Shown: positions 1 to 64,000 of the stretch, piece by piece
Position numbering within the stretch: position 1 is the stretch's first letter
How the letters are laid out: the number at the start of each line of letters is the position of its first letter
NCBI GenBank assembly: GCA_051047955.1
Contig: JBPGPT010000016.1
Location: forward strand, 124,001-188,000
DNA: 64,000 nucleotides
Origin: Cystobasidiomycetes sp. EMM_F5
Taxonomy: Eukaryota
Direction: 5' to 3'
Program-made: the position numbers and the translations under genes
The notes under the pieces: model-generated
What the model was told of the DNA's origin: nothing
The model's input: the letters and a program-made list of their open reading frames with translations, nothing else
Database searches by the model: none

Positions 1-755
1 ATGCGAAGAGCCGTTCGCGAAGTCTCAGCCAATGAAGCCGCAACGTCGGTCGATGATGGTGATGTCACCCCATTCCGTTGTGCTGATTGGGCGGGCCACA
101 TAAGGCGACAGTCGCATAGCCAGTTGAACGTTGCTGTGTATGTCGAGTCTCTTCCTGGTTTATCTGTACCAGACCTGCGTCATGCCCGCACGCTACCGAG
201 CGAACTAGCGGACGGTCCTGTCGTCGATGACCTGGAGTGCAGCAAGCAAGCGAATGCGCTTCACAATGCGTGTAGCGAATAAAATCCGGAGTCCCTCTTA
301 ATCGAACGCAGAATTTGTGTGTTGTCGAATTCCAAGGGGTTCCTCAGTCATCTCTGCGCGTAAAGGTGGACCGGATGGATTTGATCAAAATCTAGCACCC
401 CACTTTCGAGTTGTACTAGGCGTGGTCAAGTATCTACGACATCATTTGCTATGTACGGCAGCTCGTCCGTAAACATGTCTCATTGTTGCCCGGGCGTGCG
501 AAGGTAAATGCTCCTAACGAGACCCAGGCTTCGCAATTTTTTTTGAAATTTATTTCTGCATCTTCGGATGACAACGGTGAAGAATGCTTGCCTGCTGGAC
601 GAGCTATGCGACTCTCAAAAGTTAGGATTACGTTACGCCAAGCAGACTAGACCCAGACTATAACTAGCTTATGATGTCCGCCTTCTCCACCGTTGCAGCC
701 CTTTTACATTTTGCTCTTTTGCTTGTTGTTCTCTTGCCCATGGTATTCGACAGAC

Positions 756-1509
756 TTATCGTCCGCCGTGGTGTCCACCAGACATTGCGCCTTTGGAGAC
801 GGAGTTGCCTCCATCCTGGGCCGCACTACAAAGAGACATCGGTTCAGCATCGCAAAAGCAGATACTCTTTTCCAACAACTCACTTCTTGACAGCCGACTC
901 CTTTGTCCTGCCGACACCCTTAGCGGTACGATTGTTGCCTTCCTTTAAAACTTTGATAACGGCATCATCCTTGTTTTTCGACGAAAGGTCGTTTTCGAGC
1001 TGAGCTTTGCTCGCCGTCTCCCACTGTCCTTGCGCGCCAGTCGCAGAGTGATAGACTTCGAATTTGCCCTGATAGAAGTAGGATGAAATTAGCAACAGTT
1101 CAGTAGTCGAGATGGATGATGCACCCACCACAAAGCTAGTCAACGCAATCGTACTGAGATGCATTGAACAGGGATTCAGTACGTTTGATAGCGGAGGGGT
1201 ACTCATTCACAGCGTGAGTATACGTACGTGTCTGTATATGCACATAAAAGCGTTCGCAAACAGACACAGCGATCAGCACTACGAGCGGAACCAAGGTGAA
1301 ACCTCCAGCTGGACGACCCACCGCCAGCCTTCCACTTCTCGTATTCCTCATTGTTATCCACGTAGACGCAGTAGGCGTCGGTCCTGTGAAATGACCATTG
1401 ATTGCATGTCAGAACCGAGCCCAGCAGGACACGACAGGCACGGTCCGAGCTCGAATTGGATTGCTGCTCACGAGTTGGGGTCTGGCTGATAGACGATCTG
1501 AATAGACAT
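756..1509 (-). CDS. RTC3: SBDS N-terminal-domain / Rtc3 (YHR087W, DUF1960)-like protein, 6 exons
   Basis: Manual splicing gives MSIQIVYQPDPNSTDAYCVYVDNNEEYEKWKAGDTTIALTSFVGKFEVYHSATGAQGQWETASKAQLENDLSSKNKDDAVIKVLKEG...GGHHGGR*. The FEV...GAQG...ASKAQLEN motif matches yeast Rtc3. ATG at 1509, TAA at 756-758. Confidence 0.8.
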
Positions 1510-1689
1510 GGTGGATGTATATCGCGTGTGCTGAATTTGCTATTCTCGGACGTGGTGGGTATGAGAGGGAAGGCAACCTCTGACGTCGTCAAATTCCATG
1601 TAGGCGGTCAAGATGGAGACGGCCGAAAGGGTGAAAACAACGCCAATTCGATGAACATCGGTGCCCATCTATATATTGTCACACTATAA

Positions 1690-2708
1690 TCACTTCTCGT
1701 ACACAAACTTGTTTACGAGCGTTCCGATACCCTCAAACCAAATGTGCATAGTCTCGCCGTCCTTGATTATACGCCGAGGGCTACGAGTCCATCCAATACC
1801 TGCAGCGGTGCCGAAGAGTATGATGGTCCCCTTCTCGAGAGTCGTGCCCTGCGAAAGGAAAGAGACTGCTTTTTTGGTGGTGAAGATCATGTCGCTGCGA
1901 CAAAGCATAAATAAGAAAACAAGAGGACGAAGGGTTCGACTGGATGCTCACCTGGTATTAGAGTGCTGCACTACCTCGCCAGAGAGCGTGCCCTTATGTT
2001 CCAATTTGTCCGGATTGATTGCAGAAGCCCTGACCAGGACAGGCCCGATTGGACAAGCGTTGTCGAGGCCCTTGGAGTATCCCCTGTACACGTTGTACGT
2101 ATGATCAGCGCGTGTAGGATCGATAGATTGTTTAGTTGGCATACCACTGCGAGTTTGCGAATTGAAGCTTGCGTGCTGACACATCATTGGCACCAGTATA
2201 GCTGCGCACACAACTCAGTGCAACCCTTTCAACAGTTGAGACTGATTTCTCACCCTAGAATATAGTCTGGTACTTTATCTTCCGTGATATCCTTGGCATC
2301 CTGAGAGATGACGCAGGCGAGCTCCGTCTCGTAGTCGAGCTGATCATCCTGCGCCCACTTGGATACTGGCAGGTCTCCCGGACCAGCCAGGGAAGTTCGC
2401 GGTTTGATAAAGAGTACAGGTTCTTTCGGCTCCTGCAGCCCGGCCTCTTTGGCATGTTCCCGAAAGTTGAGGCCGAGGCAACGGATGAGGGAGCATTCTT
2501 GACGAGAGATGGGAGCTAGGAGACTCTTGACGCGTACTTTCTTATTTGTGACGGTGCCCGTGTAGATATCGCCTTGAATCAGGAAGACGTCGACCGGCTT
2601 TCCCGAAGCCACAGCCAATCCGATATCTTCGTCGTTGTCGGCGGGCTGTCCAAGGCGGACATCGCCAGCGTCATCCTCAAATCGCACGAGTCTTGTCCAG
2701 GCTGACAT
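1690..2708 (-). CDS. Fumarylacetoacetate hydrolase (FAH) family protein, multi-exon
   Basis: MSAWTRLVRF start; CLGLNFREHAKE, PVLFIKP, LDYETEL, KGLDNACPIGP and GTIILFGTAAGIG motifs across ORFs 2250-2861, 1948-2211 and 1690-1908. Confidence 0.9.
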
Positions 2709-2866
2709 GTTGTAGTCGTATTTGCAACGTAGGCTAAAGCAAAACAATGCCGAAAGTGAAGCGGCAAACGAAAGCGATCCGCAATCAGACGGTATTTTTT
2801 CTCCAACAGGAGGGTTGTCAAACCAATACACAAATACAGAAATCAAAACTTGCCTGAACAAGCATC

Positions 2867-3492
2867 ATGGTCAGGACATCCACCGCTACGAGACTTGCCC
2901 TCGACTAATATGCTTCACTGTAGTCTCAGGTCCCGGACTCAAGTACCTGGGTATGACAGCATGAGAGGTCGAAAACAAGCAGCTGATTAGCTCGACAGGC
3001 AACAGGCGGTGATCCAATGACCTCAAAGCAGGAGGTGTGTCGCTGGCTATGTCAGAAACGACGAAGCTATATGTTGACGCGTATCATATTTGCCAGGGCT
3101 TTATTCAGTCTTTGGCCGAGCAGAAGGGCGTAGACGTCGACACAGCAGTATTGAACAAGGGAGACGCATCTGCCAAGATCAACGAGCTGAAGAACATGCC
3201 AGCTCAAGGAGGGTCCGGGTCGACGACATCTTCCGACAACAAACAGGGTGATGCCATCGCGCAACCAACCGAATCATGGACGACAGGCGATGATCCAGCT
3301 ACTCAGAAGCAGCGAGGCTACAGTGAGTGCCGATGATCGCAACAGTAGTAAAGCGGCTGACCTGCTGTCTCTGCTGTCTCTGCAGTCGCTGCGATGGCGA
3401 ACAAAGCCGGAGAAGATGTCAATTTGGGAGCATTAAACAAAGCAGATGCGAGCAAAACGATAGAGGAGTTGAAGTCAAAGACTGGAATGTAG
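2867..3492 (+). CDS. Small protein with two tandem DUF3072-like repeats, 5 exons
   Basis: Spliced product contains WATGGDPMTSKQEGFIQSLAEQKG...LNKGDASAKINELK and WTTGDDPATQKQRGY...LNKADASKTIEELKSKTGM*. All junctions are GT..AG. Confidence 0.7.
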
Positions 3493-3701
3493 CCAGCGGC
3501 ATGCACATTGAGCGCAAGACAGCATCATAAACCTGTAAGAGCTAGCTACGCGCGCGCGGTGGTCACGTTTTGATACAAAAAATGAATGACGACATCGGGC
3601 TGTTGGAAGCCGGAGCTGTTGCCGAATACTCCATCTCCTAGCTTGTTGGGCCAATTCCATTTCTACTATCTGTCGCAATCCTCGTCTAACAACCCTCAGA
3701 A

Positions 3702-4184
3702 ATGGCTAACGTCAACAGCGCACCGCAGTAAGGCAGACGAGCAGGCAATTTTTCCATCATCCGCATGTAATCTGACTTCCGCGTCCTGAAGCTTCTCCAG
3801 CACCAACACGGCTCAGCCAACGAACGTGGTACAGCGTAAGCTGACACAGAATTAGACGACATGAATGCTCAAAATTCCTGCTTTCCTCAGCCACTGGCGC
3901 TGTAACGTCTGCCGACCCGACAGGCGTATCTTCCATCGGAGCTGGCGGCGCAAGCGGCTCTTACAGCGGTGATCAGGGCGCAACATCCGATACCATCTTC
4001 AACAGCCAGAACTCGTAAGCTTAGCCTTCTTGCCGCGGCAGAGGCAATGCTGAAAACGTCCCCGCTTTCAAACAGAGACTCACCAGCCGATAATGGCGAC
4101 AAGCCCAAGAGTGTGCTAAGCAAGATTAAGAACGCTTTCTCTACACATGATGAGCATGGCAACCCCAAGCCTGTTCAGTCTTAA
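3702..4184 (+). CDS. Small hydrophilic hypothetical protein, 4 exons
   Basis: ATG at 3702. Three GTAAG donors with matching AG acceptors join in frame to give MANVNSAPHFSSTNTAQPTNVVQPTGAV...KSVLSKIKNAFSTHDEHGNPKPVQS*. Confidence 0.6.
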
Positions 4185-4337
4185 GAGTCGCACAACTCTG
4201 CATATGGGAGAGAATGTCAATCCCAGATCCCAAGAAACGTGTAGCCAGTAAACAACCGACAAGAACAAATGTCAAAGAGTAGCTTGAGACGTCGAACAGC
4301 TTAATGACACAACAACAGAACTGACTGACATCCCAAA

Positions 4338-5574
4338 TCAAACATCGCTCTTCTGTTTCCTTCTTTTAGTCCGATCTGCTCGTAAAGCACGACCAAGAGT
4401 CGTATTTTGCCGGCCTGATCTCTTCGTATACTCTTCTGCCACAGAGAAAGCCGCGTAGACGATTGTGACTACCACGCTTGCCACGAACAGAGGGAAGAGC
4501 AGTCCGAATCGCCATCTGTACAGAGCGAGTAGCTGACCGACATATCGAATCATGACCTTCATTCCCAATTTTGATGACCCTGTCTGCCGCTTTGCGAAGC
4601 CATATGGTACATGCGTGAGTTGAGTTGCAGTAAGCGGCGTCTTTAGCAGTAGCTCCAGGCCAATCTTGAAGCCTGAAGGATTCAGAGGTTGCGATGCCAG
4701 AAACTGAAGATCGTGAAGAATCGAGTAAGATGAGCCAATAATACCTGCCATGCATGCGTGCGAAACATCTTACCAAAGTCTTCCGTAAAGCGAAGAACCC
4801 GCCCATTGGATCTTGGGCATTTGTTAGCGGACGGGACAGCATGCGAGCTCCCCAGGAGATTATGCGCCGGTACACTGGCCAATCTTTATCCATCTGTATT
4901 CCCTTGCCATATCGTGTACCCAAGGCAAAGAGCGGACCGGGGACTTCGCCGTCCATATCCCTCCGGGCTTCCAACGCTTCAAGAAGGGTCGGCACGCTCT
5001 CTGGGGGATGCTGCAAGTCTGCATCCATGACTAGAAGCTTTGACCCGCGAGCCAGAGTGAAGCCATGGAGAACGGCCGACGACAGTCCGCGTTCGGTTGT
5101 CCGCACGTGTAAATGCACATTATAGCCAGCTTCCCTCAATCTTTCGATAATATCTGCCGTGTCGTCGCTGGAATTATCATCGATGACCAGTATCTCTGTA
5201 TGCCGCACCTGGCTTGATGGTAGAGCTTGAAATATGCGCGACACGCTTCTCGAATGAAAGGAGGAATACGCAGATTCAGCGTCCATGGATAGAACAGAAC
5301 TTGTACTATGAGAGACGCGTCGTGCTCACAGTGGTTCTAGATTCGGCCCTTCGTTATAGCTTGGTACCACTATCGAATTCAGGATGTCATTGCTTTGCTC
5401 GTTGTCGATTCCAGAGGTTGCCGTCCCAGCAGCTTGCGCACGCTCGAGCGGATGAAAGAGCGCGCCTGATGAGGGAGTTATCGTCCAGAGAGCGATTATT
5501 GCCAGAAAGCTGGAAGCGAGCGAGACTTTGGCTCGAAACGACAGCCTTTCAAGCCATGTTTTCGCCCTCGCCAT
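4338..5574 (-). CDS. DPM1: Dolichol-phosphate mannosyltransferase (GT2) with N- and C-terminal hydrophobic segments
   Basis: SIVVPSYNEGPNL, IDDNSSD, GLSSAVLHGF, VMDADLQHPP (DxD), GFKIGLELL and R.TGSSKL motifs. Confidence 0.85.
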
Positions 5575-6164
5575 GGCCAGTGGTGGAGCCTTCAGCAAGC
5601 CTAAAGAGCAGTGCTTATTGACTGTAACCCCCTGCCACCTCTCGCCCTCAGATCTTGGAGTGCAGCTTTAGAGAATGAAAAGAGGACGCAAGCGGCTTAC
5701 GCTGGGACCGGATTGTTTGGTCAAATACCTTGACGGCCAAATACGCCAAAGGGAGAATTTTGCATGAATCCACAGCTGTATTGAAGCTGACTGAGCGCCT
5801 CAGAACAGCTCTTGCATATGCGTAGCATCGGGCAAGTTGGGCGATGTGTTCGTCGCTGCCTGGCTGAGAGGTCCGAGCTTTCGCGCGAATTTGCTACAAG
5901 GACCGCCTTATTAGTTTATTTGTAGAGTATTTTGACTCGTCTGTAAGATTTGAAGCCTGTAAGCTGATAATGCACAGACGTGACTGGCTTCCGGGGTTGT
6001 TTGGGATCTAGTGGCAATGCGGAGTCTCTGCAACCACACCAATTGCCCACAACACATGTACGAGTCAATCAAGTTCTGATACTTCGCTGGCTACTATGAG
6101 TCTGCGATACTGACAGTCTTGGCCAAGAGTACCGCACACCCTCAAGACACAGTAGGATGTAGAT

Positions 6165-9100
6165 ATGGCCGAGACATCACAAGGACCAGCTGGGTTGCGG
6201 CCTGCATTGCTGCCCCGCAGAAGTACTGCCAGGGCGCAGCTCGACACTTTCTCCCGCCTACAGCTCGCGGCCGCCCTCATCGAATGCGACTATGAGGTCG
6301 ATGGCAAGAACGCCGAGCAATCTGCGATATTCGTGCCCTTCCGGACTGGCGAACAGCTAGACTTGGACAGAGTGTACGAGTACAATGATGGACACGATGC
6401 ATATGCCGAGCAGTATCAGCAGGACTATCCCTTTGAAACGGCCACCGACACCAACAGGCTGTCAGCGTCTCACGATGCTGGTACGACTCTAGAATGGCAT
6501 GCTCCGCAGCACTCTAGAGGACCCTCTGCCTCTTCTTGGAATCACAAGAGTCCGTCATTGACATTAGATAATCGAGCCAGCCTTGCAATTGCACATCCCC
6601 AAGCGAGTGGCCGTGATATCAACGATGATACCGACCTTGCAAGTCAATGGGGTCTGGACGGTGTCATGTCCAAGTTTGAGCAAGGCATTTTTGATCCGTC
6701 TGCTGAACAGCAGGAGAAGCGCAAGAGGAGAAAACGTGCAGATACCGCTCACACAGACATATCAGAGTACGATACTACGGTCATTGGCGTGCCTCGTGAC
6801 GGTGACGACCATGCATCAGCGTGGGACGGGCAGAATCACGATGACAACGGGTCGCATGCTTCACGACAGAAGGCTGCCTCCATGCGACACAGCACATTCA
6901 GTGCATCCTTTCACGACATCGATACGATGATGAACCCTAACCATGCTACGAATGATTATGATGCTAAATTTGATAACAACACAGGCCTGGCGGATGCGCA
7001 AACATCGTCTGCCTATGCTGCTGAGCAAGTGGCTCGACCATCCTCCAGCACAGGTGCATACGTCAGCCGATTCGATCCAAAAGCCGTTGCTGCACTCCGA
7101 GAAGAGCAATTCTCGTCAAAACTACGATTCCCCAATTCGCTCAATCCGAAAATTCTCATCATGCCTGCTCCACTGGCTGATCCTGCGGCGGAAGAAGCGG
7201 AAGAGCAGCGATATCGGGAGGAGGAAGAGCAAGCCTTGCGACAAGCTTTGGCAGCTATGCCTCGTCCGCATGTCGATAGAGAGCCCGGCAAGCTGTACGG
7301 TCGTAGTTTGATGGATGAGCTGGCCGAACGCAAGGTCCGCCAGAAAGCAAAGAACCGTGCTTTCCAGGGCGACAGTCGCAGAGCAATGATGGACAATCCA
7401 GTTTCACTAGCAAATAGACGCCGAGTTCCGAGTCCGCTGGGAAACACGGGTGGAGAAGGTCGTCAGTATTCGGATACCGATGGAGAAAATCGAGAATCCG
7501 GGCTTCCGGACTCTGCTCAGCTCGACAGTGATGGCAAGCGCGCAAGTGGTAGAAAGGGCCCATCGGCGAATGATGCCGATCCATGGGCAAAGTATGCATC
7601 CCGAAAAGACGTCTCTACAGCTGCCGGTCACTCCGACGGCACAAACAATGCCGCAGCGAAACGCGTGACCACTCTGCTCTCACCGGGTCAGGTCGAGACC
7701 GCTTCACAAGCAGAAGGCATGCCTTCACAATCAAACAAAGTCTCGCTTTCTACCAAGGAATTACAGGCTCAATATAAGCGTGCTTCAATGCTGAGTCTGG
7801 GCTTGCTCACTATATCACAAGCCGATGTGACCGAGGATGATGGCGAGGATGACGACATGCCTTTGCATGCTCGACAACAAGTCCTTGCAGCTGCTCCTAT
7901 CCCTTCGGCTGTCGATCGAACCACTCACGATGCCGAAGAACCGACGGTGGATCCCAACGCAGCAGTACCTTCGGTCTTTGGCCATGACCTGGTCATGCAA
8001 AGGGAACTGGCGAAGCTGGAGAAAATTCTGGCAGTCGAAGAAGCCGAGCGAAAGATTGCACAGGCTAAGCAGCGAGTAAAGGATGCCGAGCAAGCACAGA
8101 AAGACGCAAAGAAGCGCGCCAAAGAGGAGAAGCGTATGCAGAAAAAGAAGGAAAGGGACCGCAAGAAAGGCATCGTGGTGGATGATGCGACGAAAGTCGC
8201 AGTACAACCCTCTCACACAGTACCGGCCGGAGCCGATGAGGCGAATACAGCCGCAGTAGAGCCTGGTACACGTGCACTGTCCTGTATGGCAGATCAAAGA
8301 GACTGACTCTGCTTGTGTTACCCAGATATGGAGTACTACATGAAGGGTCGGCACGATGACAGACTTAGCCTGCCGTTACAAAAGGAGGCACAGTTTGCGG
8401 ACGAAGACGACGAGCTTTGGAACCCTCATCGAAGTAGTATGTCTTCATCTCTATCTCAAACCTCTGATTATGTCACTCATATCGTTGGCTTAGGCATGTT
8501 GCCGCTGCCAGGTGATTCGCCTACAGCTTCTGTACTTCCTTCGCTTGACACTGGGCCTCCGATCCTGGATGCTACACCTTCTTTGACCTTGTCTCTGATG
8601 CCGATGACCTTCGATGACTCCGAGCAACCTCCGAAGGCCGCTCGCCGATCTCGCACTCGACTTAAGAGTAGACAAAGCAAAGCGCGAAGTTGGTTCAATG
8701 ATGGAAAGGCGGGTACTTCTTCCGCTTCGGCATCGTCTGCCTCTTCCGGCGGCGGATCTCAGGATGGGAGAAGGAGACGCGGCGAGCGAAACGGACGACG
8801 CAGCACACTAGATCATCATGCGGATGACGGCGAAGGGACTGGCCAGCCAAGTACTGCGGAGACCAGTGACTCTCTGACGTTAATGGACTTCACGAAACAG
8901 CCAGAACTGAAACGATTGTCGGGTAATGACAGCTTTGCTGGCATTCTGCAAGACATGGGTCTCGAGTCCAAGTCCGACGATGAAGACGTTGGCAAAATTG
9001 GCAAGCGCAGAGCAAAGAAATTTGCGTTGCATACGGCAGACAGTGAGAATGAGGAAGAAGAGAGTGCTCCTTTATCGAAGGTCCTCGCTCGCAGAAGCCA

Positions 9101-9877
9101 AATGTTGCTGCCTTCGGCTCGCGTCGGCATGCACGCACCTCAGCTAGACTTTGGTCTCGGTTCGCTTTCTCTGGCGCACGACAGAGACGAAGATAGTCCG
9201 GTTAATGACAGAACAAGGCCGCTCAGTGTGGTGACATCTGAAAGTAGTGCTGCTACAAACGAGGAAGATGACACGCCTCTGGCAGTACAGAAAGTTCAAG
9301 GCGCGGTAGCTGCTGCGAATGCTGCCAAGGGCAAACATCTCGACTTGGCATTCGAGGGCATGCAAGTTGCTGATGCGGAGACTAGCGAAGACGAGGAAGA
9401 TGACATACCGCTTGCGCTGAGGCAAGAAGATGACGCACCGCTGGGTCAGACGCACCCGACGGGCTCTCATGCACTCGCAATGCAGTACCAGGCGGAACGC
9501 AATTTGGAAACCATGAAGCAGATGCAGGCACAGTATGAAGTACAACATCGCATGCATATGCAGATGCAGCTACAGCATGCAGCATTGGAGCAAGGTATGT
9601 GCACAACTGCGTCACCCAACGTCATTATCCCCTTTAACATCGTGATCTTGATTTGTTCGCAGCCGCACTGCAAGGCCACATCTCTGCCTCGGAGATTGGA
9701 TACGCTGCGCCCCCATCTGCAGTGTCATGGGGAGGCGCGGCAAGCGATATTGGTATGAACATGCAACCCGATCCTAAGCTTGTGTCGTCGGTAGATCGGT
9801 ATGTGATCTGCGCTGCCACACATTACGAAGCTGATTCGTACGCTCTTGCGCTCAGGTGGCGGCAAAACGTAGTGTGA
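6165..9877 (+). CDS. Large low-complexity hypothetical protein with coiled coils and repeated acidic (D/E)xxPL motifs
   Basis: ORFs 6165-8306 and 8313-9758 are joined by a GT-AG intron. Short 3' exons end ...VDRWRQNVV*. No catalytic motif recognised. Confidence 0.7.
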
Positions 9878-9970
9878 GATGTCTTTGCCGGCTGATGCCA
9901 TGGGCATAGATTGACCACCGTGTATCATCCAATGCGGCAATCGCTGCGCGTCCAGACTAGCTTGACCTGC

Positions 9971-10835
9971 CTATAAGCCCTTCTCTTGCAGTACCTTGCG
10001 TACAACCTTCTCGACCAGTCCTTCCATAGCACTGCTATCGCCCGACAGCACGTTGCGTACAATCTTAGATATGCCCTTTGCGACCGGGTCGATTTCGACA
10101 TTGACTGTATCGCCTGCCTTTTTATGGGTCATGACTACCAACTTTTGGCTGTGCTCGATGAGCATGATGCCGAATTCTCCTTTTGCGTCGTCCACGTTGG
10201 TGAGGGTAAGGGATGTACCATCGAGTGCAACGTAGCCTTTTGGTAGCAAACCGCTAGAATACTCTTCTTTGGCATGTTCTGGTACGGCGAATGTATACCG
10301 TAGAGACGTGCCATCGGGAACGACCGAAACAATCTTGACTGTGAAATCGATGTGTCCTTGGACGAAATGACCGCCATAGCGTCCTCCACTCCCCATTGCT
10401 CTCTCTAAGTTGACCGGACTTCCGACGATGAGTTCGCCTGGGAAATGATGTGCGTTAACGCGACTAGCACGGAAACCCTTCCGCTACTTGCGCCTTACCC
10501 AGATTGGTTCTGCTCAATGTCTCAGGTGCTGTATACAATAAAAGCCATCAGCCGAGGGAACCCGAAGAGCTGACTGATTGCGTACCGAGCCCAACCCTGA
10601 ACCAACCTTGCTTTGCATCGAATTCAGTCACAGTGAGACACGTTCCATTGATGGCTATGCTGTCCCCGATACTGCAATCTTGCAGAATGGATGTCGCATC
10701 TCCGATAGTTAACTCGTACGTTGGCACAGGCTTGATATTAGAGACTTTGCCCATCAACTGTCAGAATTGGATCAGCGTTTCGGTCATTGCAAGCATGATG
10801 AGGAGAAATCGCACCTCTATGAGTCCCGTAAACAT
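9971..10835 (-). CDS. RIB5: Riboflavin synthase (alpha chain)
   Basis: MFTGLIE N-terminus; IGDSIAINGTCLTV, GGHFVQGHID, KGYVALDGTSLT and VNVEID motifs. Confidence 0.95.
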
Positions 10836-11046
10836 GGTTGCGCAAGTTGGCTGAATCAAAGGCGGCACATCTCGATATCCACTGCCACGCCGTCACCGAG
10901 CCATTGCGATTATTGCTTTACTCCGTTCTAACAACGCGGCAGTGAACGCAGTCCAGATATGCACCTACAATACCGCTGTTATTGAAGAAGCTGCTCCCAG
11001 TACGCTCGGCATTTCCCAATCATCAGCCGGCTATTTCTGGTCAGCC

Positions 11047-12326
11047 ATGCAGAACTGGGAACGGCACGTCCAACGAATCCGCCAGCGTTACCAGAACCTC
11101 AGCAATCGCGCTCGGTACGGTCTACTCATCTGGATTACGCTGCAATTCGCGTTCCTTGGGTTGTTATGGTGGTACACGCCGAAGCGGTTGTTTGAGAGTA
11201 GGTTACTGTTGAAAGGGAGTATCGGCACAGCTGACGACCATGCGCAGACCTTGCATCATGGGCAAATGAGTTACGCGATAGCGCCACAGGATGGCTCTGG
11301 CTTGTCCTGGTCATCAGTCTAACTAGCTTTCCCCCGATGATTGGGCAAGTTTCGCCTCTGTAACCTGCGTCCAGCTCGCTAAAGATGATTCCAAATAGAT
11401 GGACGACTACGTGCATAGTATCTGGCTTTGGCTTTGGGTTCCAGAAGGGCTTCCTCGTCGCTGTATGCGGGACCTTAATCGGATCAATGACGACGTTCAC
11501 GTACGGTTCTCCATATTCAGACCACACAGGCAGAAAAGACTGACAATCACACACAGAGTCGCAAGGTCTTTGCTATCGCGTTACGCAAAGAAGCTCATGG
11601 AACAGCAAACAACAATGCGGGCGTTAGGCAGTGCCATAGTACGGCACTCAAGCTAGACACTCTCGTTGGTACGAATCGCTGAGCTGTTCCAACAGGCCTC
11701 GCATGGTCTACCTTTGATCTGCCTGGTGCGACTCTGCCCGTTCCCATATAGCTACTCCAACTTTTTCTTCGCTTCTCTACACGAGGTGTCCTCGACGCAG
11801 TTCTTCATAGCTAATTTGGCACTATCCTTGAAGAGTACGCAACGGCTAAGATACGTCATGGCCCTGCTGACTAGGCTGATCTCAAGCAGTTTTATTGCAT
11901 GTCTATGTCGGCACGCGACTATATCTCTTCTCCGACCCGGAGACGAGGCACGAGATGGATTCGACAACCAAAATCATCAACGGTGTCGGCGTTGCCGTGT
12001 CCCTCCTTCTCGCCGTCGGCGTCGGCGGCTACGTGTACAGGGTCACTATGGCCTACGTTGCTGAAGGTCAAGTTCATCTGATCGAAGATGATCTTGAGGC
12101 ATTCTTGGAAGAAGAGGCGCGTTTGGACAATGAAGTAGCGGTACCACTCGACACTGGAGAATCTGGCCCACAAAATACAAATGCGCCGACAGGGGGTAAC
12201 GAGCGCCTACCCAGACACTCTTTGAGCATGGAGGATGATAGTACTGCAGCATGGGATGGTGCTTTTAGTGATTTTGATGGCGAGAGACGAAGCCTGGATG
12301 TTTCACGATCGAAGTCCAGACCATAG
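11047..12326 (+). CDS. TVP38: Tvp38/TMEM64 (SNARE-associated, DedA-like) Golgi membrane protein
   Basis: LTSFPPMIGWTTTCIVSGFGFG and LICLVRLCPFPYSYSNFFFAS motifs plus several TM segments. One intron is GC-AG. Confidence 0.8.
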
Positions 12327-12914
12327 ACGGTCGATGTAGCTGCTACGAATGTCTTCAGTGCCACTGCAGGTCCCGACTCTGTTGCTTTTTGCCACATGTT
12401 TTCGGTACTGCATCCACGCCTGCCGGACCACCTGCATTTTGACTATCCACTTCATGAGCTTCAGACTAGTGACAAATCACTGGACGTATAACGTCAAAGG
12501 TGCTTACCACAAGAATGCACAACGCTCTTGACTTTAACGTTCGTCATACCGACTCATGCGAACAGGCCTTCGGACTACCCGTGGACGCACTGCAACGCAC
12601 CCCATCGTGACCACACGGCATCGTGACTGCTCGGCTATTGCCAAGCCGCAAACATAGCCACAGCCTCAGATCGTGGTCTTCGTTCTCCAGGTTGTTTCAT
12701 CTCCTGCCGGATTCGGGATGCGGGGGCTGAGGAAGAGGAAACTCCCTTACGGCTTGCATCGCCGCACACGATACTGGCCCGGTTATGGAACGCTCGACGC
12801 TCTTTGTTGACTGTCTCAGGCTATGTTTATGCCAAGCTGATGTGGAAGCAGATACAGAGTTTTGGGAGTTTTGCGGGGCAGTGCAGCAGTGACACTCTGG
12901 GACGACCGAGAAGG

Positions 12915-12922
12915 TATAAATA
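12915..12922 (+). promoter_or_regulatory. TATA box (TATAAATA) upstream of the small secreted protein gene
   Basis: TATAAATA lies ~140 nt upstream of the ATG at 13058 and is followed by a CT-rich tract. Confidence 0.55.
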
Positions 12923-13057
12923 CTGTGACTTCTAACGACTGACATCTTCTCTTTCTTCTCCATACTCAACACTCTCAAACAATCTCGCCTAACCCGCCAG
13001 CTTCCGCATTATCGCAACGCATCACCAGCTACTCTAGCATTCACACTACCTTTCACA

Positions 13058-13532
13058 ATGGTCTCATTCACCTTCATCGCTACTCTCGGCTTTGCTGCCG
13101 CTGCATCCGTCTCTGCTGGCCGCGGTGACCGTGCTCATCGCCGAGCGGAAATCGAAATCTGCCCTACGGCATGCCCGCCGATGGCTAACAACGACTGGCG
13201 TCGCTCTACTGTCTCCTACTCTGGCAGCGATCTGTTCAACTATGAGCACGATGGCAAGATTGGATGGTGAGTAGTCTCCTTAATATTTGTTTCGCATACA
13301 TACTAAGCCTTTGTCTGCAGTGCATACGACATTCCGATTGCTATGACTAATGGCGGCAGTTCTTACATCTGCGAGTACTTCCAACGTGGTAAGCCATTCT
13401 AACTACCAATCCCTCTTATACTATGCTAAATTTTCGATGTTTGCAGGTGGCCATTTGGCTTCTGCCAACGAAAGAGGCATCTGCCCACCTCACTCTGTCT
13501 GCAAGACGTCTACGATTTCTACCTCTACCTAA
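13058..13532 (+). CDS. Small secreted cysteine-rich protein (~120 aa, 6 Cys), 3 exons
   Basis: Signal-like MVSFTFIATLGFAAAASVSA followed by a dibasic RR. Exons join to give CPTACPP...GWCAY...YICEYFQRGGHLASANERGICPPHSVCK. Confidence 0.75.
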
Positions 13533-13799
13533 GTCCGCAGGCTGTGCCTTAGCTTAGTATTCTCCTTCATTTTCTTGTGTACTTCAGCGTCATTCGTATT
13601 CTCTTGTCTCCAATCGCAGCCATTTCTTAATATCAATGCCATCCGTCCTGTTTATTCCAGTCCATGTTGACTATGTTTGAGTAATGTTTGTAGGATCTTT
13701 GCAGGATACCGCAACTTGAAGCTGCCATATCGTCCCTGAGTCTAGTCCAGTCCAGTGTTGTTCGCGGCTTGCCTCTTGTCCGCCCGACAATTCGCAGAT

Positions 13800-14784
13800 A
13801 TGACAGTGCAACAAGCTCAGATGATGGTCCTCGACCCGCGCATAGCGGTCTGGGTTCTGCTGCCCATCACATTCACGTTCGCATACAATATCCACAGCAG
13901 CCGTAGGCACGCGTAGATTGACGAAACATTGCATCACAGAATGTTGCTGGTTGGCCTGGCTAGACATTACCTAGTCTCGTTACTCAACAGTCCGCAGCAA
14001 GCTTTACCTCGGCGAGAGCAACGGGAGCAGCGAGCCTTGATGCGTGGGCAGCTGTTGCGGACTCATGGGCAACATTTATCGAGAGACGACTTTGCAAGTC
14101 GACGCGAACAGCTTATAGAGGCATATAGATCTGGCGTCTTTCTATCAAAGCCCAGAGAGCTCGACGCAAATGGCCAGCCAGTCAGCCAAGCTCCGCCGAA
14201 TCCGTTGGACCCTGCAGCGATGGACGGCATGATGGGCATGGTCAAAAAGCAAGCAGTCATGTTTATTCCGCAGAGCATTCTTATGGGGTGGATCAACCTC
14301 TTCTTTAGTGGCTTCGTCCTTAGTAGGTTGGACTTTGTTGCGCTACAGCATCAGCTGAACATCTCCTGTACAGCTCGGTTGCCATTTCCCCTCACCCTCA
14401 GATTCAAGGCCATGCTTCAACGGGGCATCGATACGCCTGACATGGACGTCACTTGGGTTTCATCTCTGTCGTGGTATTTTCTCAACCTGTTTGGCTTGAA
14501 CAGCATTTATGCCCTCATCCTTGGCGGCGATAATGCAGCAGATCAAACGAAAGACATGCAAGCAGTGTGTACCCTCCATGACCTCTGACGGACTTCCACT
14601 GATGTACCGTCTGTCACGATAGGCGAATATGCCTATGCAAGGCGGTATGCCAGGTGCCCCTGCCCAGGACTATAGCAAGCTATATAACGCAGAGCGTGAG
14701 AATCTTGAGCTCGTGTTGCCGCAAAACCATAAATGGGTTGGCGATGATGTGGAAGACAGATTACTTAAGCTGTTCCCGTCATGA
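13800..14784 (+). CDS. EMC3: ER membrane protein complex subunit 3 (DUF106)
   Basis: LDPRIAVWVLLPI, IPQSILMGWINLFFSGF and LPFPLTLRFKAMLQRGIDTPDMDVTWVSSLSWYFLNLFGL motifs. Confidence 0.95.
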
Positions 14785-14869
14785 ATATCCGGATTGCAGG
14801 CCAAATGTAGGGCTACATGTTCAGACTGTGTCCGCTAGAAGTGCCTTGTGTACAACAACCCCAAGCCTC

Positions 14870-17800
14870 TCATGCGACCAGCGAAGCGATCTCACTCCTC
14901 AGATCGCTCAAGCTGATCTTGAGAGCGCTGGCATCTTCAAATTGACGCCTGGCCTGGGCATCCTCAAGATATCCGCTTACCAAAGCCTCCTGTTCGTATA
15001 GGACAGCAAGTCTGGCTGCACGCTCCTCCTCTTCCCGCTGACTGGTAGTGGAGTCTGTGCGAGTCCGCGTCAGCAAAGCCGGCTTTCCTCCTAAATCTGT
15101 CTTGGCAGGCTTAGGCGGAGGCTTGTCAATCTGCAGTCCACCTAGACTCTTTATCAATGCCATCTTTTCGCTCAGAAACAAGGACGTTCGAGTATATATA
15201 GCTTTCTGCAATCTCTCCTGTCCAGCCGGGGCCAAATTGTTCAAAGACGTGATTGTTGGAGTCGTGGGCGTTGGCGGAGGCAGATCGCGAATGCGTTTCG
15301 CTAGCAGATCATATGAGGCAAGTTCCTGCAATATGCGCTTGCGAGCGCTATTGTAGGCTTTCACAGCGTCCACGGTAACAGGGCTGGCCGTCCTCAATTC
15401 GGCCAAAGTAGGCAGCGCAGCCTCAACTTCGCGCTGAAGATTCATTAGAAACTTTACCTCTGGTCAGCTTCTTATGAGTAGAGTAGCCAATTCATTCTTA
15501 CTTGGTATAGTTTGTACCAGCTCTCGATCAATTTCGGCTGTAGCTTTTTCTGCCGCTTCAAAACGCTATTGAGGCAATCTCTGCAAACGCGAACGCCTTT
15601 CTTGATTTCTTCAGCACGGAGAGCTTCTAATCGCGCCTCGAAAGCGTCCGCGTCTCTTTGGGTGAATCCAGCGCCTGGTGCGGGAACAGGAGTAGGTCCG
15701 TCTCCAAGATCGACTTCCCGGACAATCCCCCGATTTAGGCAGTAATCGGCTCCACCGCTTGCTAGCTGCTTGTCCGCTTCTTGGGCGTTACTGACTGCCA
15801 CACCCATGTGGTCATAACACTCGTATATGATAAAAGTTGAGCATCGGACAGAACGGCTCGGTGTGACAGGCGCGTCTCCTGCTTCCGAGAGTCGTCCATC
15901 TGGAGCGTTGCCGGCTTTCGAATCACCGTTGGCATTAGGTGGGAGGTAGCAGACTACACGACCGCAAAGGCGACAATGATGCTTCCGCGTCACGAGGCTA
16001 AAAGGCACACTGGCAGCAGAGAAGGATTCAGTAAGTTTGACAGACAATCGTGACGCAGAAATACGCACAAGCAGATGGAGCATTTAGATACCTCGGTATC
16101 ATCTTGCCATTTCACTATACTTTGATCCGCTGCTCGGAGATCGCTTGCATTGCCTAGACTGACGCGACTCATGCCTCTGACTACCCCACGTAGCATATCC
16201 GTCGATTTACGGAAACCGCTCTTGCGCGGTGACACAGATCCGATTCCGGTGGATTGAGAATTGACACTCTCTGCCAAAGAGCGATCGCTTCCGGATCGAA
16301 CGATGCCTAGCGGACGCTCGTTATTCAGACTGCCGTCTCCACTCGAATGGCTGTTATCGGATGTCTTCACAAGTGGCGCCTGATCTGGAAAATGTAATTG
16401 AACAAGCTTGTCCAGGCGTCGCAATAAGCGCTCCTCTTCGAGAATGTTTCGACTACTCGCAGTTCCGGCAAGGGAGAACGCAGACGAGTTTGCAGCCTTA
16501 TTTCGCATCGAGAAAAAATCTTCGGTACGACTCCGTCTGACGCCATGCGGCGGCTGATATCCAGGCTTATATGGTGCCTTCTCTGATTGGCGAAAGCTAG
16601 TCACGGAACCCGGCGTGCTTACTCCCGATGGCGGATCGCGCCTTGTCACCGTTCCACTACGAACAGCACCGGTGTGTGAGTTATGCTGCATCAGGCCAGT
16701 ACGAGGCAGGTGAGCATTAGCGTATTCCAGTCGGAGTTGAGCTGCTATGGGGGTCGATGACATCCGTTGCGGGACCAGGTTATTTCTGTTGGGCGTTTCG
16801 TTACTGACACCATGTGGATCAGGTGCTTCACCTTGATTCTGTGCAGCCACTTGTTCTTTGCCATCGCTTATGAGAAAGCTATTCATGCTGACGCTTCGCG
16901 CAGTGGGTGGAATAGTTGTTGGTGCAAGTGATGATTGGCCGGATAACGCTGTACTCCAATTCACACTGCCTGGGTCAGCCAGTTCATTTCGTAACGCCTG
17001 CATCGCCGGCGGCAGTTTGTTCCAGACCGCATTCGCCACGTTGGTCGCCGATTGTGGGAACCGCAAAGGCAGAGGAGATGTAGAGGCAAGATTAATGCTG
17101 TTTACGGACGAATTTGACGCATTCGAGGACGTGGCGTTCACGACCCCGTTGACGTTGCTTAGACCTCGCTGGAAGGCGGAAGACAGTTGGTTGGCAACAT
17201 GCGCAGCATATTGGGCTCCGCTTTGAGGCGTTGTTTGATGCAGCTGTGCAGCTCCCGGTGACGAGGCTACCGAAGAACCAGAATGAGACAGGGTAGGTGA
17301 AGTGACGTACGCTGATGGCGGGATAAAAGGCCGGTATTGCACCGGTTGTGCGGGCTGCAGTGGAGGCGAAGTAGCAGGAGGATTCGACCCGCTCAGCAGC
17401 TGCGTCGAGCGATCCTCGTCAGTAGGTCGCGAAGGTCCTGCTCTTGTAGATATGCCGACGGATGTTGACAGAACTGGCATCTGAGCCATACCTAGCCCAG
17501 CTGGAGATGCTCCTGCTTCATAGCCAGAGAATGACGCAGGACGCGTCTGGCGAGCGGCAGGCGCGACCGACAGAAACGTATGCGAGCCAAGTCGTGGAGA
17601 ATCAGATACAATCGAATTGGGCCTAGGCGACGCAGATGATGCTGAGGTCGTGATAGAGGTCTTTGAAACTGAATGAGCTCTTTCCCGTTCACGTTGGCGT
17701 ACAATGATGCTGTTAGCTGTAGATTCCGAATGTGCGTCAACAAAATAGTCGCCATTGCGTTGATGTGGCATAGGATCATTGCCCAACTCCGTTGACCGTG

Positions 17801-18137
17801 GACTATTGACGCGGCTGCCAGAGAGGTGCTCGTGCGGGGCTGCAGCAGTCGGCTTGACCGCACTATCGTGACCATTCGTCATCCCCGAGATCCCGTTAAC
17901 AGCTTGAGCAGCGTGCGAGCCATTTGCAGCACTATCTGACGATTCGTTAGCGTACGCTACACCAGCAGCATTTTGCGTCCCGCTGCTGCCCAGAACCCTT
18001 GTTGTAGATGTGGATGACCGCGCCAAGTGGTTTATGCGCTTGCCCTTTGCAACAGCAGCAGGATCATACTTCTTGTACGTAACTGTTCTCGCAGTACCAG
18101 CTGACGGTGTGGGAGCCGTCGCTACACCATCCGTCAT
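14870..18137 (-). CDS. FYVE-domain Rab effector, Pep7/Vac1/rabenosyn-5-like
   Basis: WQDD...CSIC, RKHHCRLCGRVVC and RVCRDC form a FYVE finger. The C-terminal EQEALVSGYLEDAQARRQFEDASALKISL helix resembles the rabenosyn Rab-binding domain. Long S/P-rich N-terminus. Confidence 0.8.
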
Positions 18138-18409
18138 ACTGATTCATGTGCATGAAGCGGACCTGACCGGAAGTCGGTAGAATGCTAAACAACTTATCAC
18201 CATCCATGGACATGACTGAAAGCGTTCCCTTACTTTGAATACACCATGCACAACGCCTGCACGAATACAACAACAAAGTGAAAGCTGAAAGCAATTTCGT
18301 GTATGAGCGGTTTGCGGAGATGCCATGGATGCTGGGGGCATGAATATAGAATTAACATGGCGACATGTAGCATGTGGGATGCGAGCATTGTAGCGAGCTG
18401 TTATCGATG

Positions 18410-19142
18410 TCATCGTTGACTTCTCCAGTATAGGCTGAGCGATACGACGAGTACCAGCACGCCGAAAACGAGTAACACCGGCATAATATAGCTGCCATAA
18501 CAGCGAATTTCCGATACCAGGCATTCACGCGAAACCTTCGGAAGGCCTGGTCGGCTCTCATGCTGCAGCGTACCGTAGTTCGATGCATTTGCCCTATAGC
18601 CTACTTCTTCGTCAGGCCGCCGCTTCCCAGCGCTACCCGCCCCAGTCGCGTGATGGTTGAATAAGCGTTGCAAGAAAGGTGCTTCTGCGGGTTCGGCTTC
18701 ATGTTGTTCAGGTGAGTCGCCTGAAGGACCTGTGCATATAGTCATGTCAGGGTCAATTAAATTTCGAATGACATAAATTTCCAAAGCCCCGCTCACTGTG
18801 TTCAGGTGGTTGTGGAAAGCTGGTATATACCTTGCTGTTCTCTCGTACCACTCGCCTAGAACTGGTTGAGCTGGTCCGGCTACTCGCATCGGTGTTCTCG
18901 GAGGTCATGAAACGGTGTGGTGCTCGAGAGCTCTGTCGCTCGCTTTCGAGGGGTGCGAGAGGATTCTGAACTTTCGGAAACCCGTAGCTATCTCTGCGTC
19001 CCATATTCTCTCGCAGGCTATCTCCAGGGAACCTGATGGCTGGGGTTGATAGTCCATGATGGTGTGCAAGAGAAGCCGGTGAACTGAGTAGAGGTGTATT
19101 AGGCGTGGCAGCAGCAGAGTCCGTGCGTCTGCCAGGCGGCAT
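18410..19142 (-). CDS. Hypothetical protein with C-terminal TM helix (tail-anchored candidate), 2 exons
   Basis: ORF 18753-19142 joins in frame via a GTGAGC..CACAG intron to ...EIRCYGSYIMPVLLVFGVLVLVVSLSLYWRSQR*. Confidence 0.6.
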
Positions 19143-19389
19143 CTCTCTTCGTCTTAGAGGAGGGAAGCTGCCAAGAAGCCTGAAGGTCTACTTGTGCGGT
19201 TGTCGTGTCACATGACGTAGGTAGGGTCGGGTCGGAAGAGTATCGATGGCCAATGCACAGGCGGAGAAGGACGCGTAGCATTTTATTTATTACATATTAC
19301 TCATGCGTTCATACTATTACAGATGTATAGTCGTCGACTTGACGTGATTGCTATTCGAGAAAACGCGATAGTATTCGGTAAAGATGAAA

Positions 19390-21615
19390 TCAAGCCCCAC
19401 GAAGCTTTCGCGCAACTTCAGCTAATGTATGAGCAACACCATCCAAAGCGTCGGCTGTGGCATCGCTCCCGTCTTGCCGATTCGGAGCGGCTTTGCTCAC
19501 TTCTGACAGTAGAGCCTCGAGAATGCTGCCTCGACCAGCCATCATTGTTGGATCAGCCGATAGCGCCCCACCACGCTTCGCACCCACGGCGCTAAGACCC
19601 CTTGGTGCAATTGTGACGCGCTGTGGTGCGAGAGATACGCTTGATGATGGCCTCGAGGAATCGAGGATGTGGCTGTGGGAAGTTGCGCTCATATCGATAA
19701 TCCTGGCCTCACTAGGGAAATGATCGCTGGACTTGTCACGAGCATGTCCGACTGCACGCGGAGGAATGGAGACTTGCTTTCTTGGCGGTTCATGAGCTAC
19801 GATACGAGGATATACAGCCTGCCTCAAAGTCACAGGAGCTTTGGCCTCGTCCAAGGCACTCTTGCCCAAGACAGCAGCTTGCAGGGAGATTGGCCTTTTC
19901 GCACGCGGCCCAGATGCATCTTGCAGCGGGACCTGACCAAAAGGTCGAGCGGGGTACGCCAGAGCTTGTCTATTTTCCGTAATACTCGATGGTACGTCAC
20001 AACTGCCAACGCTGCTCTGCCTCGAGTGAGACAGCTGAGCACCGATGCTGGAAGAAGTCGAAGAGTTTGTGCGGTTGCGTTTGTTCGTAGAGCCCGAATC
20101 CAGTGCAGAATCTCGTGATCCCAAGGACTCCGGAGACGTATCCTGCAATGCGCTGCGCAGTGATATCTCGGCAGCCTCCACATACTCGCCCGATGTGTGA
20201 TCACGCACCCGTTTCCGCGAGGCATGGAGCAGGCCATCCGTACTGACATCAATCACCGGTAAGGAGGTGTGCTTAGCAGCGTGCTGCTCGCGTTGTGACT
20301 CGAGACGATGTATAATAGCAAGATCACTTCGATTTGATGCGTCAGGAGGGTCAATATTCATGCCGTCCGACACATTGTCGACCCCAAGCTCGCTTCTGAC
20401 GAAGCTCTCCCTGCGTGGTGTGGACATGGGGAAATGGAAATCAAATTGCGGCGCTCCAGGGGGAACCAGATCTGGATGAGCACTTCTTGCCAGTTGTCTG
20501 CCCGGAGGAGGCAGTATGACCCGTCGGCCTGCAGGATTCATGCCCACTGCTGGAGATCCTTGACGAGATCTCGTGGGCGGAGGTATGAAGCGCATATTAG
20601 CAGAAGACACAGCAGAATGTGTAACATTTGCCTCTGATCGATTACGACCATGTCTAATTCTACGCGCCGTCGGCGAGAATGGCGGTGGGGGAATAAAGAC
20701 TCTGGGCGGGAGGACATCGGATGATGACCTTTTCGCACTGAAGGCAGATCCAATTTCCGATTCACTACGATTATAGCGGTGGCGACGGAAAGAATCGATG
20801 TCCAGCCGAGCAAGTGTTGGCTTACGGGACCCATCAAAAGCCGTTTCTCCGCGTACAGACCCATCGACGGCTGCGCTTATTCCGAAAGTTGATAGCCGCA
20901 GATCATCCAGCACGCGTGGTAGTTCCGCTGATAACGGCATGTCATGAGGCGAGTCCAGAACTCGTATCTTCTCGTTACTTGCCAGCTTTGCCGCTCTCGG
21001 CGTGCCCGGCATGGACTCGTAAGGTAGGCGACGGAGCCAAGGACTTTTTATGCTACGAGCAGAGTTTAGGGAAGCAGCTGCGGCTGCCAAAGCAGGCGAA
21101 TGCAGCCCAAGTCTCATAGGTGACGCAAGGACGTTTGCGGATCGATAATAATTATGGCCGCTTGGTAACGCTGCGCTTTTTGGTACACCTGACATTGGCG
21201 CCGGATGTGCAGGCTCTGTCGTACCTCGCGAGAGAGGCGCAAGCTCAGGAATGGTCTTTGTTTTGTCTGTTTCACGCTGACGCCGCAGCATGAGGAGGCT
21301 TCTGATTCCAGCGTTACATTCGTCCTGGGTCGGAGATACATAGTCGGAGATTGGATCCTCTGCACCGTTGGAGGCCGTCGAGACTGTGGAATCTTTATCA
21401 ACTCTGTCATGCCCAGCGATACCTGAATCAAGCAATCAGAATATGATAAGGAAGCTCCGTCTACATTGCTCACGGTCCATCTTGTTGGCTGCAAGGTCCT
21501 CTGCCGGCGGCGTAGTACACTCGCTTGTGTTTGCATCATCGATGCTGTCTTGGGTGTGCAGACTAGGTCCGGACGCCTCGCTATCGGGTCTGGCAGCTAT
21601 CGCATCCGCTGGCAT
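19390..21615 (-). CDS. Large S/P/R-rich, probably disordered hypothetical protein
   Basis: 681-aa ORF plus an upstream exon starting MPADAIAARPD (ATG 21615), joined by GTGAGC..TTCAG. Contains FIPPP repeats. Confidence 0.65.
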
Positions 21616-22645
21616 CGCTGCAATCTTGCAATTTGCAAACAGCTTTGTCTGCCTTGACCAGGTCGATCTGTCGCTTCTGTTGAAAGGTCGCCTACAGAAC
21701 GATGAAGGTTGATGCAGCGCAGAGCACGCTGCTGTTCAAGGTAGTCCATTCTGGATCTCGATATGGCTGACACCCGAATTCATGTCCCTTTGTCCGCGCA
21801 TCAAAGGGATTTAGGTCTTTCACATATACCCGCAGTCCAGCCGTCCACAAACACGAGTGATGACGAATATCGCCAGAACCAAGGGCTGCCTCAAGCTGTT
21901 CGAAAAACTGATCGCGTTGGGTACACAGAGGTGTCGGAGGATACCTATTGCAGGCAGGCCAGCGTCCCTCGAAAAAAAATAGTGAATTGCGCTAACTGCA
22001 AGCATCATATTCTGCTGTGAAAGTTTGTGGCTCCCGTTGGGGTACATTAGACGAGCTGCTGCAGCCGAACCCAAAAAAGGTACATAGGATCTGTGAGTGG
22101 TCATGCTGCGCTCATTGCGATTGCATAGCAGCATTGATTAGGCACAGTAAAGAATCTGAGACACACCATAGGAAAGGTGCGGGATGTAGGAGGACCGTGC
22201 GAAAGCAAAGCGACATTACATTACACGAAACTCATGTCCTCTATTTGGCGATGCGATGAGTGTGATAGATGGCTTTGGGCAGTAACCGTTTCGCCCTTGT
22301 TGCGATTGGCTGGAAGTTAGATCCAGAGGCACGACGTACGCGTGTCAGTAGTATGCGGGAGGTACTGGAATGAGAAAAGTCGACGTTGTCTACATCAGCA
22401 AGAGAAGCGGTGTATAATCAGTGTACGTACTCCGTTAATCCGTTCTTGTACGGCCGGGCGAGTGAGCGGAGAAATTTGGCCCTTATCTCGAATTGCCGCC
22501 GGGCGCCCAACAGTCCCGCGACTCTCCCCGGCCAGCCTTCTCACCCAAACTTTTGGCCTGCCAACCGCTGCTTTCTAAAGAGCACCGACTCACACACTAA
22601 GTGAAGGCAACACTCACACACCAATCTACGCAAAACCCTGCAACC

Positions 22646-24489
22646 ATGTCTGTCAGCCCAACCGAACACACACCGGCGCTTCTTTCTCGGTACGTTCCTG
22701 CGACACCCGGATTGATAAGAGCGGGCGGGTCTATAATGGGAATACTAACGAGCTTCGTTCTTGCGTTGACTACAGATACCTTGAGGTATGGATCAGCCAT
22801 CGGTTCGCTTTCTGTATCTCTGTGCTGTGCTAAAGTTGCTGGCTTCCCCGCTGTTCATGCCTAAAAATCACAGCTCGACCAGGTTAGCCAAATGTCTCTG
22901 CTTGTGTAGTCATCCGCGTATACTGAATATGCTCACGATGTGACCAATAGGGTGGCAAGATCCAAGTATGTTTGCGTCGCTGCAGTCTGTTCGGTACAAC
23001 TCGCTAACCGAGGCATCGAATCTCTTGCTGTGAACTAGGCAGAATACGTCTGGTGAGCGTCCTATCACCTGCGAGATTTGTCTTCGTTACGCTAACCTGT
23101 TCTTCTTCTAGGATTGACGGCGATGGAGGTCTGGTAGGTTCTAGACCTTTGCCCGAGCAAAGTCTTTTGGTCTTACATGGCAACGGCCTGCCAATTTGCA
23201 ATACTGATTTGTACTACGTTTGCCCTCTCACTCATAGCGATGCAAAACTACCGTAAGTTTTCAGCACCGCCGAATTGCGAAGCGCTTCTCGCTACGTCTC
23301 AAACGCTTATCGCTGACTCACTCGATCCCCTTTGTTCCGCCAATATTCTGTTTGGCCAATGCAGACGATGGACAAAGCGACCATGGTAAGTTACATGCTG
23401 CTTGTCCATCTTGCTTCGCAATTAATCGATAAATGTGCACCAGAACATCGAAGACTTCAAGGAATGGAACTTTGACGGTTCTTCTACTGGTCAAGCAGAA
23501 GGACACGACTCCGATGTCTATCTTCGCCCAGCTGCTGTCTTCCGTGATCCTTTCCGTGGTGGAGAGTGAGTGCATAGGTCCATGTGGTGTAGGTATTCAA
23601 GGGATTCTTACTGAAGCAATAATAAACAGCAACGTCCTTGTCTTAGCAGAATGCTACACTTCCGAGGGGATCCCAGTAAAGACCAACCACCGATACTCGT
23701 GCAAGAAGGCCATGGACGCATCTGCATCTCACAAGCCATGGTTCGGTATCGAGCAGGAGTACACACTCTTCAACAACGATGGCGCACCATACGGATGGCC
23801 AAAGGGTGGTTTCCCCGGTCCACAGGGCCCATACTACTGTGGTGTTGGTGCCGGAAAGGTTTTCGCCCGTGATGCCGTTGAAGCACACTACCGTGCATGC
23901 CTCTACGCTGGCATCAAGATCAGTGGTATCAATGCCGAAGTCATGCCGTCGCAGTGGGAGTTCCAAGTCGGACCCTGCCTCGGAATCGAGATGGGTGACC
24001 ATTTGACCATGGCTCGCTTCCTGCTCTTCCGCGTGTGCGAGGAGTGGGGTATCAAGGTATCATTCCACCCAAAGCCACTCAAGGGAGACTGGAACGGTGC
24101 TGGTTGCCACACCAACTTCTCCACCGAGGAGATGCGTCAAGAAGGCGGAATCAAGGCTATCGAGGCTGCCATTGAGAAGCTTTCCAAGCGTCACATGGAG
24201 CACATTGCAGTCTACGGTGATGACAACGACCTCCGTCTTACTGGTCGTCACGAGACTGGTCACATTGGTCAATTCTCCTCCGGCGTTGCCCACCGTGGCG
24301 CTTCCATCCGAATTCCCCGTGGAGTATCGGCAGAAAAGAAGGGATACTTCGAAGACAGACGACCAGCGTCCAATATCGACCGTCGGTTGTTATTTTCGTT
24401 GCGTATAGATTATTCTGACTTATCTGTTTTGTTCCATAGCTTATCTGGTTACCGAGATCATGGTCCGAACAACCCTTTTGGACGAGTAG
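22646..24489 (+). CDS. GLN1: Glutamine synthetase (GSII), 11 exons including 7 microexons
   Basis: [76 protein letters not shown] and [10 protein letters not shown] motifs. Confidence 0.97.
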
Positions 24490-24777
24490 AGCAAATCAGC
24501 AGGACAACACAAGGTTGTATGTGCGATGGGGCAGCAGACAAATAGCTATGCACACCGTTTCGTGTCAGTCTTCCAGTTGACTTTGGCAAGAGGGATTCCG
24601 GGGCATTCGGCAAAACAAGCGTTGATTCGATCCCTTTGGTGCAAAAGCAATGATTTTGAATCATTCACATGATGCCCGCCGTTTGTGCTTTGACTGCGTG
24701 ACTCTTGTCGATTTCTGCCCGTTTCTATCTCCGCATAATATTGCTTCAGGGGCCTGAAAACGTGACTTTCTTGACCC

Positions 24778-25975
24778 ATGTCGACACCACCCAACCACGA
24801 ACATGGCCCGATAGCCAGTACATCAACCCTGTGCCCTGTATCGCAGGATGCGCTTCAGCCAGTCTTGTCTGAAGAAACCCCTGCTGTTCTGTCCAAGTCG
24901 CAGCAAAAAAAGCGACAACGTGAAGCACAAAGACTAGCTGGCAAAGCGGAACGCCGGGCCAGGGAGAGAGCAGCTCGTAAAGAAAAGCGAGCCGGCAAGC
25001 GAAAGCTAGTCGAAGAGGAAGGCGCGGATCCAGTAGAGCTGGGTCTGGTAAAGCGGCCTCGATATGTCGAACACCCGGAACCATTCGACGCGACAGTGGT
25101 GATTGATCTAAGCTTCGACGACAAGATGACAGACAAGGTGTCCATTCGCAGTCCATGCCGCCCCAATCATCACAATCTGACTGACGTGCGTGTGGCATTC
25201 AGGATATTCGGTCTATGTCCACGCAGCTGTCTCACGTCTATAGCGTGAATCGACAAGCCAAACATCCATTACGTATCATATGTACCCCTCTGGATGGTAA
25301 ACTTGAAGCTCGTATGAGTACTGCCGGTCAGGACCAACATTTGCGTTGGAAAGGCATCGAATTCAGGAGCACCCAGCTTTCGGATCTATGGTCGGCTCCC
25401 GACGGGGTCGATGGCAAAGAAGTCCATAGCGAAGATATTCACACAATAAAGCAAGAGGATGTCGTATACCTGACCGCCGACTCGCCGAATGCCTTACACA
25501 AGCTCGACGAAGGGTCGACCTATATCATAGGCGGCATCGTTGACCACAATAAGTATAAAGTATGTTTGTCTCCAATGAAACACCTGTAAGGGCTGAACAC
25601 AGCCGACGTAGAATCTCTGCTACAATATCGCGCAAGATCTCAAGATCCGGCATGCAGCATTGCCAATTGGCGAATACATTGACATGGCAACGCGCAAGGT
25701 TCTGACGGTCAACCAATGTTTCGATATCATGACCAAGTGGTATGTGAAGTCTCCATTCGAGGCGCATGTTCTGACTTGGGCGTGACAGGCTGGAGTACAG
25801 AGACTGGGAGAAGGCATTTTTCGAAGTCATACCTAAACGGAAGTTTGAGAAGCCGGCCCAAGAAACAGAACGGGCGTCAAGAGATGGAGATGATGAGAAG
25901 CTACCTCCCGAAACGGTCAGCTCCGGCTCTATGCATTCAGGCGAGGTGTCGACGATGCCCAAAGAAATACATTGA
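24778..25975 (+). CDS. TRM10: tRNA (guanine-N1)-methyltransferase Trm10
   Basis: VVIDLSFDDKM, VYLTADS, YIIGGIVDHN, LPIGEYIDM, VLTVNQ and WEKAFFEVIPKRK motifs. Confidence 0.92.
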
Positions 25976-26113
25976 AAGCAAAGGGGATCTTTACGTCTTA
26001 TGCACACTTGCTACATCGTGGCTACCAAATACGAAAATGTTCTCGTTGCACCGATAACGGAATGCTACCTAATTACTAAACTGCGATCACTACATATTTC
26101 GTACTCCTGCTCA

Positions 26114-27939
26114 TTATGCTGATTCTTCGATTGCCTTGTCACTGCTTCCAACTAGTGAGGCTTTGGGTCGCGGACCGGACAGCTTTAAGAACGCTCCTGG
26201 AATGCACAGCAGATATGACCCGCAGACCAGCCCGACCATCACAAACCAGCCATTCTTCGTTCCCAAAGCTTCCAAGGCTTGACCTGCCACTATGGGGCCT
26301 ATGAAGCTTCCCACTGAATAGGCCATATTGAAAAGAGCGAAGGCGTGCGAATAGCCAAGTCCTTTGGTATCGTTGACGAGGTAAGTGAGATCGGCTGTGA
26401 TTGCAGGAAGTGCAAAAGTCGCACTGCCACCAACAAAGACCAGCACGACGATGAAGCCAGCTAATGGCATCATGTCGATGCATAAGAATGCTGTCGTCAC
26501 TGCTGCCCCTGACAGACTTGCTAAAGCTAATCGTTTGGGCCCGAACCGGTCGACAAGCGATCCTGCTACGGGGCTGAGAACGAGAGCCGGGACGGCACTT
26601 GCAATAAATATCAGACCTGCTTGAAGCGAATCGAGACCGTACCGCTGAGACGGTACCTGTAAGTACCCAAATTCACAATGTTGAGAAGCCACTTACTTGA
26701 TTCAAGCGCAAAGTCATTGCGGCGTCAAGTAGGCCGCCCATGTAGACGCCTAAGCTGAGTGAAATGGCCGAGGATACCAAGGCGCGCAGATTGACGAGCA
26801 GTGCCAGAAAGGCAGATAAATTGGTACTTTTGCCGCGATGTTGACCTTCTTCGTTACCATCCAAGGCAGCAGCTTCTGTGTCGGCAGCAGAGACAGGTCT
26901 TGGAATCCATCGCGACGCGCGGCCATTTTCAACGACTAGTAAGCGAAAGATGAAGTCTACGGCCACCTATTCCAGTTCTTTTTCTTCAGTCTTGATCTGT
27001 ACCCAGAAGATGAGTCGACAAACTCACGATTATAATGCAGAATATCCAAGGCGCGTAGTACCCCAACTTCTGATACAGAGCGCCCCCGATGGGCGGGCCA
27101 GCAAGGGCGCCCAGAGACAAACCCATCATCGCTTGCCCTGTCGACAACGCGATATCCGCTTCGGGCACCGAATCCGCCAATAATGCCATCCCGATAGTGA
27201 ATATGCCTGTCCCGCTGACGCCTTGTAGCACTCGCGAGACGACAAGCAGAGTGAACGAGGTAGAGAGCATAAACATGACGAGTGATCCAGCCATAAATAC
27301 TAGACCTGAACAGATACTCTAGTCGGCAGATTCATTAATAGGCGCATAAATGTGCCGGACATACAGACAAGTAGCGGAATCTGCCGATTCTTGATTCGTT
27401 CCCCTAGATATCCTATTGGCGGTGACGACACAATCAGACCTCCGCCATAAGCTGTTAAGGACGGCTGATTAGTATATCTCCATACGACCAAAGAGAAGCC
27501 TGCCTACCAGCTACTAACCATCCTGTTAAGGCGTTCACATTATCGTATCCCAGTTCTCGCAGCCGAAACGGAATGACAGGCGATGCAATTCCGTATACTG
27601 TCAGAATTTCGATTCAGTACGTATCCAGCGTAGAAGTAGAAATGCACACACTGCATAAGTCGACAAAAATACCATAACCGACGACGAAAGTGATGAAGTG
27701 TTTCTGGGATGGACATTAGACGAATCCGCTCTGCAGCTGTGCGCTGAAACGGCACTCACTGAGTTTCGCAATTGCAAAAAGAGCGGTCTTTTCCTTCTAT
27801 GTAATGTGAATATACTACGTAGAGATGTTGGTGCTGGCCACGCGTTGTCGGCGGCGGTCGGAATTGATTTCTTCCTGCTTTTCTCCTGCTCTCGAACGCC
27901 TTCTGAGTACTCCTTAACAAGGGAAGTGTTCTGTGACAT
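26114..27939 (-). CDS. Major facilitator superfamily transporter, multi-exon
   Basis: Motif A-like GYLGERIKNRQ and GSLVDRFGPKR; SRVLQGVSG and GALAGPPIGGALY; many TM segments. Confidence 0.85.
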
Positions 27940-28449
27940 GGTCGCATGCACACCGCAAATGCCTTTATGGTGTATATAGCCTTGCCAGCTCTATGGAAGA
28001 TGCCAAGTCCAGGAAGACGGTTGGGACTTTAGCTCTACTGCCGCTGGGTCGAAGCCTGGGGTGAAGAGGATGGTCTATGGGAATCGAGGAACACAGTACT
28101 CATTGCTTGCTTCTTGTCGCGCAGCAGTCGCTTTCCATCACATTTGTCAGCATCAGCTTTCTATCGGATCGCGTTGTCCATTGACGAAGACTGATCGCGA
28201 TTCAGTCGGCTAGTCGGTAAAATTTTCGAGCATTGCCGACGGCGGCGGTACTGCAACCAAGGAAAGCAGAGCTCTTCAGTCAAGCCTTGTGTATACGATT
28301 GAGATGTACACTCATAACGCGATGCTGTCTATACAAGTGTGCCGCGGTTTCATTCCAACAATGAATGCACCTAGAACAAGAACCACGGAAATTCACGAGC
28401 TAATCAATCCATTTTAATCAGCCGCACGATCCAGATTCTCTTGCAGCGC

Positions 28450-29845
28450 CGGCAACTTACAGGATGTCCACTGGGTGATTATTCCAAAATGATGAAGTAA
28501 TTTGGTCAGTTACGACTTTAGGGCAATCACGTACACTCAGTCGTCGCGCTCACCAGATTGATCTCCAAGGCAGCACATGTGACAGCCTGAAGCAGATGTA
28601 AGACGTCGCTCATATTCACAAAGGAGTAGACTCACTATCAGTCCAGGAAACAATGCATAAGCGAAATAGAAGAAGACTTTCGATTCTATCAATGAAAGCG
28701 AGTCGTCGGTCACTGCGACAATGAGGAAATTGTACAGCTGAGTGACGGTGACCATCGCGACTACCACTCCTACGAAGATGCGAGACTTGATCAAGCCAAG
28801 GGCTTTGGGCAGTCGATACACTATCGCGACGTATCTGATCAGGGGAGAAACAGTCAATGAAGTGACGTCCGCCCAATAGTTACATTTACTGACGATAAAA
28901 TCATGAACTGTAGCATATACTCAGCTAACCTCTCTGTTGCACAATGGATTGTACAGCTCACCATGAAACAGCATATCAGGAAAACAATGAGAGCTGCAAA
29001 CAGTCTCAGATTCGTTGACCGCTTAGAGGGTGCGCCATCAGCAGGATCAGGAAGACTCCCGAATCCAGCAAAGTTGAGGAACAGAGCCAGTATAAGTAAT
29101 GCTCGAAAGGCAATAGTATACTTTCTTATCCAATGCTGTGGAGCTGTAAATTTAGATGGACGTGGTGTTACGGGAATGACACCCGTCGCTGCTAATTCTT
29201 CCCACAGCGTCTCATCTCGAACGATAGTTAACGCTGGCAGGTCGACTGAAAGTGCGGTAGTTTTGAGCAGTATCTCGTTTGAAATGGCGTACCACTCTTA
29301 CCGAAAATCAAGGCTGCAATAATGAAGAATATATTTTCCACCGCGTATGCTGCTTTGCTGAATGTTTCTGGGTTGGCGTTGCCAGCTATGACGGCCCGAG
29401 TAAAGAATGCAAGTCCGAGAAACACACATGCGACGCTTGTTCCCATAAGTACGGTCGTCTGGCTCGGCACGATCAGTGTCGAGTACATAAAGTGGGACGC
29501 ATCATGGAGAGCCTACTTTGAACGGGAAGAAGACCTGAAAGACACATTACCGCAAGTGATAATTCTGAGATCAGCCCTCTCGACTCCATCAGCCTCGGAG
29601 AGTGGCAAGTGCCTGCTCACATCCTTCTCCTTTGTCCTCGGCATCCGCCATTGGTAGATGCCATATCCCGCTAGCCCCAGAAAGATAAGGCCACAAAAGA
29701 TGGATCTAATACGATGTTTCAGCAAGGTATGGCGGAGAGCGGTACGAGTTCCCAGGCCGCACAAAAAAAGATCTTCCTCGCGACGGGGCACAGATCCTAT
29801 GAGTCTCGCATGCAGAGCATAGTTGTCGGAAGGATAGTCTGCCAT
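28450..29845 (-). CDS. Multi-pass (about 7 TM) membrane protein, RTA1-like/unknown fungal family; 3' end uncertain
   Basis: Spliced exons encode successive hydrophobic helices: IFCGLIFLGLAGYGIY, VACVFLGLAFFTRAV, IFFIIAALIF, LLILALFLNFAG, NLRLFAALIVFLICCF, IFVGVVVAMVTV and VFFYFAYALFPGLI. Confidence 0.55.
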
Positions 29846-30814
29846 TGAGACACTTGCAGTCTCACACGGAGAATCCTGCAATAGGACGGATAGAGTGCAT
29901 GTGACGAGAGCAGGTTGTGACAATGTTGACGAGCAGCACACATGTTAGATGTTGTGTGTCAGTTGGCGTCAAACGCGTTGGACGACAAGCGGAGAGGGTG
30001 AGTGTTCAGGCTCTCTGTTTCAGAGCAGCTTGGGTCAGCTTTCAACAAGCAAAGGAAGTAGCACGTCGCTGTAAGAGTGAGCTGTGCACGCAGACATGTA
30101 GGACTGTCAGAAGTCTTGTCACGACATCGTGCTTTTTGGAACATTTCTTTGTTCGAATTCGGCACAGACGCGCGCGCCCTGACGTCTCAGTCCAGGGCCA
30201 TTCAAAGAGCACATCGATATCCTGAGGACATGGATCGACTACGTACGACATGGTTTCCGCGATAATTGCGCACAGACCGCCCGAGCCCCAAAGGTCTATG
30301 TACCTGCTCCGAGACGGGCTCCGAGCTCTTCCATGCGAGGGCGAACCTTTTATTTCAGACTTGGACTTTTTATCCAAAACATCCACGTGGCGATAGAGGG
30401 CAAGCCAGGAATTGTTGTTGTTCGTAATATGGGAGCAAGCATTGCCAGGGTGTACAAACACAAACAGCACATACTACTGACTCACTGAGTCGCATCAGCG
30501 CTTGTGTGTTTGAACCACCGCTGCTGATATCGCGCTACTGTTCTGGCTGGCTGGCCTCCGACAAAGTTAGGCACACCGTCGCCCGCGCCGCCCCAGGATC
30601 TCTCGGCCGTCGCGTAGGTTTTCTGCCAGGCGCATTCAGCTGGACGCCAGCTGCCTGCGACACACCCACTGCCACCTCTACGTCTGATTCGCAAGATCGC
30701 TGTCGGCTGCGCTGAGTGCAATATCGTCCGATACCCAGATGCAAGGGGGGCGTCCACAACAAAAACCCATTCAAGTGGACCCGGCGCCAAAAATCTGAAT
30801 TCATCAAGCCCACC

Positions 30815-33292
30815 ATGTCATCGTCGAGCAAGCAGTCGTCGTCGTCGCATATGCTCAAGACGGGCAAGCGAGGGAACCCATTCTGCAAGGTGAGCTGCGA
30901 AGTCTGGCAACCCGTCATGCGTTATTGTTAGAACCCTGTCAGGTACAGGCGGGCGCGAGGCCTGCCAGAGCACGTACGAGGACGGTATACTGATCTTTGC
31001 ATTCTCCCTCGTCTCTTTCTCATGGCTCGATGTGCCTTGTGCCCGTTCCTTGCCTGTCACGGTCCGACCTATTTACGCACGGGCGCCCGGACATCACGGC
31101 ATGACACGCACGTTATACCGATAGGACACCCACGATCTATTCGCAACGCTGGTCGTATCGCTCAACCTAGCCAACAATACCCGCTTCTTCCGCACCTATC
31201 CCAACACCTTTACAACTGACGATGCAGCACAAAATCTATCATCACTGCGGTTCTCGCAGTCGAATCGATCGACCGATCCCAACGACTCCCAGCGTATCAT
31301 TACGACCACCACGACCACTACATTTACCATGTCGCGTGAAATCGCAAAAGGCGTGTGCCAGCAATTTATGGACGCCCGATTAATCGAAAATGCAACGGAT
31401 CCTACGTCGTTTGTTTTCAAGGACAGAGGCATCTATGGCATCACACCAAAAGGCCTCCACGTCCTCGAACGCTTCATTACAAAGAATGGTATTGCCGCAG
31501 ACCATCTCGTCAAGGTCTTCACTACCCAACCTATATGTATGCGCCTCCTTCACCTAGAACGACGGCCGATGGACGATGAGATTATCGTAACGAGACCCGT
31601 TCTCGAAGTCGTCTTCACACGCTTTGTCGGAACGAAAGCCCCAAATTACGTCTGTCCGCCCAGTGAGACTGCGAGAGCTGCTGCATCTGGTCAACTACGT
31701 CCATATCAAGATGCAGTCAGACTACCTAGGGACTTTGAGCGGTCGTCAGGTATAGAGATGCAGGATGTTGCGGAAAAGAACTTTCGCAACAATACCATCT
31801 ACATTGTCAAGCACGTCTTTTCAAGCGCTGGCGCTATCGACTGGCTTTGCGACCATGCGACGTGTTGTTGTCGGGACGAAGCGGCGGAATTATTGGCTCA
31901 CTTTGTGCGGTACGGCTTCATTACTCTGCACTACGACAAGTCGAGACCCAACGCCGGTAGCGGACCGGAGTCATCTCAGAACGGGTCTGCTAGCGGTGGA
32001 GGAGCGGCGTCCACAAAATCCAGCAACAACGGAGCGACGGTCGAAGCAGAATTTAGATGGGGTCCGAAAGTGACGTATCGATTGACAGACGAAGGTCGTC
32101 GACTGGCCAATTGGGATGGTCTGTCGGTAGGAGCGGGAACGGGAGGAAAGGGCGAATCGAAGCAAAAAGTGTCGACGGATTCTTCGTCAGCAACAGGTGA
32201 TGCGGATAGCGAGAAGGGCGGATTTGCTGGACAACAGCACTTGCATCACGCGAATGGGTCAACGAATACACTACCCGGTCAAGGAAGTGGTAATGCAAGC
32301 AACGGGAAAGCTTTCAGTGGACCAGAGGTCGGCGGAGAATGGTCACTTGCAGGAGGAGTTGGCGTATCGAGCATGCTCGACTCACAACTACATTCGAAAA
32401 TGACGCTCAAAGAGCTCTTTGATGTCGACTTGGCCGGTGATGCAAATTGGGGCAAAGAAGGGCAACATAGCAGTACGACGCGTCTGAAGGCTATCCTCGA
32501 GGACATCAGATTACGCGCGCTGTTTCGCGACTATCTCAAGAACAACTACTGTGAAGAGAATCTGGGATTTTGGCTCGATGTGCAAGATTTCCGGAGAAGG
32601 TTCAGTACGACCTCTTCAGCTATCGGTGGAGGCGGCAGTGCGGGGGCTCTATCTGCAGACGACGCAAAGTCTGGCAAGAAGGACCGAAGAGCTCTATTGC
32701 GTTTCGGCAGTGGTGCGCAGTCTGGCAGTGTGCCGTCAGCGAGCACTGCGATGGAAGCGCATCAACACGATCTGAATATCGCCGCTGTGAACATCTATCG
32801 ACTCTACCTTGCTCCCCAAAGCCCTTCGGAGCTCAATATTGATCACAATCTTCGTGCCGACGTAGTCAACTTTATACAACGGTGTGCCGATGAAGCCAAT
32901 ATTCCCCTCTCTGCTCTGTCGACACCCAGACACTTCGTTGCTGGCGGATCTGCATTACAATACTCCAATACGCCAAACTCTGGTAGCGGAAACGCAAATA
33001 ATGCTAGTCCTACAGCGTCGCCGGACCCGAATAATCCTGATGCCGCTGGGTCACTTGGCGCCCAAATGGTTCTTCCTCTGCGCGCGACTCAGGTGCAGAC
33101 GTTGCTACGGTATTATGAGCGAATACAAGACCACATCTTCCGCCTTCTTGCGACGGATCAGGTACCCAAATTCATCAGGACTAACGACTTTCTGATACTT
33201 CTCAAAGGAGGCAACCCGGTGAGCTAAACAGAAATATTTGTAGTATAGGTCGCGTACTAATCGTATCCATATAGGGCGAAATGAAGGCTTAG
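30815..33292 (+). CDS. Regulator of G-protein signalling, fungal DEP-DEP-RGS (Sst2/FlbA/Crg1 type)
   Basis: HMLKTGKRGNPF, ITTTTTTTFTMSREIAKGVCQQFMDARLIENA, LERRPMDDEI, LFRDYLKNNYCEENLGFW, YLAPQSPSELNIDH and LLATDQVPKF motifs. Confidence 0.92.
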
Positions 33293-34282
33293 TTATTCCG
33301 GTCTCATCGATGATCACCCGTCCCCATCGTAACGTGGACGTCTACCAGGAACCTGCCATCGAGGTGCATCCTATACTCGCATGACCCGCCAGAACCGCCC
33401 ATCTCCGCGCTTTATGAATCTGTTTCATCTTTTTGCTTTCGAGAACGTATTCCCCTACTCTGTGCCGCAATCTGCCACATAGACTATATAAACTCGCTTG
33501 CTTTAGCATTTGTCGTACTTTCTGGTCGTAGTCTGCATTTCTTCTCCCATCCCTCTCAGTTTAGCATGGTCATCAGGTCGCGACAGTTTTCGTAATGCGC
33601 CTGTTGTAATCGATGTACGTGTAGAGCATCTCCTTGCTACTCGTCTGCAGGAATCATCGCAGTGCCCAGCTTGTAGACTTGTTGAGGTTTTGACGCGTCT
33701 GTTTGACGAGGAATGCGGCCAATTTCGACGTCACTCGAGCACCAAGCCGTGGATGGTTTTCAAACAGAGGACACGTTACGGTAAATACAAAAGCATAACT
33801 CACAGACTGGACACTGCACACTGTGCTGCCATTGAACAGCTGCTTGGACTGTCCTGCTCAACCCCGACGAGTTCTTGGATTTTCGTGGTCAACTGCAAGG
33901 CACGCGAAAAAGCTCGACGCGGTCACAGCTCCTCCAAGGTCTGGGCGAGTCTCGGGAAGTGCTGCGACTGGGAACAAGGCCAAATCATGGGCATCTGAGA
34001 ATTCTGCAGCGACAAACCAGCACATATACCATACATACAACACACTCATTTACTGCTGCTACTGCCGCACCACTCTCGTTTCAACTTCGTCATTTGGGCA
34101 CCAGTCCTGCATAAAAAGCAAGCCTCCAGCAGCTGCCAGCCCCGTCGACATCATACTTCAGCATCTACGGTGTAGCTTACATTCTACCTAGCTGGTCGCT
34201 TCGCCTTCTGCTTGCCTTTGCATTCGTCTGGAATATTGGGTCTAGCATTCCTGCTCGCGCCCTCTAGTCGTCGCAGACCGCC

Positions 34283-35961
34283 ATGGCAGCCCGTAGTGAC
34301 CGAGCCGCCAAGGTGGACAGCGTATACCTCAGTTACGCATCAGATGTCGCAACAGCAGCTCCGACTGCCTCAATTACCCCAAACAATGCCAGCGCACCGG
34401 TCTCTCGAGTGGCGGCAGCGCTCCAGTCTTCTAGGCGTCAACCAGCTCCAGCCAACTTGAACCTGTCCAGAGCGGCTGGTACTTCCAACTTTGCAAATCT
34501 CACGCCGTCCCAGTCTTCACCTGCTTTTCCGGCTCCCCGCAGTAACAACCTTGCACCGGCGCATGGTCAAGGCAACCACCCTGTGCACACCGCCGGCAAT
34601 CCGCGTCCGCCTGCTTTCCCTTCGCCAACTCTGCTGTCACCTTCTGCTTCGTCACCGCACTTTCAGAGTAGATCAGCTCCTCAGCATCACCAACAGCAGT
34701 ATCAACAGCAACCACCTTCGTTTCGCTCTCAGCCCGGTCCGCGTCCATTACTGACCCCTGCACATCCCAGCGCCAATCAGCAATCACAAGCACACTCACG
34801 CGCACCACAACAGCATTCACAGCAACAACAACACGTACAAAGTCCATCACACGCAAATCATCCAAAACCTTTCGTACTTCGCGGTGGTCCACCCTCTCCC
34901 ATGTCGGGCCGGCCACCTATTCCCATCGTACAAGTCACTATGCCCGAAGCTATGCATCCCCGTCAGCCACTGTCCGAATCACAAACCAGACCACGTCCTC
35001 AATTTCAGCAGCATCCTAGCTCGCCTAGAGGAATGTATCGCCATCCTCCGTCTCCTAGCGGCGGGATGAGCGATAACGAGAGCGACGAGACGCTCGTTGA
35101 TTCACCACAAGACAGCCTGCTCAATAGCAAGCAGTTCAAAGGTCCCCAAGCGACATTTGCTACCCCGCTCTCGTCACCCACCCTGAAAAATCTTCACCTC
35201 GCATCTGCCCACCCTGATAATGACCGTCTTATGCCAGCTACGCCTGGTCGGGGCGGCAATCGCGACTTTTGGAAGCGGTTCTCCACTGTCGTGCATCAGC
35301 ATGAAGAGCGTGAAAAGTTTGTTGCGCTCGTTGATGGAACCGCAAAGAAGGAGGGAGGTAAGACGGCGGGAAGTGTTCCGGCTGTCGTTCCGCAACGCAC
35401 CGTCGGGTCCGAGTGGCTCGATAATCAACAACATCGCCAGCGCAATTATCGCATAGCAGTCGGTATCGTTGCGGCTTGTATCATCCTGGCCATTGCTGGT
35501 GGTCGTGAGTTTAATGGACCATTGGCACATACAATAGCTGACTGAAGGATCCCGTTGCAGTCGGCTATCACTTTGTCAGCAAATCGCAAAAGGACACTGC
35601 TGCCACCGTGGCAGCTGCGTCATCATCAATCGCAGTCAAGGCAGCAAGCACGTCTGATCCTTACACTGCTCCAAGCTCTATCGCTGCTGGAGTCACACTG
35701 CGAGCGCGTCAGTTCGAATTTGCACCCCTCATTCCAGTATTTGTACCATTGCCTCCCGCACCGACCTCACCGCCAACGCAGTCTTCGAACGGCTCGCAAT
35801 TGGCGCAACAAGGCACTTTTGTGGATGCGCTTGCTGGTATAGCCGACGGCAAAAAGCGACACTTTAAGCAGGAGACTCATCAGCTCAAGCAGCGGAGAGC
35901 GACTTCCACGAGGGCATACCCACTCGTTGATGCTATCATTGCGACCGATGAGCTCGACTGA
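34283..35961 (+). CDS. Pro/Gln-rich single-pass membrane hypothetical protein
   Basis: 420-aa ORF ending in TM segment IAVGIVAACIILAIAG, spliced to a 3' exon that ends ...IIATDELD*. Confidence 0.65.
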
Positions 35962-36459
35962 GAATCACGCCATCTTCGCAGCGTTTACTTCATCTTTTTC
36001 ATGGACACTCGGTTCTCCACTACTTAATAATGACAAGATGACGACCGCAACGCTTCCCATTTCACCAAAAGTACTCTTGTGCACAATTCATACGTTCGTA
36101 TAGTGATGGGTGTTACCATATTCAGACGGACAGTCTTCTACAGTCGGATCTTTTCATATAGACGCTTCTTGGCAAGATTAGGCAAATTTTTATATGCTAC
36201 ATGGTGTTACTTGTGCATACGTTCATACTTCACTATATTTATTCAGATCTCACAGTCTGTTGTTGTTATTTCGCTCTTCGTGTAAGCTTCCGATGCGTGC
36301 TTACACCTTCTCAAATTTGCGACACGGACCGTTCTACCAGGCGCTCGCCTCGCCTCGCCTCGCTACCAAACCAAGAAGAAAGACTTTAGCGTTTTACGCA
36401 TCGCAAGTGCTTGGTGTGTGTAGCATGGGCCCTTAACGCTGCGGCTTCGCGTGCCTACG

Positions 36460-37434
36460 CTACGTTTGATCTTTCTTAATATCCACTTGTATTCCATACG
36501 CGATGTGGTGCAACCGCGTATCGACCACATAGCCGAGCTCCTGGTAGATGAGCAGCGTGTCATAAAGGTCTGCAGTATATGCATGAGTCAACAATTTGCA
36601 GCCTTCTCCCTGGCGCCTGGCAGCTTACCTTGTATCGGTACAACACGCTTTTCAATCTAATACATATGATGTCAGCCTAGAAACTCACACACGCTTCACT
36701 TAGACAATCCAGGATCTCACAAATTCGCCCTCGTCGAGTCGCTGTTGGGGCTCTGGCAACGTATCGCTACTGCCGTCAAATTCGAACTTGACGCACACCA
36801 GTACTGTCGTTTCTGTGGACATGCCCGGTGAATCCGCCAAGACCTTGCTGACGTGGGTTATGGTTCCTTTGGGTCCGGTAAAGCTACTGCTACCGTAACC
36901 AGTCTCTTCGGCGAGCTCCCGCAAAGCCGCTTGTTCAGGTGATTCGCCTTGATCAATGAGACCTGCCGGAAATTCAATGCTGATTGCGTTGATGGGTGGC
37001 TGCACGGAATGGAATAGATAAGCTCCCGAATCGAGACAGACATGAATGATGGTAGCCAACGCGGAATTGCAGAACGATGATTGTGCTTTCTGGTATTGAC
37101 GGATGCGAGATTCGCGTGAAGATGTCAACAGCTATGTGTTACCAAATGTCAGCGAATCTCGTGTATCGCTCTCCGTTCGTGATGGCAGACCATCGGCTAT
37201 GCCATCTTTAGCGCGAGTTTTACGATTTGTCGCCTCCCATTTTCGCTGTTCATTTCGATTAAGTTAAGTACATGTATTGAATGCAAGATGAAAGGTGTGA
37301 AGTACTTCAGTGCCATTGCTAGCGCGGTATGTCAGTTCTTTGACCTCGACGAAGCGAGCTTCCGCCGGATCGAGAGTCTTGGACGAGATTACTTTTGGCG
37401 AGCCCAAGGTCTTAGCAGGGTACGCTCGAGGCAT
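36460..37434 (-). CDS. Nudix hydrolase, ADP-ribose pyrophosphatase (Ysa1/NUDT5-like)
   Basis: IEFPAGLIDQGESPEQAALRELAEETGY is a canonical Nudix box. SPGMS, Q.LDEGEFI and GYVVDTRL motifs also present. Confidence 0.88.
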
Positions 37435-37632
37435 GGCAGCACTGAAGCTAGGACAGAATTATTGGAGGTGAACGGCAACAGTTTTGCTGGACGCATTCAG
37501 TGTTTGCCAGGGATAGTCGATCATCCATTGTATGACGATGTGACTGACCTTCAATATGACAATGGCGTGTGCTGAAGCTCAATGAGGTCTAACACTCTGC
37601 TCTAACATCACTCTGTCCGTCCATGTTGCAGA

Positions 37633-38845
37633 ATGAGCGCGTACGAAGCCGAACGCGTTAGTAGCACTTATGACCTCTCATGGACGTTTCCCGCTAAACT
37701 TGCAAGCCCACGCACAGGCCGCTCAAATCGAGAAGAACAGAGCACTCATTGCTTCTCTGGGCATCGCAGCCAAGGTAGTTATCAACATTTGACGGATCTG
37801 GCTTACGCTGATACGAGTGCTGGCAGCCAAACAACAAGCGCGCCGTTCAAGAAGTATCAGAAGATGTGAAGCCACCAAAGCCAAAGAGAGCCAAGACTTC
37901 CGCTCGAGAACATGTCGAACCGATACGTCGGAGCACCCGCATAGTCGAGAATGCATCGCTCAAGACAGAGGACCTGTCGCAATTACCCGACGATTGGGAT
38001 GATGCAAGATTGTCGAATGCAGCACTTCGGCGCGGAAGACTGCAAGATGACAAAGCTCTGCGAATACGACAGTTGGCAGCTCCGGAAATACCAGAGCCGC
38101 CTGCCATAGATAACGAAGCAGACTTTGATCCAGATTATCGCGCACCTCCACCCAGTCGTGATCCTAGCGAGAGTAATTCAGGCTACGGCAGGCTCCACTT
38201 CGAAGATACACCTCATTTCACGCCAAACCTGACGCCGGAGGAAATTCTGCGATTAGGATCGTTCGGCGGGACGTACTGGCGGTCTTTCTACTCGCGAGTC
38301 GCGCGGAAAGATCAGAAGGAGGATCTTCACGAATTTCCTCCGGAGTGGTGTGCGTAATGTACTGGTAGCTACACTTGCGAGAATTCTGACGGAACATACA
38401 GATGCAGGACTAGATACGGCGACGATGCTTACTAGCCAAAATTATAACACCGACATCAACCAGTAAGTATTGTACGTATATCACACGCGTACTAGCCGGA
38501 CTTGATACGCTTCCCAGATACAAAGTCAAGGCATCGCAAAGTATCGAAGAGTGGGAAACGCAAGGATGGATTCGTGCTCAAGACCCTCGCGGATGGACGC
38601 AGTGGTATTTTCGCTTCTACCTCGGTCGGCGAACAGCGGACGACGATCGCCAGATACGCAGAATGCTATCTGCTGTTGGCCCTCGCGGCAGGTTCAAGAC
38701 GAGTTTGGCCAAGAAGATTGCACAGGCAGGAGGGGCGGAAATGTGGGACGACCCGGAGATTGCGCCGATTTTGCGGCAAACTTTACAGCATTGGGCCGTA
38801 AGAATTACAAAAGAAGACATATTACAATATCTATCGCATGCATAA
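37633..38845 (+). CDS. Conserved uncharacterised protein with an FGGTYWR / DPRGWxQWY domain
   Basis: FTPNLTPEEILRLGSFGGTYWR and WETQGWIRAQDPRGWTQWYFRFYLGRRTADDDRQI blocks; N-terminal MSAYEAERAAQIEKNRALIASLG helix. Confidence 0.8.
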
Positions 38846-38964
38846 CGCGGCTCTGTAGCGTACATTTCCATCGCTATTCGAATGACTGCCGTTTGTTTAA
38901 CTCAGACATCAGGTCCTTTCGTGTAAGAGACAATGGCCCGGGAATCTACAGTGATCTGAAAGGA

Positions 38965-40800
38965 TCAAAAGTAAGCAAGGATTTGCACCCCTCCCGGCGC
39001 CGGCGTACGCGGTGGCTCCATGCGATCTTCGTTCCCTGAAACGTCCATTCGTATGATTTCGCCCGCAGCATTTCTTGTGACCTGCCGCTGCACTTGGCTG
39101 CCATACGTCTGGCGAAGCTGTCCATCCGCTCCTTGGTTAAATGACATATATATTTGCGTATTTGTTGCAGTGTGAGCGGAGCCCTGTTGAGCAGGCACAC
39201 CCCTATGAAATATGCCGTTTCCACCAACGGGTGCTATAGATGTGCGTGGAGTCCCGAAGAAGGCTTGAATCATCTGCGATACCGGCTCCACCGACTGTAG
39301 ACGTCTTCAGCTAGCATCTGTAAGAGAGAGTAGAATCAACTTACAGACCCTCTTACCGGCGGCCTCACAGCTGGACCAGGATTACTTGGCCTCGCTTGAA
39401 TGGGCCACTGCTGATCGGATTCTTGTAATTGTGTCTTGACAGGCATCGCGGTAGAAGTGGAGCCCTGCAGCGCAGGCACACCCCTCGGAAAATTGCCGTA
39501 TCCACCAACAGGTGCTATACCGGGATATGAAGACGTCGTGGGTCGATGGCCGAAGAAGGCTTGCGTCATCTGCGACATGGAGTCTTGGGCAGAAGGAGCG
39601 CCGATCTCGGAGCGACCTGGCGCGCCTCTGACTCGTCCAGGCACTGCTGCGAGGTTTTGCATCATCATTCGCAGCATCATTTCGTCTGCCGCGGTCTGCA
39701 GATAAATTCAGTTGCCGTTTGTGTGGCACAGCAGCTTTAACTTACCGAGCCATGCGCCGAGACCCTGGCAGGGTTGTTAGCAGCCGGGGCGCCTGCCGCG
39801 GAGTGCTCTTCAGCGGTTGTCACGCGTTCTGACACTCCGCTAGAAATTGGAGTCGCGGATTTATTCGAATCGAATTTCCTTGGACGCCCAGTTTTATGCT
39901 GCAAAGCGTCATCCTCCTCGCTGCAATCCGAAGACGAGGAATCGGTCTGCGATGTATCCGACGACGAACCATTGCTATCCTCAGAGTCGCTCGAGGCGGC
40001 TTTGTCGTTTCGCTTGCGGAGGAACGCGTCATACTTGGAACGCAAAACCGCTAAGGTCATTCGACAACTTGCGTCAGCAAGAATGTAACATGTTACGGTG
40101 ATAGCGAATACGATATGACGTACGATCGGACAGCATGGCGCAAGCGGCGCGCATCTCCCGGATTTGGCCCCGTAGGCGCTTGCGCTCGTCCTTATCTTCT
40201 TCCTCATCCATCGCCTTTTTCAGGCGTTCGGACTGTTTCATATTAGCCCACCTTGTACGTTTGCTACAAATCGAAACGCACTAGTTTCTTGTATCTTGTT
40301 TTTACATCGCTTGCGGAGATTGTTTTCGAACCCTCGGGCTGCAGTCCCAATATCTGGTATTGGGTAAGCTGGGTTTGTTCAGACTTCTTGACAAGAGCTG
40401 TCGAGGTATCTCCGGCTTCATCCGCAGCTTTGATCCGCAGAGCATTAGAGACCGCTGAGACGTCCGTCAGATCCTCATTGCCTAGACAGGGAAAATATGA
40501 GCACCGACCTTTATCTCTGCCTTTGTCTTTGCCATTGGACCTAGATGAAACCAACGCAGTAGATGAGCCGGAAATTCCGACCGTACGCTGCTCCCGCGTG
40601 CTTCGAGATGGCACTAGAGCCAGACTATCTTGGCTCTTTGCGCGCTCTTTAGTTTTGCCCGCCGAACGCCGGCTACTGATGTTCGGTACATCTTGGTCAT
40701 CACTCTCGTCCTTTCGATGTCGCGATGATTTCTTGGGTGTCTTGCTAATCTGAACCAGCGCAGTGGAATCTGCGTCGTGGGCTGTGAATGTTCGAGGCAT
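38965..40800 (-). CDS. J-like (HPD-less DnaJ-fold) protein with a duplicated C-terminal segment, about 5 exons
   Basis: TQYQILGL...DVKTRYKKL|SERLKK...IREMRAACAMLSDPVLRSKYDAFL. ATG at 40800, or possibly 40995. Confidence 0.6.
39178..39580 (-). repeat. Degenerate direct repeat of ~100-120 nt in consecutive exons
   Basis: 39178-39283 and 39460-39578 share GAGCCCTG..GCAGGCACACCCCT..TGCCGT.TCCACCAAC.GGTGCTATA..CCGAAGAAGGCTTG..TCATCTGCGA. Confidence 0.85.
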
Positions 40801-41487
40801 TGTGTCTGATGGGTGCAAAGAGACAAGATCGCCGACAGCAATGGCAAAAGGGTGCGGATGGGGGATTGACAGCACTGCGAATTCGGGCGTGCTGAAAGAC
40901 TGCTTTCGTGGTCTCACTGTCGGACCCCTGTCCTGACGGTACAGAGCGACAGTCAGACAAACGTCATTGTCATGTGTAAATGTGAGGCGGTACATATGCG
41001 CGTCCGGTTAGTACGCTGAAACTGCGCCCAGCGCTAGCAATGGTCGGGTACTGTTATGTTCTGTCGCTCGCTTGCAATGTAACACGTTAGAACTCGATCG
41101 CTGGCATATCAGCCAATTGAATAGATGTTTGTCAGCCAGTGGAGCGTATCTCGTGATCCACGTTAATCAGTGCCACCTGCATGGGGTTTTTTACCGATTG
41201 CATTAGACCCTAACCTAAAGCTACTTAGAATGCTATCAAGTCCTCCCAATCTGTTCCTCCATGTTCTATGTTGTGAACAAAAGCTGCAGAAGAGGCCATT
41301 TCGGTAGAGGCCAGCTGCTTCCTGTCGTCTCGCACAGTTTATTACAGTCGTGTATCGACTCGGCTCAGCGGATCGATACAACTTGACTTGCGAGCTGCGA
41401 ATTTGAAATTCGTTGCCGAAACGTGTGTTGAGCGATTCGAGCTGGATTGCCAGAAGTAACCCATCAGAGAGTGATTTTGCGCTATCG

Positions 41488-42203
41488 TTATCTCGCCCCT
41501 CCTCGACTTGCACCTCGTCCTCCTCTCCCTCTGTCCCCTCCTCGTCCGCCACCACGACCTGCACATGCATAGCGAATGTCAGCCGACGTTTACAAGCATG
41601 ATAAGCGTCAAGGAAGGGTTGCATACCTGCGCCCCCTCTTCCTCGGTCTCCCCCGCGGTTTCCACTGCTGCCTCCGCGACTGTTTGAAGCTTCTCTGCGC
41701 GAACGAGCTTCGCTCTCTTGTGTCTTGACGGCATCGATGATCTATAGAAGAGTAGTATAAAGATTGTGAGGTTGATGGCAATTAGGAGATGACGCTTGAC
41801 TTGTACCTCTTCAGACACTCGGATGTATTTGATCTGGTTGTGGTATTATTAGCGTGCCCTCGGTCATCGCACAAAGATGAACATACCATGTTGCCGCGGA
41901 CATAACATTCATCCATCTTCCAAAAGTTCTCCCCATCCTGCCGTGAATTGCATTCAGCGCTTGTCCTGGCATGCATTGATCCAGCAACTTCGCACCGCCG
42001 ATGTCTCGTACGCCTCTTTCAGCGTCAGATTCATAAAATTATCGCAAGCTACTAAATGCCCGTTGAAGGTCTCGCCATTCTTGAGCTCCACGAGCTATAG
42101 ATTGCGTCTGTCGTCAGGCGTTTCCGAAACCAACATTCTGACACCCAGGCGAGCTTACCATCGGTTTGCCCTGGGTAGCATGGAGCAGCGCTAACGGGAG
42201 CAT
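41488..42203 (-). CDS. LSM4: U6 snRNA-associated Sm-like protein Lsm4 with RGG tail
   Basis: Spliced: [42 protein letters not shown]...[19 protein letters not shown]...RGGDRGRGG...R*. The ORF track misses it. Confidence 0.93.
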
Positions 42204-42516
42204 GGTTGTGTAAGATGATAGGTAAGCAGTCAAAGCAGACAACTGCTGAAGCCTGAAATGACCAAAGACCGTGATCGAGTGTGCCCCTGTCAAGCCTAGT
42301 TGTGCTCTTGCAAGCTTCTTGTCTCAACTATGACTATCACCCTGCAATGCTAGCCAGATGATAACTTCTGCACTCCATGCCCCGCAAATCCTCTGTGCAA
42401 TCTGTTTGATGAGACCCATCTGTGACTCGCGAGCAATAGCCGGTGACCAAACAGGCATATAATAATCGCATTTCCGGCCAAGTCTCATCTCATTCGACAT
42501 CTGGAATTTCGTAGCC

Positions 42517-44049
42517 ATGGTCAGTCCGCCGCTACATCGCTCGTAACGGCTCGTTTACTGGCATCATTACAACTAAATACCGTGTTATCCAATATGACAG
42601 CGTCCAGCATGCACTTGTTGGCGAAACGCTGCGAGCTCAGTGTTCCAGTCCCAACACTTCTACAACAACCGTCTCATCGCACAACTTTCGCAAAAACCGG
42701 CATATGCCATTTCGCTGAAGCAAATGATGGCTTTCGGCAAGGACATTGATGAGCAGAGGCTTATTGCGTCTGGCAATTTTGTAGGAACATATCGTACCTT
42801 ATGCCCTGCACGGTCACTGACCCTTGATATTGAGGCAGGTCCGGCAAGAGCTACCGATTCGCATAGCGCACCGGATACGAGATTTACAGAATCTACCTTT
42901 TGTCGTGGGCCTCAATCCAAATCTGGAACGAGTTTACACAGGCTATCTGGAGTCCTTCGCAAGAATACAGGGCTTTCCACCTATACGGACGCTTGAGCAG
43001 AACGACGAGTTTTGTCAGTTTCTAGAGGGCGCATTGAAGCAGCATTGGGGCACAATTCCTAGAATGATGGTTGGACTATTGGAAAGCAGCATGCATCTCA
43101 CTCCTGGTAGTCGAGAGCGTTTCATGCAGGTATGGGTGACAAGACTAGAGGTGCGGTGCAGCCTACTGACCATTCGGCAAGCAGCGAATGCTGAGGTCTC
43201 GCATCTCGAGACGAGTACTGGCCGAGCAGCATATGGCTCTGACAGCTCACTTTCACGATCTACAAGAACACGGACAGTCTGCGCACCGGAATCGTAATAT
43301 TGGCGTGATCGATACCGCTACATCGCTGCGTGCCCTGGCAGAGGAGATGCGTACTTTGCTACCGCTAGTCACAGGTGTTAGCGATACAAAGATCGATATC
43401 GATGGAGTAGACGACGCGCGTTTTCCTTTCATACCAGAGCATCTACGCTTTATTCTCCTGGAACTTTGTAAGAATGCCGTCTATGCAGCAGTCCGCAATG
43501 GGATAGCCGCAAGAATTTCCATCACTTTGGCGGACGCGCAACGAACTGTGGGCGTTCGAGTCAGTGACCAGTGTAAGGGTTTTATCCGCAATATTCATGC
43601 ATGTTATGCTAATATTGCACGATCACGCAGCCGGCGGCATACCGCTGCATGCTTCAACCTTCATAGACTTGGAAGGCCGGTCTGTCACTCGACTACTACC
43701 CTCTCATAATGATCTGTTATCCTTCGCGCATCCAAATCACCATGACTATATGCCAGAATTACAAAATTGTATGCGACTTGGAGGAACGGCAGCTGAACAG
43801 CTTGGCCCAGACGCGGATGTGAGACTTGGCCTTCCTGGACAGCGGCCGAATCACGGCATGGCGTTAGGATTGTGCAAAGTCTACGCCGAGGTACGTGACA
43901 GTCGTAGTCTTTCACATGTTGACAAGCTCACTTAGTGGTGTTTACAGTATTTTGGTGGTTCATTGCAGCTGAATTCCATGTACGGCTTCGGTACAGACGC
44001 CTATCTAACGATTCCAAAACTTGGTATCACCAAGGAAACGTCTACGTAG
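42517..44049 (+). CDS. Mitochondrial BCKDK/PDK-family (GHKL) protein kinase
   Basis: VRQELPIRIAHRIRDLQNLPF, MLRSRISRRVLAEQH, LELCKNA, RVSDQSGG, YAEYFGGSL and GFGTD motifs. The first coding exon is ATG only. Confidence 0.88.
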
Positions 44050-44620
44050 TCTCACGCCAATCAATCCGCATCGCAATATGGTATCGGATACGCGTCCGGG
44101 AGGACAGACTGTGACAACGAGATCAGTCACGAGTATTGTCACGCCAACGCGATGCATAGTGAGACAGCTGGCGATCATGCCACGACAATTGTCGAAAGCT
44201 GATACGGGAATGTCCCGCGACCGTGGAATAAATCCAACATGAGCAACGAACAAACGCGACACTCCCTTAACACTAGCCAAATGGACAGCTCCATCGACAA
44301 GTCACTTTAGCTGTTTTGGGCCTTTGTTGCCGGCCCTGCGCTTCAAGAAACCGAAGACCGTGCAGCTGGGTCTATCCACTCGATACTGTCAGCTTCTCGG
44401 CGGTCTCTCCGTAGTGTCATAAGCGATAGTCTGTTTGATCGACTGTCATGTTGGAAGTCGACGCGTGAAACGCTTGTTGTCAACAATCTAGCAAACCCTG
44501 ACGGTGACTGCAAGTTCAGTTCAGGCTTGAGTCCGTCCTCATCTTGACACAAGCACGTCCACAGCTCACCTGGCGGTTCCGCCGGCGAGAAGCTGTGGCT
44601 TGCAACATTCTTTTTCGGAT

Positions 44621-47600
44621 ATGGCAGCATACTCCGAGGACCAGCTGATACACGCTCTGGCAGCGGCAGCTTCACCCAATCAGCTTGAACGAGACGCTGC
44701 ATTTCGCTATCTTTCAGAGCTATCTCCCCAGTCGGCTTTCCAATGGCATCTCGTACAGGCTTGCAGCACTCATGCATTGCCGTGGGAAGTGCGGTTGCAA
44801 GCAATTCTCTTCTTCAAGAATGGGCTACACAAATACTGGCGGAGAACTGGCAACCAGTGAGCGCCCTCCTGCAAAGTACCGTCGATACGCGCCGCTGATG
44901 GCCTGTGTTTTTGGGCAGTTCCGTTTCCGTTGAACACAAGGCGCTCATACGGCCCAGGTTGCTGCAGATGGTACACGAACAAGACAGCAAGGTGGGGAAG
45001 TGCCATCTTCGTGCGTTCCTCATATTCACGCGGTCCGCCGCTACAGGTTGCCAATGTAGTGGCGGAATGTATCGCTCGGATTGCTAGACTGGATTATGAC
45101 CGTGACTGGTATGAGGCTGTCATTCGCAATCCAGAAGCAGAAGCAGCTGCTGACTGCTTCGATATCCAGGCCTGATCTGTTTAGCACCTTGCTGACAAGC
45201 ATTGAGCATGCTATTCATGCGATTACGGCAAATCCTGGCGATTTACAAGCTCGACTTGTCCTTGACCGCGCCTTGCTTTACTGGCACGAAGCGACAAAGG
45301 TACTCTCCCAAAATAAAATGCTTCGCGGCAAGCAAATTATGGGCAGTGTAAGCTCCAACAGTAGATTCGGGCTGCGGGCGACTCGACCATTGACCCTGCT
45401 ATCAACAGTTGTGCGAAAGCGCCATGCCATTGTTGATTCAGCTGTATCGACTTCTGTTCTCTGCGGCGTGCTCTGCTCTTGAAGCGAGTCCACTGATAGA
45501 GATCGACCGAAATACGCCATCCGAGTCCGGCCTCGCTCTTCTGACGCTCAAAATCTTGAACAAGCTCATTGTGCATGGATGGGGAGGATCAGGCCTAGCA
45601 GGACAAGAAGCCAAGACCGCATTCGAAAGCCAACAGGCAGACTTCTTCGTCTCCACAGTAAACGATCTGTCGACTATAGTATCGTTACGCAAGGCTGCGG
45701 TACTAGAGGGTCGGATGGCGGCTCTCTCCGCGGAGGGCAACGTTGTTGCGTCGACAAATCGGCTCATGACGCGTTACGTTCGCTTTGCAAGAAGCCTTCT
45801 CATGCAAAATCATCGCGTCTTTCATCGTCTTGGAGTAACTCAGAGGCTGTGCGATGTGTGCTGGGGATGCGTAGCCGAAGCCGCGGAGGATATTTCCGTT
45901 AACATGAGCGGTAGGTAATCTGCCTTATTGCTGGTACACCCTGCTCATGCATTGTTTACCGCTGAAGACGACGAACGCTGTCTGTTTCCCGAAAAGTTCA
46001 TCATCAAGAGTCTTTTGCTCGTGAAATGCTGTTTCTCACAATACCCCGTGGCAGATCCGTGTAGGTGCGATTACCAGTGACATCCGTGTGTCGGCTGATC
46101 AGAAGGTATGCAGCCATTAAATCATCCGACTTTGCTATACGAGCCGCGCAATTGATAACTCACCGGATACTGCCATTGCGACCCAAAGATCTAGCTCGTT
46201 GGCAGGATGAGCCGGAAGAGTTCTTCTTGGAAGAGGAGGCCGAACAGAATCCTTCTCAATGGAAATTTGATCTAAGACCTGCTGCGGAAGCCTTCTTGCA
46301 AGATTTATTGCAGACTTCCTCCGATGAGTCTTATAGGTCTGTCATCATTCCCTCGATACTGGAGGCCAAAGCAAGACTACAATGTATGTTGCGGATAATC
46401 GTGTTCCTATCTTGGCTGAATCTAACGCTCGTATTGCTTCCAGCTGCCAATGGGACGGAGCAAGTGCTGCAAAAGGAGGCCATCTATACAGCATGTGGCC
46501 TGTCACCCACGGCTATGTCCGAGTATCTCGACTTCGGTCAGTGGATGCGGGACTCGCTTCTAGGCGAGGCAGGCACTTCCGATCAAGGGTAGGTGCAGTA
46601 TTCCGCATGCTGTTAATCGTGTTACCTTGATTGACATCCGGATCACAGCTCGCTCATCATCCGTCGGCGCATAGCATGGCTGATGGGTCGCTGGCTAAAT
46701 GAAGATTCTTCACCTGAGGGACAAGGGCAGTGCTACTCTGTCATGTGTCATCTCATGGGCAGAAATGACTCCACAGATTTGGTCACACGTCTGACAGCGG
46801 CTCAAGCGCTGACAGCCATGGAAACCTGGGTCGAAGACTCTGCTGCACTTGTGCCCTTCATCGCGCCCGTGCTACAATGTCTTGCAGATCTTATTCGAGA
46901 TACCGAATCTGCGGAGATCCATCTAAGACTCAACAAGACCTTAGCTGCCGTCGTCCAGCGTGCAGGTTCCGGGATCGCAGTCCACCTTGATTTGTGCATG
47001 CAGATTGTTCCCGTCTTGTGGCATTCAGCCGAAGCCGGCAGCGGGGCAGAACAGTTCAAGAGCGATCTTGTGTTGACGCTTGCAGGTCTGGTTAATGCGT
47101 TGCAGACAGGTTCACAGAGCCTGCACGCAACAGTGTGCCCCTTCATCGAGATGTCGTGTAATCCCGCGCATGTATGTAGCTCGTAACCCCCCTCCGCTAC
47201 TGTCGATGCTGACGAAGCAGGTAGGCAAATCACATATACATGCAGGACAACGGTTTGTCTCTATGGCGATCCATGCTGCGCTATGCCGAAAGCGCGTCCC
47301 CCGACTTACTTCAGCTGGCCCCCTTAGCGGTCACATTGCTAGATGGTGACGGTGACTCGACCAAGCTGGAAGTCATTTTGCGTGTCGTCGAGGGTTACTC
47401 AGTCCTGGCCCCAGAGGTCTTCTTACCCGTGAGCCTTGGATGGCCGAACGCAAAATCTTTCTGATGTGCTACTCTTGATACAGCCTCACGCAACGCTCAT
47501 CTTCGCTCGCATCGCTCATCATTTGGACCGGCTTGACGAGGCAAAGGCCGCGCGTCCGCTGATGCGTGTAGTAGACATGGTCATCGCATGCTCGTCCACC

Positions 47601-49175
47601 TCAACATGGGCAACAGCTTTAGGCGAATCCGGTCTTTTTTCCAGAATCATGGTTACCCTTCAATCCGATGTCAGTACTCTCTGCAGAAAATGTGTGCAAA
47701 GGCCATTCTACGTGAAGCTGATACACAACTTTCTGTGATTCGACAATAAATGCACACCGTGACCTGTACAATAGGCATCAGCAACGGTCGTAACGCGATA
47801 CCTTTGCACACTGGCCAGGGTGGCTATCGCAGATCACGACATCCTCCTGCAATTGTTGCGTCACACAGCGGAAGTTAATGGCTTACTTTATGAAGATCTC
47901 CTCACTAAACTCATTGCTCAATGGCTGAATCGCGTAGGTCTCAACTTGCTCAGATCCGGCAATATGCTAAGCAGGCTATTATATAGTATGATAATCAATC
48001 GCATTCGTCTGCGCGCAAGTTAGTCGCCCTCGCATTGACCAGCGTAGTACGTTCCACCGAGCCAATCATACTGGAAAGACTCGACGAAATTATGGGCGTC
48101 TGGCTGTCGGCGTTATCCGAGACCAAAGAGTCTGCAATGGGAGAGTCAGTACATTCCACATTTGACAATGTCGCCGTCGATAGTTGCGCTTGGGTGCCAG
48201 CGGTGTCTGAGCGGTACAGCTGCGAGCCACCGCCTACCCAGGATAGCGGATATGCATCAGCGACGAGCGAGTGTGGATGGACCGGCGACAGTAATAGCTT
48301 GGACTGGACCTCTGTCGACCAAACCTCACCGAGCTCGAGAGCTTCACCTTTGGATGATGATGATCCTCCATCTCCCTCAATTCGCAATGTCGACTATGCC
48401 TGGTGGCAGCACCAAAACCTTACGTATAACGAGACACCATCACGACCTCGCGTTTCCGTTGGTCACCCTGGCACCTTTTTCTCTTCCCACACTCGTTCCG
48501 ATGCCTTCCTCTCTGGTGGCTTCACCGCTGGCACCCCGCGGCTCGACGATCATTGGCCAAATGTAATTGAACCCGTGACTGACTTTTCGAACTTCTCTGC
48601 GACTACGCACTTTTCGACTGGTTCGTCCGATAATTCTGCACTGGATGCATCTGATCAATCTGGCGAAACCCTACACGCCGACAACTCTGTAAACAACGAC
48701 AATACTGTAAACTTTACTAACGACCATAACGATGACGATGACGCTGCATGGGGAATCTTTCACGTTCCGACCAATGCAAACAACTCCCACAATTCTGACG
48801 ATACCTCGCATTGTAGCGCCGACACATACTACGAGGAAGACTGGCGAATCGATGGCGAAGTGGAAGACGCTGGTGGACTAGGCTGGGAGGGAACGCTGGT
48901 GTGCAAAAGTCCCGAAGCCCAACGAAGCGCAGAGGTGTGCTATCAATTGCATATCAAGCCTTGATTCAACTAAGCTCTTTTCCACTCAGCTTCTGAAGCA
49001 TGACCCAGTGCATTGTATCAACACTACGCATGCCATCACGCAGGCAATGCACGATGCTGGCAACCTCAATGGAGGAGCTGCTGCCTTTGAGCAGAGATGG
49101 CTAGCAAGCATTGACATAAAAGTGCTGGCGGAACTCAACGACTACCTGAGCGGTCGAGCCGTGGGTGGAGACTAG
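44621..49175 (+). CDS. KAP120: Importin-beta family karyopherin, importin-11/Kap120-like, multi-exon
   Basis: IBN_N-like VRLQAILFFKNGLHKYWR, IARIARLDY..DWPDLF, DLARWQDEPEEF, LRPAAEA, LQKEAIY, IIRRRIAWLMGRW and a C-terminal DPVH motif. Confidence 0.85.
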
Positions 49176-49613
49176 GACAATTGAAGCAGTAATACAGCAC
49201 GATAGCGAGAAGCAGTGGTAGTTTCGCATACTTTTCGCTCTTAGAAGCAGTTTTCGCATATCGATAATTAGGATAATCAGTCATTTGGCAGTGTAGTAGT
49301 GCAGTCTACATGGTGCAACGCCAATCCACATCGCTCATGAGGGGTATGCTGAGACCTTGGGTCAGGTTGTCTTTCAATTTTTCTAGGCACGCAGAGGCGG
49401 GGAAATCATCAACTGCGTTGCTGATTGCCTAGCGCTCAAAGAGCTATGGAGACCAGTAATCTCCAGTGTACGCCCTTTGGCTTGGTAAAGTTTCTCGCTC
49501 AGAGCGATACCGGGCCTTTCGGTGCTTCAGAGCCGGCAGTCCAGGTTTGAAATTTGGAAGAAAATCAGCCAGGCCCGCTCTTCCCTCTCGCCAAAAGGAG
49601 CTACCCGGTCAAA

Positions 49614-50211
49614 ATGGCAAAGGTGAGCCACAGGACGCAGCTGAGAGCCGGGCTACGATGGGGCAAGATCTGACGTAGTGTTTGCCATCTCGCAGTCAAA
49701 GAACTCATCGCAACGTCAGTCTTTTATGCGCTATACTGTCCGATCGCGGCATCGACATGTCAGTACTACATGCTGAAATAACAAAAACAGACAATCAGTC
49801 GGCAAAGAACCACAGAAATGGTATCAAGAAGCCAAAGTATGTCGCTTTGCTTCTCCGGCCGGCCTAATTGCAGACCTCTGATCATCATACGCAAACAGGA
49901 CGAACAAGTACCCATCATTGAGAGGCGTAAGTAGTACCCCCTAAACCGCCAGCGAATATCTACATTGCTTTCATTGCGATACTCCCTGGCGTGCCTCGTC
50001 TCATTCGCAGTCACTACAGGTACTGACTTGCGTGCAATACCCAATTTCACAGGTTGACCCGAAAGCGCGGAGAAACTCCAAAGTATGTTCTGCCAGTCGA
50101 TGCTATGGCATATGCGCACGCTAGAGAAGCTCACGTTTCGTCCGTCCACAGTACGCCAAGATCGGTACCGAAAAGAAATTGCGCGAGCTGCGTCACGAGA
50201 AGGAAGCGTAA
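49614..50211 (+). CDS. RPL29: 60S ribosomal protein L29 (eL29), 63 aa in 6 exons
   Basis: Spliced: MAKSKNSSQHNQSAKNHRNGIKKPKTNKYPSLRGVDPKARRNSKYAKIGTEKKLRELRHEKEA*. Confidence 0.95.
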
Positions 50212-50527
50212 TCACTCGAATGGATCTCATGTCAACCTCTGGCTGGTCGTTACTTGCATGCAGTACTGTCGAAGATGTTGAGGAGGATGGAGACTGAAGG
50301 ATCGCGAATGCCGCTGGTCCCGCTTGACCGCGACGAGTCCAGCAGCGCGCGACACGGACGCGAAGCAATTTTGTTGGAACAGTTCAGATATACATCTATG
50401 GCTCCAATCAGCAATCGCGGCTTCTTTGAGCAGCATACGTTTCTTTACGCAGCATATGTTGCAGAGTCGGTCAACTCGGTCAACCCTTCAAGCTAACATT
50501 ACACAAAGTCACTGTTTTCACACTTAA

Positions 50528-53270
50528 TTACTGAAGTTTCACCTCCCATAAAGTTCGACCATCGCGATGTTCGCTCTGCGCGATGGAATGGCTGACTTTG
50601 CGCGAGTCACCGACCGGTAACAAGATATGCAGTGTCGTCCAGAATGGCGTAAAGTCATGCTCGAGCCAAGTCGCCTGGACTTGTACTTCTTCGCCAGCAC
50701 TCCAGTATTCGATGCGTACTGTAGATGTAGGACAAGGCCAAGAAGCCTCGCCATCATCTTCTGTCCAAGTGCCGACATAGTGCTTGTCGCTGCTCGTCGG
50801 AGGGAAAATCTCGACGCCTCGCCAGTCGTCAATTTCGATATACCCAGGCCGAAGCTTGATTTCTGTGCCGTCATTTGTGGTCCTCGACAGATCAGATGTA
50901 ACGGTCGCGAAAGGCTTGCCTATAGGCAGTACTGCTCCCGCTCTTGCAAATACTGGCAGGGTATCCAGTGGCGTCTCGACTTCGATCGTGCTGCCAGCGA
51001 TGTGCGTCTTGTATGACCCGAACAACTCGAAGTAAACCTCCTCGTCTTCCGGACCCTGTTGTGGCAGATACACCTTGCGTGCCGTAAGACCCGGCTCGTA
51101 CACTCCAGCAATCAACAGTCTGCCAGCGCCGAGCCAGAAATCTGCAGATTCAAGCTGATCTTGCTGCATGAGGGCTCTGTCTGACGCGAACTCGCCCCAT
51201 GCTAGCCATGCGACCGGCGGCGCCGCTGTCAAGCGACCCTCATGGTGCAGCGAGTACAAGTACGGAATAAGCTCATAGCGTCGCTTGATGACGTTGCGTA
51301 TCATGGGTAGGACTTCCGGGTACATCCAGGCAGTCGTTGAAATCGGCTTGTAGGAGTGTATAGAGAAGCGCATATGGTATGCATTGATTTGACACCACCT
51401 CAGAAGCAGCTCCTTGTCCGGGGATGGACCAGCAAAACCTCCGATCTTTCAGCAAGCCGTCAGTATCGGCTGATAGGGGCTTCGACTCCATCTACTCACG
51501 TCTGAGCCATAACTATGATATAACGAAAGAGACGCATTGATGGTTTGGTGCACGTTGCCTTTCAATGTCTTCCAGCTTGTATGATTGTCACCACTCCATG
51601 TCGAACAGACGTATTTCATTGTGTTGAGATTGGCTGACCGAGTCAGAATATACGGCCTGCGGCCCGGCGAGTTGTCTTTCAAGGCTTGGTGCGAACTGCG
51701 GCCTAACAGCTCGGTGAAAGTGGTCCTGCCAACGATTCCGACTGGCTTTCGCTGACCGTCTTGCTCGGGCAAACCTGGTATGCTCCAAGCTGCCGTGTAC
51801 GTATCGTCGTGCAGTGAATACTCGTCGTTGTCGCTGAAAGAACGAAGATGGTCATGCTTAGCGACGTATCGCCAACCGCACCCAGGCTCACTTACTTCCA
51901 CAACCCGTCCACGCCCATCTGGATGAGCTTGGAAGCTCCATTGTACCACCAGCCGTATCCGGCAGGTGATGAAGTGTCTACCCAGCTGCCCGTCAACGTC
52001 TCACCAATGCCTAACGACCAGATGTAGGTTCTGCAAATCTCGTTGCTGTGCGGATCGAGGAAGAAGCCGCCATCCTTCTCTAGCGACTCGTAATCGGGAT
52101 GAGTCGTAACGAGGTATGGCTTGATGTTAGGTACGATGCGCATGCCCAGTTCGTGCCACTTTCGGCAGAATCCGGAAAAGTCGGGGAAGCGCTCTGTGTT
52201 GAGCGTAAAGACGTTGCGCGATATACCGCTGGCAGTTTTCGTGACAGTATATCCGGCTGTCACGACGAGGGATCAGCCGATATTTAATCGCTCGATTACG
52301 CCTGTATGACGTACAAGACAGACACATCCCAGAGCATGGAATGTCGTAGTCGACCAACTCTTGCAGGAATTCTTCGATCAGAATTTGCGCAGGCGGATCA
52401 TCCTATGGAAACGGAGACTGTAAGGGGCAAAACGGTTTTACACGAGACTTCGATGGGACTGACGGATTCTGCAATTCCCATTGAGCTGCTCAAGTAGCCT
52501 AGAGACCATCTAGGCGGCATCATTGGCAGTCCTCCAGTTATCCACGCCATTGTCTGGCATACCTGCGGCAGGGTTCCGCTGAATACGTAAAGCTCGAGAC
52601 CTGCCGTCTCCACCTCGAAAGTCTTGTAGGCTCCCCATGGCTCGTCCAGTGACTTGCCTAGGTCCCACACGCTATCTACACTGCTTGTGGAGTAGTAGCC
52701 TGTGCATAATCCACCTTGGGCAGGGACGCGTATGAGGAAAGGAGTATGCTTATACAGCATGTCTGAGGAATAGCTGTCATAGCTTGCCGAATCGGACGTT
52801 CGCAGCTCGAATTTGCGGCCAGTCAGATTGATGGGAGCGCCGACCTCCCCGAGCCCCAGATGGACGTCTTTGCGGTCAATGGCCGAATAGTGCCGGATAC
52901 CATAGCCAGACAGGTTATAAGCCCTGTTTGGCAGGTCCTTGTGAATTACCTGTCCATCAGAAGCCGTGATTGTGATGACAGGAGATTTAAGCCAGTCGAG
53001 CTTAGCTTCACTGTCCGAAGCCTTCACCGCTGCAGAAGACTGCTGCCCCGCAATCGGACTGGCGTCCTGACTTGACCCTGAATCCGGTTGCGGGAGCTGC
53101 AGTGTGTTGGGAGGTATAGGTCGATCTTGTCCGTCGATGCGAATGCGAAACAGATTACGAGACGTGTCTACGACCGCCAAAGTGAGGGTGTAGCCATCCC
53201 GGTTTTGCAACGCGATGCTGTTGCCGTTGTTGCTTTTCAGCTGAAAATGGTCGAGAAGACGTTCGCGCAT
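50528..53270 (-). CDS. Glycoside hydrolase family 31 (alpha-glucosidase/xylosidase-like), no signal peptide
   Basis: LGLGE, YKHTPF, PPRWSLGY, FPDFSGF, spliced nucleophile motif GLWNDNDEY, WSGDN, GSDxGGF and RRYELIPYLYSL. Confidence 0.92.
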
Positions 53271-53732
53271 GACGGGGAGGCAGTACGAGTTGTGTCAGGG
53301 AGGACAGCGAGCAGTGATGATAGCAGAATAGATTTGACAGCTGGCTAAGAGCTTTCTGTTTGATTTTCGCAAGACTAGAATCGGCTATTGACATTGACAG
53401 GTTTGCCCCTATTTTCCGGGCGTGACGGCCGGGCCGGCAGATCCAGCAAGCTGTTCTTGAGGGTAGAAGCTGCGATAATATGGAAGTTGTGTTGCTATGT
53501 TGTATTAGGCCTTGTAGAGTGCTTTCGCTATGCTGCAGCTGCTCGATAGATGATGCATGTTCCGTTGCTTGCGGATCACCCTGCCGGCTAACGACGGATA
53601 CTGCAAAAGCCCGAGGTGTGTGAAGGTGTCGCTTCATGTTGGTCTGGCACGCAATACCACGGGAAGACAACCCGCACACGCGCTCTCGTTACTCACTACC
53701 ACTGTCCTCGATAACTCCCATCTCCGGTCACC

Positions 53733-55169
53733 ATGTCGCCTCCGGCTGTTCTCATGGTGGGGACGGGTAAGCGAGCAAACGCATGCAGAAAAGACATACT
53801 GGCCTGCAGCTGAGGATGCGACGTTTCCTTGTTTCAGGCGAATACACAACTGGCTACGTCTACGGAGCGCAATCAACATCAGACAAGAAGATTGGGGTTG
53901 TGGCCTTGACCATGTTTGATTTGCGTAGACGAGGCAAGGTCGGGCATTTGTCAATGGTCGGCGTCTCCGGTCGCAAATTTCCAGACATCAGAAAGCATCT
54001 CACTGAAAAGATCTCCAAAGTTTACAATAACATGGACGTTTCATTCGATTCTTACCCTGCCGACGACAAGACCGATCCGGATGCTTACAAGACGGCCATC
54101 GATGCCCTTCCAAAGAGCAGCGCTGTGATCATTTTCACACCGGACTCGACTCACTACCCTATCGCTCTCTATGCCATCGAACGGGGGCACCATGTCATGA
54201 TTACAAAGCCCGCAACGCAAAAAGTTCAGGAACATGTCAGTCTTGTCGAGGCCGCGCGCAAGCACAATGTAGTAGTCATGGTCGAGCACCACAAGCGGTT
54301 TGACCCGACATATGCCGATGCGAGGCATCGCGCAACCTCTGGCACGCTTGGCGACTTCAACTATTTCTACTCCTACATGTCACAACCCAAAAGTCAGCTG
54401 GAAACCTTCAAAGCGTGGGCAGGCAAAGACAGCGATATCAGCTACTACCTTAACAGTCATCACATCGATATCCACGACAGTATGGTCAGCAAACAAGGGT
54501 GGGCGCCGAGTAGAGTCGTGGCAAGCGGGTCCAAAGGTATTGCGGAGAGCTTGGGGTGTCAAAAAGGGACAGAAGATACCATCACTCTCTTGACTACCTG
54601 GAACAAAGAGGACAAGGTTGCAACTGCGGTCTACACCGCCAGTTGGACTGCACCGCTCAAGGCTGGCGTGCACAGCAATCAGGAGTTTCATTGTAAGCCT
54701 TTTTCGAGGTGTTGTGCACTTCATAAATCTGATTCCGTGCCTCTCTTACAGACATGGCGTCAAAGGGAGAAGTGCGCGTCAACCAGTGCAAGCGAGGGTA
54801 CGAGGTCACGCAGGATGACACCGGCCTGACCCATTACAACCCGTTCTACGTCCAGGTGGGCACCGAATGTCTTAACAGGCAGAGAAGAAGGCTGATGCGA
54901 TGCGTCGCTACATCTAGTACACTCCTGACGAAGAAGGCAATTTTGCTGGAACACACGGGTACGGATACATATCGTTCGAAAAGTGGATTGATGCCATCAC
55001 TACATTCCAAGCGGGCAAAGTCACATTGGAGCAACTGGATAGCCGGCCTCTGCCCACTTTAGCAAATACTGTCGCGACAACAGCCATCCTCGAAGCTGGG
55101 CGGCGCAGTCTGGATGAGCAGAGACCGATACAGATAATCAAAAACGGCGAATCTTGGTCTTTGCAATGA
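53733..55169 (+). CDS. gaaA: D-galacturonate reductase GaaA-like (Gfo/Idh/MocA oxidoreductase)
   Basis: MSPPAVLMVGTGEYTTGYV, VEHHKRFDP, SYMSQPKSQLETFKAWAGKDSDISYYLNSHH and SWTAP..AGVHSNQ closely match Aspergillus GaaA as recalled. Confidence 0.85.
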
Positions 55170-55333
55170 TTAGTCTACCGCGTTGTCTAGCAAATGCAGT
55201 GCGGCATTGATGAGCCATGCTGCCAAGATATGCATCGTTCAACAAAGCGCATAGCAGGCCTTCGCAGGCACAAACCGTACACCAGTTCTTGTAAAATTGC
55301 CACCGCGCGTTGGATGTCTGCTAAGCTCGCAAT

Positions 55334-58067
55334 ATGTCGCTGGCGTCTCTTATCTATGAGCATGCCTACACGCGCGACAAGCAGGCTCGTCAACGTTGGG
55401 AAAACGCATCCGATAGCGCTTTAGGTGCAGACAGTCCCAAGACTCGCAGGCGACGCGCTGTGGGCTTCACGCCCATCAAATCCACAAACGATGGCGCATC
55501 GCTAGCGGCATCTACCAGCTCCCAAAAGTACCGACCTCCGTCATCCGCATCATTCTATATTCAGTCCCTGCCAGGTCTACCGTCAACGAGCACTTTGACG
55601 CTGTACTCCGGGCATCTCCCCAGCACAGTGACAAGTGACACTGTCTTGCCAGCAGCTCAAGGTACCGCTGGAACGGCTGCTGACACCGCAAGTATCGATG
55701 GCAGCCCACATCTGTTCTTCCTACTTGCGAAAGCCAAACACATAGCTGAGCGCGAGAAAGTGTTGCTGTGGTTCAATGGCGGTATGTGACCTGCTGTATG
55801 CTAGATCAGGTAGACTGACTCGATGCTACCGTCCTTGATGCTTTTGGTCGCCCACCCAAAACCCCCCCCCCCCCCCCCCCCCCCATAACACATTTGTGAC
55901 ATTTTGGCAATGGCGTACTGAATCGTGTCTTGGGTAATCTAGGCCCAGGATGCTCTTCATTCGACGGTGCGCTGATGGAGATTGGTCCGCTAAGAATGGT
56001 GCTTGGTCAGAAAGGCCAGCTCGAAGAGCAACCGGGAAGCTGGAACGAATATGCGAATGTGGTTTTTGTTGATCAGCCGGCCTCAACAGGCTATTCATAT
56101 GTATCGGGTGATCACTACGTTACTTCAGCCACCGATGCTGCGACGCAAGTAGTCAACTTTTTGAAGAACTTTTATGAAGTATTTCCCGAGTATCAAAAGA
56201 TGGACGTAAGTTGTCTTGGGGCACTTCCACCCCGGGCTACCGCTGATAATTTCGATGTTAGCTCTACATAGGCGGCGAAAGCTTTGCAGGAATATGGATA
56301 CCGTACATTGTGCGTGATAACATTGATATGTGTAACCACACTAATCTCTCATTCAAATTTTCGCACCCCCAGGCGAAAGCCATTAAAGATACTTCAATAA
56401 TATCCCCTCCTCTTCAGGGTTTATTATTGGGAAATCCATGGATTGACCCATGGAGTCAATATCCAGCATATGTGGAATTCGCCTACGATTCTGAGCTTAT
56501 CAAACCGTCCACACCAGCTGCAGCCCAAGTCGAAGCAGCGCTGAAGAATTGTCAATCGCAAATGGACATTATCGGTCGCGAAAAGATGCCCATCAATCAA
56601 GGGACGTGTGAAGGCATACTAAGCGCAATTACCGGGACAACCCTGCAAGTGTAGGTGTCTGCATGCTGCATTGTCAATTGTCCGCATGTCCTGATTGAGC
56701 AATGCAGCGTGAATGGCCAGCAGTACTGCGTCAACAACTACGACATCAGGTATGTCATTCTTCGATAGCTACTTCTTGTGTAGCTAATTTCTCGAACAGA
56801 TTGACTGATACATATCCTGCATGCGGGATGAACTGGCCGAATCTCCTGCCTGACATGTACGCTTGGCTGCCAGTAAGTGGTCGTCTTAGTAGCGGTAGAT
56901 TCTGGCTTATATAGATACAGAAAAAAGAGACAATGGATGCCTTTCATGCTTCTGCCAAGTCCGGTGGGTGGTCGGAGTGCGGTGGTCGGGTGTCGGATCG
57001 GTTCTGGTCTAGTTCGAAGCCTTCTGTCCATCTACTAGCTCCATTGCTAGAATCTGGCCTACATATCATGATCTTTAGCGGCATGCAGGACCTAATCTGC
57101 AACCACGTCGGGACTGAGAGAATGATTGAAAGTCTGCAGTGGTCCGGCTCCATCGGCTTTAGCGTAAGTTAATTCACACTGACTCTGGCATCCTGGCTGA
57201 GTATGTAATCACAGAACGCTTCGAAAGCGCTCGACTGGTTTGTTGATGGCGAGAAGGCGGGAACCTGGCGAACGGAACGAAACTTGACGTACGTTCAAGT
57301 GTACAACTCCTCGCATATGGTATGTCGACGGTCGCTTGGTTTGATGAGTTGGCTGACTTTCACAACGTCAGGTCCCGTATGACGTGCCAGTGGTAGCGGC
57401 AGACATGTTTGCTCGCTTCACGTCCACAGACTATATCTCAGCTGCGGGGGCATCAGCTACGGTCCCTTCCCGTATTGGCAGCGAACAAGAATCAGTCGTG
57501 GGAGAGACTCATCCTAACGGTACCGCACTAGATCTGGCTGCGTCTTCGGCGAATGCGGTCAGCGATTCGACTGGAAAAGAATCGACAATCAGTGCCGAAT
57601 CTCCTATGGCGGATGCATACTACAACGTCGGTACAGCCATGCTTATTCTTCTGGTCATTGTTCTTCTCGGCGTGGTCTTCGTGTATCGTCAACGGAATAG
57701 GCGCGGGTCACTCAATCTTGACGGGTCTCGCCGTAAAACATCCCTATTGCCTACCAGCGTTAGCGATCGCAGCCTTGGAAGGTCTAGTAGCAGTCATAGG
57801 CGCACCCGGTCGGGTAACGGGCGGCAGCAGGAGTATCCCGAAGGGGGTGAGGAAGAAACCAATGAGCTTCTGCCTTTACAAAAGCGGCAGAGCGGCAAAA
57901 GGTCTGTCGAGCACGTTCGTCATGAGCTTGCGGTCGGGGAACAGTTGTTTGCAGTGGGTGACGACGAAGAAGAGCTGGACTCGGACGATGAGGGTAATAT
58001 AGGCAATCCAACTCGAAAGCTATCGCTTATCAGCGAAGAAGGAGGGGCGCAGGTTGCGCAAAGGTGA
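55334..58067 (+). CDS. KEX1: Kex1-like serine carboxypeptidase (S10) with C-terminal TM helix and acidic tail
   Basis: [32 protein letters not shown], catalytic [15 protein letters not shown] and NSSHMVP. TM segment [17 protein letters not shown]. Start codon uncertain. Confidence 0.88.
55862..55884. repeat. C23 homopolymer in KEX1 intron 1
   Basis: 23 consecutive C residues within intron 55782-55942. Confidence 0.9.
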
Positions 58068-58500
58068 TCACGCTGGATTAGACGTTGGACGTGGTGAATG
58101 AAATAAATGTTGTTGTCGTACTACGTCGTTGAAGGCGATTTTTCGTGCGATCGCTCATAGAGAATCCATTTGAAGCGGATCCGGAGCCCTGCAGCTTGCC
58201 TACTCATGTTCATTGAGGCCAGCAATATGTTCATACATGACTGAAAACACTACACTACTTGAACGTTACGGCACCCGTTGCATTCACCACTCACGTCCTC
58301 TGGCTCTGTCGTCTACTGCACTACTGTACACTGGCAGATAGTACTGCTATTTTCGATTCTCAGTCTCCTCCTGGATCCGTAACTATACCAGCAAGTCGCT
58401 CCTCAGCCACGATTTGCTGGCCTGAAGTGATCCACAGATTCTGTTTCGTCAACATGATTGTGTAACCAGCATCTGAGTCGTATCCTGTATAGCCACCAAT

Positions 58501-59344
58501 CTAAGTGAATATCACGGTTTCAAGCGTGTGCCGTTCATTTGCTTTCACCCAGGCCTCGTTACCTGGGAAGAGCTCTGCCAGGTCAGATCTACTGAGGAAG
58601 GCGTGGTCGTTAGGATGCCAGCCTGGCATGACCGTTTCCGAAATGAGGCAGTAGCCGTTTTCATCCACCAGTTCTGACCGCTTCCACCATCCTTTGCCCA
58701 CAATGAGCTGCATTGGATCGTCCGTAGAAGCTCCTACATTAATTTCACGTACGTCCACAGATCCTGCCCCATTGTCTGTAGCAGTGGTTGAAACAGGAGC
58801 TCCCTTCGGAGCCAGCTCGGCAGCATTACTTCCCGTGCCAAGCTTGTGGGATGCAGGTATCCGTATCAGTGTATATTTTGCTCTGCCTCCATGCCACGTA
58901 TGATTGGTTGTACCTTCGACACAATATAATTGGAACGTAAGCACGCATTTCGGGAGAGTGGAGTGGAGTGATGCATCCAGTAGGCTCACTAGCATTGGTG
59001 TGGAAGTACCCGGAGTCACTGCGGTGGTTCGGCGGGATAGTCCATGTTGCACCCAACTTCGCCTTGACCCTCTCAGCAGTCAGGGAGGCCGGACATAGAA
59101 GATAGTAGATGACGCTGGCCAGCGGTCGTATATTGTCATCCCCGTCAGCGGCTTCTCATGGACGACAGGAGATTTTCAGTTGTGGTACGACATCATGATG
59201 CGTCTCGAGGTGCCACTTACGAGAAGCTACCGGAGATGGTATCAGTATGTCGCTGACATACGTAACTACGAAGAAACCGCCCTCAGGGTGCGGCGCAAGG
59301 CCAAGGTCTCGAATATACTTGAGACAAGTCTCGATGGCATTCAT
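58501..59344 (-). CDS. DUF985/Cupin_5 family cupin (YML079W-like)
   Basis: IRDLGLAPHPEGGFF, SSTIFY, HTWHGG, QLIVGKGWWKRS and CLISETVMPGW motifs. Confidence 0.88.
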
Positions 59345-59446
59345 GACGTTGCAAGAACGAGCTACAGTGCCAATTTACAGAGTCGGCCTATCAATAATTG
59401 TTGGTACCGATCTTATCGACTGAGGTATGACTCTGCACACCCATGA

Positions 59447-61489
59447 TTACAATGCGCGAGAACCCGGGTATGGAACTCCCATCAACCTCGCGGCCTCCAC
59501 TTCATTCGATCTGTTTCCCATTGCTGGCATTGCATACCCAGCTAGACCGGGGGTGGCAGTAGTGATGAAGCCGCTGGTCGCCGGTGGAGCCTGTAGGGAA
59601 GGTCCTGGGATAGGCTGTCCCGGTGCTTCCATAGCAGTGGAAGGTACACCCTTCTTCAATCTAAGCTTTCGTAGCTTTTCTTCTAACTCAGCCTCATTCG
59701 CACTGCCTTCACTGCTAGATGACCCCTCTAAGAGCCATTTATCGTACTTCTTGCGCTTGTCGGCTGGGCTCGTTATAAATCGATAAAACCGCCATCCGTC
59801 AGCGTGCATACTACCAAATTTTAGACGGCAGGACCTACGATTCTTGAGAATCTTGTAAGCCTTCTTGATACGGTCCAATCCATCGACCATCTCTTTCAAC
59901 CTTGCCGCATTCTTTTCTGTACCGATCATTTGTTGCGTGATGAGTATGACCTGCCTTGCTTGTTTGTTTATGGTTTCTGCTGGTGCATCAGGCTTGACGT
60001 TCAACACCTGATAATACGACTTGTGGTACGCCGGGTCGTCCTGTTCTTTTGATTTGCCTTTCTTCTGGAGAACCGGGCTACGACGACCGCGCTTGCCATT
60101 CGGACTAGAGCTGGAGCTTGATTCCTCCCCAGAAAAAGCGCCAACGTCGAGTGCTTTATCGTATTGACGTTTAAGACGTTCGTCTCCCAATACTGCCCAC
60201 GCTTCGTTGACTTCTGACAGCTTTTTGCAGGCTGCTACACGAAGTTCTGCTGTCCCCTCGGCCATACATTTCTCAAGGCGACTAATCTAGAGCAGCTAGT
60301 TTAGTATTTCCTATCAGGTGCTGAGCAAAGCACGACGTACAATGGTTTGATATGTAGCCTTCAGTTGTCTTCTGTTTGTTCCCGGTGGTAAACCAAGCAC
60401 GCCATACTTGTTATGCTGTTGAGCGGTGTTGACGGACACGTCCGCTTCCACGGCTCGCCTCGAAGGGCGTGCCTTGATAGCGCTCTCCTTGCCTTGCCTC
60501 CTATGCCGCTGCGGGCTTCGATAGCGGGAGTTCCTAGTATCTTTGAGCCGTCGCGCCTTGCGACGAGTCCGTTGGTCGTGTGAGCTGGAGCTAGAGCTCG
60601 AGGATGACGATGACGTAGAAGAGGATGCTGATACGGACCTCGAAGACGTGCTCTTTGAAGTGGACGAACGGCTAGGGGTGGGAGAGCGCTTCTTATGGCG
60701 CTTGTTGGAGCCAGATACCTTCTTGCTCGTGTATACGTTCTGATTCCGCACAGACTCGTCACGGTCATCCGTAACGACATGTTTGCCTTTGAGACGAGAC
60801 CGTGTAGGTTCAAGGGTAGTCTGTGCATTGTTGGCATTCTCACGCTCGTGACTGTGGAGATCTACCCGGCTAACAGGATTACGATGCTGTTTGCGCTCTT
60901 CACTCCTAGTATTTGCTTTATCCACTGTCTTGGCCCACTGGGAGACTTCGCGCCCACGCCCAGCCTCGGTGGGAGCGTCTGCTAGAGTATTGCGCCGTAT
61001 CGTAGATACAGGTAGACCTTTTGGGCGATAAGTTGTAGAACTTTCTGCACGAGGGGTATTGCTATGGGGGCTGGCTGCCGAGCTCTCCGACAAATGCTCA
61101 CGGTATTTGCTGTTCCAGTCCGAGACCGTGGCGCCTCGAGATCTCACAGAGCGTGGCTTTTCTGCGTGTAGGATATTAGGTTGTGAAGCCGAACTATGTC
61201 GATCTGAAGGACAATGCCTGCTCTCGAGGATGGCCTGCAATTCGCGGAGGTTCGCAGGCGCTGACACGATAGATGGGTTACGCAATTTGCTACTGCTTGC
61301 CTTTAGTGTATCGAACGAATTATCAAGCTCGGTTGGCAAGCTTGACTTGCGTGCGCCTTGCTTAGCGATCGTCTTTTCATCGTCCTCGACTATATCGAAT
61401 GGAGGACTAGGCGGTTCGCACTGCGCCAGCAATGATCGCCAATATACTGCTTGAGCGTTGAGCTGACTACTCTTTCGAGAAGCCGTCAT
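59447..61489 (-). CDS. Protein with S/R-rich N-terminus and two J-like (HPD-less) domains
   Basis: Domain A: KYGVLGL...LKATYQTI|ISR...LSEVNEAWAVLGDERLKRQYD. Domain B: SYYQVLNVKPDA...IKKAYKILKN|PDKRKKYD. Confidence 0.7.
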
Positions 61490-61919
61490 GATGAGCTGCC
61501 AGCAGCAGCAATAGCAGAATTATGTGCGAAGAACAAGAGTGATACCAGACCATCCATGCCGACGACAGGGGCAGTTGCAATGCTTCGTGATGATTCTATC
61601 TGTTTGACCGAACTGCGGTCGAACTACGTGCTGTACGATAATCGTCAACTGTTCGCCGTTGAACTTCGGTTTGACTTTGCACAGCAGAGGTATAGTGCGT
61701 TAAAATGCATAGGTGCAATTTACATCCTGTTGTGCTTTGGAGGCGTCGAATCGGCTCTGCAATGTAGCATCGAGCAAAGGCTCAAATCTCGGTATAGTTG
61801 GGGATCAGCAGCGGTGAGAAGATCAAAGACGAGTGGCTTGACTGCTTGACATTTTCGGCTTGGTGCAGACGCTAGCATTTGATGCAGTTCGATGTGTCAT
61901 CGCAACTTGTATAATCATT

Positions 61920-64000
61920 CTACAGAACGAACTCCTCAACCTGGTAATCACCGACTTGTAGTTGCTTGGTCTTCGCGCTCTTCTTACGTTCGAAGCCTTG
62001 TTCTTTCGTCAGTGTCTTGAGCTTTTGAACAAGCGTATACGGAATTTTTTGCGGTGGCTTGCCCGCCGCGAGCGCCCTCTGATTGATGCGTTGCCATTTA
62101 CGGTACTGAGCATCGATTTCGCGTAATTCGGCCTTGGCTTCACGCTGTTTTTTATCAGCAGCATCAATCTGTCGAATGGGTTCGCGCAGTCCTTGTATGG
62201 ATCGTGAGAAGGCAGACTGCCTGACTGCAGCCAGCCGTAGGTACTCCAACATCGGACGCAGAGCCGGCGTCTGCATCATTGTGACCAGATGAGCATCCAG
62301 CATGCATGTAAGAAACATCAATAAGCGGTCCATGCGCGGCCTTGAAGCGCCCACTGCATCGTTTGCAACGCCTTTGATCATATCGCCATCTTCCAACCAC
62401 AACGCGAGGACTGGTAGAATTTCAAGGAGCTCTTGACTTCTAAGCCTGGCCTTCATTGCCGATTTGAGTGCAGCAGGAGTAGTCCTGTGATTGACGATAT
62501 CGCAGACGACAGCCAAGTTCGGCACGGAACCTTCCAATCCGCGACCAATCACAGCTCTGAGTGCGTTCATGAGCGAGTCTTCTGTAATGTCCATTAGATT
62601 CTTTACAGCCAAGGATAGCGTTTCCGCTTGGTTTGCATGACAAGTCCCTGCGACCAGGCCCGGCGGCGTATACATACAGTCCATGACATTCTCATTCACA
62701 AGCAAGATATCAATGGTGGTCTTCGCTAGTACGCTTCGCGTAATGTTGGGGTCGGATAGCAGTGGAACGGCCAACGCCAACAATTTCCTAATGACGCGGG
62801 GTGGCAATCCGGTCACACTCGCCTTGTCACCGCGTGCCTCTCGCGAGCGTCGCTCGTAGTAAGTTTCGAAAGTCTGATGAACTTCTGCAGGATCTTGTAT
62901 GTCGCCCTGGTTTGTTAACATCCTTTCCAGTATATGCGATAATTCTTCTGTTTCAGCTGGATCTGATCGCTCTGAATGATCCACCGAGGAAGGCGGCCTA
63001 CTTGCGGCTATATCTTGGGTAATATAGTGCATGTATTGCTGTTGTTTGCCAACAAGATCCGCTAAGACACTGCTCACTGGCACAGTGCAGGATACCGCAT
63101 GTAGTGTTGCCCGGCTAACGGAGGTCTGGCTGATTGAGGCGGCCGACACCGCTATAGTCGCATAATCAAATCTTGCAAGAGTGATCCGCAAAGGGCGAGA
63201 CATATCAACTGACTCGTTGTTGCCCGCGATTGCCACTCTGCTATCAGCAAGGATGAGGCCATACGGGACGTTATATAGAAATAAACGGACGTCGTTAGCT
63301 TTTGCGTCCAGTCCGACTACAACAGCCAGATCCGACACCGCTGTTTCTGAAGGGATGTCGGTCGTTGCCGCGACTGAGTCGGACAGGCTCGCAGGTAGGG
63401 CTAGCATTCCACAAGTAGTGATTTGTAGCGCCGTGCTTGCCAGTCGTTGCACGCGAACAGAGACGGCATGGAAGTACTCATCGGCATTCGTTTGCAGATC
63501 CATCATATTTTCCAGCGTCTTAGGTCGTACACTATCATTAGAGCGATCCAGTTTGAAGGTATGCAGTTCCCCTCCTAGACCTATACATCTGATATCAGTA
63601 TTGTGCGAAGGCGCACTGCAAACAACGCCTTACTCAGCGTGGTGACATGTCCATGACTCGTCATAACAGCATCGACTATATTTGCAGCGGGGAGGTTGGC
63701 ACACCCCACTCTGCGCAACTCCGAGGTGTGCGGGTGCAATGCCAAGAAATGGACCGAGGACGATGAAGGAGAGGCAAATTTGGCGTCAGGGTCGTCTGCT
63801 GACCTCACGCGACCTTTCTTGTCCGCCTTCTTGTTTTTGGCCTTGCTTTGCGGGACCACAGATCTTGTCGTGATGAGCGGAAAGACGTCCGACGCGCTAA
63901 CAATGTGTAGAAACGGCAACGTTCTCGTCGTCATTGAGGGTTGCCAATGGAAATTATACTTCGACCCTGTCTCTGCCTCACTGGTCAAGCTCATTGAGAT
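61920..64000 (-). CDS. Partial gene (5' end outside window), possibly a NOL11/Utp8-like nucleolar protein
   Basis: 528-aa ORF plus upstream exons. Helical C-terminal region LLMFLTCMLDAHL and terminal VGDYQVEEFVL motif. Family call is tentative. Confidence 0.5.

Follow-up and report, generated by a model that had tools for sequence, protein, structure and literature searches.

A 672-nt in-frame segment of a yeast KAP120/importin-11 gene is a probable ancestral intron that can also be translated

Introduction

The dinucleotide AG is the signal that marks the end of an intron. Retention of introns that yields protein is rare and little understood in fungi, with PTC7 as the textbook case. In a 64,000-nt stretch of DNA from Cystobasidiomycetes sp. 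EMM_F5 (the window), a KAP120/importin-11 gene holds a 672-nt segment that is annotated as exon and lies between a splice donor and a splice acceptor. Is this segment coding sequence, an intron, or both? The original prediction, made from the letters of the window, held that the segment is kept translatable and at the same time purged of competing acceptors.

Results

The host gene

The gene is the KAP120/importin-11 of a cystobasidiomycete yeast. Protein P0025, which is identical to the exons of the window and for which the database names a cultured isolate, matched the Pfam family TPR_IPO11 (PF25758) at E=9.6e-72 (242.5 bits, cut-off 27). This match was split at residue 827, the position of the donor. 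Kap120 of known structure (PDB 6fvb_A) matched the host protein over query residues 296-851 (E=2.1e-36). The GenBank model begins only at 44971. Residues 11-133 of the orthologue P0001 aligned by tblastn at 44645-45115 of the window, and the first exon (44621-44854) gave a weak IBN_N match that fell short of the curated threshold (19.7 bits against 21, E=8.6e-4). The host gene clearly belongs to the Kap120/importin-11 family, and its features are collected in Table 1.

The 12 annotated introns of the gene are 53-105 nt long. AlphaFold2 (AF2) gave a pLDDT of 71-85 for residues 11-50 of the ORF that holds the exon upstream of the segment, and this exon is modelled as two helices of a HEAT-like repeat. 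In four annotated orthologues (P0001, P0002, P0004 and P0005) the ET.E and DPVH motifs are ~45-60 residues apart; with the segment retained, the spacing here would be ~270. Usable orthologues came solely from a protein homologue search with the large exon as query. A search with the ORF itself, in which longer proteins were sought, returned no match, and one with region 600-1152 of P0025 returned a single match, to a distant ascomycete. The few matches to this region probably result from low-complexity words crowding out relatives.

Table 1. Positions in the window of the gene, the 672-nt segment and its candidate splicing features
Feature	Position	Strand	Basis or remarks
KAP120/importin-11 gene	44621..49175	+	ATG 44621, stop 49173-49175; gene model and orthologues
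Exon upstream of the segment	47987..48144	+	ends ...WLSALSETKESAMG + GA
Candidate translatable intron, 672 nt, in frame, stop-free	48145..48816	+	annotated as exon in GenBank; absent from P0001, P0002, P0004, P0005
Donor GTCAGT, phase 2 (GA/G)	48145..48150	+	sequence; codon-level footprint in clade
5' arm of 14-nt perfect inverted repeat (GGGTGCCAGCGGTG)	48192..48205	+	repeat search, fold
Possible proximal in-frame acceptor GTACAG (75-nt intron)	48214..48219	+	sequence only
TATAAC branch-like site	48425..48430	+	5' edge of AG-free zone; putative branch A 48429; last AG 3 nt downstream
AG-free zone, 381 nt = 127 codons	48434..48814	+	dinucleotide scan, codon-aware simulation
Most pyrimidine-rich stretch of the segment	48445..48545	+	70-75% in 40-nt windows
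3' arm of 14-nt perfect inverted repeat (CACCGCTGGCACCC)	48523..48536	+	repeat search, fold
CTGAC branch-like site	48579..48583	+	233 nt before AG
CTGAT branch-like site	48651..48655	+	161 nt before AG
TACTAAC branch-like site	48715..48721	+	95 nt before AG
CTGAC branch-like site	48795..48799	+	17 nt before AG; other introns roughly 10-18 nt by eye
Acceptor TTGTAG	48811..48816	+	AG = first two bases of Ser codon AGC
Downstream exon	48817..48934	+	ADTYYEEDW...PEAQRSAE
Ordinary 55-nt intron	48935..48989	+	GTGTGC...CTAAG...CAG
Last exon	48990..49175	+	LLKHDPVH...GGD, then stop

Boundaries and reading frame of the segment

Sequence and frame checks agreed with the claim of a donor and an acceptor bounding exactly 672 nt (3n) free of in-frame stops. 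In the importin frame there were 0 stops in 223 complete codons, whilst the other frames held 4 (+1), 20 (+2) and 5-7 (minus strand). Joining 48144 to 48817 creates an Asp codon (GA+C), and the product reads ...SAMG-D-ADTYY. The compact C-terminus predicted on splicing thus matches the G-D-A of the orthologues.

Both boundaries fit the pattern of donor, branch and acceptor found in this genome (GT...AG, with CTGAC 17 nt before TAG). The 8-mer at the donor, GTCAGTAC, is also the donor of the annotated intron 47670-47774. The 12 annotated introns mostly carry [CT]T[AG]A[CTG] ~10-18 nt before their AG, as read by eye from their 3' tails. The possible proximal acceptor is preceded by a branch-like CTGAG at 48207, with its A 8 nt 5' of the AG. 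Donors inside the AG-free zone (GTTGGT 48458, GTAATT 48564, GTTCGT 48621 and GTAAAC 48690/48708) were inspected by eye and set aside, none giving a 3n intron.

The GenBank model (P0025) and a model from a Cyphobasidiales MAG (P0029) both treat the segment as exon, which counts against its being a translatable intron. The GenBank annotation is a funannotate prediction from DNA alone (PMC12697161). A sequencing-run search listed five runs with 5-14% of the query words, and no RNA run was among those listed. Runs X1, X2, X3 and X5 supplied seven contig pieces; six, of 60-270 letters, were identical to the window, and the seventh was a 35-letter partial match with 5 differing letters. None of the pieces contained a joint. 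What they show is that the DNA is contiguous over the donor, in X1 (48141-48291) and in X2 (47904-48173).

The insert in relatives and outgroups

The relatives compared were unannotated protein ORF calls, 11 of which cover both boundaries, together with P0012, which covers the donor side. In the window and in all 11 relatives with both boundaries the insert was open and in frame, so that the conserved 3n length and open frame looked for among orthologues were both present. Insert lengths ranged from 149 to 257 codons with many length changes; the P0012 insert was open for at least 112 codons. The inserts could not be aligned, even though the flanking exons of the relatives were 46-84% identical. 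In an insert-only BLASTP, 2 of 66 pairs reached E<1e-3, neither of them involving the window, whose best E was 0.63. That inserts of such varied length are all open though so few pairs can be aligned, and that the outgroup introns contain stops, points to selection, and not chance, as what keeps the frame open. The lack of conservation in the insert sequences themselves counts against the segment being an intron whose translated form is kept viable.

At the donor side, all 13 clade sequences had Ser, Tyr or Cys followed by Val after G-E/K. The amino acid varies but the pattern fits GTNNGT, with T at +2 and GT at +5/+6. At the acceptor side, Ser preceded A/S-D/E/L-x-Y (AD.YY) in 12/12 sequences, and in 10 of the 12 the residue before this Ser was Cys, Tyr, Asp, His or Asn, each with an obligate NNY codon as for YAG (background 0.257, binomial P=4.8e-5, with related sequences treated as independent). 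The splice-site footprints thus appear conserved at the level of codon class. Within the relatives' inserts, Glu, Lys and Gln fell from 127/1166 residues in the 5' halves to 73/1171 in the 3' halves whilst Asp, Asn and His rose from 134 to 311. At this protein-level proxy, the shift is what avoidance of AG would be expected to leave in the amino acids.

Five ORF calls from outgroups, which share 57-75% identity with annotated Kap120 proteins of Leucosporidium or Sporobolomyces, read ...G-E and then met a stop 0-20 codons on; the annotated proteins there read ...G-D-A. These breaks point to an ordinary, stop-containing intron at the same place in the outgroups, and hence to an intron position common to other lineages. 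The spliced ...G-D-A matches GDAELY in P0001 and P0002 and ETNRGD in Saccharomyces cerevisiae Kap120 (PDB 6fvb), so that splicing would restore the ancestral sequence. Scans of metagenome contigs (queries A1 and P0008), genome contigs and viral contigs did not find the locus DNA of the relatives.

An AG-free zone written in codon choice

Our scan confirmed the absence of AG over the 381 nt claimed, with P between 2.8e-7 and 1e-11. The last AG before the zone lies at 48432-48433 and the next at 48815-48816. The second-longest stretch of the window that is free of AG measures 171 nt, and among all 16 dinucleotides no other run of absence in the 64 kb is as long (runner-up CC, 301). Base composition predicts ~16.3 AGs in the zone, and none of 200000 mononucleotide shuffles was free of them. 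CT, which is AG on the opposite strand, occurs 36 times, indicating that the depletion is strand-specific. Just upstream AG density is normal, with 18 AGs in the preceding 288 nt.

The depletion persists when the protein is held fixed. Given the amino-acid sequence and the codon usage of this gene, 12.5 AGs are expected and the probability of none is 2.8e-7; the minimum in 5000 simulations was 3. Elsewhere in the CDS, 381-nt windows contain 13-32. Serine in the zone is encoded by TCN in 18/18 cases, whilst AGY makes up 7/17 Ser codons in the 5' part of the segment and 19/76 in the rest of the CDS. Arginine is always CGN (4/4), the two Glu codons are GAA and the one Gln codon is CAA. None of the 17 codons ending in A precedes a G. 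The simulated probability, the exclusive use of TCN and the missing A-G junctions together show that AG was purged at the nucleotide level, through synonymous sites and the junctions between codons.

Branch-like sites and a long-range inverted repeat

The four branch-like sites originally named within the zone, from CTGAC at 48579 to CTGAC at 48795, were all found where claimed. A further candidate, TATAAC, stands at the 5' edge, and its putative role as a branch site follows by analogy from the rule for AG exclusion zones given in the accessible part of PMC1431707. The proximal CTGAC, at -17, is as good a branch candidate as the distant sites. Under the simplest model, a consensus match this close to the acceptor would make a long AG-free zone unnecessary, which counts against the dual-use reading.

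The 5' part of the segment and the zone are joined by a perfect inverted repeat of 14 nt, whose arms pair in the MFE fold as well as in the centroid fold. Between the arms lie 16 of the 5' part's 18 AGs. Repeats of at least 14 nt occurred in 1/2000 codon shuffles, 2/2000 mononucleotide shuffles and 1/189 tiles of the window (P ~1e-3, for a repeat found post hoc). The AG-free zone begins 89 nt upstream of the 3' arm, a boundary that the helix model leaves unexplained. Folding of the zone itself showed no excess structure over shuffles (z=+0.23).

The encoded insert

The composition count agreed with a D/S/T/N-rich, Lys-free insert: it has no Lys, and Ser (36), Thr (21), Asp (27) and Asn (19) make up 103 of 224 residues. 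AF2 predicts it to be disordered, with a pLDDT of 38-55, no secondary structure and no fold, and a Pfam search of the insert found no family. The suggestion that DDHWPNV resembles an Atg8-interacting motif was not supported. Its Trp was aligned in all 12 relatives, but a hydrophobic residue at +3 was present in only 1 of the 11 read, and insert-only comparisons lent a conserved motif no support; MAFFT tends to align rare Trp residues whatever their homology. An AAWGIF hexamer and D-x-W motifs were also considered as conserved peptides and dropped, the shared AAWGIF not being significant in insert-only BLASTP.

Discussion

We propose, with a probability of about 0.6, that the segment is an ancestral phase-2 spliceosomal intron that has grown long and translatable in cystobasidiomycete yeasts, with both outcomes kept viable. 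The intron would have lengthened from ~55 nt to ~450-770 nt whilst keeping its splice signals. Its removal, from GA/GTCAGT at 48145 to TTGTAG/C at 48816, would give the ancestral ...ET.E...G-D-A... loop. Its retention would place ~224 disordered, Lys-free residues rich in Ser, Thr, Asp and Asn between two C-terminal HEAT-type repeats, where the insert probably acts as a loop, tolerated or modulatory, on the C-terminal arch that binds cargo. The gene thus probably makes two protein forms. The core of the original prediction, a dual constraint, is supported by the AG purge at the synonymous level, the 3n open frame in 11/11 relatives, the footprints left at both boundaries and the ancestral position of the intron.

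The 381-nt zone would serve as an AG exclusion zone, in that any branch in the 3' half would leave the ancestral in-frame AG as the sole AG for the second catalytic step. TATAAC and a pyrimidine-rich tract would mark its 5' edge, with five more consensus-like branch sites further 3'. The 14-bp long-range helix encloses most of the AG-rich 5' part and may both hide its AGs and shorten the intron. We infer the production of both RNA forms, the choice of branch and the roles of helix and insert from the DNA and protein sequences.

It is possible, although we consider it unlikely, that the intron was instead exonised. Splicing would then have been lost at the base of the clade, leaving a constitutive, disordered coding insert expanded by slippage; the splice-like boundaries would be relics or reflect constraints on the protein, and something else would account for the AG-free zone. 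Such a history accords with the exon calls of P0025 and P0029, with the open frame and 3n length in 11/11 relatives, with disorder typical of tolerated loop inserts (pLDDT 38-55) and with a length 6 times that of any of the gene's 12 annotated introns. The gene models are however ab initio, the GenBank one being a prediction from DNA alone (PMC12697161). Exonisation also leaves unexplained why AG is purged at synonymous sites and codon junctions (2.8e-7), and only in the 3' 381 nt. The same applies to the residues after G-E, limited in 13/13 sequences to T-starting codons followed by Val, and to the varied residue before Ser (Cys, Tyr, Asp, His or Asn), whose codon ends in a pyrimidine in 10/12 (P=4.8e-5). 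A consensus CTGAC 17 nt before the AG is likewise unaccounted for.

The original prediction went further than the translatable intron that we favour, to a regulated switch in which condition or cell state sets removal against retention, yielding two functionally distinct importins. Control would be exerted by elements within the AG-free zone, by a branch point far from the acceptor, or by the helix melting. All the evidence for a translatable intron applies to the switch as well, and the significant long-range helix offers a candidate element. In the accessible part of the study of human AG exclusion zones, the verified exons with distant branch points were all alternatively spliced, with regulatory elements usually within the zone (PMC1431707). 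Unconserved inserts nevertheless point less to a specific second function than to a tolerated insert, translated as a fail-safe where a long intron is spliced inefficiently, and we regard regulation as a tentative addition that is more probably wrong than right.

An ordinary intron that is always removed, its open frame and AG-free run being coincidental, is close to refuted: in-frame stop-free introns do arise by chance, and gene predictors often disagree on stopless 3n introns in fungi according to the accessible part of PMC3898260, but 149-257 open codons in 11/11 relatives and the window, unalignable and of varied length, exclude chance, the segment's other frames hold 4-20 stops, and P for the absence of AG is 2.8e-7 to 1e-11.

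If the segment is a translatable intron, it offers a comparative record of how an ordinary intron became long and translatable and has persisted over deeply diverged yeasts. Since the AG-free zone lies inside an ORF, codon choice gives a direct record of selection against competing acceptors. The locus would also be a clean natural experiment on long-distance 3' splice-site choice in a genome whose introns are otherwise ~55 nt. Because ab initio annotation calls the segment exon, the protein sets of these yeasts may hold a wrong or a single form of Kap120. The most far-reaching version is doubtful, in our view. It holds that, throughout a class of basidiomycete yeasts, a karyopherin of the essential type has had its ordinary intron of ~55 nt turned into a dual-coded element of 450-770 nt, translated on retention and precisely removed on splicing. 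A human-style AG exclusion zone and distant branch point would be written in the synonymous sites of an ORF, a helix would hide the remaining AGs, 3' splice-site choice would be of the scanning type over hundreds of nucleotides in a fungus with short introns, and the choice between the two importin forms would be regulated.

Among known systems, the retained intron of PTC7 in Saccharomyces and other Saccharomycotina (Juneau et al. 2009, as described in the accessible part of PMC7491326) is a close parallel. It too is a fungal spliceosomal intron, in frame and stop-free, and translation of its unspliced mRNA gives a second form of the protein. As far as that description goes, retention of the PTC7 intron is conserved across species despite consensus-matching splice signals, which we count as a further likeness. 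The PTC7 intron is however a short one, whose translation yields a defined transmembrane helix and with it a different localisation, whereas the segment described here is 672 nt (149-257 codons in relatives), disordered, unconserved in sequence and equipped with a 381-nt AG-free zone. Both RNA forms have been demonstrated for PTC7, whilst here they are predicted from sequence. A literature search on KAP120 intron retention found no paper.

Exitrons (exonic introns) were reportedly described by Marquez et al. in 2015 in Arabidopsis and human. Like an exitron, the segment is an internal GT-AG part of a coding exon, 3n and stop-free, whose splicing would remove a mostly disordered stretch of protein. 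The origin proposed for exitrons is coding sequence or the loss of an intron. Unlike them, the segment sits at an ancestral intron position. To our knowledge, an AG exclusion zone is no part of the exitron description. Among the matches listed in a search of the exitron literature with fungi, none concerned a fungal exitron by title or abstract.

The AG-free zone resembles the AG dinucleotide exclusion zones that precede human exons whose branch points are distant (Gooding et al. 2006, PMC1431707, from the accessible part). Those zones are long stretches free of AG that end at the 3' splice site. The run here, 381 nt against a threshold of 100 nt for such zones, is comparable in size to the 381 of PTB exon 11. 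In both cases AG density upstream is normal, and the 5' edge carries a branch-like site together with a pyrimidine tract. In the human zones, an AG only a few nt from the branch is bypassed; its counterpart here would be the AG 3 nt after TATAAC. The human zones, in the part of the paper available, are non-coding mammalian intron, whereas the zone here is also an ORF in which the purge is visible as synonymous codon choice. It differs further in belonging to a yeast gene with introns of 53-105 nt and in having a consensus branch-like site 17 nt from the acceptor as well. A literature search on AG exclusion zones in yeast gave, among the matches listed, none describing one in a fungal gene.

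Finally, the structured introns of COF1 and UBC13 of S. cerevisiae have distant branch points, and zipper stems occur in long yeast introns such as RPS17B (Gahura et al. 2011, PMC3239191, and work cited there, from the accessible part). As in those introns, a long-range helix in a long fungal intron could shorten effective distances and mask AGs, here through a predicted 14-bp helix around 16 of 18 AGs. In COF1 and UBC13, as described in that part of the paper, the stem lies between the branch point and the 3' splice site and holds silent AGs. By contrast, the 3' 381 nt here are AG-free and unstructured (z=+0.23), which would be the human type of solution.

The segment and its host gene

A KAP120/importin-11 orthologue is encoded at 44621-49175 on the + strand. 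Its large exon, used as a query, retrieved basidiomycete Kap120 proteins (top match Leucosporidium at 37% identity, then Sporobolomyces at 34%), and the gene product matched Pfam TPR_IPO11 (E=9.6e-72) and PDB 6fvb, the S. cerevisiae Kap120 (E=2.1e-36). The window's ORF falls in the same cluster as NCBI protein KAL7006632.1 (P0025, 1152 aa), labelled Cystobasidiomycetes sp. EMM_F5, which was placed exactly on the window sequence as 13 exons. The 12 annotated introns measure 53-105 nt, and most carry a [CT]T[AG]A[CTG] branch-like site about 10-18 nt 5' of the AG, as read by eye from their 3' tails. In this GenBank model the 672-nt segment at 48145-48816 is an exon. The EMM_F5 annotation was made with funannotate 'predict' on an Illumina DNA assembly with BUSCO training, RNA data being unmentioned (PMC12697161), and the P0025 model therefore says nothing on splicing.

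The original prediction described the segment as a stop-free in-frame exitron or alternative 3' splice-site segment, and all of its sequence statements proved correct. The donor GTCAGT lies at 48145, the acceptor TTGTAG ends at 48816 and a proximal acceptor, GTACAG, ends at 48219. Read in the importin frame, the segment's 223 codons contain 0 stops, against 4, 20 and 5-7 in its other frames. Between 48433 and 48815 the sequence lacks AG, and branch-like sites are present at 48579, 48651, 48715 and 48795.

Several other features of this gene were observed. The +1 frame, with just 4 stops across the 672 nt, is open over 172 codons (48048-48566), a stretch that crosses the donor and takes in two thirds of the segment from its 5' end. 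Low TA and a lack of TAG are the probable cause, rather than a second gene. P0025 starts at 44971 (MVHEQDSK), leaving 44621-44970 out of the GenBank model. The exon opened by the ATG at 44621 aligns to residues 11-133 of the Leucosporidium orthologue and gives a weak IBN_N match (19.7 bits vs a cut-off of 21), a domain that Pfam did not find in P0025. To judge from these alignments, the N-terminal end is probably missing from the deposited protein. Downstream of a single CTGAC, intron 8 (47172-47245) offers two in-frame acceptors separated by 21 nt: AGGTAG ending at 47224 (53-nt intron) and the annotated ATGCAG ending at 47245 (74 nt). The tblastn alignment of the Leucosporidium protein begins already at 47228, in favour of the acceptor at 47224 or of alternative acceptor use. 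The longest annotated intron (47670-47774, 105 nt) has the donor 8-mer GTCAGTAC, identical to that of the 672-nt segment.

Ancestry of the segment and its fate in relatives

The segment is absent from the four annotated orthologues compared, in which ET.E to DPVH covers about 45-60 residues. The proposed splice joins GA to C and yields ...ESAMG-D-ADTYYEED, in agreement with ...ETESG-D-AELY in Leucosporidium, ...ETLEG-D-AELY in Sporobolomyces and ...ETNRG-D in yeast Kap120. The donor corresponds to residue 827, where the Pfam match is interrupted.

Searching 1.84 billion representatives without a profile gave 19 hits. One is the ORF of the window itself; 11 are relatives whose ORF carries both boundaries, P0012 is partial, P0020 is ambiguous (open via a short stretch to the C-terminus), and five are outgroup ORFs. 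The outgroup ORFs, 57-75% identical to annotated Leucosporidium or Sporobolomyces proteins, read ...G-E where the annotated proteins have ...G-D-A and reach stops 0, 0, 13, 16 and 20 codons on. Two of the five end directly after G-E, as expected of a GTAAGT or GTGAGT donor. The ancestral state is therefore an ordinary, stop-containing phase-2 intron at exactly this point.

The 11 relatives are ORF calls on contigs from Logan, ENA and JGI, one of them also known as an annotated Cyphobasidiales MAG protein. In all 11 the frame of the upstream exon stays open for 149-257 codons and leads into the downstream exon (S-A-D-x-Y-Y...G-W). Over the last 45 residues of the upstream exon pairwise identity is 46-84% (median 67%). 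Insert-only similarity was significant in 2 of 66 pairs, neither including the window (its best E=0.63). On these comparisons insert sequence and length have turned over completely while the frame was kept open, and conservation is limited to the boundaries, at the level of codon class rather than residue. S-V, Y-V or C-V follows G-E/K in 13/13, equivalent to a T-starting codon plus GTN and consistent with G|GTNNGT. At the 3' end the insert closes on Ser in 12/12, preceded by C, Y, D, H or N in 10 and by S or R in the remaining 2; the former five are encoded solely by pyrimidine-ending codons, which a YAG acceptor needs (background 0.257, binomial P 4.8e-5, figures overstated in that related sequences are taken as independent). 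For relatives known as protein, we infer GAG vs GAA before the insert and AGY vs TCN at the boundary Ser.

As protein, the insert lacks Lys and consists of S, T, D and N at 103 of 224 residues, and the inserts of the relatives are similar in composition. A Pfam search of the insert found no family. AF2 (13-row alignment) predicted two confident helices in the upstream exon (pLDDT 71-85) and zero secondary structure over the insert (pLDDT 38-55). The Atg8-type motifs suggested earlier are not conserved, W-x-x-[LIV] recurring at the DDHWPNV tryptophan in 1 of 11 relatives by eye reading of the alignment.

Depletion of AG in the 3' part

The AG-free run of the segment (48434-48814, 381 nt) is the longest run without any one of the 16 dinucleotides in 64 kb, the runner-up for AG being 171 nt. 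Base composition predicts about 16 AG in the zone, and 0 of 200,000 shuffles were AG-free. The zone contains 36 CT, so the depletion is strand-specific. It comprises exactly 127 codons, between a GAG codon and the acceptor-bearing AGC codon. Given its amino acids and the codon usage elsewhere in the gene, 12.5 AG are expected and P(no AG) = 2.8e-7. The purge is visible in synonymous codon choices. Ser is TCN in 18/18 codons of the zone, while AGY makes up 7/17 in the first 96 codons of the segment and 19/76 in the remaining CDS; Arg is CGN in 4/4, Glu is GAA in 2/2 and the sole Gln is CAA. A G-starting codon follows an A-ending one in 0/17 cases, though G is the first base of 42 of the 127 codons. 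The first 288 nt of the segment hold 18 AG, vs 13.0 ± 2.9 simulated.

As an amino-acid proxy for AG avoidance in relatives, we compared the halves of 12 inserts. E+K+Q (NAR codons) fell from 127/1166 residues in 5' halves to 73/1171 in 3' halves, and D+N+H (NAY codons) rose from 134 to 311. AG avoidance would give this shift; a functional poly-Asp tract could give the same.

The 171-nt run, at 25983-26154, ends in CAACTAG and contains the branch-like strings ACTAA, GATAAC and CTGAT. At the window's AG frequency an estimated 0.05 AG-free runs as long are expected per 64 kb. This run may belong to a further intron that lacks AG over a long 3' part, or it may be intergenic.

Branch point and folding

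Verified distant-branch-point exons, as an excerpt of PMC1431707 describes them, have an AG-free zone up to the 3' splice site with normal AG density upstream, and a branch site and pyrimidine tract at the 5' end of the zone. Splicing bypasses AGs that lie closer than about 12-15 nt to the branch, and the experimentally verified cases in that excerpt are all alternatively spliced.

Candidate branch-point and folding features of the segment (window positions)
Feature	Position	Strand	Remark
TATAAC, putative branch A	48429	+	3 nt 5' of last AG
Most pyrimidine-rich 100 nt of segment (70-75%)	48445-48545	+	composition
14-nt perfect inverted repeat	48192-48205 / 48523-48536	+	paired in MFE and centroid fold

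The zone alone folds like shuffled sequence (z=+0.23; 58 of 100 shuffles as stable). Human AG-free zones are likewise unstructured, while yeast distant-branch introns use AG-masking stems (PMC3239191, in excerpt). The whole segment folds with z=-2.07 (20 shuffles). A repeat of at least 14 nt arose in 1/2000 codon shuffles, 2/2000 mononucleotide shuffles and 1/189 window tiles, that tile being this region. Of the 18 AGs in the segment's 5' part, 16 lie between the helix arms and the other two in the donor and 38 nt from it. The predicted fold may add an AG-masking stem of the yeast type. Two points count against a tidy combination of AG exclusion and stem: the zone starts 89 nt upstream of the helix 3' arm, and a consensus CTGAC lies 17 nt 5' of the acceptor, where a proximal branch would need no long AG-free zone.

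Interpretation

The simplest account is that spliced and retained mRNA are both made and both translated. We give this dual use, its regulated version included, a probability of about 0.6. The data call for two constraints acting together, in-frame translatability and one clean splice-site pair with its last 381 nt cleared of competing AG; both constraints were proposed in the original prediction and agree with the clade-wide open frame and P=2.8e-7. Within dual use, the two forms may be a regulated pair, or the open frame may be a fail-safe, guarding an intron that the short-intron spliceosome removes inefficiently, and the absent sequence conservation of the insert fits this somewhat better than a regulated pair of importin forms. 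Such a regulated pair, as one part of dual use, is doubtful. A fully exonised intron, the state drawn in the GenBank model, is equally improbable. Coincidence, set beside the codon statistics, is scarcely credible.

Comparison with known systems

Between 47904 and 49200, six contig pieces of 60-270 letters are identical to the window (0 other letters, depth about 2). They come from the public runs X1, X2, X3 and X5, representing four studies, with one run labelled phyllosphere metagenome, and thus indicate that other samples contain this strain, or a near-identical one, at low abundance.

Literature searching found nothing on KAP120 combined with intron retention, and the matches listed described neither a fungal exitron nor an AG exclusion zone in a fungal gene. 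The nearest concept for the segment is the exitron, as reported by Marquez et al. 2015. In mechanism the closest match is the AG exclusion zone of mammalian distant-branch exons, and the zone here is unstructured like the human zones (PMC3239191, in excerpt). The nearest fungal precedent, going by an excerpt of PMC7491326, is the PTC7 intron.
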